Sequence record: MK327928.1 | Length of the DNA: 64,000 bases | Strand: one strand, 5' to 3' | Source of the DNA: Escherichia phage vB_EcoM_G2133 | Shown: piece after piece, positions 1-64,000 of the stretch | Layout: every line of letters begins with the position of its first letter | How positions within the stretch are numbered: the first letter of the stretch is position 1 | Made by a program: the position numbers and the translations under genes | The notes under the pieces: model-generated | What the model was told of the DNA's origin: nothing | Database searches by the model: none | What the model saw: only the letters and a program-made list of their open reading frames with translations

Positions 1-1172
<1,172 letters not shown>

Positions 1173-1200
1173 TATTAAAGCATATTAAAGAGGATTAAAA

Positions 1201-3180
1201 ATGACTTTATTATCTCCGGGCATTGAGCTCAAAGAAACTACGGTTCAAAGCACCGTGGTTAATAACTCTACTGGTACAGCAGCTTTGGCCGGTAAATTCC
1301 AGTGGGGTCCTGCTTTTCAGATTAAACAGGTTACAAATGAAGTAGATTTAGTTAATACTTTTGGTCAACCAACCGCTGAAACTGCTGACTATTTTATGTC
1401 TGCGATGAATTTCTTGCAGTACGGAAATGACTTACGAGTAGTTCGTGCTGTTGATAGAGATACCGCTAAAAACTCATCGCCAATTGCTGGTAATATTGAA
1501 TACACAATTTCTACCCCAGGTAGTAACTACGCGGTTGGAGATAAAATCACGGTCAAATATGTTTCAGATGATATTGAAACTGAAGGTAAAATTACTGAAG
1601 TAGACGCAGATGGAAAAATTAAGAAAATTAATATTCCTACTGCAAAAATTATCGCTAAAGCGAAAGAAGTCGGTGAATATCCAGCACTAGGTTCTAACTG
1701 GACTGCGGAAATTTCTTCGTCTTCCTCTGGTTTAGCTGCAGTAATAACTCTTGGAAAAATTATTACTGATTCTGGTATTTTATTAGCTGAAATTGAAAAT
1801 GCTGAAGCTGCTATGACAGCGGTTGACTTTCAAGCAAGTCTCGAAAAATACGGAATTCCAGGAGTAGTAGCTCTTTATCCAGGCGAATTAGGCGATAAAA
1901 TTGAAATTGAAATCGTATCTAAAGCTGACTACGCAAAAGGGGCTTCTGCATTACTCCCAATTTATCCGGGCGGTGGTACTCGCGCATCTACTGCTAAAGC
2001 AGTGTTTGGATATGGACCACAAACTGATTCACAGTACGCTATTATAGTTCGTCGTAATGATGCTATTGTTCAAAGCGTTGTTCTTTCGACTAAGCGTGGT
2101 GAAAAAGATATTTACGATAGTAACATCTATATCGATGACTTTTTCGCAAAAGGCGGCTCAGAATATATTTTTGCAACTGCACAAAACTGGCCAGAAGGCT
2201 TCTCTGGAATTTTAACTCTGTCTGGTGGATTATCATCAAATGCTGAAGTAACAGCAGGAGATTTGATGGAAGCTTGGGACTTCTTTGCTGACCGTGAATC
2301 TGTTGACGTTCAACTGTTTATTGCGGGTTCTTGTGCCGGTGAATCTTTAGAAACAGCATCTACTGTCCAAAAACACGTCGTTTCAATTGGGGATGCTCGC
2401 CAAGATTGCTTAGTATTGTGCTCACCGCCGCGCGAAACTGTAGTTGGAATTCCTGTAACTCGCGCTGTTGATAACTTAGTCAATTGGAGAACTGCAGCAG
2501 GTTCATACACTGATAATAACTTTAATATCAGTTCAACCTATGCAGCAATTGATGGTAACTATAAGTATCAGTATGACAAATATAATGATGTGAATCGTTG
2601 GGTTCCATTAGCAGCTGATATTGCTGGTTTATGCGCAAGAACTGATAACGTATCTCAGACTTGGATGTCTCCAGCTGGTTATAATCGTGGTCAGATTCTT
2701 AACGTTATTAAACTGGCTATTGAAACTCGCCAGGCTCAGCGCGACCGTTTATACCAAGAAGCTATCAACCCAGTAACTGGTACAGGTGGTGATGGTTACG
2801 TATTGTATGGTGATAAAACAGCTACTTCTGTTCCTTCTCCATTTGATCGTATTAACGTTCGTCGTCTGTTTAATATGTTGAAAACTAATATCGGACGTAG
2901 TTCAAAATATCGTTTGTTCGAATTAAACAACGCGTTTACTCGTTCATCATTCCGCACAGAAACTGCCCAGTACTTGCAGGGAATTAAAGCTCTCGGTGGA
3001 ATTTATGAATATCGTGTAGTTTGCGATACAACAAATAATACTCCGTCAGTAATTGATAGAAATGAGTTTGTTGCAACATTCTACATCCAACCGGCTCGTA
3101 GTATAAATTATATCCAACTTAATTTCGTCGCAACTGCTACTGGTGCAGATTTTGATGAGTTAACTGGTCTTGCAGGTTAA
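1201..3180 (+). CDS. 18: tail sheath protein
   Basis: 659 aa, same length as T4 gp18; N-terminus MTLLSPGIELKETTVQSTVVNNSTG; position after gene 17. Confidence 0.95.
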   Translation: MTLLSPGIELKETTVQSTVVNNSTGTAALAGKFQWGPAFQIKQVTNEVDLVNTFGQPTAETADYFMSAMNFLQYGNDLRVVRAVDRDTAKNSSPIAGNIEYTISTPGSNYAVGDKITVKYVSDDIETEGKITEVDADGKIKKINIPTAKIIAKAKEVGEYPALGSNWTAEISSSSSGLAAVITLGKIITDSGILLAEIENAEAAMTAVDFQASLEKYGIPGVVALYPGELGDKIEIEIVSKADYAKGASALLPIYPGGGTRASTAKAVFGYGPQTDSQYAIIVRRNDAIVQSVVLSTKRGEKDIYDSNIYIDDFFAKGGSEYIFATAQNWPEGFSGILTLSGGLSSNAEVTAGDLMEAWDFFADRESVDVQLFIAGSCAGESLETASTVQKHVVSIGDARQDCLVLCSPPRETVVGIPVTRAVDNLVNWRTAAGSYTDNNFNISSTYAAIDGNYKYQYDKYNDVNRWVPLAADIAGLCARTDNVSQTWMSPAGYNRGQILNVIKLAIETRQAQRDRLYQEAINPVTGTGGDGYVLYGDKTATSVPSPFDRINVRRLFNMLKTNIGRSSKYRLFELNNAFTRSSFRTETAQYLQGIKALGGIYEYRVVCDTTNNTPSVIDRNEFVATFYIQPARSINYIQLNFVATATGADFDELTGLAG

Positions 3181-3186
3181 TTGATT

Positions 3187-3825
3187 ATGGGGCTTCGGCC
3201 CCTATTCTCGAGGAAACAAGTGATTATTTCTAAGTTTGTTACAATAAAACCAAGAAATCATTCAAAAATGTGGTCGACAATTCTGGGATATAAAGTATCA
3301 TATCATGATACAGTATCTGTTCCAATAGAATTAATGCCAAAGAATAGTAATAAAATAGTTGACGCTAAATGTGATTTGTGTGGTATTAAATTTAGTAGAA
3401 GCATTCAGCTTTTAAATAGAACACCCACGCATGCATGTAGAAAATGTAGCATTAAACAAGTTGCTATTAAAAATTCGGAAGTTCAATCTGGAATAAGTAG
3501 ACCATGGCAAAGAGGTGATAAACATCCTCGATGGACTGGTAAAAGAAAAGAGTTTGCATTATATGCTAGTAGAGTTCATTCTATAACTAAGTCAGCTAAA
3601 ATAAGAAAAATCTGGTCAAAATGGCCAAATGCTGATAAAATAGGAGTGTGTGGTGTAGAAGGTGCTTACCAACTTGATCATAAGGTATCTATCAAATATG
3701 GATTTGATAATTTAATTCCGCCGGAAATTATAGCAAGCGTAAAAAATTTAGAAATAATCACTTGGGAATCTAACCGAGAAAAGTCAAAAAGAAATAGCGT
3801 AGATCTTTGGGATTTACTAGAATGA
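3187..3825 (+). CDS. HNH-family homing endonuclease (free-standing), zinc-finger containing
   Basis: ORF 3181..3825; paired CxxC motifs (CDLCGIKF, HACRKCS) and HNH-like motif QLDHKVSIKYGFDN...NLEIITWESNREKSKRN; track start 3181 is TTG; in-frame ATG at 3187 and 3268, GTG at 3220 preceded by GAGG; start uncertain. Confidence 0.7.
   Translation: MGLRPLFSRKQVIISKFVTIKPRNHSKMWSTILGYKVSYHDTVSVPIELMPKNSNKIVDAKCDLCGIKFSRSIQLLNRTPTHACRKCSIKQVAIKNSEVQSGISRPWQRGDKHPRWTGKRKEFALYASRVHSITKSAKIRKIWSKWPNADKIGVCGVEGAYQLDHKVSIKYGFDNLIPPEIIASVKNLEIITWESNREKSKRNSVDLWDLLE
3189..3202 (+). promoter_or_regulatory. RNA stem-loop GGGGCUUCGGCCCC (UUCG tetraloop) at 3' end of gene 18 / 5' end of HNH ORF
   Basis: perfect 5-bp GC stem with CUUCGG loop, 9 nt after gene 18 stop; the same 14-mer recurs at 12778, 34118 and 62998 in transcript sense. 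Confidence 0.55.
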
Positions 3826-3832
3826 TTCTAAA

Positions 3833-3850
3833 GGCCTGTTTCGGCAGGCC
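3833..3850 (+). terminator. stem-loop after HNH ORF
   Basis: GGCCTG-tttcgg-CAGGCC hairpin 8 nt after HNH stop; no strong U-tract, so terminator function uncertain. Confidence 0.4.
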
Positions 3851-3851
3851 A

Positions 3852-3859
3852 TATAAATA
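3852..3859 (+). promoter_or_regulatory. late promoter box TATAAATA (distal, upstream of gene 19)
   Basis: exact TATAAATA immediately after the 3833 hairpin. Confidence 0.5.
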
Positions 3860-3910
3860 CACTATATCCTTAATTCTTTAATTCTATATGCCCTAGGTTA
3901 AACATAGGGA

Positions 3911-3918
3911 TATAAATA
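3911..3918 (+). promoter_or_regulatory. late promoter box TATAAATA (proximal, gene 19)
   Basis: exact TATAAATA 15 nt upstream of gene 19 ATG, after a small CCCTA/TAGGG hairpin. Confidence 0.6.
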
Positions 3919-3932
3919 CTACAGAGGCTAAT

Positions 3933-4424
3933 ATGTTTGTAGATGATGTAACACGAGCGTTTGAATCTGGTGATTTTGCTCGACCTAACTTATTCCAAGT
4001 AGAAATTTCTTATCTTGGACAAAATTTTACGTTTCAATGTAAAGCCACTGCTTTACCAGCTGGTATTGTAGAAAAAATTCCAGTCGGATTTATGAACCGT
4101 AAAATTAACGTAGCAGGCGATCGTACATTCGATGACTGGACTGTTACAGTAATGAACGATGAAGCTCATGATGCTCGCCAGAAGTTCGTTGATTGGCAAA
4201 GCATTGCTGCGGGGCAAGGAAACGAAATTACTGGTGGAAAACCTGCAGAGTATAAAAAGAGCGCTATCGTTCGTCAATATGCTCGTGACGCTAAAACAGT
4301 AACAAAAGAAATTGAAATTAAAGGTCTGTGGCCTACTAACGTGGGTGAACTTCAATTAGATTGGGATTCAAACAATGAAATCCAAACATTTGAAGTAACT
4401 CTTGCTCTCGATTATTGGGAATAA
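3933..4424 (+). CDS. 19: tail tube protein
   Basis: 163 aa, same length as T4 gp19; MFVDDVTRAFESGDFARPNLFQVEISYLG. Confidence 0.95.
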   Translation: MFVDDVTRAFESGDFARPNLFQVEISYLGQNFTFQCKATALPAGIVEKIPVGFMNRKINVAGDRTFDDWTVTVMNDEAHDARQKFVDWQSIAAGQGNEITGGKPAEYKKSAIVRQYARDAKTVTKEIEIKGLWPTNVGELQLDWDSNNEIQTFEVTLALDYWE

Positions 4425-4431
4425 AATGAAT

Positions 4432-4445
4432 GGGGAGAAATCCCC
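4432..4445 (+). terminator. stem-loop GGGGA-gaaa-TCCCC after gene 19
   Basis: GC-rich hairpin 8 nt after gene 19 stop. Confidence 0.4.
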
Positions 4446-4456
4446 ATCCTGCTTAA

Positions 4457-6081
<1,625 letters not shown>

Positions 6082-6082
<1 letters not shown>

Positions 6083-6327
6083 TGGAAGGTTTAATTGAAG
6101 CTATTAAATCAAACGACCTCGTAGCCGCTCGTAAATTATTTGCTGAAGCCATGGCTGCAAGAACGATTGATTTAATTAAAGAAGAAAAAATCGCTATCGC
6201 TCGTAATTTCTTAATCGAAGGTGAAGAACCTGAAGACGAGGATGAAGATGAAGATGATGACGAAGATAGCGATGATAAAGACGACAAAAAAGACAAAGAC
6301 TCTGACGAAGACGAGGATGATGAATAA
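6082..6327 (+). CDS. 67: prohead core protein with acidic C-terminal tail
   Basis: 81 aa, Asp/Glu-rich tail; start overlaps gene 20 stop (TAATG); synteny. Confidence 0.85.
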
Positions 6328-6752
6328 TGCTTCTGATCCCTGAAACTCATGAATTAGTTCTCGAGAATGTCGAAGCACTTATTCCTGAAGCACAGGGTCG
6401 CTTTGACGAATTGTCTTCTGCTTTAAATAAAGACGATATAAATACAATTGTCGAGAATATGCTTGATGATGAAACTGATTTAGCGGTTGCATTAGCTTCT
6501 ATTAATGAAAATATGCCGTTAAATGAATTCATCGTTAAACATGTTTCCGCCCGTGGTGAAATTACTCGCACTAAAGACCGCAAAACGCGTGAACGTAATG
6601 CATTTCAAACCACTGGACTGTCTAAAGCAAAACGTAGACAAATTGCTCGTAAAGCTACCAAAACGAAGATTGCCAATCCAGCAGGTCAATCTCGTGCTCA
6701 GCGTAAGCGTAAAAAAGCTCTTAAACGCCGTAAAGCATTAGGATTAAGCTAA
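6327..6752 (+). CDS. 68: prohead core protein
   Basis: 141 aa as in T4 gp68; start overlaps gene 67 stop; synteny. Confidence 0.85.
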
Positions 6753-7390
6753 TGAATGAACCCCAATTACTAATTGAAACTTGGGGTCAACCTGGCGAAA
6801 TTATTGATGGCGTACCAATGCTTGAATCTCATGATGGAAAAGACTTAGGTTTAAAACCGGGTTTATACATCGAAGGAATATTCATGCAAGCGGAAGTTGT
6901 CAATAGAAATAAACGTCTTTATCCAAAACGTATATTAGAAAAAGCGGTAAAAGACTATATTAATGAGCAAGTTTTAACTAAACAAGCTCTCGGAGAATTA
7001 AATCATCCTCCACGCGCTAATGTTGACCCAATGCAAGCCGCTATCATTATAGAAGATATGTGGTGGAAAGGAAATGACGTATACGGACGAGCTCGTGTTA
7101 TTGAAGGTGACCATGGTCCTGGAGATAAATTAGCAGCTAATATTCGTGCCGGATGGATTCCAGGAGTTTCTTCTCGTGGATTAGGTTCATTGACTGACAC
7201 AAATAAAGGTTATCGTATCGTAAACGAAGGATTCAAATTAACTGTAGGTGTTGATGCAGTATGGGGTCCAAGTGCTCCAGATGCATGGGTAACTCCTAAG
7301 GAAATTACCGAATCACAGACGGCGGAAGCCGATACAAGTGCCGATGACGCCTATATGGCTCTCGCAGAGGCCATGAAAAAAGCGTTATAA
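6752..7390 (+). CDS. 21: prohead core protease
   Basis: 212 aa as in T4 gp21; synteny between 68 and 22. Confidence 0.92.
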   Translation: MNEPQLLIETWGQPGEIIDGVPMLESHDGKDLGLKPGLYIEGIFMQAEVVNRNKRLYPKRILEKAVKDYINEQVLTKQALGELNHPPRANVDPMQAAIIIEDMWWKGNDVYGRARVIEGDHGPGDKLAANIRAGWIPGVSSRGLGSLTDTNKGYRIVNEGFKLTVGVDAVWGPSAPDAWVTPKEITESQTAEADTSADDAYMALAEAMKKAL

Positions 7391-7393
7391 ATA
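7386..7393 (+). promoter_or_regulatory. late promoter box TATAAATA for gene 22
   Basis: exact TATAAATA overlapping gene 21 stop, 27 nt upstream of gene 22 ATG. Confidence 0.6.
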
Positions 7394-7420
7394 TTATTAT
7401 CTAAACAACAGGACTACAAA

Positions 7421-8230
7421 ATGCTTAAAGAACAACTGATTGCCGAAGCGCAGAAAATTGATGCTTCCGTTGCTCTTGATAGTATTTTCGAATCAGTTAA
7501 TATTTCTCCGGAAGCAAAAGAAACTTTCGGCACTGTATTCGAAGCTACCGTCAAGCAGCACGCCGTTAAATTAGCTGAATCTCATATCGCTAAAATTGCT
7601 GAAAAAGCAGAAGAAGAAGTAGAAAAAAATAAAGAAGAAGCCGAAGAAAAAGCTGAGAAGAAAATCGCTGAGCAAGCTTCTAAATTCATTGACCATCTTG
7701 CAAAAGAATGGCTCGCTGAAAATAAATTAGCAGTTGATAAAGGCATCAAAGCCGAACTGTTTGAATCCATGCTTGGTGGATTAAAAGAGCTCTTTGTTGA
7801 ACACAACGTTGTTGTTCCAGAAGAATCAGTTGATGTTGTAGCTGAAATGGAAGAAGAGCTGCAAGAACATAAAGAAGAATCAGCTCGTCTGTTCGAAGAA
7901 CTCAATAAGCGTGACGCATATATCAATTATGTGCAGCGTGAAGTGGCATTGAGCGAAAGTACTAAAGATCTGACTGAGTCTCAAAAAGAAAAAGTCTCTG
8001 CTCTGGTCGAAGGTATGGATTATTCAGATGCATTCTCAAGTAAATTGAGTGCAATCGTAGAAATGGTGAAGAAATCTAATAAAGATGAAAGCACTATTAC
8101 TGAGAGTATAAATACTCCTGATACTGAAGCAGCCGGACTGAATTTCGTCACTGAAGCTGTAGAAGATAAAGCTGCACAAGGTGCAGAAGATATTGTAAGT
8201 GTATATGCGAAAGTCGCATCTCGTTTCTAA
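7421..8230 (+). CDS. 22: prohead core scaffold protein
   Basis: 269 aa, Glu/Lys-rich helical protein; synteny. Confidence 0.9.
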   Translation: MLKEQLIAEAQKIDASVALDSIFESVNISPEAKETFGTVFEATVKQHAVKLAESHIAKIAEKAEEEVEKNKEEAEEKAEKKIAEQASKFIDHLAKEWLAENKLAVDKGIKAELFESMLGGLKELFVEHNVVVPEESVDVVAEMEEELQEHKEESARLFEELNKRDAYINYVQREVALSESTKDLTESQKEKVSALVEGMDYSDAFSSKLSAIVEMVKKSNKDESTITESINTPDTEAAGLNFVTEAVEDKAAQGAEDIVSVYAKVASRF

Positions 8231-8248
8231 TTTTAAAGGTTAACACAA

Positions 8249-9814
8249 ATGACTATCAAAACTAAAGCTGAACTTTTGAACAAATGGAAGCCATTACTGG
8301 AAGGTGAAGGTTTACCGGAAATTGCTAATAGCAAACAAGCGATTATCGCTAAAATCTTTGAAAACCAGGAAAAAGATTTCCAGACAGCTCCGGAATATAA
8401 AGACGAAAAAATTGCTCAGGCATTTGGTTCTTTCTTAACAGAAGCTGAAATCGGCGGTGACCATGGTTACAATGCTACTAACATCGCTGCAGGTCAGACT
8501 TCTGGCGCAGTAACTCAGATTGGCCCAGCTGTTATGGGTATGGTACGTCGTGCTATTCCTAACCTGATTGCTTTCGATATTTGTGGTGTTCAGCCGATGA
8601 ACAGCCCGACTGGCCAGGTATTCGCATTGCGTGCAGTATATGGTAAAGACCCAGTGGCTGCCGGTGCTAAAGAAGCATTCCACCCAATGTATGGTCCAGA
8701 TGCAATGTTCTCTGGTCAGGGTGCTGCTAAGAAATTCCCAGCTCTGGCTGCTAGCACACAAACCGTTGTAGGTGATATCTATACTCACTTCTTCCAGGAA
8801 ACTGGTACCGTGTATCTGCAAGCTTCAGCTGTAGTAACAATCGATGCTGGTGCGACTGATGCTGCTAAATTAGATGCCGAAGTTAAGAAACAAATGGAAG
8901 CTGGTGTACTGGTAGAAATCGCTGAAGGTATGGCTACTTCTATCGCTGAACTTCAGGAAGGTTTCAACGGTTCTACCGATAACCCATGGAATGAAATGGG
9001 CTTCCGTATCGATAAACAAGTTATCGAAGCTAAATCTCGTCAGCTGAAAGCTGCTTACTCTATCGAATTAGCACAAGACCTCCGCGCTGTTCACGGTATG
9101 GATGCTGATGCTGAACTGTCTGGTATTCTGGCTACAGAAATTATGCTGGAAATCAACCGTGAAGTTGTTGATTGGATTAACTACTCAGCTCAGGTTGGTA
9201 AATCTGGTATGACCCTGACTCCGGGTTCTAAAGCTGGTGTATTTGACTTCCAAGACCCAATCGATATTCGTGGTGCTCGCTGGGCAGGTGAATCCTTTAA
9301 AGCTCTGTTGTTCCAGATTGACAAAGAAGCAGTTGAAATTGCTCGTCAGACTGGTCGTGGTGAAGGTAACTTCATTATCGCTTCCCGTAACGTAGTTAAC
9401 GTTCTGGCTTCAGTTGATACCGGCATTTCTTATGCTGCACAGGGTCTGGCTACCGGCTTCAACACTGATACTACCAAGTCAGTATTTGCTGGTGTTCTGG
9501 GTGGTAAATACCGTGTATATATCGACCAGTATGCTAAACAGGATTATTTCACTGTAGGTTATAAAGGTCCGAACGAAATGGATGCTGGTATTTACTATGC
9601 TCCATATGTAGCTCTGACTCCGCTGCGTGGTTCCGATCCGAAGAACTTCCAACCGGTAATGGGATTCAAAACTCGTTACGGTATCGGTATCAACCCATTT
9701 GCAGAATCCGCTGCTCAGGCTCCGGCTTCTCGCATCCAGAGCGGTATGCCTTCTATTCTGAATAGCCTTGGTAAAAACGCTTACTTCCGCCGTGTATATG
9801 TTAAAGGTATCTAA
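8249..9814 (+). CDS. 23: major capsid protein
   Basis: 521 aa as in T4 gp23; MTIKTKAELLNKWKPLLEGEGLPEIANSKQAIIAKIFENQEKDFQ. Confidence 0.96.
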   Translation: MTIKTKAELLNKWKPLLEGEGLPEIANSKQAIIAKIFENQEKDFQTAPEYKDEKIAQAFGSFLTEAEIGGDHGYNATNIAAGQTSGAVTQIGPAVMGMVRRAIPNLIAFDICGVQPMNSPTGQVFALRAVYGKDPVAAGAKEAFHPMYGPDAMFSGQGAAKKFPALAASTQTVVGDIYTHFFQETGTVYLQASAVVTIDAGATDAAKLDAEVKKQMEAGVLVEIAEGMATSIAELQEGFNGSTDNPWNEMGFRIDKQVIEAKSRQLKAAYSIELAQDLRAVHGMDADAELSGILATEIMLEINREVVDWINYSAQVGKSGMTLTPGSKAGVFDFQDPIDIRGARWAGESFKALLFQIDKEAVEIARQTGRGEGNFIIASRNVVNVLASVDTGISYAAQGLATGFNTDTTKSVFAGVLGGKYRVYIDQYAKQDYFTVGYKGPNEMDAGIYYAPYVALTPLRGSDPKNFQPVMGFKTRYGIGINPFAESAAQAPASRIQSGMPSILNSLGKNAYFRRVYVKGI

Positions 9815-9829
9815 TCTTTGACGATTTAA

Positions 9830-9853
9830 GGGACCTTCGGGTCCCTTTAGTTG
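9830..9853 (+). terminator. rho-independent terminator after gene 23
   Basis: GGGACC-ttcg-GGTCCC hairpin followed by TTTAGTTGTTTTT. Confidence 0.7.
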
Positions 9854-9862
9854 TTTTTATGG

Positions 9863-9870
9863 TATAAATA
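9863..9870 (+). promoter_or_regulatory. late promoter box TATAAATA for gene 24
   Basis: exact TATAAATA 27 nt upstream of gene 24 ATG. Confidence 0.6.
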
Positions 9871-9897
9871 AATCATATAAACCAAAAGGAAAGCGCA

Positions 9898-11181
9898 ATG
9901 GCTAAAATCAACGAACTTCTGCGCGAATCAACCACAACGAATAGCAACTCAATCGGTCGCCCAAATCTCGTTGCTTTGACTCGCGCTACCACTAAATTAA
10001 TATATTCTGACATTGTAGCAACGCAAAGAACTAATCAACCTGTTGCTGCTTTTTATGGTATCAAATACCTTAACCCAGACAACGAATTTACATTTAAAAC
10101 TGGTGCTACTTACGCTGGCGAAGCTGGATATGTAGACCGAGAACAAATCACAGAATTAACAGAAGAGTCTAAATTAACTCTCAATAAAGGCGATTTATTC
10201 AAATATAATAATATCGTTTATAAAGTATTAGAAGATACTCCATTCGCTGATATTGAAGAAAGCGACTTAGAGTTAGCTCTTCAGATTGCAATTGTTCTTT
10301 TAAAGGTTCGTCTATTTTCTGACGCAGCGTCAACAAGCAAATTTGAAAGCTCTGATAGTGAAATTGCGGATGCTAGATTTCAGATTAATAAATGGCAAAC
10401 CGCGGTTAAATCTCGTAAACTTAAAACTGGCATCACAGTTGAATTAGCGCAAGATTTAGAAGCAAATGGATTCGATGCTCCTAATTTCTTGGAAGATTTG
10501 CTTGCAACTGAAATGGCAGATGAAATCAATAAAGATATTCTGCAGTCTTTGATTACAGTGTCAAAACGCTATAAAGTTACAGGAATTACTGATAGTGGAT
10601 TCATCGATTTGAGTTATGCATCTGCACCTGAAGCGGGTCGTTCATTATATCGAATGGTATGTGAAATGGTTTCGCATATCCAAAAAGAATCAACTTATAC
10701 AGCAACGTTCTGTGTTGCTTCAGCTCGTGCCGCTGCGATTCTTGCTGCATCAGGTTGGTTAAAATATAAACCAGAAGATGATAAATATCTTTCACAAAAT
10801 GCCTACGGGTTCTTAGCTAATGGTTTACCGCTTTATTGCGATACTAACAGCCCATTAGATTATGTAATCGTTGGTGTAGTAGAAAATATCGGTGAAAAAG
10901 AAATTGTTGGATCAATTTTCTATGCTCCGTATACAGAAGGTCTTGACTTAGATGACCCTGAACATGTAGGTGCATTTAAAGTTGTTGTTGATCCAGAAAG
11001 CTTACAACCGTCTATCGGTTTATTAGTTAGATATGCTTTATCAGCAAATCCTTATACCGTAGCAAAAGATGAAAAAGAAGCAAGAATAATTGATGGTGGA
11101 GACATGGATAAAATGGCGGGTCGTTCAGATTTGTCTGTTTTATTAGGTGTTAAATTACCAAAAATTATTATTGATGAATAA
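9898..11181 (+). CDS. 24: capsid vertex protein
   Basis: 427 aa as in T4 gp24; recognisable similarity to gp23 fold region; synteny. Confidence 0.93.
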   Translation: MAKINELLRESTTTNSNSIGRPNLVALTRATTKLIYSDIVATQRTNQPVAAFYGIKYLNPDNEFTFKTGATYAGEAGYVDREQITELTEESKLTLNKGDLFKYNNIVYKVLEDTPFADIEESDLELALQIAIVLLKVRLFSDAASTSKFESSDSEIADARFQINKWQTAVKSRKLKTGITVELAQDLEANGFDAPNFLEDLLATEMADEINKDILQSLITVSKRYKVTGITDSGFIDLSYASAPEAGRSLYRMVCEMVSHIQKESTYTATFCVASARAAAILAASGWLKYKPEDDKYLSQNAYGFLANGLPLYCDTNSPLDYVIVGVVENIGEKEIVGSIFYAPYTEGLDLDDPEHVGAFKVVVDPESLQPSIGLLVRYALSANPYTVAKDEKEARIIDGGDMDKMAGRSDLSVLLGVKLPKIIIDE

Positions 11182-11187
11182 AACAAA

Positions 11188-11203
11188 GGGACCGAAAGGT
11201 CCC
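11188..11203. terminator. bidirectional terminator hairpin between convergent genes 24 and rnlB
   Basis: GGGACC-gaaa-GGTCCC flanked by A-run upstream and T-run downstream. Confidence 0.65.
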
Positions 11204-11210
11204 TTTTTAT

Positions 11211-12218
11211 TTAGCTCACCAACTCAATCCAAGCTGGACGAAGTACATCTTGTACCATTTTAACTAATTCCTTTTTAATCAAAGAAGGATTATCTGCTTG
11301 AGTTAGAGTAATACCTTCACGAGAAGTTTCTTCCAAAATATCTTGAACAGTTAGCCCCATCACCTTTCCAAAATCCTTTGGACCAATTTCGCCAATTTTA
11401 GAAATAACGTTATTTACGCGGTTTAGTGTAACGTAACAAGCTAAAATTCCAACCAATTTGTTATCAGCTTCTGATAGTTCAACTTTAGCTTTAATAGGCT
11501 TATCAGACTTTTTCTTTTCACTAAATTTAGAGTTCTTGCATTTAATCGCTACACGAGCACCGTTTGGCAGCCATTTAGGGAAACAAGGCTTCAGAACATA
11601 ACCTTCTGCAGTATTATCACCAATAACATTAGCATCAAATACACAATTATTTGCTTCGACAAGGTCTTCCGATGCCGTAACGTTATAAGCGGCTAAGACG
11701 GAATCAAGGTCGTTTGGAATCATGATAAGAGCATCAAATGTTCCACGTCCAAGCATTGGTGCCATTTTAAAACCAAACGTATTACAGAAATCTTGCATTT
11801 CGTAATCACTCATGTAATAAGTATCACCGCTTTCCGTGTTTATGATGATATCGAATACATAGAAATCTTTTTCACCGTAGTCAACACCTTTCTGAATTCC
11901 ACCACCAGCGAATTCACCAAAGACTTGATATGTCACCGGCACTGAAGTTGAAATACTGTCCATGACTTCTTGAACGCCTTTAATAGCTTTATCATACTTT
12001 TTGAGTACTATTTCATAGCCATAAAAATCTTCTGCTGGAAGAATAGGGCCAGTACGTTTAGCGCAAGTTACTTTATCACGCTCAATAATCAATGAGAAAT
12101 TTGTACCATGAATCTTTTCACGAGCTACCCACTCCCCACCAGTCAATCCCAAGCTATAAAGTTTTTCAATAAATTTAGAGTTGTAATGATTTTCAAGACT
12201 GCTATACTTTTTAAACAT
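11211..12218 (-). CDS. rnlB: RNA ligase 2
   Basis: 335 aa; N-terminal nucleotidyltransferase lysine motif EKIHGTN; position after gene 24 on opposite strand as in T4. Confidence 0.88.
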
Positions 12219-12227
12219 AATTAATCC

Positions 12228-12506
12228 TCAAAATGTAATTTCTAACCAATCACCATCACGCTGATCACTATTGACTTTAAAGCTGAATCCTTCTTTTCTC
12301 AGCCAATCACCAATTTCTTCAGTAATCAATTTATCACGAGCAATACAATAATAATTAAAATGTGTTTTACCTTGTTCAGCTGCTTTATTAGCAAGTTCCG
12401 AAAAATCTTTAATAAAACATTCTAGCTTAAACTGTTTACTTTTGAATGCTTTTTCGCGTAATTGATTAGCAAAAGATTCATTTTCATAAAGATCATACTG
12501 TTCCAT
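12228..12506 (-). CDS. hypothetical protein (position of T4 24.2)
   Basis: 92 aa ORF with ATG start; synteny only. Confidence 0.55.
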   Translation of the reverse strand: MEQYDLYENESFANQLREKAFKSKQFKLECFIKDFSELANKAAEQGKTHFNYYCIARDKLITEEIGDWLRKEGFSFKVNSDQRDGDWLEITF

Positions 12507-12708
12507 TTTTCACCTTTTTATTGATATGTCTTTTTCTATAGACAACTTTTTCTCGAGTTTCAAATTTATTCTTAGCAGTCATAGCTCGAGCCCATAATAC
12601 AGCCACTTCTTTTGCCTGTAAGTTTAATTCACGAGCAATTTCAATGAATGACTTTCCAGACTCATGAAGAGTAAACACCACAACCTCAGTTCTCATAATC
12701 AATCTCAT
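12493..12708 (-). CDS. hypothetical small protein with helix-turn-helix-like segment (position of T4 24.3)
   Basis: 71 aa; segment SFIEIARELNLQAKEVAVLWARAM resembles an HTH; alternative ATG 12 nt downstream. Confidence 0.5.
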   Translation of the reverse strand: MRLIMRTEVVVFTLHESGKSFIEIARELNLQAKEVAVLWARAMTAKNKFETREKVVYRKRHINKKVKNGTV

Positions 12709-12777
12709 GTTATCGAGTTGGTGCCATTATATACATCATTTTCTGATTATGTTTTGTGTGCTTTCAAAATGAAGAAA

Positions 12778-12791
12778 GGGGCCGAAGCCCC
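12778..12791 (-). terminator. stem-loop GGGGCUUCGGCCCC (transcript sense) after hoc
   Basis: exact 14-mer hairpin 7 nt downstream of hoc stop on minus strand. Confidence 0.55.
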
Positions 12792-12797
12792 TTATGA

Positions 12798-14216
12798 TTA
12801 TGGATAGGTATAGATGATACCAGTTTCTAAAGCAGTTTTATGAATGATGTATCCATTACGCGATTCTTGAACATCAACTTCTGGATAGTCTTTCATCATC
12901 TTCTGAAGAGTGTAACGATGCAGGTAGTATTTACTATCTGGATCTTCAGTTTTCCAATCTTTACCTTCTTCAGTCATTTTTTGGATTTCATCCATAACCC
13001 ACCAACCGCACCAGATATAAGCTGAGCTACGATGTGGAAGAGGATGAACATAAGGTAATTCACCTTCTGGTTCCGGAGCAACTTTATCAGTCACTTGAAC
13101 TTGACCTGTGGCTTTAACTGTTTTACTATCATAGTCAGTTGCTGTAACGACAGCAGTAACTTCAATAGTTTGACTTCCAACAGATGAGGTATCAACAGTA
13201 TATACGTTAGTTGACCCTTCCACAGGAGAAGAATCTTTCTTCCATGAGTAAGTAATTTGTGCTGCTTCAGGTGCGCCATTAACATTAGCAGTAAATGTAG
13301 CCGAAGCATCTTGCTGAACATTAATAGAAGGAGGAGTCAATGTAACCTGTGGATTCATTGTCTTCTTATTAACTGTCAATGATACTTCATTGGAAGTAAC
13401 TTCCTTTTCATTATAATTTTCTGCAGTTACTTGGGCTACGCATTTAATTCTTTTTACTCCACTTGTAGTTGGAGTATAGTTAAATGTAGAGTTAGTTTCT
13501 CCACCAACTTGTGAATCATCTACATACCACTGATACGTAGCAGACGCTCCGTCAGGTTGAGAAGCTAATGCAGCAGTAAATTGAACCGGGGTTCCAATTA
13601 CTCCAGCAGCAGGACTAGCAGGAGTTACTGCCAAGGTAGTTGTCTGTGTCTTTTTATTAACTGTCAATGATACTTCATTGGAAGTAACGCTCAGTGCATC
13701 ATAATCTGTCGCAGTTACTTGAGCTACACACTTAATTTTTTTAACTCCGCTTGTAGTAGGAGTATAATTGAATGTAGCAGAAGTTGCTTCGCTCACAGGA
13801 GAACCGTCAACGTACCATTGATACGTAGCAGATGCGCCCGATGGCTGTGAAGCTAAGGCAGCAGTAAATTCAACGGCTGTTCCGATTACTCCTTCTGGAG
13901 GACTATTAGGAGTTACAGCTAAGGTAGTTGTTTGTGTCTTATTTTGAACTGTGATAGTTGTACTAATTTCAGCTGTTTCAGCTTCAGAATCAGGAATAGT
14001 ATTTGTTGCAACTACCTTAATAGTCTTTTGACCAGCAGGTCCTTTTAATACATAATCAAAAGTTGCTGCTGATCCTTCTTGGGGAGCATTATCTACGCTC
14101 CAAGCATAGGTAATAGTTCCACCTCCAGTTTCACCACTGGGTGTAGCAGTAAACTGCTTGGTTTCATCAATAACCCCTGTTGGTGTTTTAGGAGTTATAT
14201 CAACTGTAAAAGCCAT
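12798..14216 (-). CDS. hoc: outer capsid decoration protein Hoc with four Ig-like domains
   Basis: 472 aa; repeated Ig-like modules (…TYQWYVD…FNYTPTTSGVK.IKCVAQVTA…); C-terminal Trp-rich capsid-binding region; synteny. T4 Hoc as recalled is 376 aa. Confidence 0.85.
   Translation of the reverse strand: MAFTVDITPKTPTGVIDETKQFTATPSGETGGGTITYAWSVDNAPQEGSAATFDYVLKGPAGQKTIKVVATNTIPDSEAETAEISTTITVQNKTQTTTLAVTPNSPPEGVIGTAVEFTAALASQPSGASATYQWYVDGSPVSEATSATFNYTPTTSGVKKIKCVAQVTATDYDALSVTSNEVSLTVNKKTQTTTLAVTPASPAAGVIGTPVQFTAALASQPDGASATYQWYVDDSQVGGETNSTFNYTPTTSGVKRIKCVAQVTAENYNEKEVTSNEVSLTVNKKTMNPQVTLTPPSINVQQDASATFTANVNGAPEAAQITYSWKKDSSPVEGSTNVYTVDTSSVGSQTIEVTAVVTATDYDSKTVKATGQVQVTDKVAPEPEGELPYVHPLPHRSSAYIWCGWWVMDEIQKMTEEGKDWKTEDPDSKYYLHRYTLQKMMKDYPEVDVQESRNGYIIHKTALETGIIYTYP
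13371..13943 (-). repeat. tandem duplication (2 x ~288 bp) encoding Hoc Ig-like domains 2 and 3
   Basis: two adjacent ~95-aa units about 79% identical at protein level (hand alignment); DNA repeats visible, e.g. TTATTAACTGTCAATGATACTTCATTGGAAGTAAC at ~13367 and ~13655. Confidence 0.8.
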
Positions 14217-14225
14217 AAGTTATCC

Positions 14226-14906
14226 TTATTTTAATGTTACGAAAGAAGAATTGCGTGTTTCACGAATTAAAACTGATCCGTCACGGTTAATGTAATAAAT
14301 TAAGCTAAATAATGTTTGGTGTGCAGAAGCATGCTCAAAACTAGTTGGGTGAGATTTCCAATCCGGAGTTTCAGCGATCCATTGATAAATCCACCAAGGA
14401 ACAGTACAGAATCCTGGATTTTTTCCAATCAGCTGAAGATTCGGACTAAAGTTTTCCGGAAGAGTAAATACAGACGGCTTTTCAGATTCAATAATCTCAG
14501 CTACAGCCTGTTCGAATTTTTCTTCAACAAAAGGAGTATCTTCAATCAAAACGTCAGTATTTTCAGGAATTTTATCCGTTTCTACTACTTCAATTTTAAT
14601 GTCAGATTTAACCGGAGAATCAATCAGAAGTGCTGCTTCTGGATTGACTTCTTCATCGTCATATTTTAACCCTTCTGCGGCATCAGCAGCATTGATTAAG
14701 TCTTTAATAGATAACCCATCAGTCTCTGGCATAGGTTCATTAGCGAGCTTCTGGAGGGCTTCTTCAATATCAATAACGATATTATCAAAAGATTTATTCT
14801 TTTTGACCTTTATACCAAACTGTTCAGCATATTCAGCTAATTTAGCTTTAGCTTCTTTATTATCATCAAGAGCCTTCAGCTCTGCAATATAATCTTTATC
14901 TATCAT
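14226..14906 (-). CDS. inh: inhibitor of prohead protease (Inh-like)
   Basis: 226 aa, position between hoc and seg gene as in T4; assignment by synteny and length. Confidence 0.7.
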   Translation of the reverse strand: MIDKDYIAELKALDDNKEAKAKLAEYAEQFGIKVKKNKSFDNIVIDIEEALQKLANEPMPETDGLSIKDLINAADAAEGLKYDDEEVNPEAALLIDSPVKSDIKIEVVETDKIPENTDVLIEDTPFVEEKFEQAVAEIIESEKPSVFTLPENFSPNLQLIGKNPGFCTVPWWIYQWIAETPDWKSHPTSFEHASAHQTLFSLIYYINRDGSVLIRETRNSSFVTLK

Positions 14907-14919
14907 AATATTTCCTCAG

Positions 14920-14927
14920 TATAAATA
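14920..14927 (+). promoter_or_regulatory. late promoter box TATAAATA upstream of seg endonuclease gene
   Basis: exact TATAAATA 29 nt upstream of ATG 14956. Confidence 0.5.
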
Positions 14928-14955
14928 TAGATATATTTATTACTCGGAAAATAGT

Positions 14956-15573
14956 ATGTACCACTTTGTATATGAAACAACAAATCTAATAAATGGTAAA
15001 AAGTATATAGGAAAACACTCTACTGATGACTTGAATGATGGTTACCTTGGTTCCGGTAAGGCAATTCAGCAGGCTATAAAGAAATATGGTGAAAACAATT
15101 TCTCTAGAACAATACTAAAAGAGTTTAAAACTTCCGAAGAAGCGTACATGTATGAAGAAGAAATTATAACTCCTGAACTAATAAAAAGCAAAAATTATTA
15201 TAATATGAAACCTGGTGGAATTGGTGGAATTGTTATGACTACAGAGGTTATAGCAAAGATGAAAGAATCTTCCGCTAAGAGATTTGAAAACTCACCGGGC
15301 ACGGTATTAGGTACAACTTGTTACACTAATGGAACTAAAAATATTTTTATTAAGCCTGGAGAACTTGTTCCAGAAGGATTTGTAAAAGGGATGGTTCATC
15401 CTAATAGAAAGTCCAGAAAAGGATGTAAAGTCAAACCGACTACCACAGGAACTTTTTGGATCAATAATGGCACAATAAATAAATTAATACAACCAGACGG
15501 TATTATTCCCGACGGATTTATTAAAGGTCGTCTCATGAAAAGAGATTCTAAAGGCAAATTTAGTAAGGCATAA
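14956..15573 (+). CDS. segE: GIY-YIG homing endonuclease (seg family)
   Basis: 205 aa; N-terminal GIY-YIG module YHFVYETTNLINGKKYIGKH...GYLGSG; location between hoc/inh and uvsW fits segE as I recall. Confidence 0.7.
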   Translation: MYHFVYETTNLINGKKYIGKHSTDDLNDGYLGSGKAIQQAIKKYGENNFSRTILKEFKTSEEAYMYEEEIITPELIKSKNYYNMKPGGIGGIVMTTEVIAKMKESSAKRFENSPGTVLGTTCYTNGTKNIFIKPGELVPEGFVKGMVHPNRKSRKGCKVKPTTTGTFWINNGTINKLIQPDGIIPDGFIKGRLMKRDSKGKFSKA

Positions 15574-15575
15574 TT

Positions 15576-17084
15576 ATGGATATTAAAGTACATTTTCACG
15601 ACTTCAGTCATGTACGCATCGATTGTGAAGAGAGCACGTTCCACGAATTAAGAGATTTCTTTTCGTTTGAGGCCGATGGATATAGATTTAACCCTCGCTT
15701 CAGATATGGCAACTGGGATGGACGAATCCGTCTTTTAGATTATAATCGTCTTCTTCCATTCGGCTTAGTCGGGCAAATTAAAAAGTTCTGTGATAACTTT
15801 GGCTATAAAGCCTGGATTGACCCGCAAATTAATGAAAAAGAAGAATTATCAAGAAAAGATTTTGATGAATGGCTTTCTAAATTAGAAATCTATTCAGGAA
15901 ATAAAAGAATTGAACCACACTGGTATCAAAAAGATGCAGTGTTCGAAGGATTAGTTAATCGTCGTAGAATTCTTAATCTTCCAACATCTGCGGGTAAATC
16001 TTTAATTCAAGCTTTGCTTGCGCGATATTATTTGGAAAATTATGAAGGTAAAATTCTTATCATTGTTCCAACAACTGCTCTGACAACTCAGATGGCTGAT
16101 GACTTTGTTGATTATCGTTTATTCAGTCATGCAATGATAAAGAAAATCGGTGGCGGAGCATCAAAAGATGATAAATATAAAAATGATGCACCAGTCGTCG
16201 TTGGTACATGGCAAACTGTAGTAAAACAACCGAAAGAATGGTTCTCACAGTTTGGAATGATGATGAATGATGAATGCCATCTTGCTACAGGAAAAAGTAT
16301 TTCATCTATCATATCAGGTTTAAATAACTGTATGTTTAAATTTGGTCTATCTGGTTCATTACGTGATGGCAAAGCCAATATCATGCAGTATGTTGGAATG
16401 TTTGGTGAAATATTTAAGCCAGTAACGACTTCTAAGTTAATGGAAGATGGACAAGTAACTGAGCTAAAAATTAATAGTATTTTTCTTCGCTATCCCGATG
16501 AGTTCACTACTAAATTAAAGGGAAAAACTTATCAAGAAGAAATAAAAATTATTACTGGGCTTAGTAAAAGAAATAAATGGATCGCTAAATTAGCTATTAA
16601 GCTTGCGCAAAAAGATGAAAACGCTTTTGTCATGTTTAAACATGTATCACATGGTAAAGCTATTTTCGATTTAATTAAAAATGAATACGATAAAGTTTAT
16701 TACGTATCAGGGGAAGTTGATACCGAAACCCGCAATATAATGAAAACCTTAGCTGAAAATGGTAAAGGAATAATTATAGTAGCTAGTTATGGTGTATTTT
16801 CTACTGGTATTTCAGTTAAAAATCTGCATCACGTTGTTTTAGCGCACGGTGTTAAATCAAAAATCATTGTATTACAAACAATAGGTCGCGTATTACGTAA
16901 ACATGGTTCTAAAACAATTGCAACAGTCTGGGATCTTATAGATGACGCAGGCGTCAAGCCAAAATCTGCTAATACGAAAAAGAAATACGTTCATTTGAAC
17001 TATCTTTTAAAACACGGCATTGATCGTATTCAGCGCTACGCAGATGAAAAATTTAATTACGTAATGAAAACAGTTAATTTATAA
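15576..17084 (+). CDS. uvsW: UvsW RNA-DNA and DNA-DNA helicase
   Basis: 502 aa; helicase motifs (NLPTSAGKS Walker A, DECH box); synteny. Confidence 0.92.
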   Translation: MDIKVHFHDFSHVRIDCEESTFHELRDFFSFEADGYRFNPRFRYGNWDGRIRLLDYNRLLPFGLVGQIKKFCDNFGYKAWIDPQINEKEELSRKDFDEWLSKLEIYSGNKRIEPHWYQKDAVFEGLVNRRRILNLPTSAGKSLIQALLARYYLENYEGKILIIVPTTALTTQMADDFVDYRLFSHAMIKKIGGGASKDDKYKNDAPVVVGTWQTVVKQPKEWFSQFGMMMNDECHLATGKSISSIISGLNNCMFKFGLSGSLRDGKANIMQYVGMFGEIFKPVTTSKLMEDGQVTELKINSIFLRYPDEFTTKLKGKTYQEEIKIITGLSKRNKWIAKLAIKLAQKDENAFVMFKHVSHGKAIFDLIKNEYDKVYYVSGEVDTETRNIMKTLAENGKGIIIVASYGVFSTGISVKNLHHVVLAHGVKSKIIVLQTIGRVLRKHGSKTIATVWDLIDDAGVKPKSANTKKKYVHLNYLLKHGIDRIQRYADEKFNYVMKTVNL

Positions 17085-17096
17085 GGGCTTCGGCCC
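17085..17096 (+). promoter_or_regulatory. stem-loop GGGCUUCGGCCC immediately after uvsW stop and before uvsW.1 SD
   Basis: hairpin directly abutting stop codon, followed by TTTGGAG and ATG 17110. Confidence 0.5.
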
Positions 17097-17109
17097 TTTG
17101 GAGAAAAAG

Positions 17110-17340
17110 ATGTTACTAGAATTTAAACAATTTCTTTATGAAGCTTCTATTGATGAATTTATGGGTAAAATTGCCTCTTGTCAAACATTAGAAGGTTTAG
17201 AAGAACTTGAAGCTTATTATAAGAAAAGAGTTAAAGAAACTGAATTAAAAGATACTGATGACATCTCTGTGAGAGATGCTTTGGCAGGAAAAAGAGCTGA
17301 ATTAGAAGATTCAGACGATGAAGTAGAAGAAAGCTTTTAA
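17110..17340 (+). CDS. uvsW.1: UvsW.1-like small acidic protein
   Basis: track ORF begins at TTG 17098; ATG 17110 with GGAG 6 nt upstream gives 76 aa. Confidence 0.7.
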   Translation: MLLEFKQFLYEASIDEFMGKIASCQTLEGLEELEAYYKKRVKETELKDTDDISVRDALAGKRAELEDSDDEVEESF

Positions 17341-17349
17341 ATTAAAAAA

Positions 17350-17372
17350 GGCCCAACCAAAAAGGAAGGGCC
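17350..17372 (-). terminator. terminator hairpin at end of uvsY transcription unit
   Basis: GGCCC...GGGCC stem with T-run on minus strand. Confidence 0.45.
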
Positions 17373-17395
17373 AAAACTATAGACTAAAGGTCACA

Positions 17396-17563
17396 CTATA
17401 GCAAAAGTTGTGTTTCATTTAATTGTTCTTCCGAACTTTCTGAAACTGGTAGTTCTTTAATGTAATTATAGCAAGGCCCAGGATGTACAGGACCTTTGTC
17501 TGTTTCAACAACCAATGCAGAATCGATTGGAGTTTTACAGACAACACAAATCTTATCTGACAT
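17396..17563 (-). CDS. small Cys-containing protein (position of T4 uvsY.-2), not in ORF track
   Basis: hand translation MSDKICVVCKTPIDSALVVETDKGPVHPGPCYNYIKELPVSESSEEQLNETQLLL (55 aa), CxxC...C pattern. Confidence 0.5.
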   Translation of the reverse strand: MSDKICVVCKTPIDSALVVETDKGPVHPGPCYNYIKELPVSESSEEQLNETQLLL

Positions 17564-17591
17564 GATTGTCTCCTCTAAATTATATATCTAT

Positions 17592-17816
17592 TTATATAAC
17601 TCTCATATGCATATCAATGCCCATATCTTTGGAATAAAAATATTCATCAAGATATCCAGCAAATTTTCCTTTAACATAAAGTACATCTTCACCGCATGGG
17701 TGGTCGGCCAGGATACGAATATCCTGACGCTTGAGATTATACTTTTTCATTAAGAATTGAATTTCCGTTTCGAATTCTTCTTCATAATTAAAAGCATCAT
17801 CAATGCTATATTTCAT
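17592..17816 (-). CDS. hypothetical protein (position of T4 uvsY.-1)
   Basis: 74 aa ORF, start overlaps uvsY stop (TAATG). Confidence 0.6.
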   Translation of the reverse strand: MKYSIDDAFNYEEEFETEIQFLMKKYNLKRQDIRILADHPCGEDVLYVKGKFAGYLDEYFYSKDMGIDMHMRVI

Positions 17817-18229
17817 TATTTTCCAGCCTCAAATGCTCGCATGTCTTGAATATGCTTAATAGCAAATCCGCGTGATTTAATAGCATCAAGAGCTCCGCTA
17901 CAGAAATCCAATAAAATTCCCCAATATTGTAATGAAGTATCAACTTTTAAAACATCCTTATCAGCTGATAGAACTGTCTTCATTTCTGATTTCTCATAAC
18001 GGTCCATACTAAATTCATCACCATCTCCTCGTCCCGAGTAGTAGTCTAATTTAGCTTTAAGAGCAACTTTTTTCTGTGCATCAATTCTAAGCATTTCCTT
18101 TTTAATACTTGAATGCTTATTGAGCCATTTACTATATAACATCACATTATTAGCTGCTTCATACTGTAATTTAGTCGAATCTATAAACACATCTTTCTTC
18201 AATTCTTCTTGAAGATCTTCTAATCTCAT
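17816..18229 (-). CDS. uvsY: UvsY recombination mediator
   Basis: 137 aa as in T4 UvsY; MRLEDLQEELKKDVFIDSTKLQYEAANNVMLYSKWLNKH. Confidence 0.9.
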   Translation of the reverse strand: MRLEDLQEELKKDVFIDSTKLQYEAANNVMLYSKWLNKHSSIKKEMLRIDAQKKVALKAKLDYYSGRGDGDEFSMDRYEKSEMKTVLSADKDVLKVDTSLQYWGILLDFCSGALDAIKSRGFAIKHIQDMRAFEAGK

Positions 18230-18295
18230 ATTGTTCTCTATTCAATTGTTATTGGATGGACTTAGATTCATTATACCACGTTTTAACGTGAAGCA

Positions 18296-18694
18296 TTATA
18301 CTCTATTACTAGAAGCCAGTTGCAGTTTTATCTGCTCAATATCATCAGGGTTATCGATGACCGAAAAACGTATTTCTACTATCAGAGTATAATCATCATA
18401 AACGGGTATCACATTAACTGCTAATTTATCAATACGTGGCTCATAGTTTCTTACTGCGCTTTCGATATTACGCTCAACTGTGTCAGCAGTAAGAGGAGTC
18501 ATATTTTCAAAAAGCTGGTCTGATAAATCACATCCAAATTCAGGGTCAAACGGTCTTGAACCTTTTCTTGTTGTAATAATTCCCAAAAGACTGTTTTTAA
18601 TTGACCTTAATCCAAGTGATCTGGAAACGTCTTTGTTCCAATCCATTTTCATTTCCGGGTCAATGTCAGAATAAAGCTTATTAATATTTGACAT
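18296..18694 (-). CDS. 25: baseplate wedge subunit
   Basis: 132 aa as in T4 gp25; synteny. Confidence 0.92.
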   Translation of the reverse strand: MSNINKLYSDIDPEMKMDWNKDVSRSLGLRSIKNSLLGIITTRKGSRPFDPEFGCDLSDQLFENMTPLTADTVERNIESAVRNYEPRIDKLAVNVIPVYDDYTLIVEIRFSVIDNPDDIEQIKLQLASSNRV

Positions 18695-19320
18695 TATAGT
18701 AACTCAAAGAACTCTTTGAGGCCTCTTATTACGTGAGCATGGGTTTTTCCACACTCTGGACACTTAATTGGAACAGCCAAATAAACAGTAGGCTTTAAAA
18801 GCATATCTTTTATAGCTACAATATCTGACTCTGTGATGATAGAATATAAATCTTCCAGTTCTTTTTCATTTAAGTCTTCAACTGGAATGCTTTCCCCGTT
18901 AGCATGAATCGTTTCTATACATGATACTATCATGTGGGCTATATTTTTATCATCAAAAATTTTAGGGTATCGGAATTTAATTTTAATGTCACCCAGTGTA
19001 TACCAGAGGTCTTCTGGTGCATCTATTTGTGTATGTAATAGATTTATATGGGTTGGTATTTCAGTTCCACAGGTGCACTTCCAGGAGTTTTCGTGATTAA
19101 CTTCACCGAGAGAATGTGCCCATAAATGAATCAACAATAGTTCTGATTCTTGGCGGTTTAAATCTTTTGCATTTGTGCAGTCTTTGATTAGCTTTTTAAC
19201 AATTACTTCTACGGAACCATTATTTTTGGCAGTAATAAGTTCTAGATATTCTTTAAGCGTGAATGCGCGACAATTGATTATTTTAGAACCAACTCTCACA
19301 TCAAATTTGTATTCATACAT
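18694..19320 (-). CDS. 26: baseplate hub subunit
   Basis: 208 aa as in T4 gp26; start overlaps gene 25 stop. Confidence 0.88.
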
Positions 19321-19341
19321 ATTTAGCTCCTTTATTTATCA

Positions 19342-19353
19342 TATTTATAAATA
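19342..19353. promoter_or_regulatory. overlapping divergent late promoter boxes (TATAAATA on both strands)
   Basis: ATATTTATAAATAG: TATAAATA at 19346..19353 (+) toward gene 51 and its reverse complement at 19342..19349 (-) toward genes 26/25. Confidence 0.55.
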
Positions 19354-19370
19354 GAATAAAAGGAGCATCT

Positions 19371-20120
19371 ATGGCAAACATTATTCGTTGTAAATTACCA
19401 GATGGTGTTCATCGTTTTAAACCATTTACGGTAGAAGATTATCGAGATTTTTTGTTAGTTCGAAACGATATAGAACATCGGTCACCGCAAGAACAAAAAG
19501 AAATAATTACTGATTTAATTGATGATTATTTTGGAGACTATCCGAAGACTTGGCAACCATTTATATTTTTGCAGGTATTTGTAGGGTCGATAGGTAAAAC
19601 TAAAGTACCGGTCACATTTGTATGTCCAAAATGTAAAAAAGAAAAGACAGTTCCATTTGAAATATACCAAAAAGAATTAAAGGAACCTGTTTTTGATGTA
19701 GCTAATGTTAAAATTAAATTAAAGTTTCCTTCTGAGTTTTATGAAAATAAAGCAAAGATGATTACTGAAAATATTCATTCTGTCCAAGTAGATGAAATAT
19801 GGTATGATTGGAAGGAAATTAGTGAATCAAGCCAAATAGAACTTGTTGATGCCATCGAGATAGAAACATTAGAAAAAATTCTCGATGCAATGAATCCTAT
19901 TAATTTAACTCTACATATGTCATGCTGTAATAAGTACATTAAAAAATACACTGATATAGTAGACGTGTTTAAGCTATTAGTTAACCCAGATGAGATATTT
20001 ACTTTTTATCAAATTAATCACACACTCGTAAAAAGTAATTATAGCTTAAATTCAATAATGAAAATGATTCCTGCCGAGCGCGGATTCGTATTAAAACTGA
20101 TTGAGAAGGATAAACAATAA
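19371..20120 (+). CDS. 51: baseplate hub assembly catalyst
   Basis: 249 aa as in T4 gp51; divergent from gene 26. Confidence 0.9.
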
Positions 20121-21295
20121 TGAGTATGTTGCAACGCCCCGGATATCCAAATCTCAGCGTTAAATTATTTGATAGCTACGACGCTTGGAGTAATAATAGA
20201 TTTGTTGAATTAGCTGCTACTATTACCACATTAACTATGCGGGATTCTCTTTATGGCCGAAATGAAGGAATGTTGCAGTTTTATGATTCTAAAAACATCC
20301 ATACAAAAATGGATGGAAATGAAATAATTCAGATTTCTGTAGCTAATGCAAATGATATTAATAATGTTAAAACACGAATTTATGGATGTAAGCATTTTTC
20401 CGTGTCAGTAGATTCAAAAGGTGATAACATCATTGCTATTGAATTGGGAACTATTCATTCTATAGAAAATCTTAAATTTGGTAGACCATTTTTCCCTGAT
20501 GCGGGTGAATCAATAAAAGAAATGCTTGGTGTCATTTATCAAGACCGTACACTATTAACTCCAGCAATAAATGCTATAAATGCTTATGTTCCTGATATTC
20601 CATGGACTAGCACATTTGAAAACTATTTGTCATATGTAAGAGAAGTTGCTCTAGCTGTAGGAAGTGACAAATTTGTATTTGTGTGGCAAGACATCATGGG
20701 AGTTAACATGATGGACTATGATATGATGATAAACCAAGAACCATATCCAATGATTGTCGGCGAGCCATCTTTAATAGGTCAATTCATCCAAGAATTAAAA
20801 TACCCATTAGCATATGATTTCGTTTGGTTGACTAAATCGAATCCTCACAAACGTGACCCAATGAAAAATGCTACTATCTATGCTCATTCATTTTTAGATT
20901 CTTCATTGCCAATGATTACTACGGGAAAGGGCGAAAACTCTATTGTAGTGTCAAGGTCAGGTGCTTATTCTGAAATGACTTATAGGAATGGTTATGAAGA
21001 AGCTATTCGTCTTCAAACTATGGCACAATATGACGGCTATGCTAAATGTTCTACTGTCGGTAATTTTAACTTGACTCCTGGTGTTAAAATTATTTTTAAT
21101 GATAGTAAAAACCAATTTAAAACAGAATTTTACGTTGATGAAGTTATCCATGAATTATCAAATAATAATTCAGTAACTCATCTTTATATGTTCACTAATG
21201 CAACGAAACTGGAAACAATAGACCCAGTTAAGGTTAAAAATGAATTTAAATCTGATACTACCACTGAAGAAAGTAGTTCTTCCAATAAGCAATAA
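20120..21295 (+). CDS. 27: baseplate hub subunit
   Basis: 391 aa as in T4 gp27. Confidence 0.93.
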
Positions 21296-21773
21296 AGAAG
21301 TTTCTATTCCTAAAATGGGTCTTAAACATTATAACATTTTAAAGGATGTTAAAGGTCCTGATGAAAATTTAAAACTTCTTATTGATTCTATTTGTCCGAA
21401 TTTATCACCGGCAGAAGTTGATTTCGTTTCTATTCATTTATTGGAATTTAATGGAAAGATTAAATCTCGTAAAGAAATAGATGGCTATACTTATGACATT
21501 AATGATGTCTATGTATGCCAAAGATTGGAATTTCAATACCAAGGAAATACATTTTATTTTAGACCTCCTGGAAAATTTGAACAATTTTTAACGGTGAGCG
21601 ATATGTTATCTAAATGCTTGCTTAAGGTCAACGATGAAGTTAAAGAAATTAATTTTCTTGAGATGCCAGCATTCGTTTTAAAATGGGCAAATGATATTTT
21701 TACAACTTTAGCAATTCCTGGCCCTAATGGTCCAATAACTGGAATTGGCAATATTATTGGATTATTTGAATGA
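21240..21773 (+). CDS. 28: baseplate hub distal subunit
   Basis: 177 aa as in T4 gp28; overlaps 3' end of gene 27 by 56 nt in another frame. Confidence 0.85.
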
Positions 21774-23542
21774 AAAAGCCACAAGAAATGCAAACGATGC
21801 GTAGAAAAGTTATTTCAGATAATAAACCAACACAGGAAGCGGCTAAATCCGCTTCCAACACTTTATCTGGACTTAATGATATATCTACGAAATTGGATGA
21901 TGCTCAAGCTGCTTCTGAATTAATAGCTCAAACTGTCGAAGAAAAATCGAATGAAATAGTTGGAGCAATTGGTAACGTAGAAAGCGCAGTGAGTGATACT
22001 ACTGCCGGTTCTGAGTTAATTGCCGAGACTGTTGAAATTGGCAATAATATCAATAAAGAAATAGGCGAATCACTCGGAAGTAAATTAGATAAATTAACAA
22101 GTTTACTAGAGCAAAAAATTCAGACAGCTGGAATTCAACAGACTGGAACTAGTTTAGCCACAGTTGAAAGCGCTATTCCTGTTAAAGTCGTTGAGGATGA
22201 TACTGCTGAATCTGTGGGTCCTTTATTACCGGCCCCTGAAGCAGTTAATAATGATCCTGACGCTGATTTTTTCCCTACCCCTCAGCCAGTTGAACCCAAA
22301 CAAGAATCGCCAGAAGAAAAACAGAAAAAAGAAGCATTTAACTTAAAATTATCTCAAGCTTTAGATAAATTAACGAAGACTGTTGATTTTGGATTTAAAA
22401 AATCCATTTCAATTACTGATAAAATATCAAGCATGTTATTTAAGTACACCATCAGTGCTGCTATTGAAGCTGCTAAAATGACTGCAATGATATTGGCTGT
22501 TGTTGTTGGAATAGACCTGTTGATGGTTCATTTTAAATACTGGTCAGATAAATTTTCAAAAGCCTGGGATTTATTTAATACTGACTTTACTAAATTCTCT
22601 AGCGAAACCGGAACATGGGGTCCTTTATTACAGAGCATCTTTGATTCTATTGATAAAATTAAACAACTTTGGGAAGCGGGAGATTGGGGTGGATTGACAG
22701 CAGCTATTGTTGAAGGACTCGGAAGTGTTCTTTTTAATTTAGGTGAACTTATTCAATTAGGTATGGCTAAATTATCTGCAGCAATTCTTCGAGTCATTCC
22801 TGGTATGAAGGATACTGCTGATGAAGTAGAAGGAAGAGCATTAGAAAATTTCCAAAATTCTACTGGAGCATCTCTCAATAAAGAAGACCAGGAAAAAGTT
22901 GCAAATTATCAAGATAAACGAATGAACGGAGACCTTGGTCCGATAGCAAAAGGATTAGATAAAATTGCTAATTGGAAAACTCGTGCATCTAATTGGATTC
23001 GTGGGGTTGATAATAAAGAAGCACTAACTACCGACGAAGAACGTGCAGCAGAAGAAGAAAAATTAAAGCAACTTTCACCTGAAGAAAGAAAAAATGCTTT
23101 AATGAAGGCTAATGAAGCCCGTGCCGCAATGATTCGCTTTGAAAAATATGCTGATTCAGCTGATATGAGTAAAGACTCAACGGTTAAATCTGTTGAATCT
23201 GCCTATGAAGACCTTAAAAAACGGATGGATGACCCGGATTTAAATAATTCACCGGCAGTTAAAAAAGAACTTGCTGCTAGATTTTCTAAAATTGATGCTA
23301 CTTATCAAGAGCTCAAGAAAAATCAGCCTAATGCCAAACCTGAAACTTCTGCTAAATCGCCAGAAGCAAAACAAGTCCAGGTAATAGAAAAGAACAAAGC
23401 ACAGCAAGCTCCTGTTCAACAAGCATCTCCTTCAATCAATAATACTAATAATGTTATTAAGAAAAATACTGTCGTTCATAATATGACACCTGTCACAAGC
23501 ACAACTGCTCCTGGTGTATTTGATGCGACTGGGGTTAATTAA
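21770..23542 (+). CDS. 29: baseplate hub subunit / tail length determinator
   Basis: 590 aa as in T4 gp29; internal transmembrane-like hydrophobic helix. Confidence 0.92.
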   Translation: MKKPQEMQTMRRKVISDNKPTQEAAKSASNTLSGLNDISTKLDDAQAASELIAQTVEEKSNEIVGAIGNVESAVSDTTAGSELIAETVEIGNNINKEIGESLGSKLDKLTSLLEQKIQTAGIQQTGTSLATVESAIPVKVVEDDTAESVGPLLPAPEAVNNDPDADFFPTPQPVEPKQESPEEKQKKEAFNLKLSQALDKLTKTVDFGFKKSISITDKISSMLFKYTISAAIEAAKMTAMILAVVVGIDLLMVHFKYWSDKFSKAWDLFNTDFTKFSSETGTWGPLLQSIFDSIDKIKQLWEAGDWGGLTAAIVEGLGSVLFNLGELIQLGMAKLSAAILRVIPGMKDTADEVEGRALENFQNSTGASLNKEDQEKVANYQDKRMNGDLGPIAKGLDKIANWKTRASNWIRGVDNKEALTTDEERAAEEEKLKQLSPEERKNALMKANEARAAMIRFEKYADSADMSKDSTVKSVESAYEDLKKRMDDPDLNNSPAVKKELAARFSKIDATYQELKKNQPNAKPETSAKSPEAKQVQVIEKNKAQQAPVQQASPSINNTNNVIKKNTVVHNMTPVTSTTAPGVFDATGVN

Positions 23543-23550
23543 GGAATAAT

Positions 23551-24645
23551 ATGGCAATTGTTAAAGAAATAACTGCTGATTTAATTAAAAAGTCCGGTGA
23601 GAAAATTTCAGCCGGACAGAGTACTAAATCAGAAGTAGGAACTAAAACATACACAGCCCAGTTTCCAACTGGGCGTGCTAGTGGTAATGACACTACAGGG
23701 GACTTCCAGGTAACAGATCTATATAAGAATGGATTATTATTTACTGCATACAATATGTCATCTAGGGATTCTGGAAGTCTTAGATCGATGAGATCTAACT
23801 ACTCTTCTTCATCTTCGAGTATTTTACGTACAGCCAGAAACACTATCAGTAATACAGTATCAAAACTGTCAAATGGATTAATATCAGATAATAATTCAGG
23901 AACAATAAGTAAAGCCCCTGTTGCAAATATTCTTTTACCAAGATCTAAATCCGATGTTGATACATCATCACATAGATTTAATGATGTTCAAGAAAGTCTT
24001 ATCAGCAGAGGCGGAGGTACTGCTACTGGTGTGCTAAGTAATATTGCTTCAACTGCAGTATTTGGAGCACTGGAAAGTATAACACAAGGTATAATGGCTG
24101 ATAATAATGAACAAATATACACTACGGCTCGAAGTATGTATGGTGGTGCTGAAAATAGAACTAAAGTGTTTACTTGGGATTTGACTCCACGTTCAACAGA
24201 AGATTTAATGGCTATTATTAATATCTATCAATATTTTAACTATTTTTCTTATGGTGAAACTGGTAAATCTCAATATGCTGCTGAAATAAAGGGGTATTTA
24301 GATGATTGGTATCGTTCTACGTTAATTGAACCTTTATCTCCGGAAGACGCAGCTAAAAATAAAACACTATTTGAGAAAATGACATCGAGTTTAACTAACG
24401 TTCTAGTAGTTTCAAACCCGACAATTTGGATGGTGAAAAACTTTGGTGCAACATCTAAGTTTGATGGAAAAACGGAAATATTTGGCCCATGCCAAATACA
24501 AAGCATCAGATTTGATAAAACACCTAATGGTAACTTTAACGGATTAGCTATTGCTCCAAACCTCCCTAGTACATTTACTCTTGAGATTACTATGAGAGAA
24601 ATTATCACGTTAAACCGTGCTTCTTTATATGCGGGGACTTTTTAA
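23551..24645 (+). CDS. 48: baseplate tail tube cap
   Basis: 364 aa as in T4 gp48. Confidence 0.92.
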   Translation: MAIVKEITADLIKKSGEKISAGQSTKSEVGTKTYTAQFPTGRASGNDTTGDFQVTDLYKNGLLFTAYNMSSRDSGSLRSMRSNYSSSSSSILRTARNTISNTVSKLSNGLISDNNSGTISKAPVANILLPRSKSDVDTSSHRFNDVQESLISRGGGTATGVLSNIASTAVFGALESITQGIMADNNEQIYTTARSMYGGAENRTKVFTWDLTPRSTEDLMAIINIYQYFNYFSYGETGKSQYAAEIKGYLDDWYRSTLIEPLSPEDAAKNKTLFEKMTSSLTNVLVVSNPTIWMVKNFGATSKFDGKTEIFGPCQIQSIRFDKTPNGNFNGLAIAPNLPSTFTLEITMREIITLNRASLYAGTF

Positions 24646-25610
24646 TGTATTCTTTAGAGGAATTTAATAATCAAGCAATAAACGCAGATTTCCAACGTAA
24701 TAATATGTTTAGCTGCGTTTTTGCGACAACTCCATCAACTAAAAGCTCTTCGTTGATAAGTTCAATTAGCAACTTTTCTTATAATAACTTGGGCCTAAAT
24801 TCAGATTGGTTAGGATTGACTCAAGGTGATATTAATCAGGGAATTACCACGCTAATTACTGCTGGCACACAAAAACTGATAAGAAAATCAGGGGTTAGTA
24901 AATATCTTATTGGTGCCATGAGTCAACGTACAGTTCAAAGTTTATTAGGCTCATTTACAGTTGGTACATATTTAATTGACTTCTTTAACATGGCATATAA
25001 CTCATCTGGATTGATGATATACTCTGTAAAAATGCCAGAGAATAGATTATCCTATGAAACTGACTGGAACTACAATTCTCCTAATATTCGCATAACCGGG
25101 AGAGAATTAGACCCTTTGGTTATTTCATTTAGAATGGATTCAGAAGCTTGTAACTATCGTGCAATGCAAGACTGGGTTAACTCCGTTCAAGACCCAGTAA
25201 CTGGATTACGCGCTTTGCCACAGGATGTCGAGGCAGATATTCAGGTTAATCTTCATTCTCGTAATGGATTGCCTCATACTGCGGTGATGTTCACTGGATG
25301 CATTCCAATATCAGTGAGCGCTCCTGAGTTATCATATGATGGAGATAACCAAATAACTACATTTGACGTTACTTTTGCGTATAGAGTGATGCAGGCTGGA
25401 GCAGTTGATAGGCAAGCTGCGCTTGAATGGCTTGAATCTGCTGCTATAAATGGTATTCAAAGCGTTCTCGGAAATAGTGGAGGTGTTACTGGACTATCTA
25501 ATTCGCTTTCACGACTCAGTAGATTAGGGGGAACTGCAGGAAGCATTTCAAACATTAATACTATGACAGGAATTGTCAATTCGCAAAGTAAAATATTAGG
25601 AGCAATATAA
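24645..25610 (+). CDS. 54: baseplate tail tube initiator
   Basis: 321 aa; synteny. Confidence 0.92.
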   Translation: MYSLEEFNNQAINADFQRNNMFSCVFATTPSTKSSSLISSISNFSYNNLGLNSDWLGLTQGDINQGITTLITAGTQKLIRKSGVSKYLIGAMSQRTVQSLLGSFTVGTYLIDFFNMAYNSSGLMIYSVKMPENRLSYETDWNYNSPNIRITGRELDPLVISFRMDSEACNYRAMQDWVNSVQDPVTGLRALPQDVEADIQVNLHSRNGLPHTAVMFTGCIPISVSAPELSYDGDNQITTFDVTFAYRVMQAGAVDRQAALEWLESAAINGIQSVLGNSGGVTGLSNSLSRLSRLGGTAGSISNINTMTGIVNSQSKILGAI

Positions 25611-25614
25611 CAAT

Positions 25615-25632
25615 GGGGACCTTTCGGTCCCC
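25615..25632. terminator. bidirectional terminator between convergent gene 54 and minus-strand alt block
   Basis: GGGGACC-tttc-GGTCCCC hairpin followed by T-rich run. Confidence 0.65.
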
Positions 25633-25638
25633 ATATTT

Positions 25639-25929
25639 TTATTTACGGAATGAAATAAAAGCAGCAACTGAAGCAACTAAACTGTCTTCAATATAAACCT
25701 CAATTTTTACCGGAGCTTCTGACTCAAATTTACCTGTTACTACACCTTGGAAAATACTTTCAGTCTGTTCTGGCTTTGAAAAATTTTCAGAAGGAAAAAT
25801 TCCGAACTTTTTATCTGTTCCAAAAATTTTGATAAATTCATCGTAAACTGCTTCATTAAAAGCATTATCAGCAGGAATAACGCCTTCAACTACAAGTTCT
25901 TGACCTAAAAAGCGCAAAGAAGATTTCAT
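25639..25929 (-). CDS. hypothetical protein, early-promoter driven
   Basis: 96 aa ORF with SD GAGG; preceded by a sigma70-like early promoter (repeat copy 1). Confidence 0.6.
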   Translation of the reverse strand: MKSSLRFLGQELVVEGVIPADNAFNEAVYDEFIKIFGTDKKFGIFPSENFSKPEQTESIFQGVVTGKFESEAPVKIEVYIEDSLVASVAAFISFRK

Positions 25930-25960
25930 TTTGTGTTCCTCATGTTATGCCAGTAAGACT

Positions 25961-25990
25961 ACTATAACACAACACGAGGGACTTGTAAAC
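25961..25990 (-). promoter_or_regulatory. T4 early-type promoter (-35 GTTTAC, 18-nt spacer, -10 TATAGT), copy 1 of 53-bp cassette 25938..25990
   Basis: -35 box overlaps alt-paralog stop codon; 51 of 53 nt identical with 41127..41179. Confidence 0.5.
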
Positions 25991-28047
25991 TACATTTTGA
26001 ACTTTTTAGACATTCCGTTGATGTTAACCAAAGAAGCCAAGATTTGAGAAACTTCGTTTTCCTCTTCTTTTGATTCTTCTACAAGGAATTGATTAAATCC
26101 AGCCATTGGACGAACTTCACCAGTTTCCATTAGATGGTCGCCATCATATACCGATTCCTCTAATTGTTCAGAAGGAGGAACGATTGTACCTTCTATTAGA
26201 TACTTGTTATAAGCAGTTTCTTTCATAAAGTACGTACTTACTTTATTAATCTTCAGTAAAATTCCGCGCGGTAGAATAACTTCAGCTTCTGATGGAAATC
26301 CTGATAAATGACCTGGAACGATAACTTTGATTCGCTCAGCTCCTTTAATTACCATACCCACGCTAGTTTCAGCATCTTCATTAGCATATGTAGAATGACT
26401 ACCCATATGCATCAAATCTTCTGCATCAACGGAACCTTCTCCTTCACCAGAAAATACTGCGCCGGAATCATCTAGAGCCATATAGTTTTTACCATGCTCA
26501 CCGAAGATATTTGGTTTAAGCGATGTGGATACGAAGTTCTTGAAATAGAACATTTTATTTTCAATGTTATGACGCAAAGTTTTAAAGGTAACTTCTTGCC
26601 CACGATAAAGAGTAGTTCCTGGAGGAAGAACAGAACCTTTAGCAAATGCAGAATCCAACGTCTCGATGTGTTTAATAGCTCGTTCCATATATTCTTCACG
26701 GGTAGAATCAGGTTTACCTAAAAGGAACGAGTTCATTTCAACATATGAATCTGCACAATAATCTTCAATTACATCAGATTCAGCTTGAGTTAATCCTTTT
26801 GGAGTTACTTCGGTGCTTGCGTATTCATATGCCTGAGCGGCAGATTCATTAATCAATTTATAAATGCCATTCATTACAAATTGAATAATAGCTGTCTTTT
26901 CATCTGGCGTAGCTTTAGAACCTTTAACCAAATCATTGATAATTTTCTTAATAACATCAAAGCTATTAGAAATATTAATGTCAGCAAGATCGCTTAAAAT
27001 TTTATCAGTTTTATAATCAAAGAATTCTTTATTCTTTAAATATTCTTGAGAACCTTGATATGTTATATCGCTCTGCAACTTGATAGATGGATCACGTAAA
27101 CGTGCATGGGCTAATGCAATATGATTTCGGAAGTTTTCTAGTTCGTAATCGCTAGATTTAAAACGAGAAGCACTTCTCATACCACCAATAGCTCCTTTGC
27201 TGAAGTTTGAACCAATCTGAATAACGCCAGAGTTCATTGGTCCTTCTGCTTTATACACCGGAACTTTAAATTCAAACTCTTGATATTTCTTAGCAGCGAA
27301 GCTATCACCCTGAAGTGAAGCATCGACAGTAGAATATTGAGCTTGTGCTGCTAATCGACGACTAATTTTAGTTTTCTGAATAACAGCTTGATCAGTGCGC
27401 TTATCATTTTCTAAAGCAATAGAAGCAGCAACAGCGACAGCTTTAGGAACAGCATTACCTGTTTTAACGTCTACATAAACATCACCAACCTTTGATTCAA
27501 CTTTTGTGAATAACTCAGTTGAAATAGGAGGTACACCTGGAATGTCTTCTAAATTGGCATTTTTACGGTAAACCATAATATATGCATATTTCTTATCAAA
27601 GTCCCAGATTTCCTTTAAAAGAACATATCGACCTGCTCCTTTAGTACGTACTAAACGGTCAGCAATAACTTGCATTTGACGAGCAGCGCCATTTGTTTTA
27701 CTCTTTAGTACGCGAAATAAGCATGCATCAATTTTATACTGTTTCATTGTTTGAAGAGCAGTATCAAAAACAGCATTAATGACGCCAATTGGATTTCCAC
27801 CCAAGTTTTTAAGCTTAACTAACGATAATTTCTCGTTGACACCTATCATTACGATATGCATCATTTTATCGCCTGGCTTAACGTTTTTATTCGTATCACC
27901 GCCAGAGGTGTATGTACAAAATCTAAATCCAGGAAGCACGCTTTCTTCACCGGCTTGAATAGCAAAAATTTGTGGTATTTTATGCTTAGGATTTAAGTTA
28001 ACAACCGGCGCCGAAGCGCCGTCAAATAATTCTGTAATAAGTTCCAT
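25990..28047 (-). CDS. Alt-like ADP-ribosyltransferase paralog (full length)
   Basis: 685 aa; N-terminal ~190 aa highly similar to adjacent alt; ART motifs Y-R482-GQ, S507-T-S, E587-A-E589; start 3 nt after alt stop. Confidence 0.85.
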   Translation of the reverse strand: MELITELFDGASAPVVNLNPKHKIPQIFAIQAGEESVLPGFRFCTYTSGGDTNKNVKPGDKMMHIVMIGVNEKLSLVKLKNLGGNPIGVINAVFDTALQTMKQYKIDACLFRVLKSKTNGAARQMQVIADRLVRTKGAGRYVLLKEIWDFDKKYAYIMVYRKNANLEDIPGVPPISTELFTKVESKVGDVYVDVKTGNAVPKAVAVAASIALENDKRTDQAVIQKTKISRRLAAQAQYSTVDASLQGDSFAAKKYQEFEFKVPVYKAEGPMNSGVIQIGSNFSKGAIGGMRSASRFKSSDYELENFRNHIALAHARLRDPSIKLQSDITYQGSQEYLKNKEFFDYKTDKILSDLADINISNSFDVIKKIINDLVKGSKATPDEKTAIIQFVMNGIYKLINESAAQAYEYASTEVTPKGLTQAESDVIEDYCADSYVEMNSFLLGKPDSTREEYMERAIKHIETLDSAFAKGSVLPPGTTLYRGQEVTFKTLRHNIENKMFYFKNFVSTSLKPNIFGEHGKNYMALDDSGAVFSGEGEGSVDAEDLMHMGSHSTYANEDAETSVGMVIKGAERIKVIVPGHLSGFPSEAEVILPRGILLKINKVSTYFMKETAYNKYLIEGTIVPPSEQLEESVYDGDHLMETGEVRPMAGFNQFLVEESKEEENEVSQILASLVNINGMSKKFKM

Positions 28048-28050
28048 GAT

Positions 28051-30144
28051 TTATCCTTGAACGAACTTGTAAGGCATGTTTGTAATATCTATGCAAGACG
28101 CAATAATTCCAAGAGATGATTCTACTTTCTGTTTAACGTTTGATGAAACAAATGATGCAAAGTCAACTCTGTCTTCTATTTCAATATCACCTGTCATTGC
28201 AACCAATTCACCAGTTTCCATTAAATGGTCTCCATCATAGATTACCGATTCGGTGAGCTCTTCCGTGGTCATAACTTCAGCTTGAATGAGTTTTGTATTA
28301 TTAGATGTTGTTCCGTCATTATTAGAAGCATCAGTTATTTTATTAACTTTGACCATCAATCCACGCGGTAGAATAACTTCAGCTTCTGTTGCTATTCCGA
28401 GACTTCCTGGATATACAACATTAACTTTATGAGCTCCATCAATTGCCCATCCTATTTGAACTTTAACGTATTCAGGATTTTCTTTATACGCTCTTATTTC
28501 GTTTGGATTAATAGTTATTCCTTCTTCATTTTTATCAACTGTTAATTCATTGCGAGCTTCTGGTTCTAAAAGACCAATACCAGCATGTGTAATTCCAAAA
28601 CGTCCAAAAATGATAGGAGTTAAAGAAGTAGATACAAAATTTCTGAAGTAGAACACTTTATTTTTAACTAACGCTTCATATATAGGAGCAGTCATACTTT
28701 GAGCACGATAAACTGTAATGCCTTCTGGTATACGGTCACCATTTTCAAAAGCTGAATCTAAGTTATTTATAGCAGATTCAATTTCTTTTTCACTCATTAC
28801 ATCATATCGTTCTGGATTGTAACGACCTAAAAGAAGATTATTGATGTCAGTATATCCTGAACCGCAATATTCTCTAATGCCACGCTTTTGTGATGGAGTA
28901 TATTTAGAACCATCGCGGGCAATAGTAATATCAATCATTGGACCAGCACCAATTCCAGAAAAACTGTAAATCATTCGTTTGAGGAATTTAGTTTTTGCTG
29001 CGTTCCAGGAATTTTTAGTTATTTCTTCCCAGACTTCATCTGGTTGTCCTTTACGATTTTTATTATGATTAGCAAGCCATTTATCTTTATAATCTTCAAA
29101 GAATTGATTTACAGCTGCTGCGTATTTCTCTAAACATTTTATTGAAGTAGTTGGTTCATTTTTAATTGCATTAAAAATTACTTCTTTAATTTTTTCTGAA
29201 ACTTCACCGACTTGACTCATTGGAAAGAATTTATAATCATAGTGAAGTTCATCTGCCGTTCCTTCAGCAATAATTTTTGCTGCCTTTGTTTTAGAAGCTA
29301 ATGAATTAATTCCAATTTTCATTTCTTCTGCTTCGGGAATTAAAGGAGCGGTAGCAGGTTTATTGAAATTAGCTGCGGTAGATTCATACTTCTGGAATAA
29401 TTCACTTTCAAATCTAGAAGATTCCAACGACTGACTTTGCGCAATTGCTCTACGTGAAATTTTAACTTTAACGATTACCGCTTGGTCAGAACGTTTATCA
29501 TTTTCTTGCGCAATAGATGCTGCAATTGCCTCATTTTTAGTTACTTGGGCTCCAGTATCTTTATTGATATAAACATCACCGACTTTCGATTCAACTTTAG
29601 TAAAGAGCTCGGTACTAATTTCCGGAACTCCTGGAATGTCTTCTAATGATACATTTTTGCGATGTATAAGAATATATGCATACTTTTTATCATAATCCCA
29701 GAGTTCCTTAAGAAGGACGTATCTGCCACCTGAACGACTACGGATAAGTCTATCAGCAATAAGTTGAATTTGACGAGCTTGACCAGCAGTTTTAGACTTA
29801 AGAATACGGAGCATACATGCATCAATTTTATACTGACGCATCGTCTGCATCGCAACAGTAAAAACTGAATTGATGTAATTAATTGGGCTTGGACCGAGAC
29901 CCTTTAATTTAGCAATTGAACCTTTAGCAGTTAATGTAAAAGGAACAATATGCATCATTTTATCGCCCATTTTTAAATCGCGATTAGTATCACCTCCAGA
30001 TGTATAGGTACATAAACGAAAACCTGGTTGTTCAATTGCGTCATCAACATGAACTGAAAAAATTTGCGGTATTTTCTTCTTTGGATTTAAGTTTGTAATC
30101 GGAAGAGTAGTATCTTCGTCAAATAATTCTGTAATGAGTTCCAT
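28051..30144 (-). CDS. alt: Alt ADP-ribosyltransferase (capsid-packaged)
   Basis: track ORF 28051..30147 begins MM, second Met used; MELITELFDEDTTLPITNL...; R-S-E ART motifs (YRAQ, STS, EAEVILPRG). Confidence 0.88.
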   Translation of the reverse strand: MELITELFDEDTTLPITNLNPKKKIPQIFSVHVDDAIEQPGFRLCTYTSGGDTNRDLKMGDKMMHIVPFTLTAKGSIAKLKGLGPSPINYINSVFTVAMQTMRQYKIDACMLRILKSKTAGQARQIQLIADRLIRSRSGGRYVLLKELWDYDKKYAYILIHRKNVSLEDIPGVPEISTELFTKVESKVGDVYINKDTGAQVTKNEAIAASIAQENDKRSDQAVIVKVKISRRAIAQSQSLESSRFESELFQKYESTAANFNKPATAPLIPEAEEMKIGINSLASKTKAAKIIAEGTADELHYDYKFFPMSQVGEVSEKIKEVIFNAIKNEPTTSIKCLEKYAAAVNQFFEDYKDKWLANHNKNRKGQPDEVWEEITKNSWNAAKTKFLKRMIYSFSGIGAGPMIDITIARDGSKYTPSQKRGIREYCGSGYTDINNLLLGRYNPERYDVMSEKEIESAINNLDSAFENGDRIPEGITVYRAQSMTAPIYEALVKNKVFYFRNFVSTSLTPIIFGRFGITHAGIGLLEPEARNELTVDKNEEGITINPNEIRAYKENPEYVKVQIGWAIDGAHKVNVVYPGSLGIATEAEVILPRGLMVKVNKITDASNNDGTTSNNTKLIQAEVMTTEELTESVIYDGDHLMETGELVAMTGDIEIEDRVDFASFVSSNVKQKVESSLGIIASCIDITNMPYKFVQG

Positions 30145-30167
30145 CATATCCTCTCTAGTGTTTATTC

Positions 30168-30175
30168 TATTTATA
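30168..30175 (-). promoter_or_regulatory. late promoter box TATAAATA for alt
   Basis: reverse complement of TATTTATA about 20 nt upstream of alt ATG, after hairpin 30181..30198. Confidence 0.55.
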
Positions 30176-30196
30176 AAATTAAAGGCCCGAAGGCCT

Positions 30197-30385
30197 TTAA
30201 TAATCTATTGGTAAGAGAGTACGATATATTTCAAACTTTGGACCTTTTTCATAGGTATCAAATGTTTCTGTGAATTTATTATAAGCATATGCATCTATAA
30301 ATTCAATCATAATTTGTGATACAGAAGTAGAAACATCTCCACCTTCTTTTTGAGCCACGACAATTGTTTCTAAGTAAGCTTTCAT
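30197..30385 (-). CDS. hypothetical small protein coupled to DNA ligase
   Basis: 62 aa; ATG overlaps gene 30 stop (ATGA); followed by hairpin AAAGGCC-cgaa-GGCCTTT. Confidence 0.5.
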   Translation of the reverse strand: MKAYLETIVVAQKEGGDVSTSVSQIMIEFIDAYAYNKFTETFDTYEKGPKFEIYRTLLPIDY

Positions 30386-31845
30386 AGACCAGTTACCTCA
30401 TGAAAATCACCAAATACATCCTCGAATGTATTAGCTTTAGTTTTATCTTCACGCAAACGAATCGCAATCGGAAGAAATAATTTAACGTAATCAGTGCGGC
30501 CATCAGATTTTAACCAACCGTTGCATTCGCACTCTAGAATTTTTCCAATATAATAATTTTGGTTTTCCATAATGCGAGTACGGTCAAGTTCATGCGATTT
30601 TACACCGGCTTTATCTTTTAAGCCTGAACCAGCATTTACTTTAATTTTTCCACACTCTGATTCAAGAATGAAACCACCTGCTTTAGTAGGGTCTTTACGG
30701 TGAGGATAAATTCCTACAATTTTTAAATCAACATCAATTACTTCTTTAAATTTATAAAGATTTTTTGAACGAGCATTTTCCCATAATCCATCGATATTTT
30801 TGAGAATAATACCTTCAAGACCTTGGTCAATATACTTTTTGTAAATTACCTTAGCTTCATCTAGGTTATTTACTACTTGGTTTTCAATTAAAATTACTTT
30901 ATCATAGCCTGATGTCATTTGTTCTAGTTTAGAAAAACGTACATCATATTTTAAACGAAATGCTGGAAGACCATATATTTCTACTAATGGAACATAATCC
31001 CAGACCTGAAACTTCATGCATTGTGCTTCTTTTTCAGAAATGGTTCCCTTTAAAGATTTATTGGCGATGCCATTAGATGCAGTACGTGATTCAGCTACTT
31101 CGGCGAATTCTTTAGCTTTACTAATTTCAGGATAAGCATCAAAAAGAAAATCTAGGCCTTCTGGTTCCTTTTCAACTTGCTCATGGTATACCAATTCGCC
31201 ATCAATTAACACACCTTCTGGATGAATCTGGCGGGCTTCAGCAGTCATTTTGATTAACTCTTCCTTAAGAAGATCTAATCCTAGATATTCATTGCCAGCT
31301 CGTGATAAAAGACGAACATCATCTAATTCATCACCTCTGACTTCGGCAAAGCACCGAGCTCCATCAGCTTTTAACTGGGCAAAGGCTGGAAATTTGATAT
31401 TCTTATTAATGCCTTTTTCATCATAAGAACTTGCAAGCATTTGAGGTTGTTCAGGAATTAAACCTGGCCAAACTTTGTTCGCAATAGATACTGAAGCGCC
31501 ACATTCAAGGTCTCGCATCATCACTCGACGCAAAACTTCAACATCATCTTTTTTACCATCGGTGATGTATCCAATTAATTCCTCAATCGCCGCATTTCCA
31601 GTCAATTTCCGAGTAGCTAACGTGAATTCAATGAAGTCAAGCATATCGGTAAGAGTCAACATTCCAAAACTCTGGGTAGCAATACCAGGTTTAGGCCATT
31701 TCTTGATATAATACTGTAACCCACGAGAATAAGTCAGACGATATACTCGTTTAAGCAATTCATTATCTTTATTCTTTTCAAGAATTGCTTGCTTCTGCTT
31801 AGTTGAACCAATAGATGCTATTTCGTTCAGAATTTTAAGAATCAT
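30382..31845 (-). CDS. 30: ATP-dependent DNA ligase
   Basis: 487 aa as in T4 DNA ligase; adenylation motif KADGAR. Confidence 0.95.
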   Translation of the reverse strand: MILKILNEIASIGSTKQKQAILEKNKDNELLKRVYRLTYSRGLQYYIKKWPKPGIATQSFGMLTLTDMLDFIEFTLATRKLTGNAAIEELIGYITDGKKDDVEVLRRVMMRDLECGASVSIANKVWPGLIPEQPQMLASSYDEKGINKNIKFPAFAQLKADGARCFAEVRGDELDDVRLLSRAGNEYLGLDLLKEELIKMTAEARQIHPEGVLIDGELVYHEQVEKEPEGLDFLFDAYPEISKAKEFAEVAESRTASNGIANKSLKGTISEKEAQCMKFQVWDYVPLVEIYGLPAFRLKYDVRFSKLEQMTSGYDKVILIENQVVNNLDEAKVIYKKYIDQGLEGIILKNIDGLWENARSKNLYKFKEVIDVDLKIVGIYPHRKDPTKAGGFILESECGKIKVNAGSGLKDKAGVKSHELDRTRIMENQNYYIGKILECECNGWLKSDGRTDYVKLFLPIAIRLREDKTKANTFEDVFGDFHEVTGL

Positions 31846-32111
31846 TGTTCATCCTTTAGAGTTTGGTTTACAGCTCTATTATAAATCAATTCATCATTAA
31901 GCTCAGTCAAAGACCTGTGGTACGTTGTTCTAACTTTATTTCCTTGCATCCAGTGCTTGACGTAAATGAAACCTTGCTCTACACATTTTTTAAAAATTCG
32001 TTCGTCTTTTTGAGCTCGGAATTCTGGATTGCATCTAAAAAATTGATTTACGTGACCGTAATCACGTGTAGTATTACCTTCATTTTCATAAATAGTGTGA
32101 ACGACAAACAT
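31842..32111 (-). CDS. hypothetical protein (position 30.1)
   Basis: 89 aa; first of nine ORFs between 30 and rIII, matching T4 30.1-30.9 count. Confidence 0.6.
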   Translation of the reverse strand: MFVVHTIYENEGNTTRDYGHVNQFFRCNPEFRAQKDERIFKKCVEQGFIYVKHWMQGNKVRTTYHRSLTELNDELIYNRAVNQTLKDEQ

Positions 32112-32965
32112 TAGAATGCTCCTTGGAAAATATTATCACCACTACCACTAGTAAGTCTATTAAAATACCCTGCATCGCCAGGCTTAATATAACTCCACGT
32201 ATGGAATGGATGCATCTGGTGTGAGTGCGTATAATATGGATGATATGGATTATAAGGATTAAATCCAGGAGTTCTCCAGGTAGTGTTCCAAGGAAAAGAA
32301 TCGTTTTTGATCATCTTCTCGATTGCATCTTTTATAGCTTTTTCACTATCAAAACTTTCTTTATTTTCCTTCGGTGAAAAAAGCTTATTCTCTACATCAT
32401 TCCATGTATAAACTCGCTGAGCAGTTTTTGGAATACTGTCACGCTCCCCTCGAGCCATCCAATAAACAGGAACACTTAATATTTCACTCGCATGATCGCA
32501 GTGGTGAGCGAGATCGTCGATATAACAAATTACGTTATATTTCTCTTTTGCCTTTTTGAACAACTCTTCTTTTGAAGAATCATGACCACACATCAATACT
32601 TCTGAGAAGGCACCAGGAAAAAGAGCATTCAAATTAAATTGACGATTCAACAAAGCATCAATAGAATCACCCAATGCTGTAACAGCTACAAAATTATAAT
32701 CTTCTTTTAATTTGTTAATTACACACAGGGCATCTTTATATGGAGACAAATAGCGAATAAAATCTGAACGATTATACTTTTCGATTAATTTAACACCGAG
32801 TTCTTCATCGCAATTAAAGAGCTTACCAGGAGAAATAAATTTTTCGTCCTGAATCATTTTTAAAATATGTTCTAATGGAAGATTATATTTTTGGGCAAAA
32901 TAAGGAAGACCTGATTGCCAGCTTAAACATACTCCATCAATATCAGTTAAAATAGTAGGCTTCAT
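32111..32965 (-). CDS. HAD-superfamily phosphatase/nucleotidase-like protein with aromatic-His-rich C-terminal tail (position 30.2)
   Basis: 284 aa; motif I LTDIDGV, motif IV YIDDL; C-terminus NPYNPYHPYYTHSHQMHPFHTW. Confidence 0.6.
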   Translation of the reverse strand: MKPTILTDIDGVCLSWQSGLPYFAQKYNLPLEHILKMIQDEKFISPGKLFNCDEELGVKLIEKYNRSDFIRYLSPYKDALCVINKLKEDYNFVAVTALGDSIDALLNRQFNLNALFPGAFSEVLMCGHDSSKEELFKKAKEKYNVICYIDDLAHHCDHASEILSVPVYWMARGERDSIPKTAQRVYTWNDVENKLFSPKENKESFDSEKAIKDAIEKMIKNDSFPWNTTWRTPGFNPYNPYHPYYTHSHQMHPFHTWSYIKPGDAGYFNRLTSGSGDNIFQGAF

Positions 32966-33420
32966 AGAGAGTCTCTTAATAGGTTTAACACATCAATAAA
33001 TTCAGCTTCGGTTAGTATTGTATCATCTTTTGTTAGACCACTAGCCATGCTGTGCTTCAAAACTTTTCCTTTCGAGGCTTGTAATGCATCGCGAAAGCCC
33101 CTATTTTGGATCGCTGCTTCAAAATATGCATTTGTGTATAATTCTTTCCACGCTGGGGAGTATCTTGAAAATGGAACTCCAAGCCAGAAGAGGGTCCCAC
33201 GGTCCTGAGCTCTAGCATAAGACCTTCCAGCTTGTTGGGCGGCAAGCCCAGATAACCCAAATATACGACGTTGTTGTTCAACGTTTTTCACCTTGCATCC
33301 TTGGAGGAATCCTTCAAGACCTCCAAATTGAATACCATCCATAACGAAAGGCCAATGGGCGAAATTACTTAATGCGCATGATGGCCACCTAAAATTGCTT
33401 CTAATCTCTAACTCAGACAT
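32962..33420 (-). CDS. NADAR/YbiA-like domain protein (position 30.3)
   Basis: track start 33426 is TTG; ATG at 33420 gives 152 aa; LSNFAHWPFVMDGIQFGGLEGFLQGCK and AAQQAGRSYARAQDRGTLFW resemble YbiA motifs by eye. Confidence 0.6.
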   Translation of the reverse strand: MSELEIRSNFRWPSCALSNFAHWPFVMDGIQFGGLEGFLQGCKVKNVEQQRRIFGLSGLAAQQAGRSYARAQDRGTLFWLGVPFSRYSPAWKELYTNAYFEAAIQNRGFRDALQASKGKVLKHSMASGLTKDDTILTEAEFIDVLNLLRDSL

Positions 33421-33619
33421 TTTCAATGCTTATAATTTCAACATCAGCCCAATGACCATAGCAAGGAAGACGAAATTCAACTGGCCAGTTAGGGTCCTTT
33501 TCTAATATAATAGACTCAACTTGTGGTTCTTCGTGTTCATCAGTATACGGATTTTTATCTGTTACTTTATATGTGACCTTAATGTACTGAATTCCAAAAA
33601 TCTTATTAATTATATTCAT
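33413..33619 (-). CDS. hypothetical protein (position 30.4)
   Basis: 68 aa, ATG start, stop overlaps next gene start. Confidence 0.55.
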   Translation of the reverse strand: MNIINKIFGIQYIKVTYKVTDKNPYTDEHEEPQVESIILEKDPNWPVEFRLPCYGHWADVEIISIENV

Positions 33620-33813
33620 ACTAATTCCTTTAATCCGTAGATAGGAGATAATTCATCGCCCATATGAAGGTCTTCATTTCCATCTACCCAAGAAACAATA
33701 TAAGCCTCTTTTACTTGAACGTCTCCCAATTTAAATGCGGGTAAAACCTTAGAAATTAATCCAGGTATACCAACTCCCTTTAATTCAACAGTTTGGCCTA
33801 AAAAGAATTTCAT
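33616..33813 (-). CDS. hypothetical protein (position 30.5)
   Basis: 65 aa, ATGA overlap with upstream gene. Confidence 0.55.
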   Translation of the reverse strand: MKFFLGQTVELKGVGIPGLISKVLPAFKLGDVQVKEAYIVSWVDGNEDLHMGDELSPIYGLKELV

Positions 33814-34100
33814 TAGAACCTCATCTGAAAACCATGTGATTTAACATTACCGCCATTAATATCAGAACTATTAATTTCACGTGCAATTGAGGGGTCAATG
33901 TCAATTTCGCCATTAAGTTTAATGATAGACAAAGTATCACGCCCATTTACTGTGCGGAACTCTAAAGGACAAACCACATCAACGTAGTTTTTAATCGATT
34001 CACTGGTAGGCTGCAAATGAGCAGGAAGGTCTTTAGGCGCCTTTGAGAAAACTACTTCACAGAAGTTTTTACGAATATCAAAATAAGTGGTCATAAACAT
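33813..34100 (-). CDS. hypothetical protein (position 30.6)
   Basis: track ORF to 34151 starts at TTG and runs through a hairpin; ATG 34100 (MFMTTY...) preceded by GAGG. Confidence 0.55.
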   Translation of the reverse strand: MFMTTYFDIRKNFCEVVFSKAPKDLPAHLQPTSESIKNYVDVVCPLEFRTVNGRDTLSIIKLNGEIDIDPSIAREINSSDINGGNVKSHGFQMRF

Positions 34101-34117
34101 AGTATTTTCCTCAATAA

Positions 34118-34131
34118 GGGGCCGAAGCCCC
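34118..34131 (-). promoter_or_regulatory. stem-loop GGGGCUUCGGCCCC (transcript sense) between positions 30.7 and 30.6
   Basis: exact 14-mer; followed by TTATTGAGG and ATG 34100. Confidence 0.55.
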
Positions 34132-34140
34132 TGTTTTATT

Positions 34141-34506
34141 TTAAATATCAAATTCGTTAAGAACTACATCAAAGATTGCTTCAAGATGCTCAGGTTTAGC
34201 TCTGTTACTCAAAATATGACGAATCCAAGTTTTAACCAGAAGCTTACGATTGACGCCATTCCAGCAAGGATGAGTCCCTAAATCACGTTGACGAAAATCA
34301 TCATCCAGAGCGATTTTAAAGTTGGAACCTTCCATTGTGATTGAAACCGTGATGCCATTTTCAAATCGCATATAAACGTAATTAGGAGTCATATACTGTT
34401 CAATTTCGCATACTGATCCATTTTGATGTTTCCAAAGGCAAATAGTATCAATAGAACCTGCAATACCATTAGAAACATATTTACGTTCAAAGTTGATGTA
34501 GTTCAT
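34141..34506 (-). CDS. hypothetical protein (position 30.7)
   Basis: 121 aa, ATG start. Confidence 0.6.
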   Translation of the reverse strand: MNYINFERKYVSNGIAGSIDTICLWKHQNGSVCEIEQYMTPNYVYMRFENGITVSITMEGSNFKIALDDDFRQRDLGTHPCWNGVNRKLLVKTWIRHILSNRAKPEHLEAIFDVVLNEFDI

Positions 34507-34543
34507 TTTTGTTCTCCGAGATGTTTAATTGCGGTACAGGTAT

Positions 34544-34572
34544 ATAATATCATATCCTGTACCAAAGTAAAC
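34544..34572 (-). promoter_or_regulatory. T4 early-type promoter (-35 GTTTAC, 17 nt, -10 TATTAT)
   Basis: consensus hexamers about 40 nt upstream of ATG 34506; overlaps a GTACAGG/CCTGTAC inverted repeat. Confidence 0.45.
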
Positions 34573-34574
34573 AA

Positions 34575-34907
34575 TTATTTTACTACTTTCCAATGCTGCA
34601 TGTCAAGTTTACCAACTTTTTTCATCTTCTCAATTAAGCGTTCGGCACGTTGGCGAGCTGTAACATAATGCCATTCGCCTAATTCATTTTGTTCAATTTT
34701 TCCAACGATTACTGTATTCAATTCATAAATCCAACCAGTAAAGAAATTATGAACTTGAATTGTAAAGGTGAAATCTGTTCCCATACCTTCTGTTGTTTCT
34801 ACTTCAATAATATCACCTTCAACTGCCATTAAGAACCACATAGTTTCATCATATTTACCATTGAAGCATTTAGTTTTAACTGCAGCGTTCAGATTAATCG
34901 TTTTCAT
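34575..34907 (-). CDS. hypothetical protein (position 30.8)
   Basis: 110 aa, ATG start. Confidence 0.6.
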   Translation of the reverse strand: MKTINLNAAVKTKCFNGKYDETMWFLMAVEGDIIEVETTEGMGTDFTFTIQVHNFFTGWIYELNTVIVGKIEQNELGEWHYVTARQRAERLIEKMKKVGKLDMQHWKVVK

Positions 34908-34984
34908 TTTATTCTCCTTTGTTTGTGTAAGATAATACTATCACAAAGGAACCATACTGTAAACAACTTTGTGCAATCTTTGGA

Positions 34985-35012
34985 AAATAAAAAAGGACTC
35001 CCGAAGGAGTCC
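34985..35012 (-). terminator. rho-independent terminator after position 30.9
   Basis: GGACTCC-cgaa-GGAGTCC 7-bp stem followed by T-run on minus strand. Confidence 0.7.
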
Positions 35013-35017
35013 TCAAC

Positions 35018-35236
35018 TTATGCTTTCTGCTTACCAAAACGAGAAGCATCATCTCGAAGAACCGCACGTGCTCGGCGCATGATCTTCTCAACAGTTTGAT
35101 TGATACGAGAGTTCGACCCACGCTTGTAGCCAGCGCGTTTAGAATCACCAACTTTCTTTTCAACTGCTTTCTTTGCTTTAGCTTGTTTTGCCATTATAAA
35201 TTCTCTTTTAAATGAAAATGCAGGACTTATTGGCAT
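35018..35236 (-). CDS. hypothetical small basic protein (position 30.9)
   Basis: 72 aa Lys/Arg-rich; alternative start Met15 at 35194. Confidence 0.5.
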   Translation of the reverse strand: MPISPAFSFKREFIMAKQAKAKKAVEKKVGDSKRAGYKRGSNSRINQTVEKIMRRARAVLRDDASRFGKQKA

Positions 35237-35313
35237 TGCCTGCGCAAGCCCTCAAGGGGTACTTAGGTTTTGAATATTTACCGACAGGATAACCATAAAC
35301 CTCGTCAACATAA

Positions 35314-35562
35314 TTACTTCAATGTTACCACAAAGTGACGAACTGCTTTTCGTGCAGCAGAAGCCAGAGGCTTAGCATATTTAAGTTCATCTTTTTCCTG
35401 AAGCTCAGCAGCTAATGCAGTTTGAGCAGGATTTAGATGTTTGAAATAACGCAGGATTTCAAGAGCTTCGGCTTCAACATCAATAGATGCGCCATAGTTT
35501 TCGTGACCATTATTCCATGCGTTTCGTTGCAGTTCAAGAGCGTGTTGTAATTGTTTAATCAT
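35314..35562 (-). CDS. rIII: rIII lysis inhibition accessory protein
   Basis: 82 aa as in T4 rIII; position between 30.x block and gene 31. Confidence 0.75.
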   Translation of the reverse strand: MIKQLQHALELQRNAWNNGHENYGASIDVEAEALEILRYFKHLNPAQTALAAELQEKDELKYAKPLASAARKAVRHFVVTLK

Positions 35563-35701
35563 TTAAAAATTCTCGTTAGAGATTAAAACTCGGTAGTCAC
35601 GTTCTTCTGAATTTCATCTTCTTTCGACAGATCTCTCAGTTGTAGACTACCACATAGAATTGTTCGGTTAACTTATTATTCCGACACCCAATTCATATTA
35701 T

Positions 35702-35709
35702 TATTTATA
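35702..35709 (-). promoter_or_regulatory. late promoter box TATAAATA downstream of gene 31
   Basis: reverse complement of TATTTATA abutting gene 31 stop; could serve rIII. Confidence 0.4.
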
Positions 35710-36045
35710 TCACTTATAAAGACACGGAATAGCTTTATAGTGACAAGTAACGAATTTTTGTTTAATTTCTTTTGGCTGCTTAAGACCCAGAGCTACAAAA
35801 GGATGCGGAACATTTCGAATTTGACCAACTGGAAGAGAAGTCAAATCGCCAACTTCGCAGAAACCTTCAGGAACATCAGGACCGACAGAGTGAACTACAC
35901 ACAGTTCAGGAACTTCACCTTGGACACGTTTACCAATAATAAGTCCTGATTCTGTAACTTCTTCATCACCGGCTTGTGCAGGTTCAGAAACTAAAATAAC
36001 ATATTCACCGACAGCACGAATTGGTAGCTGTTGTACTTCAGACAT
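35710..36045 (-). CDS. 31: co-chaperonin for GroEL (GroES-like)
   Basis: 111 aa as in T4 gp31; [30 protein letters not shown]. Confidence 0.93.
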
Positions 36046-36101
36046 CGTTTTTCCTTTTTGTTAACAGATGAATTAATAATAACAAATAATTCTTAAAGCA
36101 T

Positions 36102-36410
36102 TTATTTACCAATAAATTGAAGCAAATGCTCAACTTTCATACCATTAACAGAAATCAATTTGTCAATAGAAAAACCTCGCCATGCGCCAAGTTCAACATC
36201 AAATACTGGAATCATGTCAGTAGATTCTTTCCGAGTAGATTCAGTCAATTTACCAGTTTGCATGGTTGGCATAAAGTCTGCATCACGCGTACCTTTCATA
36301 GTACGAATAGTACCATCAGACTTTTCAAAAACTACGTTTGAAACACCCATAAACAGTTTAGTTTTCAAAATTTCACGAATTGCTACTTTCTGCTCAGTTG
36401 TCAGTTTCAT
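36102..36410 (-). CDS. hypothetical protein (position 31.1)
   Basis: 102 aa, ATG start. Confidence 0.6.
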   Translation of the reverse strand: MKLTTEQKVAIREILKTKLFMGVSNVVFEKSDGTIRTMKGTRDADFMPTMQTGKLTESTRKESTDMIPVFDVELGAWRGFSIDKLISVNGMKVEHLLQFIGK

Positions 36411-36650
36411 TTATTTACCTATCACAGTTTTAATATGAGTTGTTCCACGTTCTTTAAGGGTGGAAAGTAATTTTTGGCATTTTTCTAAATCAGATTTCCA
36501 ACTATATGGTCTATCAATACTAGTCCAATCAGTTTTATAATACTGTTTCCATTTAGAGAAAAAATATTTCTTATACTCTACAGCAAATGAGATGTTCTCG
36601 TTAGAATAAGAACTAATTGCTGTGAGCTTTACCAAACGAAATTTCATCAT
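36411..36650 (-). CDS. hypothetical protein (position 31.2)
   Basis: 79 aa, ATGA overlap with cd stop. Confidence 0.55.
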   Translation of the reverse strand: MMKFRLVKLTAISSYSNENISFAVEYKKYFFSKWKQYYKTDWTSIDRPYSWKSDLEKCQKLLSTLKERGTTHIKTVIGK

Positions 36651-37228
36651 TCACCACAGAATTCGTTGATATTTTCCCAGTTTAACTTATTCAAGTTTTT
36701 CTTAGGAACATTAAACACTTCAATACCTGCATTTCGCAAAATATCATCCCAACCAGGTTTATTTTTGTCGTATGTTTCGCAATAAACTAGTTTTTTAATT
36801 CCAGATTGAGCTATCGCTTTTGCGCAATCCGGACATGGAGAAAGTGTTACATACATAGTAGCACCTTCAATAGAAGAACCATTTCGTGCAGCAAACAAAA
36901 TTGCATTTAGTTCAGCATGAATTTCATTTTTAGATGACCATTCCGAGTGAGCACTACGATGTTCTTTTGCCAAGACAAAACGATCAGTTGAACCAAATGA
37001 TACGCATTCAGGCTTATGGCCTTGAATGATAGTATGTTTAGGCTTATTCAACAACCATCCTTGCTCAGCAGCATAATCACAACAGTTCACACCCCCTGCT
37101 GGTGAACCATTATACCCAGTAGAAATAATACGTCCATTCTTTTCAATTACTGCTCCTACCTTCCAGGAGCAACATTTTGATTCTTGTGATACTAAATATG
37201 CAATTTGAAGTACTGTACTCGCTTTCAT
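36647..37228 (-). CDS. cd: dCMP deaminase
   Basis: 193 aa as in T4 Cd; zinc-binding deaminase motifs HAELNA and PCPDC. Confidence 0.93.
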   Translation of the reverse strand: MKASTVLQIAYLVSQESKCCSWKVGAVIEKNGRIISTGYNGSPAGGVNCCDYAAEQGWLLNKPKHTIIQGHKPECVSFGSTDRFVLAKEHRSAHSEWSSKNEIHAELNAILFAARNGSSIEGATMYVTLSPCPDCAKAIAQSGIKKLVYCETYDKNKPGWDDILRNAGIEVFNVPKKNLNKLNWENINEFCGE

Positions 37229-37563
37229 TTCATAATCACCAGATAAGCAGATTTAGCAGTTTCAACACGATAAATTTCGTGACGAAGTTTAGTTATACTT
37301 TTAATAACAGAACTAATTATATTCTGCCCATCTTTAAAGCGGTTTTTCTTGTCAATAAAAATTGCACCAACCATCTTTTTGTGAAGCTCAACTGGATACT
37401 TCGTCACAATAATAGCATCATATACAGAAGGATGAATACTATTTACTAGAGTGTCATTCATTAAAGTTATTCTAATGAACTGTGCTGTTTCAGAGTCAAG
37501 CGCTCTATGATCGCCAGTATCATTTTCAAGACAATTATCAATTATATCAGTTAAATTCATCAT
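37225..37563 (-). CDS. hypothetical protein (position cd.1)
   Basis: 112 aa; overlapping stop/start. Confidence 0.55.
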   Translation of the reverse strand: MMNLTDIIDNCLENDTGDHRALDSETAQFIRITLMNDTLVNSIHPSVYDAIIVTKYPVELHKKMVGAIFIDKKNRFKDGQNIISSVIKSITKLRHEIYRVETAKSAYLVIMK

Positions 37564-37799
37564 AGTACGCCATACACCCTTTGTGCTTCAACTAATCCAT
37601 CAAAATCCAGTTTAAGATGCGATATTTGATCGCCATCGCCTGGATTCACAATTACTAATACTGAACGAGGAGTTTCGGTAATAACACGAACCGATGTTTC
37701 AGGAAATCGTTCAGAAACCTTATTTACCAATTCCTGAGCAAATAGTTTAACTTTTTCTTGGAATTCTTTAACAGTAATTGGTTTTTCACTTAGCAGCAT
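37560..37799 (-). CDS. hypothetical protein (position cd.2)
   Basis: track ORF to 37895 starts at TTG; ATG 37799 (MLLSEKPITVKEF...) with GAGG SD and its own early promoter. Confidence 0.55.
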   Translation of the reverse strand: MLLSEKPITVKEFQEKVKLFAQELVNKVSERFPETSVRVITETPRSVLVIVNPGDGDQISHLKLDFDGLVEAQRVYGVL

Positions 37800-37828
37800 T
37801 TTGTTTTCCTCATTTGTTTGGTAGAGCC

Positions 37829-37858
37829 ATAATATCACAACTCTACCGTAAAGTAAAC
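37829..37858 (-). promoter_or_regulatory. T4 early-type promoter (-35 GTTTAC, 18 nt, -10 TATTAT)
   Basis: between cd.3 stop and cd.2 ATG. Confidence 0.45.
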
Positions 37859-37860
37859 TA

Positions 37861-38136
37861 TTAAATCGCTTTGAATTCCGCAGTTTGAGATTCAAAGCGA
37901 ATGTCGCCTTTGATAACTAGCTCAGCATCAAGACCAAATACGACAATGATATGCGCGGAACCTGGATACAGCGTAATGGCAACAGAATCCACCTGGTCTG
38001 GAAGCAAAGTGTTTAATACATGAGTCACTTGAGCATGGATTCGAAGCTCAGCTGCGTTATCAAGTTTTTCAAACATATTATTAGCGATAATTTGGCTAAA
38101 CACTACTTCTACGATTTTAGAATAAGTCGGAAACAT
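37861..38136 (-). CDS. hypothetical protein (position cd.3)
   Basis: track start 38166 is TTG; ATG 38136 preceded by GAGG, directly after cd.4 stop. Confidence 0.55.
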   Translation of the reverse strand: MFPTYSKIVEVVFSQIIANNMFEKLDNAAELRIHAQVTHVLNTLLPDQVDSVAITLYPGSAHIIVVFGLDAELVIKGDIRFESQTAEFKAI

Positions 38137-38138
38137 AT

Positions 38139-38339
38139 TTACCTCACATAATTTTCTTCGAGCCAATCAATAACATCCAACGCATTATCAAAAGTTGAAC
38201 CATCTACTTTGTCTTCTGTTTCATAATCAAGAACATCTAAACCTACTCTTCCATCAACAATAGGCCATAAACAAAATAGATATTTCTTTTCTTTTTCAAT
38301 TTTATCACAAAGACGATAAATCTTTTCTATGTTATTCAT
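38139..38339 (-). CDS. hypothetical protein (position cd.4)
   Basis: 66 aa, ATG start. Confidence 0.55.
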   Translation of the reverse strand: MNNIEKIYRLCDKIEKEKKYLFCLWPIVDGRVGLDVLDYETEDKVDGSTFDNALDVIDWLEENYVR

Positions 38340-38528
38340 AAGTTTTCCATGGTAAAGGCAGTTTAGTTTTCTTTACTGTTAGTTCAATATCAGGATTCTT
38401 TTCTCTTAATTTAAGGCATTCCTCCCAAGCTCTGATTTCACTAGTGAATACACAAAATTGCCCATTACTAGTACCGACTAAACCACTATTTACAATAATA
38501 ATAGCCCAAGTTTCATGATGCCACGCCA

Positions 38529-38529
<1 letters not shown>
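38332..38529 (-). CDS. hypothetical protein (position cd.5)
   Basis: ATG at 38529 overlaps pseT stop (TAATG); longer alternative from ATG 38559. Confidence 0.5.
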
Positions 38530-39747
<1,218 letters not shown>

Positions 39748-39751
<4 letters not shown>

Positions 39752-39978
39752 TTATTTTTCTCAACCAATGATTGAATATAATCATGCAGGTCTTTAGATG
39801 CTTTACCCCACTTATTTTGATATTCATTTTTGAGATTAGCACGTGATTGAGCTAATAAAACATCATTAGTTGGAGGTAAAGATTCTAATCGCTGAATCTG
39901 GCGTCCATAAATCATTGCAGCCATCTCGGATTCATAAATCAATCCTTTGAGATGTTCAAATTGATGCCATGAAATCAT
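39748..39978 (-). CDS. hypothetical protein
   Basis: 76 aa, ATGA overlap. Confidence 0.55.
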
Positions 39979-40274
39979 TTACATTTATCCTCTTTTAACT
40001 TTTGACGATAATAACATATCATAGTTTTCTGGTCATGTACATATCGTTTTACATCATTAAGCCAAATACGAAATTCCTGGGAATCTTCAAATGGCATACC
40101 GACCCAAGCTTTACCATCAATAACTTTAACTTGCCAAGATAATTTAGCTTCGTCATATGACTTTATTTGTACAGGCCAATTAGGATGAATTGTTTCTTTC
40201 TTTACTTCTAGAGGCTTTGTCGAACAACCAACTAGAAGACCAATAGATAATATTACTGCTGATAGTTTAATCAT
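39975..40274 (-). CDS. pseT.2: outer-membrane spanin lipoprotein (o-spanin, Rz1-like)
   Basis: 99 aa; signal peptide with lipobox LLVGC at residues 13-17; start overlaps i-spanin stop. Confidence 0.7.
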   Translation of the reverse strand: MIKLSAVILSIGLLVGCSTKPLEVKKETIHPNWPVQIKSYDEAKLSWQVKVIDGKAWVGMPFEDSQEFRIWLNDVKRYVHDQKTMICYYRQKLKEDKCK

Positions 40275-40624
40275 TTAGAAAGGTCCTGGATGTCTTCTGC
40301 GAACTTGTTGAAGGAGTTGTTAATTTGTTTTTCAACCAATCCTGGCTTATGAGCCACCACATCCGCCTTCTTTGCATCTTTGCGCAGTTTTTCATTTTCA
40401 CGCTCAATAGCAGCAATTGCCTCACGATTTTTATTATTCATCGCATCAATATAATTATACTGAATTCGCAAATTATTTAATGCTAAGGCGTTTTCATTGG
40501 CCGTTTTTGTAATTTCAGTAACTGATGTTTCTAATCTTTCTACCTTATTTTTTAAAATAATAGATGTTCCGCCAAATGCTATTACAAGTAATAGCAATCC
40601 AGCTGTAAAATTACTTACATGCAT
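40271..40624 (-). CDS. pseT.3: inner-membrane spanin (i-spanin, Rz-like)
   Basis: 117 aa; N-terminal TM helix FTAGLLLLVIAFGGTSIIL then coiled-coil-like region; adjacent to lipoprotein partner. Confidence 0.7.
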   Translation of the reverse strand: MHVSNFTAGLLLLVIAFGGTSIILKNKVERLETSVTEITKTANENALALNNLRIQYNYIDAMNNKNREAIAAIERENEKLRKDAKKADVVAHKPGLVEKQINNSFNKFAEDIQDLSK

Positions 40625-41118
40625 AAAGTTTTAATAACCTCTATAATATCGTCTTGAGAAAGACCGTTAATTAAAATATGATGTTCAGCTGGAGATTTAG
40701 AAATTTTAAAGCATGCCTCAACATCTTCTGCCATATCCGATGCACTACGATTTGGATTACTAATTCCAAGACGATGCTTTCCAGTCAAAGGATTAACGAT
40801 GATATAGCATTTACAACTATTGATATGAACATTAGGTTGAGTCTGATTAATAAATACATCACAATCATATTTCGCAAGCTGATTTTCTAAAAAGACTTTC
40901 ATCTCTTCAACCGCATCAGGAAGCATATCACGGGCTTGCTCAAGACGACGATTTCGATATTCTTTAATGGTCGTTTTCCGCTTGACTTGCTTAGCTAAAT
41001 CTTTCTTAAGATCGGTGATATATCCAACTCGACGGTTTCCTTTAAATACAGAAATCCCATCTGTAGTATCACCGTATGCTTCAACGACCATTTCAGTAGT
41101 AATTAGCTGCAAATCCAT
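40615..41118 (-). CDS. alc: Alc host-transcription inhibitor
   Basis: 167 aa from second Met, MDLQLITTEMVVEAYGDTTDG; synteny between spanins and rnlA. Confidence 0.75.
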   Translation of the reverse strand: MDLQLITTEMVVEAYGDTTDGISVFKGNRRVGYITDLKKDLAKQVKRKTTIKEYRNRRLEQARDMLPDAVEEMKVFLENQLAKYDCDVFINQTQPNVHINSCKCYIIVNPLTGKHRLGISNPNRSASDMAEDVEACFKISKSPAEHHILINGLSQDDIIEVIKTLCM

Positions 41119-41149
41119 CATAAAGTCCTCATGTTATGTTAGTAAGACT

Positions 41150-41179
41150 ACTATAACACAACACGAGGGACTTGTAAAC
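41150..41179 (-). promoter_or_regulatory. T4 early-type promoter, copy 2 of 53-bp cassette 41127..41179
   Basis: 51 of 53 nt identical to 25938..25990 including -35 GTTTAC, -10 TATAGT and SD; drives alc. Confidence 0.5.
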
Positions 41180-41182
41180 AGC

Positions 41183-42770
<1,588 letters not shown>

Positions 42771-42778
42771 AATAAAAT

Positions 42779-42792
42779 GGGCCTTGCGGCCC
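42779..42792 (-). promoter_or_regulatory. stem-loop GGGCC-gcaa-GGCCC between nrdB and denA
   Basis: GC hairpin 6 nt after nrdB stop and about 8 nt before denA ATG. Confidence 0.4.
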
Positions 42793-42797
42793 ACTCC

Positions 42798-43976
42798 TTA
42801 AAAGTATTTTTTAAAACTCATCATAACTTTATCATCAACATCATTATCAATCTGTGCAACAAGGTAAGATGACAATTCTACTTCTTGTGGCGCAGATTGA
42901 ACATTATCAGAATTAAGATATTCACGAATCCAAGGATATGGATGTTTAACCGGAGCATCGGTAATTGGGCATGGAAGACCACACTGCTTCATACGAGATA
43001 CAGTTAAGTAATCAATAAAGCTCCACATGCTATTTGTATTTAATCCAGGAACATCTCCATCTTTAAATAAATGAACTGCCCAATCTTTTTCTTGGCGGTT
43101 AACTTCCATGAAAATATCAACTGCTTCTTGTTCACACTCTTGAGCAATTTTAACCCATTCATCGCCATCAGTGCCAAGTTGAAGTTGACGAATAATATAT
43201 TGGGTGCCTTTAAGATGAAGCTGCTCATCACGCGCAATGAACTTCATAATCTTGGCATTACCTTCCATGATTTCCATGTTCTTATGGAAGTTAAAAGTGC
43301 ATGCGAAAGATACATAAAAACGAATAGCTTCTAAGGCATTAATAACGTGCAAACAGAGGTAAAGAGATTTCATTAAAGCACGTTTAGCTTCGGCTTCTTG
43401 TTTAATAGCTCGGTTTAAACGAAAGTCGGCATCAGGAGATTCTTTAGATAGTTCTACAAATTCTTTAGCATTTTCCCATTCACGAGTTTTAATCAGAACA
43501 TCATCATAATAACGTCCAATGGATTCAGCACGTTTCATAATAGCTTCATCTAATACAATCTCATCAAATACCTTCGATGGATCAGTATAAAGATTTCGCA
43601 TGATATGTGTATATGAACGACTGTGAATAGTTTCACTAAAAGTCCATGTAGCAACCCACGTATCAAGGCTTGGGTCTGAAATTAATGACATAAGTACAGC
43701 AGACGGCGCACGACCCTGAATGCTATCCAAAAGTGATTGATACTTCAAGTTGTTAGTAAAAATATTTTGCTGATACTGAGGAAGCTTATTAAACTGTGCA
43801 GCATCCATCATTAAGTTTACTTCTTCCGGGCGCCAGAAAAATGATAAGGACTTCTCTGTAAGTTCTTCAAATACTCGATGCCGTTGAATATCATAACGCG
43901 CAATACCAAGACCTGAACCAAAAAACATAGGTTCTTTTAAAACATCAACTGGGTTTGTATTAAAAACTGTGCTCAT
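42798..43976 (-). CDS. nrdB: aerobic ribonucleotide reductase small subunit, uninterrupted
   Basis: 392 aa continuous ORF with ferritin-like diiron ligands; no intron. Confidence 0.93.
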   Translation of the reverse strand: MSTVFNTNPVDVLKEPMFFGSGLGIARYDIQRHRVFEELTEKSLSFFWRPEEVNLMMDAAQFNKLPQYQQNIFTNNLKYQSLLDSIQGRAPSAVLMSLISDPSLDTWVATWTFSETIHSRSYTHIMRNLYTDPSKVFDEIVLDEAIMKRAESIGRYYDDVLIKTREWENAKEFVELSKESPDADFRLNRAIKQEAEAKRALMKSLYLCLHVINALEAIRFYVSFACTFNFHKNMEIMEGNAKIMKFIARDEQLHLKGTQYIIRQLQLGTDGDEWVKIAQECEQEAVDIFMEVNRQEKDWAVHLFKDGDVPGLNTNSMWSFIDYLTVSRMKQCGLPCPITDAPVKHPYPWIREYLNSDNVQSAPQEVELSSYLVAQIDNDVDDKVMMSFKKYF

Positions 43977-44027
43977 AAATTTTCCACTTAGTTAATAGTT
44001 GGTGACTCGTCCGTGAGTCAAATTATA

Positions 44028-46292
44028 TCATAATTTACAGGATGAACAATCTTCAGCTTTTGGAGTTTCTATTTCATAATCATCAGTACCGGAACCATCA
44101 CGAGTATTATGATAATAGAAGTTTTTAATGCCATAATACCATCCGTATAGCATGTCATCAATCATTATTGACATTGGAACCTTTCCTTTTGGAAAAATCT
44201 GCGGGTCATAGTATGTATTCGCTGAAGCTGATTGACATACCCATTTCAGCATAATAGCTACCTGCGTAAGATAAGGTTTATTACCTTTCTTAGCTAATTT
44301 CCATGTATAATCATAGAGGTCTATGTTATGCTCAATATTGGGCACGACTTGATTAAAGGAGCCCTCTTTTGATTCTTTAACAGAGACTGGTCCACGTGGA
44401 GGCTCGATACCGTTTGTACTGTTAGAAACTTGGGAAGATGACTCACATGGCATAAGTGCTGATAATGTGCTATTACGGATGCCAAAGAGCTTAAGGTCTT
44501 CCCGCAGCGACGACCAGTCACAAACGTATTTTGGAGCTGCGATTTGGTCAATCTTTTTATTGTACCAGTCGATAGGTAATTCGCCTCGAGACCAACGAGT
44601 GTCTGAATAATATTCGCAAGGTCCTTTTTCTTTGGCGAGCTTAATGGATGCTTTAATGAGTCCATACTGTAATCTCTCAAATAGTTCATGTGTTAAATCG
44701 TTAGCATCTTCATAAGAAGCAAAGTTACTTGCCAGCCAAGCCGCATAGTTGGTAACACCTACACCGAGGTTACGACGCTTTTTAGCTTTTTCTGCTTCAG
44801 GAACTGGATATCCTTGGTAATCCAAAAGATTATCAAGAGCACGAACTTGAACTTCTGCCAATTCATTAATTTTATCTTGGTCTTGCCAGTCAAAATTATC
44901 TAATACGAATGCAGAGAGAGTACACAATCCAATTTCGGCATCAGGACTATTCACATCATTTGTTGGAATAGCAATTTCACAACACAAGTTACTCTGACGA
45001 ATAGGTGCCTTTTCACGAATAAATGGAGTATAGTTATTCGTATTATCAATGAACTGCACATAAATCCTTGCTGTTCCTGAGCGTTCAGTCATGAGCAATT
45101 CAAACAGTTCACGGGCTTTAATACGCTTTTTACGAATATTAGGATCTTTTTCTGCTGCTTCGTATAATTCACGGAAACGGTCTTGGTCTTTAAAATAAGA
45201 ATAATAAAGTTCGCCACCCATTTCATGCGGACTGAACAAAGTAATGTAATCATTCTTTCCGAATCGTTCCATCATTAGGTCATTCAGTTGAACGCCATAA
45301 TCCATATGACGGATACGGTTTTCTTCTACGCCTTTGTTATTTTTCAAAACGAGAAGATTTTCAACTTCCAAATGCCAAATAGGATAATAAGCAGTAGCAG
45401 CGCCGCCACGAATTCCACCCTGTGAACATGATTTAACAGCAGTCTGAAAATGTTTCCAAAAAGGAATAACACCAGTATGGCGTACTTCACCCATGCCAAT
45501 CTTAGAACCTTCGGCACGAATCATACCAACGTTAATACCAATTCCAGCACGTTTAGAGATATATTCAACAATTGAAGCGGAAGCCTTATTGATAGACTTC
45601 AATGAATCACCTGCCTCAATAACAACACATGAACTAAACTGTCGAGTCGGAGTACGACAACCAGCCATAATAGGAGTTGGCAATGAAATCTGTCGAGTAG
45701 ATACTGCTTCATAAAAACGAATAACGTGTTTTAATCTATCAACAGGTTCATCTTGATGCAATGCCATTCCAATAGTCATAAATGCAAACTGTGGAGTTTC
45801 ATAAATTTGACCAGTGGTTTTATCTTTAACTAAATATTTTTCTTTTAATTGCATCGCCCCGGAATAAGTAAATTCCATATCCCGCTCGTGCTTAATTTTT
45901 GATTCTAAAAATGTAATTTCTTCTGCTGAATATTTTGACAATAATTCAGAGTCATATTTACCTGCATTTACACAGTAAGAAATATGGTCAATAAATGAAC
46001 GTGGTTCATACTGTCCATAAACATGCTTACGAAGAGCAAACATTAAACAGCGTGCAGCTACATATTGATAATCAGGCTCTTCAACCGAAATAGAATTCGC
46101 AGCGGCCTTAATGACAATAGTCTGAATATCATCAGTTGTCATTCCATCACGGAGATAAGATTTAATATTTTCATATAATTCATAAGGATCTACTGATGTT
46201 CCTTCAGCTGCCCAAGATAAAACTTTAATAATTTTTTGTGGGTCAAAGCTCTGAGAAACACCACTACTTTTGATAACATTAATTAATTGCAT
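44028..46292 (-). CDS. nrdA: aerobic ribonucleotide reductase large subunit
   Basis: 754 aa as in T4 NrdA; active-site region NLCCEIAIPT. Confidence 0.95.
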   Translation of the reverse strand: MQLINVIKSSGVSQSFDPQKIIKVLSWAAEGTSVDPYELYENIKSYLRDGMTTDDIQTIVIKAAANSISVEEPDYQYVAARCLMFALRKHVYGQYEPRSFIDHISYCVNAGKYDSELLSKYSAEEITFLESKIKHERDMEFTYSGAMQLKEKYLVKDKTTGQIYETPQFAFMTIGMALHQDEPVDRLKHVIRFYEAVSTRQISLPTPIMAGCRTPTRQFSSCVVIEAGDSLKSINKASASIVEYISKRAGIGINVGMIRAEGSKIGMGEVRHTGVIPFWKHFQTAVKSCSQGGIRGGAATAYYPIWHLEVENLLVLKNNKGVEENRIRHMDYGVQLNDLMMERFGKNDYITLFSPHEMGGELYYSYFKDQDRFRELYEAAEKDPNIRKKRIKARELFELLMTERSGTARIYVQFIDNTNNYTPFIREKAPIRQSNLCCEIAIPTNDVNSPDAEIGLCTLSAFVLDNFDWQDQDKINELAEVQVRALDNLLDYQGYPVPEAEKAKKRRNLGVGVTNYAAWLASNFASYEDANDLTHELFERLQYGLIKASIKLAKEKGPCEYYSDTRWSRGELPIDWYNKKIDQIAAPKYVCDWSSLREDLKLFGIRNSTLSALMPCESSSQVSNSTNGIEPPRGPVSVKESKEGSFNQVVPNIEHNIDLYDYTWKLAKKGNKPYLTQVAIMLKWVCQSASANTYYDPQIFPKGKVPMSIMIDDMLYGWYYGIKNFYYHNTRDGSGTDDYEIETPKAEDCSSCKL

Positions 46293-46609
46293 AAGTCCTC
46301 AACTTGAAAATCGTCTTTAAACAATCGGTTAACTATATGAGCTATTATATCACCATGACACGGCTTTGGTTTACATGTGCATCCTAGCCTCATTCCACGT
46401 AAAGGCTCTAAATGTGCTTTAGTTATTTCTCCGGATTTAATTCGACGTATAAAATCTTTTTTGAATAATTCAATGGCAGCCTCCCGGCTGCCAGCATCTT
46501 TACCGACGTAATTTCCCCAAAATGTACCGCGGTGAATATTAACATCAAAGTCGGATTTGTATTTATTCACTACCCGGCATAGACGGCCCACGCTGGAATA
46601 ATTCGTCAT
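46283..46609 (-). CDS. hypothetical protein with CxC...CHGD motif (position nrdA.1)
   Basis: 108 aa; [24 protein letters not shown]; N-terminal 47 nt overlap the upstream ORF, start uncertain. Confidence 0.5.
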
Positions 46610-46826
46610 ATTGTTTTTCCGTTAAAACAGTAATATCGTAGTAACAATCGGAAGAAGTTTTAACTGTGGAAATTTTATTGTCAAAATACTCACGAGTCAT
46701 TTTATGAGTATAGTATTTTTTACCATAAATGGTAATAGGCTGTTCTGGTCCTGGAACTTCTAACTCGCTTGGATTAGGAAGTGTAAAAAGAACAACACCA
46801 GAAGTATCTTTAAATCGTAAAATCAT
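46563..46826 (-). CDS. hypothetical protein (position nrdA.2)
   Basis: 87 aa; start immediately after td stop. Confidence 0.55.
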
Positions 46827-47134
46827 ATTGCCATTTTCCCTTTAATTGCTGGATGCGATTCATAATTTTCAAGGATAAAATCTTTCGGTTTCATGTATTC
46901 AGTTAACCAGTAAAGCTGTGTTTCGGTGTCACAATTTCCAAACTCTACAGGCCAATCAATTTTAAGTTCACACAGTTCTTTAGGCTCACGACGTAAAATT
47001 TCTTTACATTGCTCAGTATGATTCATATAGATATGAGTATTACCACCGGAAAATATCAAATCTCCCGGAATAAGATTACACATCTTAGCCACAATATGCG
47101 TCAAGGCAGCGTACGAGGCAATGTTGAATGGTAG
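46823..47134 (-). CDS. td: thymidylate synthase, exon 2
   Basis: continues exon 1 reading frame after the intron ([39 protein letters not shown]...); exons together give 286 aa. Confidence 0.9.
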
Positions 47135-48150
47135 CATTATGTTCAGATAAGGTCGTTAATCTTACCCCGGAATTATATCCAGCTACATGTCACCATGCAG
47201 AGCAGACTATATCTCCAACTTGTTAAAGCAAGTTGTCTATCGTTTCGAGTCACTTGACCCTACTCCCCAAAGGGATAGTCGTTAGGCATTTATGTAGAAC
47301 CAATTCCATTTATCAGATTTTACACGATAAGTAACTAATCCAGACGAAATTTTAAAATGTCTAGCTGCATCTGCTGCACATTCAAAAATAACCCCATCAC
47401 ATGAAATCTTTTTAATATTACTAGGCTTTTTACCTTTCATCTTTTCTGATATTTTAGATTTAGTTATGTCTGAATGCTTATGATTAAAGAATGAATTATT
47501 TTCACCTGAACGATTTCTGCATTTACTACAAGTATAAGCAGAAGTTTGTATGCGAACACCGCACTTACAAAACTTATGGGTTTCTGGATTCCAACGCCCA
47601 TTTTTACTTCCGGGTTTACTGTAAAGAGCTTTCCGACCATCAGGTCCAAGTTTAAGCATCTTAGCTTTAACAGTTTCAGAACGTTTCTTAATAATTTCTT
47701 CTTTTAATGGATGCGTAGAACATGTATCACCAAACGTTGCATCAGCAATATTGTATCCATTAATTTTAGAATTAAGCTCTTTAATCCAAAAATTTTCTCG
47801 TTCAATAATCAAATCTTTCTCATATGGAATTTCTTCCAAAATAGAACATTCAAACACATTACCATGTTTGTTAAAAGACCTCTGAAGTTTTATAGAAGAA
47901 TGGCATCCTTTTTCTAAATCTTTAAAATGCCTCTTCCATCTCTTTTCAAAATCTTTAGCACTTCCTACATATACTTTATTGTTTAAAGTATTTTTAATCT
48001 GATAAATTCCGCTTTTCATAAATACCTCTTTGAATATAGAAGTATTTATTAAAGGGCAGTCCTACAATTTAGCACGGGATTGTCTACTAGAGAGTTTCCC
48101 CGTTTAGATAGATTACAAGTATAAGTCACCTTATACTCAGGCCTCAATTA
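47135..48150 (-). mobile_element. group I self-splicing intron in td (1016 nt) carrying I-TevI
   Basis: 5' end UAAUUGAGGCCUGAGUAUAAGGUGACUUAUACUUGUAAUCUAUCUAAACGGGG and 3' end ...CUGAACAUAAUG match the T4 td intron as I recall it; in-frame stop right after exon 1. Confidence 0.9.
47282..48019 (-). CDS. I-TevI: intron-encoded GIY-YIG homing endonuclease I-TevI
   Basis: 245 aa; N-terminal GIY-YIG MKSGIYQIKNTLNNKVYVGSAKDFEKRWKRH; zinc finger CKCGVRIQTSAYTCSKC; inside td intron. Confidence 0.92.
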   Translation of the reverse strand: MKSGIYQIKNTLNNKVYVGSAKDFEKRWKRHFKDLEKGCHSSIKLQRSFNKHGNVFECSILEEIPYEKDLIIERENFWIKELNSKINGYNIADATFGDTCSTHPLKEEIIKKRSETVKAKMLKLGPDGRKALYSKPGSKNGRWNPETHKFCKCGVRIQTSAYTCSKCRNRSGENNSFFNHKHSDITKSKISEKMKGKKPSNIKKISCDGVIFECAADAARHFKISSGLVTYRVKSDKWNWFYINA

Positions 48151-49292
<1,142 letters not shown>

Positions 49293-49322
49293 TTAATTGA
49301 AAACGAATGCTTTTGGATAATT

Positions 49323-49586
49323 TCAATGACATATATTATTTTCCTTAAACAGACTTTTCACAATTTTCCAATCAGCTTTAAACTGTTCAACGTCAGAATG
49401 GTAAATCCAGAATCCTGCGCTTTCTCCATCCTCATAAAGAGGGCATCCATCACATTCATCTTCCCATCCCATATCACGCAAAAGACGTTCAGCTTTTTCA
49501 ACAAGTTCAGAATCTTTACCAATAATATTAAAATACCATTTACCTCTAACTTCTGAATCTTTGATACTCTGACGTTGTAATCTCAT
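49323..49586 (-). CDS. hypothetical protein (position frd.1)
   Basis: track start 49643 is TTG; ATG 49586 with AGGAG SD gives 87 aa with CDGC motif. Confidence 0.5.
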   Translation of the reverse strand: MRLQRQSIKDSEVRGKWYFNIIGKDSELVEKAERLLRDMGWEDECDGCPLYEDGESAGFWIYHSDVEQFKADWKIVKSLFKENNICH

Positions 49587-49611
49587 TTTATTCTCCTTAG
49601 TTGATAAGGCT

Positions 49612-49641
49612 ATAGTATCACTACCATAGCCTGTTGTAAAC
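49612..49641 (-). promoter_or_regulatory. T4 early-type promoter (-35 GTTTAC, 18 nt, -10 TACTAT)
   Basis: upstream of ATG 49586; overlaps a GGCTAT/ATAGCC inverted repeat. Confidence 0.4.
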
Positions 49642-49643
49642 AA

Positions 49644-49937
49644 TTATTTTTGAATTTTATCGAGCCACTTACCAAGCTTAATCATTTCTTTAGTAGCCTT
49701 TTCCATACTTCTGAACTTAACCAATAGAGGATAGGTATCGACACCCATAACTAAACTGGTTACAAGACTGTGTTCACCCACAAGCCATAACGAATACGTT
49801 TGAATATCGAGCCCGTAATTTCTGTCTTTGTGGACCCGTACACCTATCACTTCAAATTTCTCACTAGCTTTTTCTACCGCATCCAGGAAATCATCTTTAG
49901 TCATATTAGGCCTTAAAAGTTTTTCGCAAAAGTTCAA
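49644..49937 (-). CDS. hypothetical protein (position frd.2)
   Basis: 97 aa, ATG start. Confidence 0.55.
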   Translation of the reverse strand: MNFCEKLLRPNMTKDDFLDAVEKASEKFEVIGVRVHKDRNYGLDIQTYSLWLVGEHSLVTSLVMGVDTYPLLVKFRSMEKATKEMIKLGKWLDKIQK

Positions 49938-50271
49938 TGATTTCGTCTACATTGTTTTCATCTACAATGCAGTGAATTTTTGTTACGCCAGAAACCTTGT
50001 CTTTGACTTCATCTTCTTCAGAAGTCGGTTCTTTATACTCGCGAAAACAATGAAATTCGTCTTCACAAACGTTAAAGTAAAAATGCTTTCCATTTGCGCA
50101 TTCAATGTGTTTTATTACTCTAAATCCATCAACAAAGAAAGCTTCTTTAACTTCAAACCATCCGCCATTTTCTTGAATAATTTTAACTATTGCTGAATTA
50201 GAACGTGGACGATAATTAATAAATGTATCAATAAGTCTTGGAACAAGTTCATACTTTTTACCGATATACAT
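49906..50271 (-). CDS. hypothetical protein (position frd.3)
   Basis: 121 aa; Cys/His pattern C...H...C...HC. Confidence 0.55.
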   Translation of the reverse strand: MYIGKKYELVPRLIDTFINYRPRSNSAIVKIIQENGGWFEVKEAFFVDGFRVIKHIECANGKHFYFNVCEDEFHCFREYKEPTSEEDEVKDKVSGVTKIHCIVDENNVDEIIELLRKTFKA

Positions 50272-50316
50272 TTTCTTTTCCTCATTTTAATAGGGGCTAT
50301 TATAGCCCCTTGATAA

Positions 50317-50544
50317 TTACTGTTCAATAAATCCTGTGTAAAATTCTACATCTTCAGCATCCATACCGTCGCAGTATTCATTAACCATAAACTGTTTAAG
50401 ACGATTTAAAGGACCTTCAATAACAACTGAAACATTACAATTAGGATCATTTAGTGCGCTTATGATACTAAGTTCAGGATAACGATTACGAATAATTTCT
50501 TCAATATATTCAAAATCAACAACATCAATATCAATTTTAGCCAT
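50317..50544 (-). CDS. hypothetical small acidic protein
   Basis: 75 aa, ATG start, own early-type promoter (GTTTAC ~50612..50617 rc, -10 TACTAT). Confidence 0.55.
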
Positions 50545-50640
50545 ATTATTTTCCTCTTTAATTATCAGCAGTATTGTCGATAGTTGTATAGTACCACATT
50601 ATGCTTTGGTTGTAAACCGTTTGTGAAAAAATTTTTGAAA

Positions 50641-50666
50641 TAAAAAAGGGGACCTCTAGGGTCCCC
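50641..50666 (-). terminator. rho-independent terminator after gene 32
   Basis: GGGGACC-ctaga-GGTCCCC hairpin followed by TTTTTT on minus strand, 22 nt after gene 32 stop. Confidence 0.75.
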
Positions 50667-50688
50667 AATTAATTAGTAATATAATCTA

Positions 50689-51594
50689 TTAAAGGTCATT
50701 CAAAAGGTCATCCAGGTCCGTGTCATCAGCACTAGATGAACTGCCAGAGCTTGAGCTCATAAAATCATCTTCAGTTTTTGTTTTGAAGTCATCAACATTG
50801 AATGCATCCAAATCATCAGCAACTTTATCAGCTTTCTTAGCAGCAGTCGCTGCGGCACCGCCCATCACAGCAGTTCCCATGACTTGACCGAATTTAGTGC
50901 TCAGTTCTTCAAACGATTTGAATTTATCTTTAGAAGTCATTTCAGAAAGGTCAACCATTTGTTCGAACAGTTCTTTCTGGAAAGATTTATCGTCAATGTT
51001 TGGAATCGCAGATTGATTCAGGAATTTAGATTCATCGTAGTTACTAAATCCAGAAACCTGTTTAACTTTCAGTACAAAGTTAGCACCTTCCCACGGACAA
51101 GTTACATCAACCGGAGTTTCACCCATTTCAACATCAACCGCAATCATTGCATTGATTTTATCCCAGATTTTCTTACCGAAACGGTATTTAAATACTTTAC
51201 CTTCGTTTTCTGGAGCAGCTGGGTCTTTTACAACAAGAATGTTAGCCCAGTAAGAAGTTTTACGTTTAACAAGACTGTACTCTTTATTGTCAGTGTTGTA
51301 CAGATCATTTTTACTGATGTATTGACATACTGGGCAAGAATCGTAATCACCGTGGGTAGATGAACATGTTTCAATATACCATTTGCCATTTTTCTTGAAA
51401 CCGTGATTTACAAGAATTGCAAATGGTGCTTGTTCATCATTTTTAGACGGAAGAAAACGAATTACTGCTTGACCGTTACCCGCATTATCGAGTTTCAGTT
51501 TCCACTCGCCTTTATCTTCAGAAGAAAAACCTTTATTGCCATTCAGTTTAGCCATTTGTGCAGCGAGTTCAGCAGTAGATTTACGTTTAAACAT
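50689..51594 (-). CDS. 32: single-stranded DNA-binding protein
   Basis: 301 aa as in T4 gp32; zinc site [14 protein letters not shown]; acidic Ser-rich C-terminal tail. Confidence 0.95.
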
Positions 51595-51660
51595 TTTTAT
51601 TTCCTTTTTAATTTAATTAACAGTTGGTGCTATGACGATGTATGACCTCATAGCTGGTCA
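51595..51660 (-). promoter_or_regulatory. gene 32 autoregulatory translational operator: AU-rich leader plus upstream pseudoknot
   Basis: mRNA-sense UGACCAGCUAUGAGGUCAUACAUCGUCAUAGCACCAACUG followed by UUAAUUAAAUUAAAAAGGAAAUAAAAAUG matches the T4 gene 32 leader as I recall it. Confidence 0.7.
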
Positions 51661-51677
51661 GTAAGATAATTATAATC

Positions 51678-51685
51678 TATTTATA
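51678..51685 (-). promoter_or_regulatory. late promoter box TATAAATA upstream of gene 32
   Basis: reverse complement of TATTTATA between gene 59 stop and gene 32 leader. Confidence 0.45.
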
Positions 51686-51693
51686 ATAAGCAA

Positions 51694-52347
51694 TTAATAC
51701 TTGCAAGATTTCACAGTTTCAATGAAAACACTTTTAGCTTTCTGTGAATCAATATTTAAAATTTTTCTATAAGCCTTTAACTTTATAGAATAATTATTCC
51801 AGACTAAATTATCAGTCTGTTCATCATGTTTATCAATTATATTTAAAAATGAATCAAGCAAGATAAACGTCTCAAACGAAATTATGTTCGATTGCAGAAG
51901 TTTAAAAATATAACTTGACTGAACCTTTGGATTATATTCAAAGATTTCTTTAAAAGCAGAAACTTCAACTTTTTTACTAAAATAATAAATGTTGCGAATA
52001 TCTTCTTCAAACTTAAATTTAATTTGCTTTAAGCGTCCGATATATTCACGATAAAACACAAGTGCATCAGCGTCAGAGATGTCACCAATCCAGGCATCTT
52101 GGTTAGCAACCAAATTGCTTATAAAGATTAAAGCAAGTTCCTTTAATTTATATTTTTCTGATAACTTCTGGAAAAAATACTTATCCCTTCGCTTTTGATA
52201 AGCGGCATCAGACACCCGCATGCACCAATTATACTTAATTACATCATACTTTCCATTCATATGTTGTTTTATCATTAAGTATAATTTATAAACTGATTTA
52301 CCATCAATATATCTTTCACCACCAGCAGGCATGCGGAGTTTAATCAT
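51694..52347 (-). CDS. 59: helicase loader for gp41
   Basis: 217 aa as in T4 gp59; synteny upstream of 32. Confidence 0.9.
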   Translation of the reverse strand: MIKLRMPAGGERYIDGKSVYKLYLMIKQHMNGKYDVIKYNWCMRVSDAAYQKRRDKYFFQKLSEKYKLKELALIFISNLVANQDAWIGDISDADALVFYREYIGRLKQIKFKFEEDIRNIYYFSKKVEVSAFKEIFEYNPKVQSSYIFKLLQSNIISFETFILLDSFLNIIDKHDEQTDNLVWNNYSIKLKAYRKILNIDSQKAKSVFIETVKSCKY

Positions 52348-52682
52348 AGTAGAAAATCTAATGTATTAGTTTTTTCACAACGAACAACAGAAGGACGTAA
52401 AAGATTTTCGTCGATAGCTTCTGACTGAATTTTTTCAATTATACCCGAAGGAATAAATTTAGCAAATTGAGTTTCAGGAATAGAATTTTCTTCCAAGAAT
52501 GCTGTCGTAGCTTCAAGATAACTCATTCCAAACTCTTCTACCATTTTTTCAATAATAAATCCATTTTCTTGACGATCAAGAAGCTTTGCTATTTCATCCT
52601 TTTCTTTCTTAATTGAAAGTTCTTTTTCTGAAAGACCGGTCTCATCGACCGGACGAATATCATTTAGAGAAAACTGCGTCAT
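52344..52682 (-). CDS. 33: late-promoter transcription co-activator
   Basis: track ORF to 52691; Met4 start gives 112 aa MTQFSLNDIRPVDETGLSEKEL. Confidence 0.85.
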   Translation of the reverse strand: MTQFSLNDIRPVDETGLSEKELSIKKEKDEIAKLLDRQENGFIIEKMVEEFGMSYLEATTAFLEENSIPETQFAKFIPSGIIEKIQSEAIDENLLRPSVVRCEKTNTLDFLL

Positions 52683-52929
52683 AAAGTTCAACTACCTCTT
52701 CAGTTTCAGCTTCAAACACATCACGGTTATCTTTATGATACAAAGCTAATAGACGATTAAACATCTTACCATCAACGCCAAGTTCATCTTTGGCACGAAT
52801 TCGAATATCTTTAATCAGTTCATTATAACCGGAAATTTTCAGTTTATGATCAGATGCTTCTTTAATAAATTTAGCCAAGTCTTCGCCATGGATAGCTTCA
52901 TCAAATTCAACCATTTCTTTTTTAGCCAT
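52660..52929 (-). CDS. dsbA: double-stranded DNA-binding protein
   Basis: 89 aa; overlaps gene 33 start by 23 nt; synteny. Confidence 0.75.
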   Translation of the reverse strand: MAKKEMVEFDEAIHGEDLAKFIKEASDHKLKISGYNELIKDIRIRAKDELGVDGKMFNRLLALYHKDNRDVFEAETEEVVELYDAVFSK

Positions 52930-52937
52930 TATTCACC

Positions 52938-53855
52938 TCAAAATTCATTAATGCTATTAGTTAATTTAGAAAGACCCGCTTTTACAAAATATGAATAAAT
53001 TTTGCCACGCGGTGGTAATTTATATGAATTATAGTAATTCACAATGTTTGAAGCAATATTATCAGGAATATAATCAAAATCAATTAGAACTAAATTTTCT
53101 TTATAACGATTATATTCAGATTCAGTGAGAAGCACCTTAGCTTGCTCACGGTCATTAGCAATAGCTTCAACGATTGAAGTTTTCATTGAAGGAGTTCGTT
53201 CACCTTCAACTCTAGTAAACCAAAAGTCAGATCGTACTTTAACTGAAGCAACGTTATCCTTTTTGTCGCCTTTAAGGATTTTAGTCATACAGTCAATTTC
53301 AGCAGAACCGCTTTTAATTTTAACCCATTTCTTATGCATCGGTGACCATTGCTTAACATTTGGATATTTGTGAAGCTGTGTAAAGTCACCATCCGATGAA
53401 ATGATTAAAATCTTATGTCCTTCTAAAGAGAACTTTTTAACAAGAACAGCAATGTGGTCATCTGCTTCATACTTATCAATATCCATAACAATGTATGGCA
53501 TATAAGCTTTCAATTCATCTATAACTTTATGACTGGATTCAAAATAACCTTCCCAGTCCCAAGTAGATTCTTCTCGTGCTTTTCCGCGGTTTTTCTTGTA
53601 ATAGTAAGCAAAATCACGACGCCAATATCCAGATTTCGCATTATCAATACACAGTACAATTTTAGTGTATCCAAGCGTTTTTGCTTTTTTGACATTAAAC
53701 TTAATTGAGTTCAATATCAAATGACGAACCATTGATAAATTAATTTTTTCTTTATCTGGGAAGTTTACCAAAGCAGTTGAAAGCGCAATTTGACTAAAGT
53801 CAATAAAGCAAATTCCTTCTTTGTAATCTTCATCCAACATCATTTCTAAATCCAT
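52938..53855 (-). CDS. rnh: RNase H / 5'-3' exonuclease (FEN family)
   Basis: track ORF to 53870; Met6 start gives 305 aa MDLEMMLDEDYKEGICFIDFSQIALS; acidic clusters typical of FEN nucleases. Confidence 0.9.
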   Translation of the reverse strand: MDLEMMLDEDYKEGICFIDFSQIALSTALVNFPDKEKINLSMVRHLILNSIKFNVKKAKTLGYTKIVLCIDNAKSGYWRRDFAYYYKKNRGKAREESTWDWEGYFESSHKVIDELKAYMPYIVMDIDKYEADDHIAVLVKKFSLEGHKILIISSDGDFTQLHKYPNVKQWSPMHKKWVKIKSGSAEIDCMTKILKGDKKDNVASVKVRSDFWFTRVEGERTPSMKTSIVEAIANDREQAKVLLTESEYNRYKENLVLIDFDYIPDNIASNIVNYYNSYKLPPRGKIYSYFVKAGLSKLTNSINEF

Positions 53856-53917
53856 ATGAACCTCGTTCAATTAGTGAGATTTCTATTATATACCATCCAA
53901 ATCTTAAAGTAAACAAG

Positions 53918-53925
53918 TATAAATA
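53918..53925 (+). promoter_or_regulatory. late promoter box TATAAATA for gene 34
   Basis: exact TATAAATA 34 nt upstream of gene 34 ATG in the divergent rnh/34 intergenic region. Confidence 0.6.
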
Positions 53926-53959
53926 CTTATTATTGAAAACACAATAGGAGCCCGGGAGA

Positions 53960-56900
53960 ATGGCCGAGATTAAAAGAAAGTTCAGAGCAGAAGATGGTCT
54001 GGACGCAGGTGGTGATAAAATAATCAACGTAGCTTTAGCTGATCGTGCCGTAGGAACTGACGGCGTTAACGTTGATTACTTAATTCAAGAAAACACAGTT
54101 CAACAATATGATCCAACTCGTGGATATTTAAAAGATTTTGTAATCATTTATGATAACCGCTTTTGGGCTGCTATAAATGATATTCCAAAACCAGCAGGAG
54201 CTTTTAATAGCGTACGATGGAGAGCGTTACGTACTGATGCAAACTGGACAACTGTTTCATCAGGACCTTATCAATTAAAATCGGGCGAATCAATTTCAGT
54301 TGATACTGCAGCGGGTAATGACATTACATTTACTTTGCCATCTTCTCCAATTGATGGTGATACTATCGTTCTCCAAGATATTGGAGGAAAACCTGGAGTT
54401 AACCAGGTTTTAATTACAGCTCCGGTACAAAGCATTGTAAATTTTAGAGGTCAGCAAGTACGTTCAGTACTAATGACTCATCCAAAATCACAGATAGTTT
54501 TAATTTTTAGTAATCGTCTGTGGCAAATGTATGTCGCTGATTATAGTAGAGAAGCTGTAGTTGTAACGCCTGCGAGTCTCTATCAGGCGCAATCAAACGA
54601 TTTTATCGTACGTAGATTTACTTCTGCTTCAGCAATTAATATTAAACTTCCAAGATTTGCCAATCATGGCGATATTATTAATTTCGTTGATTTAGATAAA
54701 CTGAATCCACTTTATCATACAATTGTTACTACATACGATGAAACGACTTCAGTACAAGAAGTTGGAACTCATTCCATTGAAGGTCGTACATCGATTGACG
54801 GTTTCTTGATGTTTGATGATAATGAGAAATTGTGGAGATTGTTTGACGGGGATAGTAAAGCACGTTTACGCATTATAACAACTAATTCTAATATTCGTCC
54901 AAATGAAGAAGTTATGGTATTTGGTGCGAATAACGGAACAGCTCAGACAATTGAACTTCAGCTTCCGACTGATATTTCTGTTGGTGATACTGTTAAAATT
55001 TCCATGAATTACATGAGAAAAGGGCAAACAGTTAAAATCAAAGCTGCCGGTGAAGATAAAATTGCTTCTTCGGTTCAATTGTTGCAATTCCCAAAACGCT
55101 CAGAATATCCGCCTGAAGCTGAATGGGTAACAGTTCAAGAATTAGTTTTTAATGGTGAAACTAATTATGTACCAGTTTTGCAACTTGCTTATATTGAAGA
55201 TTCTGATGGAAAATACTGGGTTGTACAGCAAAATGTTCCAACCGTAGAAAGAGTAGATTCTTTAAATGATTCTACTAGAGCAAGATTAGGCGTAATTGCT
55301 TTAGCTACACAAGCTCAAGCTAATGTCGATTTAGAAAATTCTCCTCAAAAAGAATTAGCAATTACTCCAGAAACGTTAGCTAATCGTACTGCTACAGAAA
55401 CTCGTAGAGGTATTGCAAGAATAGCAACTACTGCTCAAGTGAATCAGAACACCACATTCTCTTTTGCAGATGACCTTATCATTACTCCTAAAAAGCTGAA
55501 TGAAAGAACTGCTACAGAAACTCGTAGAGGTGTCGCAGAAATTGCTACGCAGCAAGAAACTAATACAGGTACTGATGATACTACAATCATTACTCCTAAA
55601 AAGCTTCAAGCTCGTCAAGGTTCTGAATCATTATCTGGTATTGTAACCTTTGTATCTACTGCAGGAGCTACTCCAGCTTCTAGCCGTGAATTAAATGGTA
55701 CGAATGTTTATAATAAAAACACTAATAATTTAGTTGTTTCGCCTAAAGCTCTGGATCAGTATAAAGCTACTCCAACGCAACAAGGTGCAGTAATTTTAGC
55801 AGTTGAAAGTGAAGTAATTGCTGGACAAAGTCAGGAAGGATGGGCAAATGCGGTTGTAACGCCAGAAACGTTACATAAAAAGACATCAACTGATGGAAGA
55901 ATTGGTTTAATTGAAATTGCTACGCAAAGTGAAGTTAATACAGGAACTGACTATACACGTGCAGTCACTCCTAAAACTTTAAATGACCGTAGAGCAACTG
56001 AAAGTTTAAGTGGTATAGCTGAAATTGCGACACAAGTTGAATTCGACGCAGGCGTCGACGATACTCGTATCTCTACACCATTAAAAATTAAAACCAGATT
56101 TAATAGTACTGATCGTACTTCTGTTGTTGCTCTATCTGGATTAGTTGAATCAGGAACTCTCTGGGACCATTATACCCTTAATATTCTTGAAGCAAATGAG
56201 ACACAACGTGGTACACTTCGTGTAGCTACACAGGTTGAAGCTGCTGCAGGAACATTAGATAATGTTTTAATAACTCCTAAAAAGCTTTTAGGTACTAAAT
56301 CTACCGAATCGCAAGAAGGTGTTATTAAAGTTGCAACTCAGTCTGAAACTGTGACTGGAACGTCAGCAAATACTGCTGTATCTCCAAAAAATTTAAAATG
56401 GATTGTGCAGAGTGAACCTACTTGGGCAGCAACTACTGCGATAAGAGGTTTTGTTAAAACTTCATCTGGTTCAATTACATTCGTTGGTAATGATACAGTC
56501 GGTTCTACTCAAGATTTAGAACTGTATGAGAAAAATAGCTATGCGGTATCACCATATGAATTAAACCGTGTATTAGCAAATTATTTACCGTTAAAAGCAA
56601 AAGCTGCTGATACAAATTTATTGGATGGTCTAGATTCATCTCAGTTCATTCGTAGGGACATTGCGCAGACAGTTAATGGTTCACTAACCTTAACCCAACA
56701 AACGAATCTGAGTGCCCCTCTTGTATCATCTAGTACTGCTACGTTTGGTGGTTCAGTTTCGGCAAATAGTACATTAACTATTTCTAATACTGGAACTGCA
56801 ACTCGTCTGATTTTTGAGAAAGGACCTCAAACTGGAACTAACCCAGCACAGACGATGACTATTAGAGTTTGGGGAAATCAGTTTGGCGGCGGTTCAGATA

Positions 56901-57829
56901 CAACACGTTCTACTGTATTTGAAGTTGGTGATGAAACGTCTAATCACTTTTATTCTCAACGTAATAAAGCTGGGAATATAACGTTTAGTATCAATGGTAC
57001 TGTAATGCCAATAAACATTAATGCTTCGGGTTCTTTAAATGCGAATGGCGTAGCAACATTTGGTAGTTCAGTTACAGCCAATGGTGAATTCATCAGCAAG
57101 TCTGCGAATGCTTTTAGAGCAATAAACGGTGATTACGGATTCTTTATTCGTAATGATGGCGGCAGCACATATTTTATGCTTACTGCATCCGGTGATCAGA
57201 CTGGTGGATTTAATGGATTACGTCCATTATCAATTAATAATCAATCCGGTCAAGTCACAATTGGTGAAAGCTTAATCATTGCCAAAGGTGCTACTATAAA
57301 TTCAGGCGGTTTGACTGTTAACTCGAGAATTCGTTCTCAGGGTACTAAAACATCTGATTTATATACCCGCGCACCAACAACTGATACTGTAGGATTCTGG
57401 TCAATTGATATTAACGATTCAGCCACTTATAATCAGTTCCCGGGTTATTTTAAAATGGTTGAAAAAACTAATGAAGTGACTGGACTTCCATACTTAGAAC
57501 GTGGTGAAGAGGTTAAATCTCCTGGTACATTGACTCAGTTTGGTAACACACTTGATTCGCTTTACCAAGATTGGATTACTTATCCAACAACACCAGAAGC
57601 GCGTACCACTCGTTGGACACGCACATGGCAGAAAACCAAAAACTCTTGGTCAAGTTTTGTTCAGGTATTTGACGGAGGTAACCCTCCTCAACCGTCTGAT
57701 ATTGGTGCTTTACCATCTGATAATGCTATAATGGGTAATCTTACTATTCGTGATTTCTTACGAATTGGTAATGTTCGCATTGTTCCTGACCCAGTGAATA
57801 AAACGGTTAAATTTGAATGGGTTGAATAA
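53960..57829 (+). CDS. 34: long tail fibre proximal subunit
   Basis: 1289 aa as in T4 gp34; repeated ..TETRRG.A.IAT.. fibre motifs. Confidence 0.95.
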   Translation: MAEIKRKFRAEDGLDAGGDKIINVALADRAVGTDGVNVDYLIQENTVQQYDPTRGYLKDFVIIYDNRFWAAINDIPKPAGAFNSVRWRALRTDANWTTVSSGPYQLKSGESISVDTAAGNDITFTLPSSPIDGDTIVLQDIGGKPGVNQVLITAPVQSIVNFRGQQVRSVLMTHPKSQIVLIFSNRLWQMYVADYSREAVVVTPASLYQAQSNDFIVRRFTSASAINIKLPRFANHGDIINFVDLDKLNPLYHTIVTTYDETTSVQEVGTHSIEGRTSIDGFLMFDDNEKLWRLFDGDSKARLRIITTNSNIRPNEEVMVFGANNGTAQTIELQLPTDISVGDTVKISMNYMRKGQTVKIKAAGEDKIASSVQLLQFPKRSEYPPEAEWVTVQELVFNGETNYVPVLQLAYIEDSDGKYWVVQQNVPTVERVDSLNDSTRARLGVIALATQAQANVDLENSPQKELAITPETLANRTATETRRGIARIATTAQVNQNTTFSFADDLIITPKKLNERTATETRRGVAEIATQQETNTGTDDTTIITPKKLQARQGSESLSGIVTFVSTAGATPASSRELNGTNVYNKNTNNLVVSPKALDQYKATPTQQGAVILAVESEVIAGQSQEGWANAVVTPETLHKKTSTDGRIGLIEIATQSEVNTGTDYTRAVTPKTLNDRRATESLSGIAEIATQVEFDAGVDDTRISTPLKIKTRFNSTDRTSVVALSGLVESGTLWDHYTLNILEANETQRGTLRVATQVEAAAGTLDNVLITPKKLLGTKSTESQEGVIKVATQSETVTGTSANTAVSPKNLKWIVQSEPTWAATTAIRGFVKTSSGSITFVGNDTVGSTQDLELYEKNSYAVSPYELNRVLANYLPLKAKAADTNLLDGLDSSQFIRRDIAQTVNGSLTLTQQTNLSAPLVSSSTATFGGSVSANSTLTISNTGTATRLIFEKGPQTGTNPAQTMTIRVWGNQFGGGSDTTRSTVFEVGDETSNHFYSQRNKAGNITFSINGTVMPININASGSLNANGVATFGSSVTANGEFISKSANAFRAINGDYGFFIRNDGGSTYFMLTASGDQTGGFNGLRPLSINNQSGQVTIGESLIIAKGATINSGGLTVNSRIRSQGTKTSDLYTRAPTTDTVGFWSIDINDSATYNQFPGYFKMVEKTNEVTGLPYLERGEEVKSPGTLTQFGNTLDSLYQDWITYPTTPEARTTRWTRTWQKTKNSWSSFVQVFDGGNPPQPSDIGALPSDNAIMGNLTIRDFLRIGNVRIVPDPVNKTVKFEWVE

Positions 57830-57837
57830 GAGGTATT

Positions 57838-58953
57838 ATGGAAAAATTTATGGCAGAGTTTGGACAAGGATACGTCCAAACGCCATTTTTATCGGAAAGC
57901 AATTCAGTAAGATATAAAATAAGTATAGCGGGTTCTTGCCCGCTTTCTACAGCAGGACCATACGTTAAATTTCAGGATAATCCTGTAGGAAATCAAACAT
58001 TTAGCGCAGGTCTTCATTTAAGAGTTTTTGATCCTTCTACAGGAGCATTAGTTGATAGTAAGTCATATGCTTTTTCTACTTCAAATGATACTACATCAGC
58101 TGCTTTTGTTAGTTTCATGAATTCTTTGACGAATAATAGAATTGTTGCTATATTAACTAGCGGAAAGGTTAATTTTCCTCCTGAAGTAGTATCTTGGTTA
58201 AGAACCGCCGGAACGTCTGCTTTTCCATCTGACTCTATATTGTCAAGATTTGATGTATCATATGCTGCTTTTTATACTTCTTCTAAAAGAGCTATTGCAT
58301 TAGAGCATGTTAAATTAAGTAATAGAAAAAGCACAGATGATTATCAAACTATTTTAGATGTTGTATTTGACAGTTTAGAAGACGTTGGAGCTACCGGGTT
58401 TCCAAGAAGAACATATGAAAGCGTTGAGCAGTTTATGTCAGCGGTTGGTGGAACTAATAACGAAATTGCACGTCTACCAACTTCATCCGCGATAAGTAAA
58501 CTTTCTGACTACAATTTAATTCCTGGCGATGTTCTTTATCTTAAAGCACAACTATATGCTGATGCCGATTTACTTGCTCTTGGAACTACGAATATATCCA
58601 TTAGATTTTATAATGAATCGGATGGATATATTTCTTCAACACATGCTGAGTTTACTGGTCAAGCTGGGTCATGGGAATTAAAGGAAGACTATGTAGTTGT
58701 TCCTGAAAATGCGGTAGGATTTACGATATATGCACAAAGAACTGCCCAAGCAGGTCAAGGAGGCATGAGAAATTTAAGCTTTTCTGAAGTATCAAGAAAT
58801 GGCGGCATTTCAAAACCTGCTGAATTCGGCGTCAATGGTATTCGTGTTAATTATATCTGTGAATCTGCTTCACCTCCGGATATAATGGTACTTCCTACAC
58901 AAGCATCGTCTAAAACTGGTAAAGTGTTTGGGCAAGAATTTAGAGAAGTTTAA
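57838..58953 (+). CDS. 35: long tail fibre hinge connector
   Basis: 371 aa; synteny after 34. Confidence 0.9.
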   Translation: MEKFMAEFGQGYVQTPFLSESNSVRYKISIAGSCPLSTAGPYVKFQDNPVGNQTFSAGLHLRVFDPSTGALVDSKSYAFSTSNDTTSAAFVSFMNSLTNNRIVAILTSGKVNFPPEVVSWLRTAGTSAFPSDSILSRFDVSYAAFYTSSKRAIALEHVKLSNRKSTDDYQTILDVVFDSLEDVGATGFPRRTYESVEQFMSAVGGTNNEIARLPTSSAISKLSDYNLIPGDVLYLKAQLYADADLLALGTTNISIRFYNESDGYISSTHAEFTGQAGSWELKEDYVVVPENAVGFTIYAQRTAQAGQGGMRNLSFSEVSRNGGISKPAEFGVNGIRVNYICESASPPDIMVLPTQASSKTGKVFGQEFREV

Positions 58954-58958
58954 ATTGA

Positions 58959-58980
58959 GGGAGCCTTCGGGTTCCCTTTT
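58959..58980 (+). terminator. terminator hairpin after gene 35
   Basis: GGGAGCC-ttcg-GGTTCCC (one G-U pair) followed by TTTTTCTTT. Confidence 0.6.
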
Positions 58981-58984
58981 TCTT

Positions 58985-58992
58985 TATAAATA
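58985..58992 (+). promoter_or_regulatory. late promoter box TATAAATA for gene 36
   Basis: exact TATAAATA 23 nt upstream of gene 36 ATG. Confidence 0.6.
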
Positions 58993-59015
58993 CTATTAAA
59001 ATAAAGGGGCATACA

Positions 59016-59672
59016 ATGGCTGATTTAAAAGTAGGTTCAACAACCGGAGGCTCTGTCATTTGGCATCAAGGAAATTTTCCATTGAATCCAGCCGGTGACG
59101 ATGTACTCTATAAATCATTTAAAATATATTCAGAATATAATAAACCACAAGCTGCTGATAACGATTTCGTTTCTAAAGCTAATGGCGGTACTTATTTAAA
59201 TAAAGTAATTTTTAATAAAGGAATGACTGTTCCTGGCGCAGGGTCAGGTGATAATGGTATTTTTGCTGGTCCTGGTGATAGTGCCACGTATGATACTACA
59301 AATATGGATATTGTTTCATGGTATGGTATTGGTTTTAAATCATCACAAGGAACAGCAGGTAGAACTGTAGTAATTAACACACGAAATGGAGATATTAGCT
59401 CAAAGGGCGTAATTGAAGCATCACAAATCCGTGTAACTTCGTTATCACCAGTAAATAATTATGACCTTACGCGGAAAGATTATGTTGATGGAGCAATAAA
59501 TATTGTTACAGCAAACGCAAACTCTAGGGTATTACGCTCTGGAGACACTATGACAGGAAATTTAACTGCGCCAAACCTTTTTTCACAGAATCCTGCATCT
59601 CAACCCTCGCATGTTCCACGATTTGACCAAATTGTTATTAAGGATTCTGTTCAAGATTTCGGCTATTATTAA
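59016..59672 (+). CDS. 36: long tail fibre distal subunit, small
   Basis: 218 aa; synteny and similarity to T4 gp36. Confidence 0.92.
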   Translation: MADLKVGSTTGGSVIWHQGNFPLNPAGDDVLYKSFKIYSEYNKPQAADNDFVSKANGGTYLNKVIFNKGMTVPGAGSGDNGIFAGPGDSATYDTTNMDIVSWYGIGFKSSQGTAGRTVVINTRNGDISSKGVIEASQIRVTSLSPVNNYDLTRKDYVDGAINIVTANANSRVLRSGDTMTGNLTAPNLFSQNPASQPSHVPRFDQIVIKDSVQDFGYY

Positions 59673-59680
59673 GAGGACTT

Positions 59681-62600
59681 ATGGCTACTTTAAAACAAAT
59701 ACAATTTAAAAGAAGCAAAACTGCAGGAGCACGTCCTGCCGCTTCAGTATTAGCCGAAGGTGAATTGGCTATAAACTTAAAAGACCGTGTACTTTTTACT
59801 AAAGATGACCAAGGAAATATTATTGATCTGGGTTTTGCTAAAGGCGGTAGTATTGACGGGAATGTTATTCATACAGGCAATTATAACCAAACTGGCGATT
59901 ATACTTTAAATGGCGTCTTCACTCAGACTGGTAATTTTAATTTAACTGGTATTGCTCGAGTAACTCGCGATATTATTGCCGCTGGGCAGATTATGACTGA
60001 AGGCGGAGAACTTATTACAAAAAGTTCAGGTACAGCGCATGTTCGTTTTTTCGATAACAATAGTCGCGAACGCGGAATCATTTATGCCCCGGCTAATGAT
60101 GGTTTAACTACACAAGTACTTAATATCCGCGTTCAAGACTACGCCGCCGGTGATGAAAGCACCTATGCATTTTCAGGCAGTGGCCTATTTACTTCACCTG
60201 AAGTATCAGCATGGAAATCTATGTCAACTCCTCAGATTTTGACAAATAGAGTTATTACTAATAATAAATCTACGAGCGATTATGATATTTATTCTATGGC
60301 AGACAACGTTCCATTGTCTGAAAGCACTACTGCTATTAATCATCTCCGTGTTATGCGCAATGCTGTAGGCGGTGCTGTATTCCATGAAGTTAAAGATAAT
60401 GATGGAATAACTTGGTATACCGGAGATGGCTTAGACACTTATCTTTGGTCGTTTACCTGGTCCGGCGGATTGAAAGCAGGCCATTCTATTTCTGTTGGTA
60501 CTCCTGGTGGCAATAAAGGATACTCTGAATTAGGGACTGCTTCAATTTCTCTTGGCGATAATGATACCGGGCTAAAATGGCATCAGGATGGATATTATTT
60601 CAGCGTCAATAATGGAACGAAAACATTTTTATTTAGCCCTAGCGAAACAACTAGCCTAAGAAAATTTGTAGCTGGATATTCTACTAATGGAACAGATTTA
60701 ACTACTCCTCCGACTGAAAACTATGCATTAGCCACTGTTGTTACTTACCATGATAATAACGCGTATGGTGACGGTCAAACTCTTTTAGGTTATTATCAGG
60801 GCGGTAATTATCACCACTATTTCCGCGGTAAGGGTACTACAAACATTAATACTCATGGCGGTTTGTTAGTTACTCCTGGTAATATTGACGTTATTGGTGG
60901 TTCTGTTAATATCGATGGTAGAAATAATTCTTCTACACTGATGTTTAGAGGTAACACAACTGGTGCTAGTTCAGTTGATAATATGACAATTTCTGTATGG
61001 GGTAATACGTTTATTAATCCTAGTGTAGGTAATCGTAAAAACGTTATGGAAATTTCTGACGCAACTAGTTGGATGAGCTATATTCAAAGACTTACTACTG
61101 GTGAAGTAGAAATGAACGTTAACGGTTCATTTGAATCATCTGGTGTTACTGCTGGAGATAGGGGAGTTTACACAACAGGCGAAATTTCATCTGGGGCTGT
61201 GAATGCACTTCGCATTTGGAATGCAGATTATGGAGCCATTTTTAGACGTTCAGAAGGAAGTCTTCATATTATTCCAACTGCTTATGGTGAAGGTAAACAT
61301 GGTGATATCGGTCCACTTCGCCCGTTTAGTATGGCTTTAGATACCGGTAAAGTTACTATTCCAGATTTACAATCAAGTTACAATACGTTTGCTGCTAACG
61401 GTTATATTAAATTTGTTGGTCATGGAGCGGGTGCCGGCGGTTATGACATTCAATATGCTCAAGCGGCCCCTATTTTCCAGGAAATTGATGATGATGCTAT
61501 AAGCAAATATTATCCTATTGTTAAACAGAAGTTTTTAAACGGCAAAGCTGTTTGGTCTTTAGGTACTGAAATTAATTCGGGTACATTCGTTATTCATCAT
61601 CTGAAAGAAGATGGTTCACAAGGCCATACGTCTCGTTTTAATCAGGACGGTACTGTTAACTTCCCGGGTAACGTTCAAGTTGGTGGTGGCAGAGCTATTA
61701 TTGCTGAAAATGGTAACATTTTCTCTGATATCTGGGAAACATTTACTTCAGCTGGAGACACTACAAATATTCGTGATGCGATAGCTACTCGTGTTTCTAA
61801 AGAAGGTGACACGATGACTGGTAAATTGACTTTATCTGCTGGAAATGATGCCCTTGTTTTAACTGCAGGCGTGGGTGCTTCATCGCACATCCGTAGCGAT
61901 GTAGGTGGTACAGGTAACTGGTATATAGGCAAAGGCGGCGGCGATAATGGTCTAGGTTTTTACAGTTACATTACACAAGGCGGTGTATACATAACAAATA
62001 ATGGCGAAATATCGCTTTCTCCTCAAGGTCAAGGAACATTTAATTTTAATAGAGACCGCCTTCATATAAACGGTACACAATGGGTTGCGCATAAATCTGG
62101 CGCCTGGGGTGACCAATGGGGTTTAGAAGCTCCTATATTTGTAGATTTTGGATCCGTCAGCAATGACTGCTATTATCCTATTATTAAAGGAAAATCTGGT
62201 ATTACTAACGAAGGATATTTTTCCGGCGTAGATTTTGGTATGCGACGCATTACTAATACCTGGGCGCAAGGTATTATTCGTGTAGGTAACCAGGAAAATG
62301 GCCATGACCCACAGGCTGTCTATGAATTCCATCATAACGGCACTTTTTATTCTCCTAACATGGTTAAAACCGGCGCAAGACTATCAGCTGGTGGTGGTGA
62401 CCCGGTATGGACTGGACCGTGTCTTGTTATTGGTGATAATGACACTGGGTTAGTTCATGGCGGTGACGGCCGAATCAATATGGTTGCCAATGGTATACAT
62501 ATTGCAAACTGGGGAGCAGGCTATCAATCTCATCCTGGGCTTTGGGATACCACTGGTGCTTTGTGGACTGAACAAGGAAGAGCTATTATTTCTTTTGGTC

Positions 62601-62992
62601 ATTTAGTCCAACAGAGCGATGCCTATTCCACATTTGTTCGAGATGTTTATGTCCGTTCTGATATTCGTGTTAAAAAAGACCTTGTTAAATTTGAAAATGC
62701 TTCTGAGAAGCTTTCCAAAATTAACGGTTACACTTATATGCAGAAGCGAGGCCTAGATGAAGAAGGCAATCAGAAATGGGAACCTAACGCCGGTTTAATT
62801 GCTCAAGAAGTTCAAGCTATTTTACCAGAATTAGTTGAAGGTGACCCTGATGGCGAAGCTTTACTTCGTTTGAACTATAACGGTGTAATTGGTTTAAATA
62901 CAGCTGCAATCAATGAGCATACTGCAGAAATTGCAGAACTTAAATCAGAAATCGAAGAACTTAAAGCATTAGTTAAATCATTGTTAAAATAA
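59681..62992 (+). CDS. 37: long tail fibre distal subunit, large, with C-terminal intramolecular-chaperone-like domain
   Basis: 1103 aa; conserved N-terminal gp37 region; C-terminal ~111 aa (SDIRVKKDL...[10 protein letters not shown]...[16 protein letters not shown]...coiled coil) resemble fibre autochaperone domains. Confidence 0.9.
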
Positions 62993-62997
62993 TAAGA

Positions 62998-63011
62998 GGG
63001 GCTTCGGCCCC
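62998..63011 (+). promoter_or_regulatory. stem-loop GGGGCUUCGGCCCC between genes 37 and 38
   Basis: exact 14-mer hairpin 5 nt after gene 37 stop, followed by TTGGAGG and ATG 63024. Confidence 0.55.
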
Positions 63012-63023
63012 TTGGAGGTTTAT

Positions 63024-63797
63024 ATGGCAGTAGCAGGACCGTGGATAGGAACTTCTGCATTGGCACAGACTGGAGACCATTGGATGGCAGGAGCAGCCGC
63101 AAGATTAAGAATGGGCGTTCCGTTTTGGATGAGTAATATGATAGGTCGATCTGTTGAAGTAATTCACACGCTTGGAGCAGACCACAACTTCAATGGTCAA
63201 TGGTTCCGAGATAGATGTTTTGAGGCAGGTAGTGCACCTATAGTGTTTAATATCACTGGAGATTTAGTATCATATTCTAAAGATGTTCCTTTATTCTTCA
63301 TGTACGGAGATACACCGAATGAATATGTTCAGTTGAATATACACGGCGTAACGATGTATGGACGTGGTGGTAATGGCGGTAGCAATAGTCCTGGCTCAGC
63401 TGGAGGTCATTGTATTCAAAACGATATTGGTGGTAGACTAAGAATTAATAATGGTGGAGCTATTGCAGGCGGCGGTGGCGGCGGTGGCGGCGGTAACAGG
63501 GGTAGACTAGTATTTGGTGGCGGCGGTGGTCGTCCATTTGGTGCTGGTGGGTCTTCCTCTCATATGAGTGCTGGTGCAACCGCTGGCACCATTTACGCTC
63601 CGGGTGCAGGATCTGTCGGTGAGGGGTCTCTTAGTGCATATACAGGCGGGTCTGGTGGTGAAGTTGGCTCCGCAGGAGGTAGATGTAATACTCACGGTGC
63701 CGGTACAGAATATAACGGCGGAGCTGCTGGTTATGCTGTTATAGGGTCTGCTCCAACGTGGATAAATGTTGGAGCAATATATGGTCCAAGAGTATAA
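63024..63797 (+). CDS. 38: tail fibre tip adhesin (T2-type gp38) with glycine-rich motifs
   Basis: track ORF begins at TTG 63012; ATG 63024 with GGAGG gives 257 aa; Gly-rich segments [56 protein letters not shown]. Confidence 0.85.
63468..63494 (+). repeat. (GGY)9 trinucleotide tract encoding Gly9 in gene 38
   Basis: GGCGGCGGTGGCGGCGGTGGCGGCGGT-like run; coordinates derived from residue positions 153-161. Confidence 0.7.
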
Positions 63798-63827
63798 TTT
63801 GAATAAATATCCTTAAAAGGAGGGTCT

Positions 63828-64000
63828 ATGGCAGCACCTAGAATATCATTTTCGCCCTCTGATATTCTGTTTGGTGTTCTAGATCGCTTGTTCAAAGATA
63901 ACGCTACCGGGAAAGTTCTTGCTTCCCGGGTAGCTGTCGTAATTCTTTTATTTATGATGGCGATTGTTTGGTATAGGGGAGATAGTTTCTTTGAGTACTA
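63828..64000 (+). CDS. t: holin (N-terminal part, 3' end outside window)
   Basis: MAAPRISFSPSDILFGVLDRLFKDNATGKVLASRVAVVILLFMMAIVWYRGDSFFEY matches T4 holin T N-terminus with its TM segment; SD AGGAGGG. Confidence 0.88.
   Translation, partial: MAAPRISFSPSDILFGVLDRLFKDNATGKVLASRVAVVILLFMMAIVWYRGDSFFEY

Follow-up and report, generated by a model that had tools for sequence, protein, structure and literature searches.

A common four-Ig hoc allele with two apparently old copies of domain 2 in Escherichia phage vB_EcoM_G2133

Hoc (highly immunogenic outer capsid protein) is a decoration protein that forms an exposed capsid fibre; it serves phage display and the design of T4-based vaccines, and has been implicated in phage mucus adherence. 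In phage T4, according to PMC10385173, Hoc consists of three immunoglobulin (Ig)-like domains and a capsid-binding domain, makes a fibre of 180 angstroms, occupies the centre of every gp23 hexamer as a single molecule (155 per capsid) and is dispensable for infection. When the T4 capsid-binding domain was used as a BLAST query in the same study, 650 homologues were found, whose Ig strings ranged from one domain (PG7) to ten (Muldoon), and a 2026 paper described an extra Ig-like domain in the Hoc of Klebsiella phage PMBT63 (PMC13435897). Mucin glycans are a ligand of T4 Hoc, and replacing one residue of its third Ig-like domain (D3) alters the binding of fucosylated glycans as well as fitness in a mucus model (PMC9271167). 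The Hoc of phage phiPNJ-6 mediates binding to MUC2 (PMC13248984).

We analysed the hoc gene in a 64,000-nucleotide stretch of DNA from Escherichia phage vB_EcoM_G2133 (MK327928.1), referred to here as the window. The gene and the features immediately next to it are as follows.

12798..14216, minus strand: hoc coding sequence, 472 amino acids plus stop (open reading frame; phmmer against T4 Hoc; DNA matches to phage hoc genes).
14226..14906, minus strand: inh, prohead protease inhibitor (open reading frame immediately upstream of hoc, placed like T4 inh).
12776..12793, minus strand: terminator-like hairpin directly downstream of hoc.

Homology and synteny identify this gene as the hoc of T4-like phages. 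A phmmer search against PDB sequences matched the encoded protein to the T4 Hoc chain 5vf3_Z with E = 7.6e-218, in two blocks: residues 1-103 aligned with T4 Hoc residues 1-103, and residues 189-472 aligned with T4 residues 93-376 (575 bits). According to this alignment, the window Hoc corresponds to T4 Hoc (376 aa) with one additional 96-aa unit resembling domain 2 (D2). The gene order in the window (rnlB, 24.2, 24.3 [DUF2774], hoc, inh, a segE-type GIY-YIG endonuclease gene and uvsW) was the same as that in T4, and hoc had inh and 24.3 on either side, on one strand, within the late head-gene region, again matching T4; inh is annotated at the matching position in PP01, ECO4 and RB3. The inh stop codon and the hoc start are 9 nt apart, and hoc is probably co-transcribed with inh. 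A search of the hoc strand for the T4 late promoter TATAAATA upstream of either gene gave no exact match, only AATAAATA upstream of inh. Downstream of hoc, the record of phage vB_EcoM_G2540-3 has a terminator annotated at the site equivalent to the hairpin in the window.

Structure prediction, profile searches and repeat detection divided the coding sequence into five segments.

13941..14216, minus strand: Ig-like domain 1 (D1), amino acids 1-92 (AlphaFold beta-sandwich, pLDDT 84-93).
13653..13940, minus strand: D2 repeat unit 1, amino acids 93-188, "alpha" type (repeat detection and unit comparison).
13365..13652, minus strand: D2 repeat unit 2, amino acids 189-284, "beta" type (repeat detection; Pfam PKD, residues 197-267).
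13083..13364, minus strand: Ig-like domain 3 (D3), about amino acids 285-378 (Pfam Ig_3 and I-set, residues 289-374; AlphaFold pLDDT 87-93).
12798..13082, minus strand: linker and C-terminal capsid-binding domain, about amino acids 379-472, plus stop (near-identical to T4 Hoc 283-376).

The AlphaFold model of the window Hoc, built from 30 homologues, contained four beta-sandwich domains at residues 1-91, 93-187, 189-283 and 285-376 (pLDDT 84-96), with low confidence in the capsid-binding domain at the C terminus (pLDDT 38-67). Pfam PKD, Ig_2, Ig_3 and I-set models matched within both D2 units and D3, and the top-ranking PDB entries found by Foldseek included four-Ig strings, namely Dscam1 Ig1-4 and ICAM-5 D1-D4. 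The capsid-binding domain was invariant in the alignment of 30 homologues and nearly identical to that of T4 over the C-terminal 94 residues, and a protein with such a domain would be expected to bind the hexamer centre as T4 Hoc does. Unit 2 is the counterpart of T4 Hoc domain 2 across most of its length. D1 was 36% identical to unit 1, and D3 was 40-42% identical to the D2 units; because D1, D2 and D3 are mutually 30-42% identical, the whole Ig string appears to have been built by still older duplications.

Instead of the three-Ig layout of T4-type Hoc (376 aa), the window Hoc (472 aa) is thus predicted to consist of four Ig-like modules and a capsid-binding domain. A preliminary description, made from the DNA letters alone, had named the gene hoc at 472 aa, which the T4 Hoc match and the synteny with inh and 24.3 bear out. 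It had also described T4 Hoc as three Ig-like domains and a capsid-binding domain in 376 aa, in agreement with the T4 annotation and with PMC10385173, and had counted one extra Ig-like domain here, four in total. That count is the one returned by phmmer, which leaves a single 96-aa unit over, and by the four beta-sandwiches of the AlphaFold model.

Tandem Repeats Finder placed the additional unit in one tandem array at 13359-13952 (period 288, 2.1 copies, 79% matches, score 750), the sole tandem repeat with a score of at least 80 across the 64-kb window, and a separate repeat search likewise gave two 288-nt copies with 79% identity. Set in codon register, unit 1 covers gene nt 277-564 and unit 2 covers gene nt 565-852; the two are identical at 227 of 288 nt (78.8%) and 76 of 96 aa (79%), with 61 of 288 positions differing. 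The preliminary description, which had put the repeat at 13371-13943 and its modules of ~288 bp and ~79% identity at residues 92-186 and 188-282, was right to within a few bases or residues. When the gene was shuffled (n = 1000), the best window at an offset of 288 nt had 88.2 +/- 5.5 matches (maximum 106), versus 227 in the real gene, and the rest of hoc had an identity at this offset of 17-53% per 30 nt. Among the amino acid differences between the two units, 15 of 20 fell in predicted loops, with strand accounting for 55% of the unit. The ends of the units share an exact tract, as follows.

13654..13688, minus strand: copy of the 35-nt tract in unit 1, at its 3' end (checked as an exact match to 13366-13400).
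13366..13400, minus strand: copy of the 35-nt tract in unit 2, at its 3' end (exact match to 13654-13688).

The motif ACAGTTnAnAAnAAGACA was present at all three domain boundaries, that is, between D1 and unit 1, between units 1 and 2, and between unit 2 and D3.

The four-Ig arrangement is widespread. Using megablast with the hoc gene against 50,697 phage records, we obtained 678 matching records, the best of which was vB_EcoM_G2540-3 (99.5%), followed by VEc20, NBG2, BF15 and PP01 (96-98%); 38 of the 40 top matches spanned 1419 nt. In a sample of 49 evenly spaced full-coverage records, which provides an estimate of the four-Ig share rather than a census, the gene was ~1419 nt long in 20 and ~1131 nt long in 28, the remaining record being a frameshifted oddity; T4, RB3, RB14 and T6 were among the ~1131-nt records. 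At the protein level, lengths among related phages fell into classes of 376, 472 and 568 aa, accounting for 79, 29 and 7 of the best 120 protein clusters, respectively, together with single clusters of 570, 567, 468, 379 and 371 aa. None of the best 120 clusters was longer than 570 aa, though longer arrays would score highest. Hoc proteins of 568-570 aa, such as those of UGKSEcP1 and UGKSEcP2, carry three D2 units and hence five Ig-like domains. Four-Ig alleles were found in several Tequatrovirus species and in one phage filed under Mosigvirus. The 1419-nt four-Ig hoc is a common, already sequenced variant.

Comparison with individual relatives placed the window within this variant. The Hoc of vB_EcoM_G2540-3 (QBO65586.1, annotated as "PKD domain protein") matches that of the window in length (1419 nt, 472 aa), in having an alpha unit followed by a beta unit and in its place in the genome, at 99.5% DNA identity, and those of VEc20, NBG2, BF15 and PP01 (472 aa) also agree in length, unit order and position, at 96-98%; the hoc genes of all five phages differ from that of the window by scattered substitutions only. 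The nearest genome over 25 kb was VEc20 (97.7%), not G2540-3. Since the nearest genome and the nearest hoc come from different phages, the window represents a different mosaic genome with essentially the same hoc allele. T4 Hoc (NP_049793.1, 376 aa; PDB 5vf3, 8t1x and others) is collinear with and nearly identical to the window Hoc in D1, D3 and the capsid-binding domain, whereas its D2, with 91% DNA identity to window unit 2, is a single unit where the window has a pair. The five-Ig Hoc proteins of UGKSEcP1 and UGKSEcP2 (568-570 aa) share with the window D1, D3, the C-terminal domain, the 96-aa units and an alpha-type first unit, but contain three D2 units that are mutually 73-79% identical and include a third type. 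Farther away, PMBT63 (Klebsiella, four Ig; Hoc only distantly related, at 46% identity to T4 Hoc), Muldoon (Serratia, 10 Ig) and PG7 (Enterobacter, one Ig) combine a conserved capsid-binding domain with a variable Ig string. In one distant T4-like contig (L007), the extra domain duplicates D3, not D2.

To date the two units relative to the phages that carry them, we compared 33 D2 units taken from 17 hoc genes: those of the window, T4, GenBank phages, contigs encoding five-Ig or 371-aa proteins, and IMG/VR loci. A scan of IMG/VR contigs gave 21 loci, few of them close, and further DNA came from GenBank phage records and protein-encoding contigs. We left out T6 (hoc region of 1132 nt, no CDS annotated) and BYEP02 (hoc split into 1320 + 180 nt) because of frameshifts. 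The D2 unit of ATK47 carries "AVSP" in place of "AVTP".

Window unit 1 was 85-99% identical to unit 1 of G2540-3, PP01, ECO4, AdolfPortmann, fPS-90, FP43 and an IMG/VR contig, and window unit 2 was 91-100% identical to unit 2 of these same four-Ig phages. By contrast, units 1 and 2 inside each four-Ig phage were only 75-80% identical, as were window unit 1 and any unit 2. In a neighbour-joining tree of the 33 units, all first units formed one clade (alpha) and later units fell into others (beta and the third type), so that grouping followed position, not phage; the position of the third type varied between five-Ig genes. Nei-Gojobori estimates for window unit 1 versus unit 2 were dS 0.71 and dN 0.14 (dN/dS 0.20), and paralogous units in six other four-Ig phages gave dS 0.84-1.6 and dN 0.107-0.156. 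Between phages, dS was 0.09-0.55 for orthologous units and 0.12-0.64 for the flanking domains (0.12-0.38 for most pairs). The dS between the window paralogues was thus two to five times that of orthologous hoc segments among Tequatrovirus phages. Because dS between paralogues exceeds that between orthologues and flanks, the split between alpha and beta units is placed before the divergence of the phages compared. The low dN/dS ratio points to both units being kept by purifying selection, and, judged by its divergence, the extra D2 copy is old, not recent.

Relatives also differed in the number and make-up of their D2 units. Genes with a single unit were of the alpha type in RB14 (93% to unit 1) and ATK47 (87%) and of the beta type in RB3 (95% to unit 2), T4 (91%) and HY03 (90%), and they nested among array units in both clades. 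In RB3, a beta unit directly follows a D1 whose DNA identity to that of the window is 98-100%. Protein clusters with 100% identical D1 and D3 plus C-terminal domain differed in having three (P0006), two (P0040/P0036) or one (P0119) D2 units. Across the phages compared, hoc was heavily mosaic. Over nt 1-86, the single unit of UTI-E4 (371 aa) matched unit 1 of five-Ig UGKSEcP1 with 1 mismatch, and over nt 100-288 it matched unit 3 of UGKSEcP1 with 4 mismatches, as would be expected if the first and last units of an array had crossed over. The flanks of UTI-E4 and UGKSEcP1 are not identical, which suggests segments shared in the population and no direct parent-offspring relation. An assembly error in UTI-E4 appears unlikely because exact identity between the units at the crossover spans only ~13 nt and the protein cluster has 12 member sequences. 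The D2 of T4 was likewise a mosaic, of beta type over nt 1-228 and of alpha type over nt 217-276, a product that would be expected of in-register allele exchange, not of simple deletion.

These comparisons suggest that out-of-register homologous recombination may use the 35-nt identical tract as a substrate and that recombination at the unit ends and linker motif could have caused the changes in copy number. The variation in D2 loops looks like the exchange of whole segments between alleles, and recombinational re-sorting of D2 unit types is fairly well supported. The presence among relatives of hybrid units and of alleles with one, two or three units supports the view, also taken in the preliminary description, that the repeat is prone to expansion and contraction. 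The same description had called the duplication recent, and on this point it does not hold: dS is 0.71, the units are orthologous by position in other phages, and the arrangement occurs in a large fraction of relatives.

Had domain 2 been duplicated in tandem recently within the phage's own lineage, one would expect what is seen in part: two neighbouring in-frame units of exactly 288 nt whose final 35 nt are identical. We nevertheless consider such a recent event very improbable. Divergence within the gene (79% identity, dS 0.71) exceeds that between phages (85-100%, dS 0.09-0.55), each unit being closer to its same-position counterpart in PP01, ECO4, AdolfPortmann, fPS-90 and FP43 than to its neighbour (75-80%), and the unit tree sorts by position, not phage. 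The four-Ig allele is also found in a large share of related genomes, and the other four-Ig records, with identities of 88-98% and diverse hosts and countries, are not one isolate. An assembly artefact, in which one D2 had been wrongly expanded to two, is an explanation we regard as even more remote: short reads can mis-assemble repeats, but the arrangement is identical in many independently sequenced phages, 61 of 288 positions differ, so that the units are not two copies of the same reads, and the frame is intact with both units apparently under purifying selection.

An unequal crossover between phages that carried diverged single D2 alleles, one alpha (RB14-like) and one beta (RB3-like), could also have produced the two-unit array, in place of a duplication inside a single genome whose copies then diverged where they lay. 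Such an event would account for the origin of the array only and is compatible with a common allele that holds two old copies. Nearly pure alpha and beta single-unit genes do exist (RB14, 93%; RB3, 95%), and the occurrence of ACAGTTnAnAAnAAGACA at the D1 end and the D2 end would provide a site for joining alpha to beta in frame. Moreover, the beta-head, alpha-tail D2 of T4 is not obtainable by simple deletion from an alpha-beta array, whereas in-register exchange can yield it. However, deletion from an array via the conserved unit ends would give the same single-unit alleles, and the nesting of single-unit genes among array units in both clades means that either direction fits. The 30-42% identity of D1, D2 and D3 further indicates that duplication within the gene happened earlier in Hoc. 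We hold an unequal crossover to be a possible origin of the array, though a rather doubtful one.

The reading that we prefer, and that is very probably correct, is a common four-Ig hoc allele with two old, diverged copies of D2, in which D2 acts as a recombining cassette across the population. The alpha and beta D2 lineages predate the diversification of present-day Tequatrovirus genomes, and alleles with one, two or three D2 units coexist, their units being mosaics of alpha, beta and the third type. Out-of-register homologous recombination would add or remove exact 288-nt units, with the conserved unit ends and the linker DNA motif found at every domain boundary as its likely sites. By homology with T4, each hexamer of the major capsid protein would carry one Hoc molecule with its Ig string pointing outwards. 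An added Ig module of ~4 nm would lengthen the fibre from the ~18 nm of T4 to roughly 22 nm, and the four-Ig fibre would display one further set of variable loops. Given the mucin binding by T4 and phiPNJ-6 Hoc, domain number could plausibly influence adherence, aggregation or antigenicity.

Domain-number variation in Hoc is already published and the allele in the window has been deposited in public databases many times over, so current understanding is unchanged. The literature on Hoc that we searched states domain-number variation, and in it we found no description of D2 copy-number polymorphism or of alpha, beta and third-type cassettes within Tequatrovirus. The cassette pattern would be the sole mildly new element of this analysis and comes from a limited sample. 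For those engineering or comparing therapeutic coliphages, it is useful to know that domain 2 is present once, twice or three times in the Hoc of natural Tequatrovirus phages, that both D2 copies in this phage appear to be old and conserved, and that hoc can apparently gain or lose exact 288-nt units. More broadly, and tentatively, since we would place it somewhat short of an even chance, Hoc D2 may form a population-wide cassette system, in which at least three old unit types are constantly re-sorted by homologous recombination into arrays of one to three units, differing in order and mosaic make-up, and maintained by selection. If so, such a system would make the length of the Hoc fibre and its surface loops fast-evolving traits under selection, be it for mucus adherence or for immune escape.

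The window derives from a Tequatrovirus genome. In a search of a phage collection with window positions 1-25000, the nearest record over the 25 kb was phage VEc20, at 97.7% identity, and a near-identical full-length match to this segment was absent from the collection searched. Searched alone, the window hoc was closest to that of Escherichia phage vB_EcoM_G2540-3 (hereafter G2540-3), at 99.5%.

Comparison of the window hoc (12798-14216) with two other loci showed that the gene is strongly mosaic. Relative to phage RB3 (L029), the first Ig-like domain (D1) was 98-100% identical, with identity falling to 77-88% in the third (D3). Relative to an IMG/VR locus (L003), D1 was 83-97% identical, and identity was 100% from the middle of the second D2 unit across most of the remaining gene. 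Alignment with T4 also revealed a short hot spot in D3, at window positions ~13160-13230 (gene nt ~990-1060; nt 751-840 in the T4 frame). DNA identity between T4 and the window was only 58-75% within this hot spot, compared with 90-100% in its surroundings. It maps onto the final strands and loops of the domain, where T4 reads TATVTAADYNPVTVTKTGNVTVTA and the window TAVVTATDYDSKTVKATGQVQVTD.

Two genes near hoc were compared among relatives:

12493-12708, minus strand: homologue of gene 24.3 (DUF2774), 71 aa, from the mechanical ORF list

14956-15573, plus strand: segE-type GIY-YIG homing endonuclease gene, between inh and uvsW

The 24.3 product is annotated as 56 aa in T4, several relatives have a 67-aa version, and the greater length in the window probably reflects the choice of start codon. 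T4 likewise carries a segE-type endonuclease gene between inh and uvsW. Directly after uvsW, G2540-3 carries another endonuclease gene, of 693 nt; the window (17085-17815) instead holds an 80-aa ORF (17098-17340) and small minus-strand ORFs at this place. Thus, the window and G2540-3 differ in mobile endonuclease content beside a near-identical hoc.

Two phage records contained a broken hoc. In the T6 record (L031, MH550421.1), the hoc region spans 1132 nt without an annotated coding sequence, and its translation reached a stop after only 161 aa. In BYEP02 (L034, OR757454.1), hoc is divided into two ORFs of 1320 nt and 180 nt. Both are frameshifts, which may be either sequencing errors or the mark of genuinely hoc-defective phages.

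One protein cluster of 24 member sequences (P0045) represents a five-Ig Hoc of 567 aa with a different build. It comprises D1, one alpha-type D2 unit, two Ig-like domains that diverge much more strongly, a D3 that is also divergent and, finally, a standard capsid-binding domain, and looks like a hybrid of a Tequatrovirus hoc with a more distant one.

A distant Hoc (471 aa, ~47% identical) with four Ig-like domains was encoded at positions 1501-2907 of a 168.5-kb T4-like contig (L007, IMG/VR UViG_2974546015). In this protein, D3 has been duplicated rather than D2: residues 186-275 and 280-369 share 72 of 90 amino acids, with 76% identity between the copies at the DNA level. Related contigs encode Hoc proteins of 377 aa (L008) and 282 aa (L012). 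Given this D3-type duplication and these length variants, gain and loss of Ig-like domains in Hoc has also taken place independently in a second T4-like lineage.

Follow-up and report, generated by a model that had tools for sequence, protein, structure and literature searches.

An early promoter cassette at alc and alt.-3 of T4-like phages enclosed in a predicted RNA hairpin that may gate translation

The repeated cassette and its promoters

In Escherichia phage vB_EcoM_G2133 (MK327928.1), two genes that lie far apart are preceded by almost the same stretch of DNA. Early promoters of T4-like phages resemble one another, and the question raised by this locus is what accounts for a likeness that extends well beyond the promoter consensus. 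We investigated it in a window of 64,000 nucleotides of this genome, which is the whole stretch of DNA analysed here. The window belongs to the genus Tequatrovirus: over 2 kb it matches PhiZZ30 with 98.9% identity, and it is collinear with RB32, to which its identity is ~96–97%.

A sequence-only reading had counted 51 identical positions of 53 between 25938..25990 and 41127..41179, and exact alignment confirmed this count. The direct repeat extends over 54 nt on the minus strand (copy A, 25990..25937; copy B, 41179..41126), with 52 of the 54 positions the same. The copies differ only by GG versus AA at cassette positions 40–41, and the uninterrupted identity falls into runs of 39 and 13 nt. 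The 39-nt core (GTTTAC...TTACT) is the same in both copies. It has no third site in the window at up to three mismatches, and it was never matched in 100 dinucleotide-preserving shuffles of the window. A direct repeat of two copies, 15.2 kb apart, had been claimed and is indeed present; these are the only copies in the window, and none would be expected by chance. The corresponding distance in T4 is ~13.3 kb.

The edges of the repeat are sharp. It starts at the G of GTTTAC and stops past GAGGA, and the flanking sequences are unrelated. Each copy, which begins with the G of the −35 element and extends through the Shine-Dalgarno GAGGA, occupies one whole intergenic gap. Copy A (25937..25990, minus strand) fills the gap between alt.-2 and alt.-3, its first base being overlapped by the alt.-2 stop codon TAG (25992–25990), and copy B (41126..41179, minus strand) fills the gap between rnlA and alc. 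The two copies share 96% identity over the 54 nt and 91% from the −35 element to the ATG, whereas unrelated T-even early-promoter cassettes share 55–72% from −35 to ATG. The consensus of the early (Pe) promoter class accounts for only ~15 of the 54 shared positions. The description of the repeat as a duplicated regulatory module is well founded on these values.

Both copies contain GTTTACA (25990–25984 and 41179–41173), found as a match to TTTACA in the motif scan, followed by a 17-bp spacer and by TGT and TATAGT, found in the consensus scan. All of these elements lie on the minus strand. The −35 element GTTTAC is located at 25985..25990 in copy A and at 41174..41179 in copy B, and the extended −10 element (TGT plus TATAGT) at 25961..25969 and 41150..41158, respectively. 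These scans agree with the earlier assignment of an early-type promoter and a Shine-Dalgarno sequence directly upstream of each gene. T4 early promoters have a −35 GTTTAC and an extended −10 element (Hinton 2010, PMC2988021). The GTTTAC, 17-bp spacer, TGn, TAnnnT and position before early genes that characterize Pe promoters are all as in both copies. We infer that transcription starts at the A located 7 nt past TATAGT, which is 25954 in copy A and 41143 in copy B. The predicted leader is 25 nt long, with GAGG(A) placed 5–8 nt upstream of the ATG. At the position where Pe promoters carry an A/T-rich, UP-like region, the flanks upstream of both −35 elements are the 3' ends of the upstream coding sequences; that of copy A is A-rich (CTAAAAAGTTCAAAATGTA), and that of copy B is less so (CCCAGAAGGATACTAAGCT). 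The annotation of fPS-65 places predicted early promoters at both sites, and that of Lutter places a promoter at the alt.-3 site. A literature search found no T4 transcription-start-site map covering the alc or alt.-3 sites.

The gene downstream of copy A is alt.-3 (25639..25929, minus strand; 96 aa; Pfam DUF5498, E = 1e-64), and the gene downstream of copy B is alc (40615..41118, minus strand; 167 aa; PF17527, E = 4e-92). Alc is a terminator of host transcription, and variants of Alt.-3 allow T4 to escape from the CmdTAC defence. Published T4 omics data place alc and alt.-3 in the early class at the levels of both RNA and protein, whereas the genes next to them on the upstream side fall into the middle or late classes; therefore, the proposal that the two copies co-regulate the two genes is plausible.

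A predicted hairpin over the ribosome-binding site

The shared sequence beyond the promoter consensus is predicted by folding to form an RNA hairpin over the ribosome-binding site, a feature that the sequence-only reading had missed. The promoter spacer CCUCGUGUUGUGU (cassette positions 12–24) pairs with the leader sequence (A/G)CAUAACAUGAGG (positions 41–53). On the minus strand, the 5' arm of copy A (CCUCGUGUUGUGU, 25967..25979) lies in the promoter spacer and carries the anti-Shine-Dalgarno sequence CCUC; the 3' arm (GCAUAACAUGAGG, 25938..25950) ends with the Shine-Dalgarno GAGG (25941–25938). In copy B, the arms are located at 41156..41168 and 41127..41139 on the same strand, the latter (ACAUAACAUGAGG) including the Shine-Dalgarno GAGG at 41130–41127. 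The loop holds the −10 hexamer, and an inner stem of 5 bp brackets the predicted start site. The predicted +1 (cassette position 37) lies between the 5' arm and the 3' arm.

We compared the folding of RNA that reads through the cassette with that of RNA beginning near the predicted +1. The 81-nt read-through RNA of copy A has a folding energy of −23.0 kcal/mol (z = −3.8) and that of copy B one of −27.4 kcal/mol (z = −4.4); none of 200 shuffles folded as well. RNA that begins close to the predicted +1 is essentially unstructured, with no significant fold. Accessibility was measured as the energy required to open the ribosome site (−15 to +4). The unpaired probability of the Shine-Dalgarno sequence was dropped as a measure because weak local pairings in short RNA distort its values. 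Opening costs 17.7 kcal/mol (copy A) and 20.2 kcal/mol (copy B) on the read-through RNA versus 3.3 and 4.0 kcal/mol, respectively, on the primary transcript. The GG/AA difference between the copies converts U.G pairs into U-A pairs, and the pairing is kept. A covariance model of the cassette scores 87 bits on the sense strand versus 23 bits on the reverse complement; since the stem includes G.U pairs, the fold is specific to the sense strand and most simply belongs to the mRNA. An intrinsic terminator was considered and ruled out, as the stem lacks a U-tract at both copies and in the other genera described below. A search of Rfam gave no family above its gathering threshold in the window and only noise in the cassette region. 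Our literature search yielded no account of a hairpin at either gene, although one may have been mentioned earlier.

The gene order provides likely sources of RNA that enters the cassette from upstream. A late-promoter motif (TATAAATA, 30168..30175, minus strand) lies just upstream of alt and is a likely source of late read-through. From this motif down to 25634, the scan found no terminator-like site on the minus strand. A bidirectional terminator-like hairpin between alt.-3 and gene 54 (25613..25634) marks the end of the alt.-3 unit. Because a late motif precedes alt and no terminator follows it, late alt RNA is expected to run across alt.-2 and copy A into alt.-3. Similarly, messages of the nrd-denA-rnlA region are expected to run into alc. 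The published T4 omics data assign alt to the late class and alt.-1 and alt.-2 to the middle class, and for rnlA they show early RNA and late protein.

These features suggest a promoter-in-hairpin gate on translation. Read-through RNA, from late alt/alt.-2 transcription for alt.-3 and from nrd-denA-rnlA for alc, would contain both arms, fold, and hide the ribosome site. RNA initiated at the embedded early promoter would begin between the arms; it would lack the 5' arm, and its ribosome site would be open. In that case, synthesis of Alc and Alt.-3 would depend solely on their own immediate-early transcripts, and later read-through RNA would not contribute. The block to translation on read-through RNA is deduced from the computed opening energies, and the early-only protein profiles of Alc and Alt.-3 agree with such gating. 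Ribosomes terminating on alt.-2, whose stop codon lies 9 nt before the 5' arm, could unpair the outermost bases of the hairpin. We assign a probability of roughly 0.6 to the reading that the cassette is a promoter-in-hairpin translation gate at alc and alt.-3 and that it was copied from alc to alt.-3.

Conservation of the pairing

A BLAST search with the cassette matched 502 phage records at 1000 places, with two places per record among the matches listed. The earlier suggestion that other T4-like genomes be searched thus found the pair in relatives including T4 and T2. As every listed record of the ~500 relatives has two copies, the pair is fixed in the genus and is not peculiar to this genome. 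In 14 Tequatrovirus genomes, one consensus is common to both loci, with no fixed difference between them. The arm variants in these genomes mostly preserve pairing (C-G to U.G, G.U to A-U), and one of the 14 has a compensatory double change (C15U plus G50A). This variation is too sparse to carry statistical weight, and covariation within Tequatrovirus did not differ statistically from shuffles. IMG/VR provided 5–6 loci per gene, too few for a population analysis.

We then compared the regions upstream of alc from ten other genera or lineages. The full design is found in six of them: Gelderlandvirus, Jiaodavirus, Dhakavirus, Karamvirus, Kanagawavirus and Winklervirus. Their alc sites have a GTTTAC promoter whose spacer pairs with the Shine-Dalgarno-bearing leader, and the arms vary in sequence, as in the pairs AUCUCCGUUUAGUU with AACUAAACGGAGAU and UCCUCAUUUCGUU with AACGAAAUGAGGA. 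Opening the ribosome site in these six costs 9–16 kcal/mol on read-through RNA versus 1–4 kcal/mol on the primary transcript. At alc of Tegunavirus and of Providencia phage PSTCR6, a strong hairpin around the −10 element ends before the Shine-Dalgarno sequence (z = −5.8 and −2.7, respectively), and the difference in opening cost is 1.4 and −1.1 kcal/mol. Folding and opening cost revealed neither a hairpin nor Shine-Dalgarno pairing at alc of Mosigvirus. Gaprivervirus VR7 has an additional ORF at the position upstream of alc. Overall, CCUC, CUCC or CCCC stands opposite the Shine-Dalgarno sequence in the spacer of 8 of 10 alc-type cassettes.

The covariance model (R1) was built from 15 Tequatrovirus variants only. 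In the window, it scored highly only at the two copies (85.1 bits, E = 4e-17 for copy A; 86.7 bits, E = 2e-17 for copy B). In the other genera, the six alc sites were the best match in their respective loci, with E values from 6e-5 to 0.2. In the model-based alignment across genera, 12 of 18 pairs changed on both sides and 92% of the cells were paired, but the alignment is fitted to the model structure and these counts lean towards it. The fairer comparison is a control in which the 3' arms were exchanged between lineages, which gave 65% paired and 79% at most. A plain MAFFT alignment with RNAalifold across genera had been mis-registered (consensus −1.75 kcal/mol) and was replaced by the covariance-model alignment.

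The surroundings of other early promoters bear on what the hairpin does. Our survey comprised 19 predicted early promoters from T2 (1–50 kb) and the window, which gave 18 distinct cassettes after omission of alt.-3 as a duplicate of the alc cassette. The complementarity of the spacer to its own leader averaged −8.3 kcal/mol versus −5.4 ± 0.5 kcal/mol to the leaders of the others (P < 5e-5, 18 promoters), and the own leader was the best partner of the spacer in 6 of the 18. An opening-cost contrast of at least 7 kcal/mol was found at T2 24988, 11828 and 16606 and at window position 34964, in addition to both cassette copies. Two window promoters, 37858 (z = −3.3) and 34572 (z = −4.3), have significant hairpins that leave the Shine-Dalgarno sequence uncovered. 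T2 2458 and T2 47334 share an identical core, CCACAAGGATGTGG.

Since hairpins around the −10 element stop short of the Shine-Dalgarno sequence at some promoters, early-promoter hairpins may serve a general purpose to which occlusion is an add-on. Early promoters seem to be embedded in hairpins generally, and the purpose may differ from gating, for example RNA stability or processing. Applied to alc and alt.-3, this gives the alternative that survives best, although we regard it as unlikely: the hairpin would be real and would serve in the processing or stability of read-through RNA, or as a pause or attenuator insulating the unit upstream, the Shine-Dalgarno pairing being incidental. For instance, once the A-rich leader has been cleaved, the stem could protect the 3' end of the upstream message. 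The hairpins at 37858, 34572 and alc of Tegunavirus and the Providencia phage are what this alternative would lead one to expect, and the complementarity to the own leader across the 18 promoters likewise suggests a general feature independent of ribosome sites. However, the anti-Shine-Dalgarno placement in 8 of 10 alc-type cassettes is hard to call incidental, and the opening contrast of 14–16 kcal/mol at the two copies is as large as expected of a translational block. The missing U-tract past the stem, in either copy or in other genera, also speaks against an attenuator of the intrinsic-terminator type.

Origin of the second copy and relation to known systems

The promoters of alt.-3 in other genera indicate how the repeat may have arisen. 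In Dhakavirus, Mosigvirus, Gaprivervirus and Marfavirus, the alt.-3 promoter lies in the same gap but is of a different type with a CACCACAAGGATGTGG-like spacer. The anti-Shine-Dalgarno arm is absent at alt.-3 in these four genera, and the difference in opening cost is only 1.7–4 kcal/mol. Because the hairpin is found at alc in six genera and is missing at their alt.-3, the cassette is probably ancestral at alc. The alt.-3 type of the other genera and the Tequatrovirus sequence have in common both the flank on the upstream side, TTCAAAATGTAGTTTACAA, and the region around the Shine-Dalgarno sequence, ACATGAGGA. Judging from these comparisons, the alc cassette was probably copied to alt.-3 in an ancestor of Tequatrovirus, where it replaced the interior of the native promoter, and this replacement would be the reason for the near-identity of the two sites. 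The copying probably occurred by short-patch recombination bounded by motifs common to all these promoters (GTTTACAA and AACATGAGGA); by analogy, exchange within such short shared motifs would be the simplest history. A reciprocal swap in Mosigvirus, in which alc would have gained an alt.-3 promoter, was suggested by 77–78% identity. It was weakened because cores of the CCACAAGGATGTGG type are found at unrelated T2 promoters as well and thus belong to a generic promoter family.

A past exchange raises the possibility that the two copies matter chiefly because homologous recombination between them would delete, duplicate or circularise the 15-kb interval in the manner of promoter early stem-loop (PeSL) cassettes. 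Homology of ~50 bp is usable by T4 recombination, the identity runs of 39 and 13 nt and the one evident move from alc to alt.-3 point in this direction, and in RB49/phi1 crossovers between repeated early promoter cassettes yield circular products. Nevertheless, we consider such a role very unlikely. The interval contains alt.-2, alt, gene 30 (DNA ligase), 30.1–30.9, rIII, gene 31, cd, pseT and pseT.1–.3; gene 31 encodes the co-chaperonin and is marked as essential in the annotation of RB32. From established genetics, both gene 30 and gene 31 are known to be essential to T4. Therefore, a deletion between the repeats would be lethal, and the description of the intervening ~15 kb as accessory early genes holds for only part of it. 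A tandem duplication of 15 kb would exceed the terminal redundancy of a few percent that T4 headful packaging provides. The retention of both copies in every listed record of the ~500 relatives is also difficult to reconcile with a deletion or duplication substrate, which the earlier reading had offered as a second possibility. Paralogues within a genome were not significantly closer than those between genomes (2.21 versus 2.47 differences, permutation P = 0.12, 14 genomes), so ongoing exchange or gene conversion is not evident. Finally, the PeSL cases concern neighbouring cassettes 0.4–1.4 kb apart around dispensable ORFs.

The identity might instead be the mere trace of a recent promoter duplication or conversion, with the hairpin as a by-product, which we find scarcely probable. 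The divergence of the cassette among Tequatrovirus orthologues (2.7% at alc and 5.6% at alt.-3) is close to that of the rest of the genomes (94–99% identity); therefore, conservation within the genus alone is no proof of selection. Near-identical cores also occur at other T-even early promoters, such as those at T2 2458 and T2 47334. However, the hairpin at alc is kept in six other genera despite sequence change, with compensatory substitutions. Least probable of all is an inverted repeat acting in the DNA, as a structure or protein site, on initiation or on early-promoter shut-off: the shut-off mechanism is described in the literature as not understood and inverted repeats centred on the −10 element recur at several early promoters, but the arms differ between promoters and genera and so offer no common protein site, they span ~−26 to +17 and are far wider than a transcription bubble, and the G.U pairs with a fold on one strand speak against a cruciform.

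The proposed translation gate has a close counterpart among T4 genes. In e, soc, 49 and I-TevI, long transcripts from upstream bury the Shine-Dalgarno sequence and/or the AUG in a helix, and a promoter placed between the arms gives rise to a proximal transcript that lacks the 5' arm and is translated; the structure is kept in close relatives (Uzan and Miller 2010, PMC3014915). Neither alc, alt.-3 nor any early-promoter case is among the examples in that review. The embedded promoter of the e-type genes is a late one (TATAAATA), and translation is delayed to late infection. In contrast, alc and alt.-3 have an embedded early sigma-70 promoter whose spacer is itself the 5' arm, and translation would be restricted to the opening minutes of infection and blocked from then on.

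The cassette also resembles the PeSLs described for RB49/phi1, PST/T4 and nt-1/KVP40 (Arbiol 2010, PMC2839356; Comeau 2014, PMC4122927), which are repeated intergenic modules of strong early promoter, stem-loop and Shine-Dalgarno sequence that can be exchanged between loci when recombination takes place in their conserved promoter and Shine-Dalgarno motifs. Crossovers in PeSLs map between the −10 element and the Shine-Dalgarno sequence or the ATG (PMC2839356; PMC4122927), and a move of the alc cassette to alt.-3 would be in keeping with an exchange of this type. However, a PeSL has its stem-loop on the upstream side of the promoter, where it serves as terminator or attenuator, whereas the stem here encloses the −10 element and has no U-tract. 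No stem-loop is present upstream of the −35 element at either copy, where the DNA is coding. Moreover, PeSLs cluster in hyperplastic regions around dispensable ORFs and are associated with indels between close relatives, while the copies described here lie 15.2 kb apart across genes 30 and 31. The cassette is best regarded as an apparently unlisted early-promoter form of the known hairpin gating of T4, and not as a recombination hotspot.

In this study, we found that the two copies are a duplicated early promoter and leader cassette, already present in T4, and that the predicted hairpin explains their unusual identity. T4 is the reference system for timed phage gene expression, and its catalogue of hairpin-gated ribosome sites consists of late-promoter cases only (e, soc, 49 and homing endonucleases). 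If the gate operates as proposed, the same device would be used in the opposite temporal direction, and it would explain the strictly early output of genes that lie on later read-through messages, namely Alc and, on the late alt mRNA, Alt.-3. The comparisons among genera would also make this a concrete and datable case of the transfer of a regulatory cassette between genes within a phage genome.

A broader reading, which we advance tentatively, is that T-even early promoters are commonly promoter-in-hairpin switches, a sizeable anti-Shine-Dalgarno subset of which would be translated only from its own immediate-early RNA. The promoters with an anti-Shine-Dalgarno arm are those of alc and alt.-3, window 34964, and T2 24988, 16606 and 11828. 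If this is true, switch cassettes would be exchanged between loci as units and would form a genome-wide, unlisted layer of temporal control mirroring the hairpins of the late genes, and part of the drop in early-protein synthesis would be explained without promoter shut-off.

Predicted pairing of early promoters with their leaders

The spacers of 18 early promoters are significantly more complementary to their own leaders than the permuted value (P < 5e-5). Of four further promoters with predicted Shine-Dalgarno pairing, one lies in the window at 34915-34964 (-), and three lie on the minus strand of the T2 genome (positions 1-50000), where their GTTTAC hexamers start at 24988, 16606, and 11828. 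In read-through RNA, the Shine-Dalgarno sequence of these four promoters is predicted to pair with the spacer or the upstream flank, with differences of 8.5, 15.4, 7.3, and 10.7 kcal/mol, respectively, between read-through RNA and primary transcript in the cost of opening the ribosome site. Two early-type promoters (GTTTACT...TATTAT) of the window are embedded in significant hairpins at 37795-37870 (-) and 34500-34585 (-), with z values of −3.3 and −4.3. The arms are GGUAGAG/CUCUACC in the former and GGUACAGG/CCUGUACC in the latter. In both, the −10 hexamer forms the loop and the Shine-Dalgarno sequence is located outside the stem.

Genes next to the cassette, and other repeats

In this phage, alt and alt.-2 form a tandem pair of paralogues at 25992-30146 (-), both full-length, as indicated by repeat families spaced 2091-2097 nt apart; RB32 and T2 have the same arrangement. 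The second copy in T4 has decayed into the short ORFs alt.-1 and alt.-2, so that the two copies of the promoter-leader cassette are about 13.3 kb apart there. Only a few bases separate the stop codon of alt.-3 (25639-25929, (-)) from a bidirectional terminator at 25613-25634. The alt.-3 gene is dispensable, and T4 escapes the CmdTAC toxin-antitoxin-chaperone defence via read-through mutations that lengthen the C-terminus of its product (Nature 2024, PMC11618068).

At the alc locus of Gaprivervirus VR7, an extra 77-aa ORF annotated as Alc-like lies between rnlA and alc (396-690 of the extracted locus). The covariance model built from Tequatrovirus cassettes gave a weak match (E about 1) directly upstream of this ORF, not upstream of alc.

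Other repeats were also observed in the window. A 288-nt tandem repeat (13359-13934; two copies, 79% identical) is located inside the region that maps to RB32 hoc, where it presumably corresponds to Ig-like domains that are repeated in Hoc. Several families of 30-68-nt repeats (55361-56286 (+); 65-80% identical, spaced 108-681 nt apart) fall within a single long coding region on the plus strand, the product of which looks like a repetitive structural protein of the tail-fibre type.

A second family of promoter cores

Near-identical early-promoter cores, GTTTAC...CCACAAGGATGTGGTA..., constitute a second family that is found at unrelated loci and in several genera. Its members include the T2 promoters 2458 and 47334 as well as promoters of alt.-3 or alc in Dhakavirus, Marfavirus, and Mosigvirus. 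In Mosigvirus, it is the alc promoter that has this type of core; it is not of the hairpin type, in which the spacer is predicted to pair with the leader. Early promoters seem to fall into a small number of sequence families, each used repeatedly.

Follow-up and report, generated by a model that had tools for sequence, protein, structure and literature searches.

Organization of the alt Locus

We analyzed a 64,000-nt stretch of Escherichia phage vB_EcoM_G2133 DNA (MK327928.1; hereafter the window), which probably comes from a Tequatrovirus (T-even phage) in which alt (AltA) and alt.-2 (AltB) still form the ancestral tandem. The pair sits between gene 30/alt.1 and alt.-3/gene 54, and the two predicted ORFs were confirmed at their coordinates, both on the minus strand. 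AltA (28051..30147) is the alt ortholog and encodes 698 aa from the first ATG. Its start is a double ATG (MMELITE); the second one, at 30144, is annotated in relatives and gives a product of 697 aa. AltB (25990..28047) encodes 685 aa and corresponds at full length to the gene that is annotated as alt.-2 in RB14 and T6 and as altb in JS10. As originally predicted, the downstream copy starts 3 nt past the alt stop (AltA TAA at 28053-28051, AltB ATG at 28047-28045). The minus-strand gene alt.-3 (25639..25929, 96 aa, Pfam DUF5498) is 100% identical to T4 Alt.-3 (PMC11618068) and is a neighbor gene, not an Alt paralog. The terminator scan placed a bidirectional hairpin terminator at 25613..25634 (both strands), in the interval between alt.-3 and the convergent gene 54.

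Expression Signals

A candidate late promoter, TATAAATA, matching the T4 late-promoter consensus, is located at 30168..30175 on the minus strand, 21 nt upstream of the first AltA ATG, and the arrangement upstream of alt is identical in T4. The same octamer occurs 19 times in the window vs. 8.6 occurrences expected by chance. AltB has its own Shine-Dalgarno sequence, AAGGA (28054..28058, minus strand), within the last AltA codons, with the 3-nt spacer at 28048-28050; the scan of the coding (minus) strand detected no terminator-like site in the AltA-AltB interval or in either gene body. Because of the 3-nt gap, the separate Shine-Dalgarno sequence and the lack of a coding-strand terminator-like site, the predicted co-expression of the two genes from the alt late promoter is plausible. 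A second TATAAATA (28764..28771, minus strand) lies inside AltA, 717 nt ahead of the AltB start. The alleles of T2, T6 and RB14 keep this copy, those of T4 and JS10 do not; it could serve as an internal late promoter or simply be a chance match.

Two further elements flank the pair. A GC-rich hairpin, aaaGGCCttcgGGCCttt, followed by aatttt (30181..30198, minus strand), begins within the alt.1 stop codon and is also present in T4. It was read from the sequence, not being flagged by the consensus scan, and probably terminates early transcription coming from upstream. Directly past the AltB stop codon is an early-type promoter-like site (25961..25989, minus strand) composed of TTTACA, a 17 nt spacer, TG and TATAGT, with matches at 10 of 12 positions; such a site would drive alt.-3.

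Paralogy of AltA and AltB

BLASTP aligned AltA and AltB with 41% identity over 719 columns (E 4e-157), far above chance, and the two genes are tandem paralogs as had been proposed. The N-termini, described in the original prediction as near-identical, proved to be less similar than that, with 68% identity over the first 190 residues and 67% over the first 235. Recent gene conversion between the N-termini was ruled out, since the longest stretches of similarity between the two genes at the DNA level are 120 nt at 73% and 31 nt at 94%. The centers do differ strongly, with ∼12–25% identity per 40-column block and 18% over AltB residues 236-415. That the central ∼200 residues usually govern target choice is, however, an assumption of the original prediction, and the insert between STS and ExE within the catalytic domain is equally divergent (15% identity between AltA and AltB).

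Catalytic Motifs and Predicted Structure

Both proteins matched the ADP-ribosyltransferase (ART) family model PF03496 (ADPrib_exo_Tox), AltA at 129.9 bits and AltB at a lower score of 71.8 bits (E 6e-20), against a cut-off of 23.4. Full-length matches to phrog_802 ("Alt-like RNA polymerase ADP-ribosyltransferase") were obtained for AltA (residues 1-697, E 1.4e-273) and for AltB (residues 1-685, N-terminal domain included, E 3.2e-256). The R / S-T-S / E-x-E pattern reported for both proteins is complete in each: YRAQ 480-483, FVSTS 504-508 and EAEVILPRG 588-596 in AltA, and YRGQ 481-484, FVSTS 505-509 and EAEVILPRG 587-595 in AltB. R481 of AltA aligned with R295 of iota-toxin Ia. Across a 21-sequence family alignment, AltB residues R482, S507, S509, E587 and E589 are invariant and T508 is nearly so (at least 90%). 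The activity of T4 Alt requires the second Glu of ExE, as indicated by the E577A mutant (PMC11404850), and within the R-S-E clade it is the arginine-specific protein ARTs that typically carry E-x-E (PMC8120803).

The AlphaFold2 model of AltB has a mean pLDDT of 76.3. Foldseek matched the predicted ART domain of this model by superposition to the Vis, C3bot, CDTa, VIP2 and iota toxins, at a probability of 1.00, and the target-normalized TM-scores against the single-domain toxins Vis and C3bot are 0.55–0.69. The predicted layout of AltB consists of a propeptide (residues 1-6, ending at ITE-6), an alpha/beta N-terminal domain (∼15-215), a helical region (∼250-470), the ART core (∼480-622, with R482, S507-T508-S509 and E587-A-E589), the LEE-631 cleavage motif and a tail (632-685), with disorder predicted past residue 629. 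Motifs, fold and conservation together predict that AltB has ADP-ribosyltransferase activity.

Other searches gave little. The PDB sequence search returned no match for AltB and only weak CdtA/iota matches for AltA, no NCBIfam model matched, and Pfam searches with the isolated N-terminal domains and centers found nothing meaningful. A phmmer search of the AltB center against 1.84 billion representatives returned one repetitive 1147-aa match; the 45%-identical JS10-type center was unmatched too, so the family is evidently absent from that collection.

Distribution and Conservation

The AltB-specific center was found in 445 phage records, 401 of them at at least 90% identity, including T2, T6, RB14 and RB18, and the AltB protein cluster at 90% identity holds 772 member sequences. 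Dhakavirus JS10 has an AltB-type center with ∼45–46% identity, and the genes there are named alta and altb. The five-gene layout and the 3-nt gap are common to T2, T6, RB14, RB18, HP3.1 and Dhakavirus JS10. The arrangement, presented in the original prediction as unusual, is thus the majority layout in Tequatrovirus (T2 and T6 included), occurs also in Dhakavirus, and its downstream gene is annotated as a second Alt-like ART. RefSeq names both genes "Alt-like RNA polymerase ADP-ribosyltransferase," a product name (with RNA polymerase as the target) transferred by homology only; older records use alt.-2 or altb.

An intact 685-aa AltB ORF was present in all four Tequatrovirus orthologs compared. 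The dN/dS ratio of AltB vs. T2, T6 and RB14 was 0.025–0.044 at dS of 0.14–0.17, which rules out a pseudogene; AltB is under strong purifying selection. Within the genus the AltB center is 95–100% conserved and AltA is variable, so that the polymorphic locus is AltA rather than AltB. Some AltB database entries are shorter (415–624 aa, at 97–99% identity), which may reflect recurrent loss or gene-calling artefacts. We consider it likely that AltB is a conserved, functional gene and no novelty of this phage.

Remnants of AltB in T4

The statement in the original prediction that T4 has only one intact alt and small alt.-1/-2/-3 ORFs at this position is correct. The proposed alignment against these ORFs gave 94.6% identity of alt.-1 to AltB residues 1-56 and 98.2% identity of alt.-2 to AltB residues 62-116. 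In T4 one A is missing from the A-run near 27880, so that alt.-1 and alt.-2 are separate ORFs, and the minus-strand segment 26010..27708 (1,699 bp, AltB codons ∼117-679) is absent. The missing segment is bounded on the minus strand by 9-nt microhomologies, CTAAAGAGT at 27708-27700 and CTAAAAAGT at 26009-26001. T4 alt.-1 and alt.-2 are therefore AltB remnants that result from a 1-nt frameshift and a 1,699-bp deletion, and a T4-type deletion junction was detected in 91 of 499 records. In our judgment T4 probably represents the derived state and the intact tandem pair the ancestral one. That alt.-1 and alt.-2 stem from an alt duplication has already been described (Nolan et al., 2006, PMC1524935), likewise in the T4 RefSeq annotation note. 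Since T4 and ∼90 other records are without an intact AltB, the gene is dispensable, at least on laboratory hosts.

Packaging and Processing Motifs

The prohead protease gp21 cuts T4 Alt at ITE-6 and LTE-619 (PMC5694885), and T4 Alt is present at ∼40 copies per head (PMC9026906). AltA and AltB both contain gp21-type motifs at which cleavage is predicted: ITE and LTE-633 in AltA, and MELITE 1-6 and, at the aligned position, L629-E630-E631|S632 in AltB. E6 and E631 of AltB are invariant in the family alignment. The original prediction credited the N-terminal region with directing packaging into the head; this is not established even for T4 Alt, for which the documented facts are the two gp21 cleavages. 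Full-text literature searches turned up neither a functional nor a virion-proteomic study of alt.-2/AltB, although absence is not provable from them. The description of AltB as an unexplored second ART can stand to that extent, but it is not new, being annotated in hundreds of records; similarly, the arrangement is the standard one in close relatives and is not an already characterized one.

Proposed Role of AltB and Alternatives

AltB is most likely a late-made, head-packaged and injected arginine ADP-ribosyltransferase with targets unlike those of Alt, as judged from its sequence. AltA and AltB would be transcribed late as one message from the TATAAATA promoter upstream of alt, and each protein would enter the prohead core via the shared N-terminal part. 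There gp21 would trim both after ITE-6 and after the LxE located ∼55–63 residues from the C-terminus. The two proteins would then be injected together with the DNA and act as arginine-specific mono-ADP-ribosyltransferases of the R-S-E (C3/VIP2/iota-like) type. The sequences of the helical center and the STS-to-ExE insert in AltB bear no relation to their AltA counterparts, which suggests that a different set of host proteins is the most likely target.

It is improbable that AltB is functional with a main substrate other than host protein arginine, through NAD-capped RNA transfer, nucleic-acid modification or mainly NAD glycohydrolase activity. T4 ModB is an ART that links host proteins to RNA chains (bioRxiv 10.1101/2021.06.04.446905), DNA- and RNA-modifying ARTs are known (PMC11618068), and the center and insert of AltB resemble those of no characterized enzyme. 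However, the E-x-E motif is characteristic of arginine-specific protein ARTs, the nearest structural matches are toxins that modify proteins, and Alt, the nearest paralog, modifies protein arginines. We give slightly less weight still to AltB being a redundant duplicate, little expressed or with no distinct role, that is heading for loss as in T4. The deletion junction in T4 and 91 records, the shortened AltB-like proteins in the database (P0007, P0008, and P0010) and the non-essential nature of alt itself in T4 (PMC9026906) would fit such a course, but the low dN/dS across T2, T6 and RB14 and the conserved catalytic residues would not. Furthermore, ∼400 records keep AltB, a 46–59% identical ortholog in another genus implies long maintenance, and the AltB center is conserved within the genus while AltA varies.

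The least probable alternative is an active AltB that is not packaged and acts late in the producing cell instead of being injected. No virion proteomics on AltB was found in the searchable literature, and the packaging role of the N-terminal domain is undemonstrated even for T4 Alt. Against this, AltB retains the N-terminal domain and both gp21 motifs of Alt, it is likely to be co-transcribed with a packaged paralog, and an enzyme made only late would be left with little time for its action.

Implications

The genomic finding is ordinary: hundreds of records carry an annotation of the second gene, and the relation of T4 alt.-1/alt.-2 to it was noted by 2006 (PMC1524935). The gap concerning AltB is nevertheless real, because the biochemistry of phage ADP-ribosylation comes almost entirely from T4, the classic T-even phage that lost its intact AltB, whereas T2, T6 and ∼80% of sequenced relatives keep this conserved, predicted second injected enzyme. 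AltB could extend the list of host targets and account for differences between strains. It is possible, though we would not call it probable, that AltB is a second head-delivered ART whose host targets do not overlap with those of Alt and might include a defence or stress factor. If this were true, the textbook "three ARTs of T4" would under-count the T-even arsenal, and the T4 deletion would account in part for the ways in which T4 differs from T2/T6 in host takeover or in its sensitivity to defence. More generally, Alt proteins would combine a lineage-specific head-delivery N-terminal domain with effector cassettes that can be exchanged, and in unrelated myoviruses this N-terminal fold would serve to deliver other toxin-like domains.

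Comparison With Known Systems

The substrates of T4 Alt (gpAlt, NP_049811), an injected NAD:arginine ADP-ribosyltransferase, include RNA polymerase alpha (R265), MazF (R84) and further host proteins. AltA is the ortholog of T4 Alt by position; the two agree at 99% of residues in the N-terminal domain (1-238) and at 97% in the tail at the C-terminus, but at only 33% in the center and 67% in the ART domain, and the window copy is thus a different, T2-type allele. AltB is like T4 Alt in its four-part architecture, R/STS/ExE residues, ITE-6 and C-terminal LxE motifs and operon, but the two are 41% identical overall and 17% in the center. AltB is the same gene as RB14/T6 alt.-2 and the "Alt-like" gene of T2, RB18, KIT03 and others (98–99% identity within Tequatrovirus). 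The Tequatrovirus orthologs share its 685-aa length, position and 3-nt gap, so that the window copy is another member of this set. The JS10 ortholog altb is 51% identical over aligned residues (center 46%, ART domain 59%). T4 alt.-1 and alt.-2, in contrast, are fragments left by the 1-nt and 1,699-bp deletions, whereas the window gene is intact.

AltA and AltB have the catalytic fold and R-S-E motifs in common with C3bot, iota Ia, CDTa, VIP2, Vis and Certhrax (PF03496). The C3-like and binary toxins are secreted bacterial proteins with other delivery modules and 14–20% sequence identity to the Alt proteins; unlike them, the Alt proteins have an unrelated N-terminal domain and phage-head delivery. 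T4 ModA and ModB are, like the Alt proteins, phage R-S-E ARTs for host takeover. They are small early proteins that are made after infection, are not packaged and are encoded elsewhere in the genome.

Organization of the alt Locus

The window is a genome segment of a T4-like phage (Tequatrovirus). The genes gp48 (23551-24645) and gp54 (24645-25610) are on the plus strand, and alt.-3 (25639-25929), AltB (25990-28047, 685 aa), AltA (28051-30147, 698 aa), alt.1 (30197-30385) and the DNA ligase gene gp30 (30382-31845) are on the minus strand. AltA, the alt ortholog, and its tandem paralog AltB could be aligned end to end with 41% identity (E 4e-157). Both passed Pfam PF03496 (ADPrib_exo_Tox) and matched the PHROG "Alt-like RNA polymerase ADP-ribosyltransferase" over their full length. 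The tandem Alt-type ADP-ribosyltransferase (ART) genes of the original prediction are real and correctly placed, and the catalytic motifs quoted there (YRAQ in AltA, YRGQ in AltB, FVSTS and EAEVILPRG) were found in the two proteins. The AltB start was confirmed to lie 3 nt past the AltA stop, with AAGGA immediately 5' of it. The first ∼190 residues had been described as near-identical; they share only 68% identity (67% over the first 235), and no long DNA stretch is common to the two genes. Identity fell to 18% in the helical centre and 15% in the insert between STS and ExE.

Following alt.1, a GC hairpin comes first and then, at 30168-30175 (minus strand), a late-promoter consensus, TATAAATA. 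This upstream arrangement of alt, including a double ATG, is identical in T4. The double ATG (MMELITE; 30144-30149 in the window, 7501-7506 in the T4 alt locus L001), of which the second is annotated in the records, accounts for one-residue offsets in the literature (E577 vs. E576; 7- vs. 6-residue propeptide). On the coding strand, neither AltA and AltB nor the gap separating them contained a terminator-like site. A second exact TATAAATA is present inside AltA at 28764-28771 (minus strand), 717 nt before the AltB start codon. The alleles of T2, T6 and RB14 keep this copy, those of T4 and JS10 lack it, and it may serve AltB as an internal late promoter or match by chance. Directly after the AltB stop codon is an early-type promoter-like site (25961-25989) that belongs to alt.-3, whose product is 100% identical to T4 Alt.-3. 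C-terminal-extension mutants of T4 Alt.-3 allow T4 to escape the CmdTAC defence system (PMC11618068).

AltB Remnants in T4 and Distribution Among Phages

In T4, alt (682 aa) is followed by alt.-1 (61 aa), alt.-2 (67 aa) and alt.-3. T4 alt.-1 is 94.6% identical to AltB residues 1-56 and alt.-2 is 98.2% identical to residues 62-116, compared with only 56-62% to T4 Alt or AltA; therefore they are remnants of AltB and not of alt. DNA alignment revealed two lesions in T4: an A-run short by one A, causing the frameshift that separates alt.-1 from alt.-2, and a loss of 1,699 bp between the near-identical 9-mers CTAAAGAGT (window 27708-27700) and CTAAAAAGT (26009-26001), which removed AltB codons ∼117-679. 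According to the T4 RefSeq note, alt.-1/alt.-2 are "an old duplication of the first part of gene alt", and the 685-aa gene of T6 is annotated as "apparent insertion in alt.-2; also similar to alt". Alt.-1/alt.-2 were listed among paralogous duplications, and a full-length alt duplicate was reported in phage 44RR (Nolan et al., 2006; PMC1524935).

Among 541 phage records that matched, most contain the whole 4.8-kb segment at 95-99% identity, and in 343 a single match spans at least 80% of its length (record counts include GenBank/RefSeq duplicates). The AltB-specific centre (residues 236-420) was detected in 445 records: 401 at ≥90% identity, including T2, T6, RB14, RB18, HY01 and PST, and 44 at ∼45% from Dhakavirus JS10-type phages, whose two genes are called alta and altb. 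The five-gene layout and 3-nt gap are common to T2, T6, RB14, RB18, HP3.1 and JS10. Of 499 records, 91 carry the T4-type deletion junction, and many of these 91 are re-sequenced T4 genomes. Thus, the tandem pair is the norm and T4 the exception. AltA and AltB carry the same RefSeq name, "Alt-like RNA polymerase ADP-ribosyltransferase". AltB-type proteins of 624, 528 and 415 aa (P0007, P0008 and P0010; 97-99% identity) from long phage contigs represent either independent truncations in some phages or gene-calling differences.

AltB is an intact second Alt-type enzyme absent from T4, as had been proposed, and a literature search found no functional work on it. The original interpretation was thus half right: the arrangement itself is the standard, long-annotated one in T-even phages, and therefore would not strike a specialist as new or surprising.

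Polymorphism and Domain Histories

AltA, not AltB, is the polymorphic locus. AltA of the window is 97-99.7% identical to its counterparts in T2, T6 and RB14. Its N-terminal domain and tail match T4 Alt at 99 and 97% identity, respectively, whereas identity drops to 33% for the centre and 67% for the ART domain, two regions where dS is saturated (1.2-1.4). The alt locus is dimorphic, T2-type (window 28051-30147) vs. T4-type (5455-7503 in T4 L001; 838-2892 in HP3.1 L007). Both alleles are common and assort independently of AltB presence; HP3.1 combines a T4-type AltA (98%) with an intact AltB (99%).

The window pair (25990-30147) was compared with JS10 alta/altb (L006, 799-5010). N-terminal domains of paralogs within one genome share 66-67% identity in Tequatrovirus and Dhakavirus alike, whereas orthologs across the two genera share only 42-46%. 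The centre and ART domain cluster by ortholog (A-A 68 and 93%; B-B 46 and 59%, respectively). Between T2-type AltA and JS10 AltA, dS is 0.48 in the ART domain and >1.2 in the rest of the gene. These values suggest that the N-terminal domains have evolved in concert, that effector cassettes have been exchanged, or both. They fit a lineage-bound delivery domain with exchangeable effector cassettes, or an old N-terminal gene conversion; a recent conversion is excluded, as AltA and AltB lack a long shared DNA stretch.

Conservation, Predicted Fold and Proposed Role of AltB

AltB is an intact, conserved gene. The 685-aa ORF is intact in all four phages compared (G2133, T2, T6 and RB14), with dS of 0.14-0.17, dN of 0.004-0.008 and dN/dS of 0.025-0.044 relative to the other three, and its 90%-identity cluster holds 772 sequences. 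Across 21 aligned family members from two genera, which include both paralogs, residues R482, S507, S509, E587 and E589 do not vary, and T508 is nearly invariant. T4 Alt activity requires the second Glu of ExE (E577A mutant, PMC11404850).

In the AlphaFold2 model of AltB (mean pLDDT 76.3), the N-terminal domain (alpha/beta, about 15-215) precedes a helical region (about 250-470), an ART core (about 480-622) and a disordered tail from residue 629. A PDB search gave no good match for the predicted fold of the N-terminal domain (residues 1-235, window 27343-28047). The fold is seen again at the N-terminal ends of large, uncharacterised proteins from unrelated phages, and some of these proteins carry zeta-toxin, deaminase or ParB/Srx domains. 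This domain is a candidate generic head-delivery module.

All steps beyond the gene itself, namely expression, packaging and activity of AltB, we infer. T4 Alt is a prohead core component (about 40 copies per head) that is ejected with the DNA and processed by the prohead protease gp21 at ITE-6 and LTE-619 (PMC5694885, PMC9026906). Like T4 Alt, AltB has both motifs, the MELITE start and L629-E630-E631/S632 at the corresponding C-terminal position; neither E6 nor E631 varies across the family, and the segment beyond LEE-631 is the disordered tail. Because of these motifs, the late promoter, the lack of a terminator-like site and the ribosome-binding site of AltB, we propose that AltA and AltB would be synthesized late from one transcript, incorporated into the core of the head, processed at both termini and injected, and would act at once as arginine-specific mono-ADP-ribosyltransferases. 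The targets of AltB most probably differ from those of AltA, since the helical centre and the STS-to-ExE insert are unrelated in sequence. The function of AltB is a worthwhile and easily tested experimental question.

Sequence searches detected no solved Alt protein structure. In a Foldseek search, the C-terminal half of the AltB model matched the toxins Vis, Certhrax, C3bot, CDTa, VIP2 and iota with a probability of 1.00, the best target-normalised TM-score being 0.69.

What the first reader, a model, noticed from the sequence alone, without database searches (positions are those of the whole stretch)
32111..33420. NADAR/YbiA-like ORF beside a HAD-type phosphatase ORF, about 2 kb from the two ADP-ribosyltransferase genes
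ORF 32962..33420 carries motifs that by eye match the YbiA/NADAR family (LSNFAHWPFVMDGIQFGGLEGFLQGCK; GRSYARAQDRGTLFW). Members of that family are known N-glycosidases, and some remove ADP-ribose from guanine bases. Its upstream neighbour 32111..32965 has HAD motif I (LTDIDGV) and motif IV (YIDDL) like 5'(3')-nucleotidases. An eraser-type domain encoded near two ADP-ribosyl writers (alt, alt paralog) suggests either control of phage-made modifications or a counter-defence against host DarT-like ADP-ribosylating toxins. This is inference from motifs only.
Basis: inference. Interest (0 to 1): 0.55.

Follow-up and report, generated by a model that had tools for sequence, protein, structure and literature searches.

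The report
Known anti-DarT eraser gene adfN
The small gene is the T4-type phage gene 30.3, already shown in 2024-25 to strip toxic ADP-ribose marks that the bacterial DarT1 toxin puts on phage DNA, and its neighbour is an uncharacterised phosphatase that published data show is not needed for that job.

Summary
On the minus strand, 32962..33420 encodes a 152-aa protein and 32111..32965 a 284-aa protein, inside a T4-type block 30.4-30.3-30.2-30.1-ligase-alt.

The 284-aa protein (gp30.2) is a capped HAD phosphatase with all four catalytic motifs. It is closest to 5'(3')-deoxyribonucleotidases and has a disordered tail.

Proximity to alt reflects T4 synteny and not a writer-eraser pairing: only 8 of 80 diverse NADAR loci have an Alt-type gene nearby.

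I found a large bacterial family of gp30.3-type NADAR fused to an NT5C nucleotidase. That suggested a 30.3-30.2 partnership. However, a published T4 transposon screen shows 30.2 is dispensable on DarTG1 (log2FC -0.12, against -7.25 for 30.3).

The parts
32962..33420 (-). adfN (T4 gene 30.3): 152-aa phage-type NADAR, a DNA/RNA guanine ADP-ribosylglycohydrolase
33313..33315 (-). codon GAA = Glu36, catalytic residue of AdfN
   Evidence: Read from the sequence. It is invariant in alignments A1, A3 and A4. It aligns with the Glu of YbiA's SEHYFQAQK motif. The E36A mutant of T4 AdfN is impaired.
33292..33294 (-). codon AAG = Lys43, catalytic/phosphate-binding residue of AdfN
   Evidence: Read from the sequence. 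It is invariant or nearly so. The K43A mutant of T4 AdfN is impaired.
33052..33054 (-). codon CAC = His123 in the last strand (LKHS), the hallmark of the phage NADAR subfamily; it replaces Glu (YbiA) or Asp (DarG1)
   Evidence: Read from the sequence. It is invariant in A1 and nearly invariant in A3 and A4. It lies in strand 122-125 of the model. The literature describes this substitution.
32962..33009 (-). the last 15 codons plus stop of adfN, lying within the C-terminal helix that the frameshifted, DarTG1-sensitive RB69 allele lacks; intact here
   Evidence: The model has a helix at residues 140-153 in 154-aa numbering. The sequence is identical to T4 over this stretch. The RB69 truncation and its phenotype are described.
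32111..32965 (-). T4 gene 30.2: 284-aa HAD-superfamily phosphatase, NT5C-like, function not demonstrated
32381..32965 (-). gp30.2 residues 1-195: HAD Rossmannoid core with an inserted helical C1 cap (about residues 16-86)
32114..32293 (-). gp30.2 residues 225-284: disordered tail rich in Pro, Tyr, His, Asn and Trp, variable in length and sequence among homologs
   Evidence: pLDDT is 40-56. Variability is visible in alignment A2. The differences from T4 cluster here.
33413..33619 (-). T4 gene 30.4 (68 aa): immediately upstream, its stop overlaps the adfN start by 8 nt; insertions in it reduce fitness on DarTG1 in published data
   Evidence: Searches give the ORF and junction. PHROG 2042 scores E=4e-35. 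HIDEN-SEQ gives log2FC -1.79, padj 0.014. It is found only in close T-even relatives and always next to adfN.
31842..32111 (-). T4 gene 30.1 (DUF3045), between 30.2 and the ligase gene
   Evidence: PF11243 E=2.9e-64. The junction is shown.
30382..31845 (-). gene 30, ATP-dependent DNA ligase: the conserved downstream neighbour of 30.2
   Evidence: PF01068 E=1.6e-32. A ligase gene lies directly downstream on the same strand in 71 of 77 gp30.2-type loci.
25990..30147 (-). alt (28051..30147) and an intact alt paralog (25990..28047): context only, not functionally tied to adfN by any evidence found
   Evidence: PF03496 hits. An Alt-type gene lies near only 8 of 80 NADAR loci. alt insertions are neutral on DarTG1.

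Best explanation
The window is a T4-type (Tequatrovirus) genome.

adfN. ORF 32962..33420 (minus strand) is adfN, T4 gene 30.3. It is a minimal, single-domain NADAR enzyme. It hydrolyses the N-glycosidic bond between ADP-ribose and the N2 of guanine in DNA (and RNA). This erases the marks that the host toxin DarT1 of the DarTG1 defence system places on phage DNA, so replication can proceed. It acts as an 'orphan antitoxin' with no toxin partner. Its catalysis uses Glu36, Lys43 and the subfamily-specific His123.

gp30.2. ORF 32111..32965 is T4 gene 30.2. It is translationally coupled to adfN through an ATGA overlap. It is a Mg-dependent HAD phosphatase with a helical cap, so it most likely acts on a small phosphomonoester, probably a (deoxy)nucleoside monophosphate. 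It also has a disordered variable tail. It is not required for the anti-DarTG1 function.

What is shown and what is inferred. Shown here: identity to T4, fold, residues, gene order and distribution. Shown by others for the 98%-identical T4 protein: enzymatic activity and the DarTG1 phenotype. Inferred: that this allele behaves the same, and that gp30.2 is a nucleotidase.
For: Identity and integrity:
- The closest genome is 99.3% identical over the locus.
- AdfN is 149/152 identical to T4 gp30.3 and full length.
- PF08010 scores E=1.7e-69.

Fold:
- The AF2 model has pLDDT 82.

Sequence bridge to NADAR:
- The family profile hits YbiA at E=9e-4, with the E..Q..K motif aligned.
- 12 of 68 family members also hit PF08719.

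Residues: E36, K43 and H123 are invariant or nearly so.

Published function:
- Deleting T4 adfN abolishes plating on DarTG1. Ectopic adfN rescues RB69. The purified protein removes ADPr from DNA. E36A and K43A are impaired (PMC11825919).
- In vitro it removes G-ADPr but not T-ADPr (PMC11125620; PMC12945103).
- Tn-seq gives log2FC -7.25, padj 0 on DarTG1.

gp30.2:
- Motifs I-IV are conserved.
- The AF2 core has pLDDT >90.
- The profile hits cdN (2jao) at E=0.017.
- 5 of 35 homologs hit PF06941 NT5C.
Against: - No activity or phenotype was measured for this particular allele. It has three substitutions relative to T4 (Q22H, K107R, I125M).
- The window protein itself gives no PF08719 hit at E<=0.1, no NCBIfam hit and no PADLOC hit.
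- T4 AdfN does not protect uninfected E. coli from DarT1 and only partly rescues non-T-even phages. An unidentified factor or context therefore contributes.
Confidence: 0.9

Rival explanations
1. Writer-eraser pairing: the NADAR reverses or tunes ADP-ribosylation made by the phage's own transferases (Alt, the Alt paralog, ModA/ModB), which is why it sits about 2 kb from them.
For: The genes are co-located in the window. [quoted passage not shown]
Against: - Only 8 of 80 diverse gp30.3-type NADAR loci have an Alt-type gene within 10 kb, always inside the same ligase synteny block.
- In many T4-like phages the NADAR lies about 60-70 kb from that block.
- All NADARs tested, including T4's, act on guanine-base ADPr in nucleic acids. 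Alt targets protein arginine (my own knowledge).
- adfN is dispensable without DarTG1, and alt insertions do not change fitness on DarTG1.
Confidence: 0.04
2. gp30.2 is the functional partner of AdfN, the unidentified T-even 'potentiating factor'. It would process a phosphorylated product or substrate of the NADAR reaction.
For: - The two genes have a 4-nt ATGA overlap.
- A large family fuses a gp30.3-type NADAR to a C-terminal NT5C domain in the same order. All of the 120 best hits (of 2047) carry PF08010 plus PF06941, on bacterial contigs up to 2.6 Mb.
- That fusion gene sits next to SIR2 and ADP-ribosylglycohydrolase genes.
- The two genes have nearly identical genus-level distributions in phage genomes.
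- There is a precedent: ARG enzymes coupled to HAD 5'-nucleotidases (PMC9503650).
Against: - The T4 transposon screen on DarTG1 gives 30.2 (71 sites) log2FC -0.12, p=0.61, against -7.25 for 30.3.
- 41 of 77 gp30.2 loci have no NADAR within 6 kb.
- 67 of 80 NADAR loci have no gp30.2-type gene within 10 kb.
- gp30.2 is tied instead to the ligase gene, in 71 of 77 loci.
- The fused NT5C domain is only distantly related to gp30.2 (hhalign E=1e-4 over 64 columns; weak hmmsearch hits).
Confidence: 0.1
3. gp30.2 works with the DNA ligase on DNA ends, as a 3'-phosphatase that heals nicks before ligation. It would not act on free nucleotides.
Against: - gp30.2 has a roughly 70-residue helical cap inserted after motif I. 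Caps of this kind typically enclose small substrates, and DNA-end phosphatases of the PNKP type lack one (my own knowledge).
- The best superpositions are capped small-molecule enzymes.
- T4 already encodes PseT for this role.
- 30.2 is non-essential whereas the ligase is essential.
Confidence: 0.08
4. The main natural substrates of AdfN-type NADARs are something other than DarT1-modified DNA. They could be RNA guanine-ADPr, ADP-ribosylated guanine mononucleotides, or small ADPr-derived immune signals. DarTG1 would then be only one of several targets.
For: - The family is very wide: 1450 representative clusters and 1510 phage genomes.
- It is fused to unrelated domains such as GDSL lipase, LRR and NT5C.
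- Iyer et al. predict low-molecular-weight ADPr substrates for phage NADARs.
- NADARs also remove RNA G-ADPr, and guanine nucleosides and mononucleotides are known ART substrates.
- AdfN is inefficient outside T-even infection.
Against: The only demonstrated phenotype is on DarTG1, and it is very strong. No other substrate has been shown for the phage subfamily. The T4 enzyme is not listed among the enzymes that remove cytidine-ADPr.
Confidence: 0.15

Closest known systems
T4 AdfN (gp30.3), anti-DarT factor NADAR (Johannesman et al., Nat Commun 2025, PMC11825919)
   Same: It is 149/152 residues identical and the same length. It has the same catalytic E36, K43 and H123 and the same C-terminal helix. 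The gene order 30.4-30.3-30.2-30.1-30 and the overlapping junctions are the same.
   Different: There are three substitutions (Q22H, K107R, I125M), none at catalytic positions. The allele in this window is untested.
DarG1, the NADAR antitoxin of DarTG1 (for example Geobacter lovleyi, PDB 8bat; E. coli C7)
   Different: - DarG1 has an N-terminal extension and an Asp where AdfN has His123.
- DarG1 is encoded next to its toxin DarT1 and protects uninfected cells.
- AdfN is an orphan, consists only of the core domain, and does not rescue DarT1 toxicity without T-even infection.
- No DarT or PADLOC match is found here.
E. coli YbiA and Phytophthora NADAR (PDB 2b3w, 8bau), Pfam PF08719
   Different: - Identity is only 16-19%.
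- The window protein does not reach PF08719 at E<=0.1.
- They have Glu in the last strand in place of His.
- YbiA also acts on riboflavin intermediates.
Cytosolic and mitochondrial 5'(3')-deoxyribonucleotidases (cdN/mdN, Pfam NT5C PF06941; PDB 2jao, 2i7d, 6g2n) and 3bwv
   Same: - gp30.2 has the same four HAD motifs.
- It has a similar helical cap.
- An aromatic residue follows motif I (W16, aligned with the Phe of DMDGVLADF).
- Foldseek gives rmsd 4.4-4.8 and target TM-score 0.63-0.70.
   Different: - The window protein has no PF06941 hit; only 5 of 35 homologs do.
- gp30.2 carries an extra helix and a roughly 60-residue disordered tail.
- Its activity is unknown.
Bacteroidales NADAR-NT5C fusion proteins (for example P0134, P0359), found here
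   Same: The N-terminal domain is a gp30.3-type NADAR with the His variant. A HAD nucleotidase domain follows, in the same order as T4 genes 30.3 and 30.2. The motif I regions are similar: VDMDNVLVDFQSGL against TDIDGVCLSWQSGL.
   Different: - It is one polypeptide and is bacterial and chromosomal.
- It lies in SIR2 / ADP-ribosylglycohydrolase or transposase/TIR neighbourhoods.
- The fused HAD is canonical NT5C and only distantly related to gp30.2.

Membership tests
NADAR superfamily | [quoted passage not shown] | tested here: met
NADAR superfamily | Catalytic Glu and Lys in the N-terminal motif (S/G-x-E-x-x-x-Q-x-x-K) | tested here: met
   E36 and K43 (codons 33313-33315 and 33292-33294) are invariant or nearly so across 10, 68 and 39 relatives. 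They align with the YbiA motif.
NADAR superfamily | Sequence match to the Pfam NADAR model PF08719 | tested here: inconclusive
   The window protein has no hit at E<=0.1. Of the PF08010 family members, 12 of 68 and 5 of 39 hit PF08719, but below its gathering score (best E 4.9e-6, 27.3 bits against a cut-off of 35.1). The family profile hits YbiA at E=9e-4.
NADAR superfamily | ADP-ribosyl N-glycohydrolase activity on guanine-ADPr | not testable with these tools
   Activity is published for the 98%-identical T4 protein.
Phage NADAR subfamily (gp30.3 / AdfN, Pfam PF08010) | Match to PF08010 over its full length | tested here: met
   E=1.7e-69, covering profile positions 1-138 of 138.
Phage NADAR subfamily (gp30.3 / AdfN, Pfam PF08010) | Histidine in the last beta-strand in place of the Glu/Asp of other NADARs | tested here: met
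   H123 sits in LKHS (codon 33052-33054), within strand 122-125 of the model, and is conserved.
Phage NADAR subfamily (gp30.3 / AdfN, Pfam PF08010) | Intact C-terminal helix (lost in the inactive RB69 allele) | tested here: met
   The protein is the full 152 aa and its C-terminus is identical to T4's. The model has a helix at residues 140-153.
DarTG1 toxin-antitoxin system (as a cognate antitoxin) | Encoded next to a DarT1 toxin gene | tested here: not met
   The neighbours are 30.4 and 30.2. PADLOC gives no match for either protein. It is an orphan, as published for T4.
HAD superfamily phosphatases (gp30.2) | Four catalytic motifs: I DxD, II Thr/Ser, III Lys, IV DD | tested here: met
   D8, D10, K132, D150 and D151 are invariant and T96 is at least 90% conserved in 35 homologs down to 34% identity.
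HAD superfamily phosphatases (gp30.2) | Rossmannoid HAD fold with a cap domain | tested here: met
NT5C 5'(3')-deoxyribonucleotidase family (Pfam PF06941) (gp30.2) | Match to PF06941 | tested here: inconclusive
NT5C 5'(3')-deoxyribonucleotidase family (Pfam PF06941) (gp30.2) | dNMP/NMP phosphatase activity | not testable with these tools
   No literature on gp30.2 was found. The gene is non-essential in T4 under the four conditions read.

The most novel reading that the evidence does not exclude
gp30.2 is an NT5C-like nucleotidase that acts in the same ADP-ribose / guanine-nucleotide pathway as AdfN. It might dephosphorylate ADP-ribosylated (d)GMP released when modified DNA is degraded, or clear phosphorylated ADPr breakdown products. 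The large bacterial family in which a gp30.3-type NADAR is fused to an NT5C domain, next to SIR2 and ADP-ribosylglycohydrolase genes, points this way. The pair would matter against guanine-targeting ADP-ribosylating systems other than the laboratory DarTG1, which would explain why 30.2 is dispensable in that screen.

A second open reading concerns the Tevenvirinae-restricted 68-aa gp30.4. It is the only other significant DarTG1 hit, and it could be the unidentified helper that AdfN needs.
Probability: 0.15. Interest if true: 0.5.

Novelty: already known. Interest (0 to 1): 0.2.

Why it matters
The finding shows that motif reading alone recovered a real counter-defence gene. However, the gene (adfN) was identified genetically and biochemically in 2024-25 and confirmed by a genome-wide screen, so nothing new follows for the NADAR.

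Three questions remain open. They are modest but testable.
- What does the widely conserved HAD phosphatase gp30.2 do? It is present in about 1400 phage genomes and almost always sits just upstream of the ligase gene.
- Does the recurrent NADAR-NT5C fusion in gut Bacteroidales reveal a two-step ADP-ribose/nucleotide clean-up pathway?
- What supplies the T-even-specific help that AdfN needs?

RefSeq still labels both genes 'hypothetical protein', so annotation could be updated.

Tried and rejected
(1) Single-sequence searches gave no NADAR hit and only noise-level HAD hits. This covers Pfam, NCBIfam and PDB phmmer for both proteins. Profiles and structure were needed.

(2) PADLOC defence models matched neither protein.

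(3) The eraser-next-to-writer idea was rejected by comparative context and by published data.

(4) gp30.2 as AdfN's obligatory partner was pursued through several lines: adjacency statistics, genome-level distribution, domain fusions, context of the fusions and a fused-domain profile. It was rejected for DarTG1 by the HIDEN-SEQ table.

(5) The promoter/terminator scan of 30000-36000 gave counts no higher than shuffled controls (22 against 19.6; 5 against 3.8). It was not used.

(6) A search of viral contigs for the P0134 fusion found only one partial relative. The fusion is bacterial and not viral.

(7) P0153 and P0170 were first suspected to be the NT5C fusions. They turned out to be a GDSL-lipase fusion and a membrane-anchored form.
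Full report
**What is there.** The window is a T4-type myovirus genome. The 1.9 kb around the finding is 99.3% identical to Escherichia phage vB_EcoM_G2540, and more than 80% of it is found in 495 phage records. All genes in this region run on the minus strand. In order they are:
- an intact alt paralog (25990..28047);
- alt (28051..30147);
- alt.1 (30197..30385);
- the gene 30 DNA ligase (30382..31845);
- 30.1 / DUF3045 (31842..32111);
- 30.2 (32111..32965, 284 aa);
- 30.3 (32962..33420, 152 aa);
- 30.4 (33413..33619).

The reference T4 annotation has the same genes with the same lengths and overlaps. The junctions read from the sequence are ATGTCTGA (30.4/30.3), ATGA (30.3/30.2) and TAATG (30.2/30.1). 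This is a tightly packed, translationally coupled block.

**The small ORF is a NADAR, but sequence models alone do not say so.** Pfam assigns it to PF08010 'Phage_30_3' (E=1.7e-69) and gives no PF08719 NADAR hit at E<=0.1. NCBIfam, PADLOC and a single-sequence PDB search are empty or at noise level. The link appears with profiles and structure:
- A 10-sequence profile puts E. coli YbiA first in the PDB (E=0.054), aligned over LSNF...E..Q..K.
- An exhaustive profile search finds 1450 representative clusters.
- A 68-member profile hits YbiA at E=9e-4.
- 12 of those 68 members individually reach PF08719, below its gathering score.
- Glu36, Lys43 and His123 are conserved throughout the family. I located their codons in the window.

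**It is already characterised.** T4 gene 30.3 was renamed adfN, anti-DarT factor NADAR (PMC11825919). The published results are:
- Chimeric-phage mapping pointed to 30.3.
- Deleting it from T4 or T2 abolishes plating on DarTG1.
- Ectopic expression rescues RB69, whose allele is frameshifted and lacks the last 15 residues.
- The purified protein removes ADP-ribose from DarT1-modified DNA.
- E36A and K43A are impaired.
- It does not counter DarTG2.
- In vitro work shows the T4 enzyme removes guanine-ADPr but not thymine-ADPr. That work describes 'gp30.3 proteins' as the phage NADAR subfamily with His in the last strand (PMC11125620; PMC11543638; PMC12945103).
- A T4 transposon screen finds 30.3 completely depleted on DarTG1 (log2FC -7.25, padj 0) and neutral otherwise (preprint 10.1101/2025.11.20.689424).

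The window's protein is 149/152 identical to T4's and has the same length and C-terminus. The function can be transferred with high confidence, but it was not measured for this allele.

**The large ORF is a capped HAD phosphatase.** Pfam has no model that hits it. A search found 100 homologs, nearly all in T4-like phages; a few carry automated names such as '5'(3')-deoxyribonucleotidase' or 'HAD-superfamily hydrolase'. The structural and sequence evidence is:
- In 35 diverse homologs, D8, D10, K132, D150 and D151 are invariant and T96 nearly so. This is the order and spacing of HAD motifs I-IV.
- The AlphaFold2 model is very confident for residues 1-195 (pLDDT >90). It has a helical cap inserted after the first strand, one further helix at 207-220, and a disordered tail from about residue 225.
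- Foldseek finds 102 PDB matches at E<=1e-3, all HAD enzymes. The tightest superpositions are on cytosolic and mitochondrial 5'(3')-deoxyribonucleotidases and the related 3bwv.
- The family profile hits mouse cdN at E=0.017.
- 5 of 35 homologs reach PF06941 NT5C.

Superfamily membership is therefore solid, and the DxD and DD motifs point to a Mg-dependent phosphatase. The nucleotidase subfamily is plausible but not proven. The presence of a cap argues for a small substrate and against DNA ends; this is an inference from general knowledge of HAD enzymes. I found no literature on gp30.2.

**Is the neighbourhood meaningful?** I collected 77 diverse gp30.2-type loci and 80 diverse gp30.3-type NADAR loci from IMG/VR.
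- Of the gp30.2 loci, 36 have the NADAR upstream on the same strand within 1.2 kb and 41 have none within 6 kb.
- 71 of the 77 have the ligase gene directly downstream.
- Of the NADAR loci, only 13 have a gp30.2-type gene within 10 kb and only 8 have an Alt-type gene. All of these sit inside the same NADAR-HAD-ligase-alt block.
- Several contigs carry the NADAR about 60 kb from the HAD-ligase block.
- Across GenBank phages the two genes have almost identical genus-level counts (1510 against 1438 records). This mainly shows that both are near-core genes of T4-like phages.

The 'eraser beside writers' arrangement is therefore local synteny.

**A lead that I followed and largely closed.** Among multi-domain relatives of gp30.3 I found proteins with a C-terminal NT5C domain. 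A homolog search with one of them (P0134) returned 2047 proteins. All 120 best hits (67-100% identity) carry PF08010 plus PF06941, many on long Prevotella/Bacteroidales contigs. The fusion gene lies in two contexts. One is a conserved cluster with SIR2 and an ADP-ribosylglycohydrolase. The other is a transposase/TIR/kinase island. This fits the reported coupling of ADPr hydrolases with phosphatases, including HAD 5'-nucleotidases (PMC9503650).

This is a Rosetta-stone style hint that a gp30.3-type NADAR and an NT5C-type phosphatase can act together, and AdfN is known to need an unidentified T-even factor. However, the fused domain is only distantly related to gp30.2. The published T4 transposon data then show that 30.2 insertions (71 sites) are neutral on DarTG1 (log2FC -0.12, p=0.61), on DarTG2 and in minimal medium. 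So gp30.2 is not required for the known function. A cooperative role in some other context remains possible but unsupported.

**Side observation.** The same table lists exactly two significant genes on DarTG1. The second is 30.4 (log2FC -1.79, padj 0.014). gp30.4 homologs occur only in close T-even relatives, always immediately upstream of adfN and never without it. With the 8-nt overlap, a polar effect on adfN is the simplest reading. A Tevenvirinae-restricted helper would also fit the published requirement for a T-even factor.

**Verdict.** Only the proximity rationale and the self-regulation alternative fail. The central finding is already known, so it scores low on novelty. The remaining open items are the function of gp30.2, the NADAR-NT5C fusion family and gp30.4.

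Noticed in passing
window 33413-33619 (minus strand), gene 30.4: This 68-aa ORF has a stop codon that overlaps the adfN start by 8 nt. It is the only other significant gene in the published T4 transposon screen on DarTG1 (log2FC -1.79, padj 0.014). Its homologs occur only in close T-even relatives, always directly upstream of adfN (15 of 15 loci) and never without it. It could be a polar effect, or the unidentified T-even helper of AdfN.
   Followed up: partly
loci L160-L166 (bacterial contigs); proteins P0134, P0270-P0388: There is a large family of Bacteroidales proteins that fuse a gp30.3-type, His-variant NADAR to a C-terminal NT5C 5'-nucleotidase domain. All 120 best hits of 2047 have this architecture. 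The gene is encoded next to SIR2 and an ADP-ribosylglycohydrolase (PF03747) in one context, and in a transposase/TIR/kinase island in another.
   Followed up: partly
window 32114-32293 (minus strand), gp30.2 residues 225-284: This is a disordered tail rich in Pro, Tyr, His, Asn and Trp, highly variable in length among homologs. Many homologs share a short G-[IV]-E-Y-L-x-N-x-P-T motif near the C-terminus. The window allele diverges from T4 exactly there, with DAGYFNRLTSGSG against GGIEYLYNRPTCG. It may be a docking peptide.
   Followed up: no
window 25990-28047 (minus strand): An intact 685-aa alt paralog with an ART domain (PF03496, E=6e-20) sits where reference T4 has only the short remnants alt.-1 and alt.-2. 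The T4 record annotates those as an old partial duplication of alt.
   Followed up: no
window 30382-32965; loci L002-L078: The gp30.2-type HAD gene is almost always directly upstream of the DNA ligase gene on the same strand (71 of 77 loci, usually less than 300 nt apart). This is a much tighter association than with the NADAR (36 of 77).
   Followed up: partly
pairs of loci from the same contig: L019/L094, L066/L095, L026/L121, L035/L130, L020/L133, L053/L138: In many T4-like phages of Klebsiella, Enterobacter, Aeromonas and others, the gp30.3-type NADAR gene is not in the ligase block. It lies about 60-70 kb away on the same genome. The gene has therefore moved, or been acquired separately, within the family.
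   Followed up: partly
window 33057-33281 (minus strand): A 74-aa ORF lies in another frame inside adfN. It corresponds to the T4 annotation 30.3' ('internal translation in a different reading frame'). I gathered no evidence for or against its expression.
   Followed up: no
proteins P0123-P0126, P0137, P0210, P0124, P0153, P0198: The wider gp30.3 family includes proteins of about 290 aa with two partial NADAR repeats in tandem, and one 480-aa protein with three matched stretches. It also includes fusions to GDSL lipase, BspA-type LRR, prolipoprotein diacylglyceryl transferase and alpha/beta hydrolase domains. PHROG 652 has a 296-position profile of which AdfN matches only positions 126-272.
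   Followed up: no
locus L153, 9503-11844: A contig outside the T4-type block carries three genes in a row on one strand: an NT5C-like ORF (E=1.8e-4 to the fused-domain profile), a gp30.3-type NADAR, and a ligase-like ORF.
   Followed up: no
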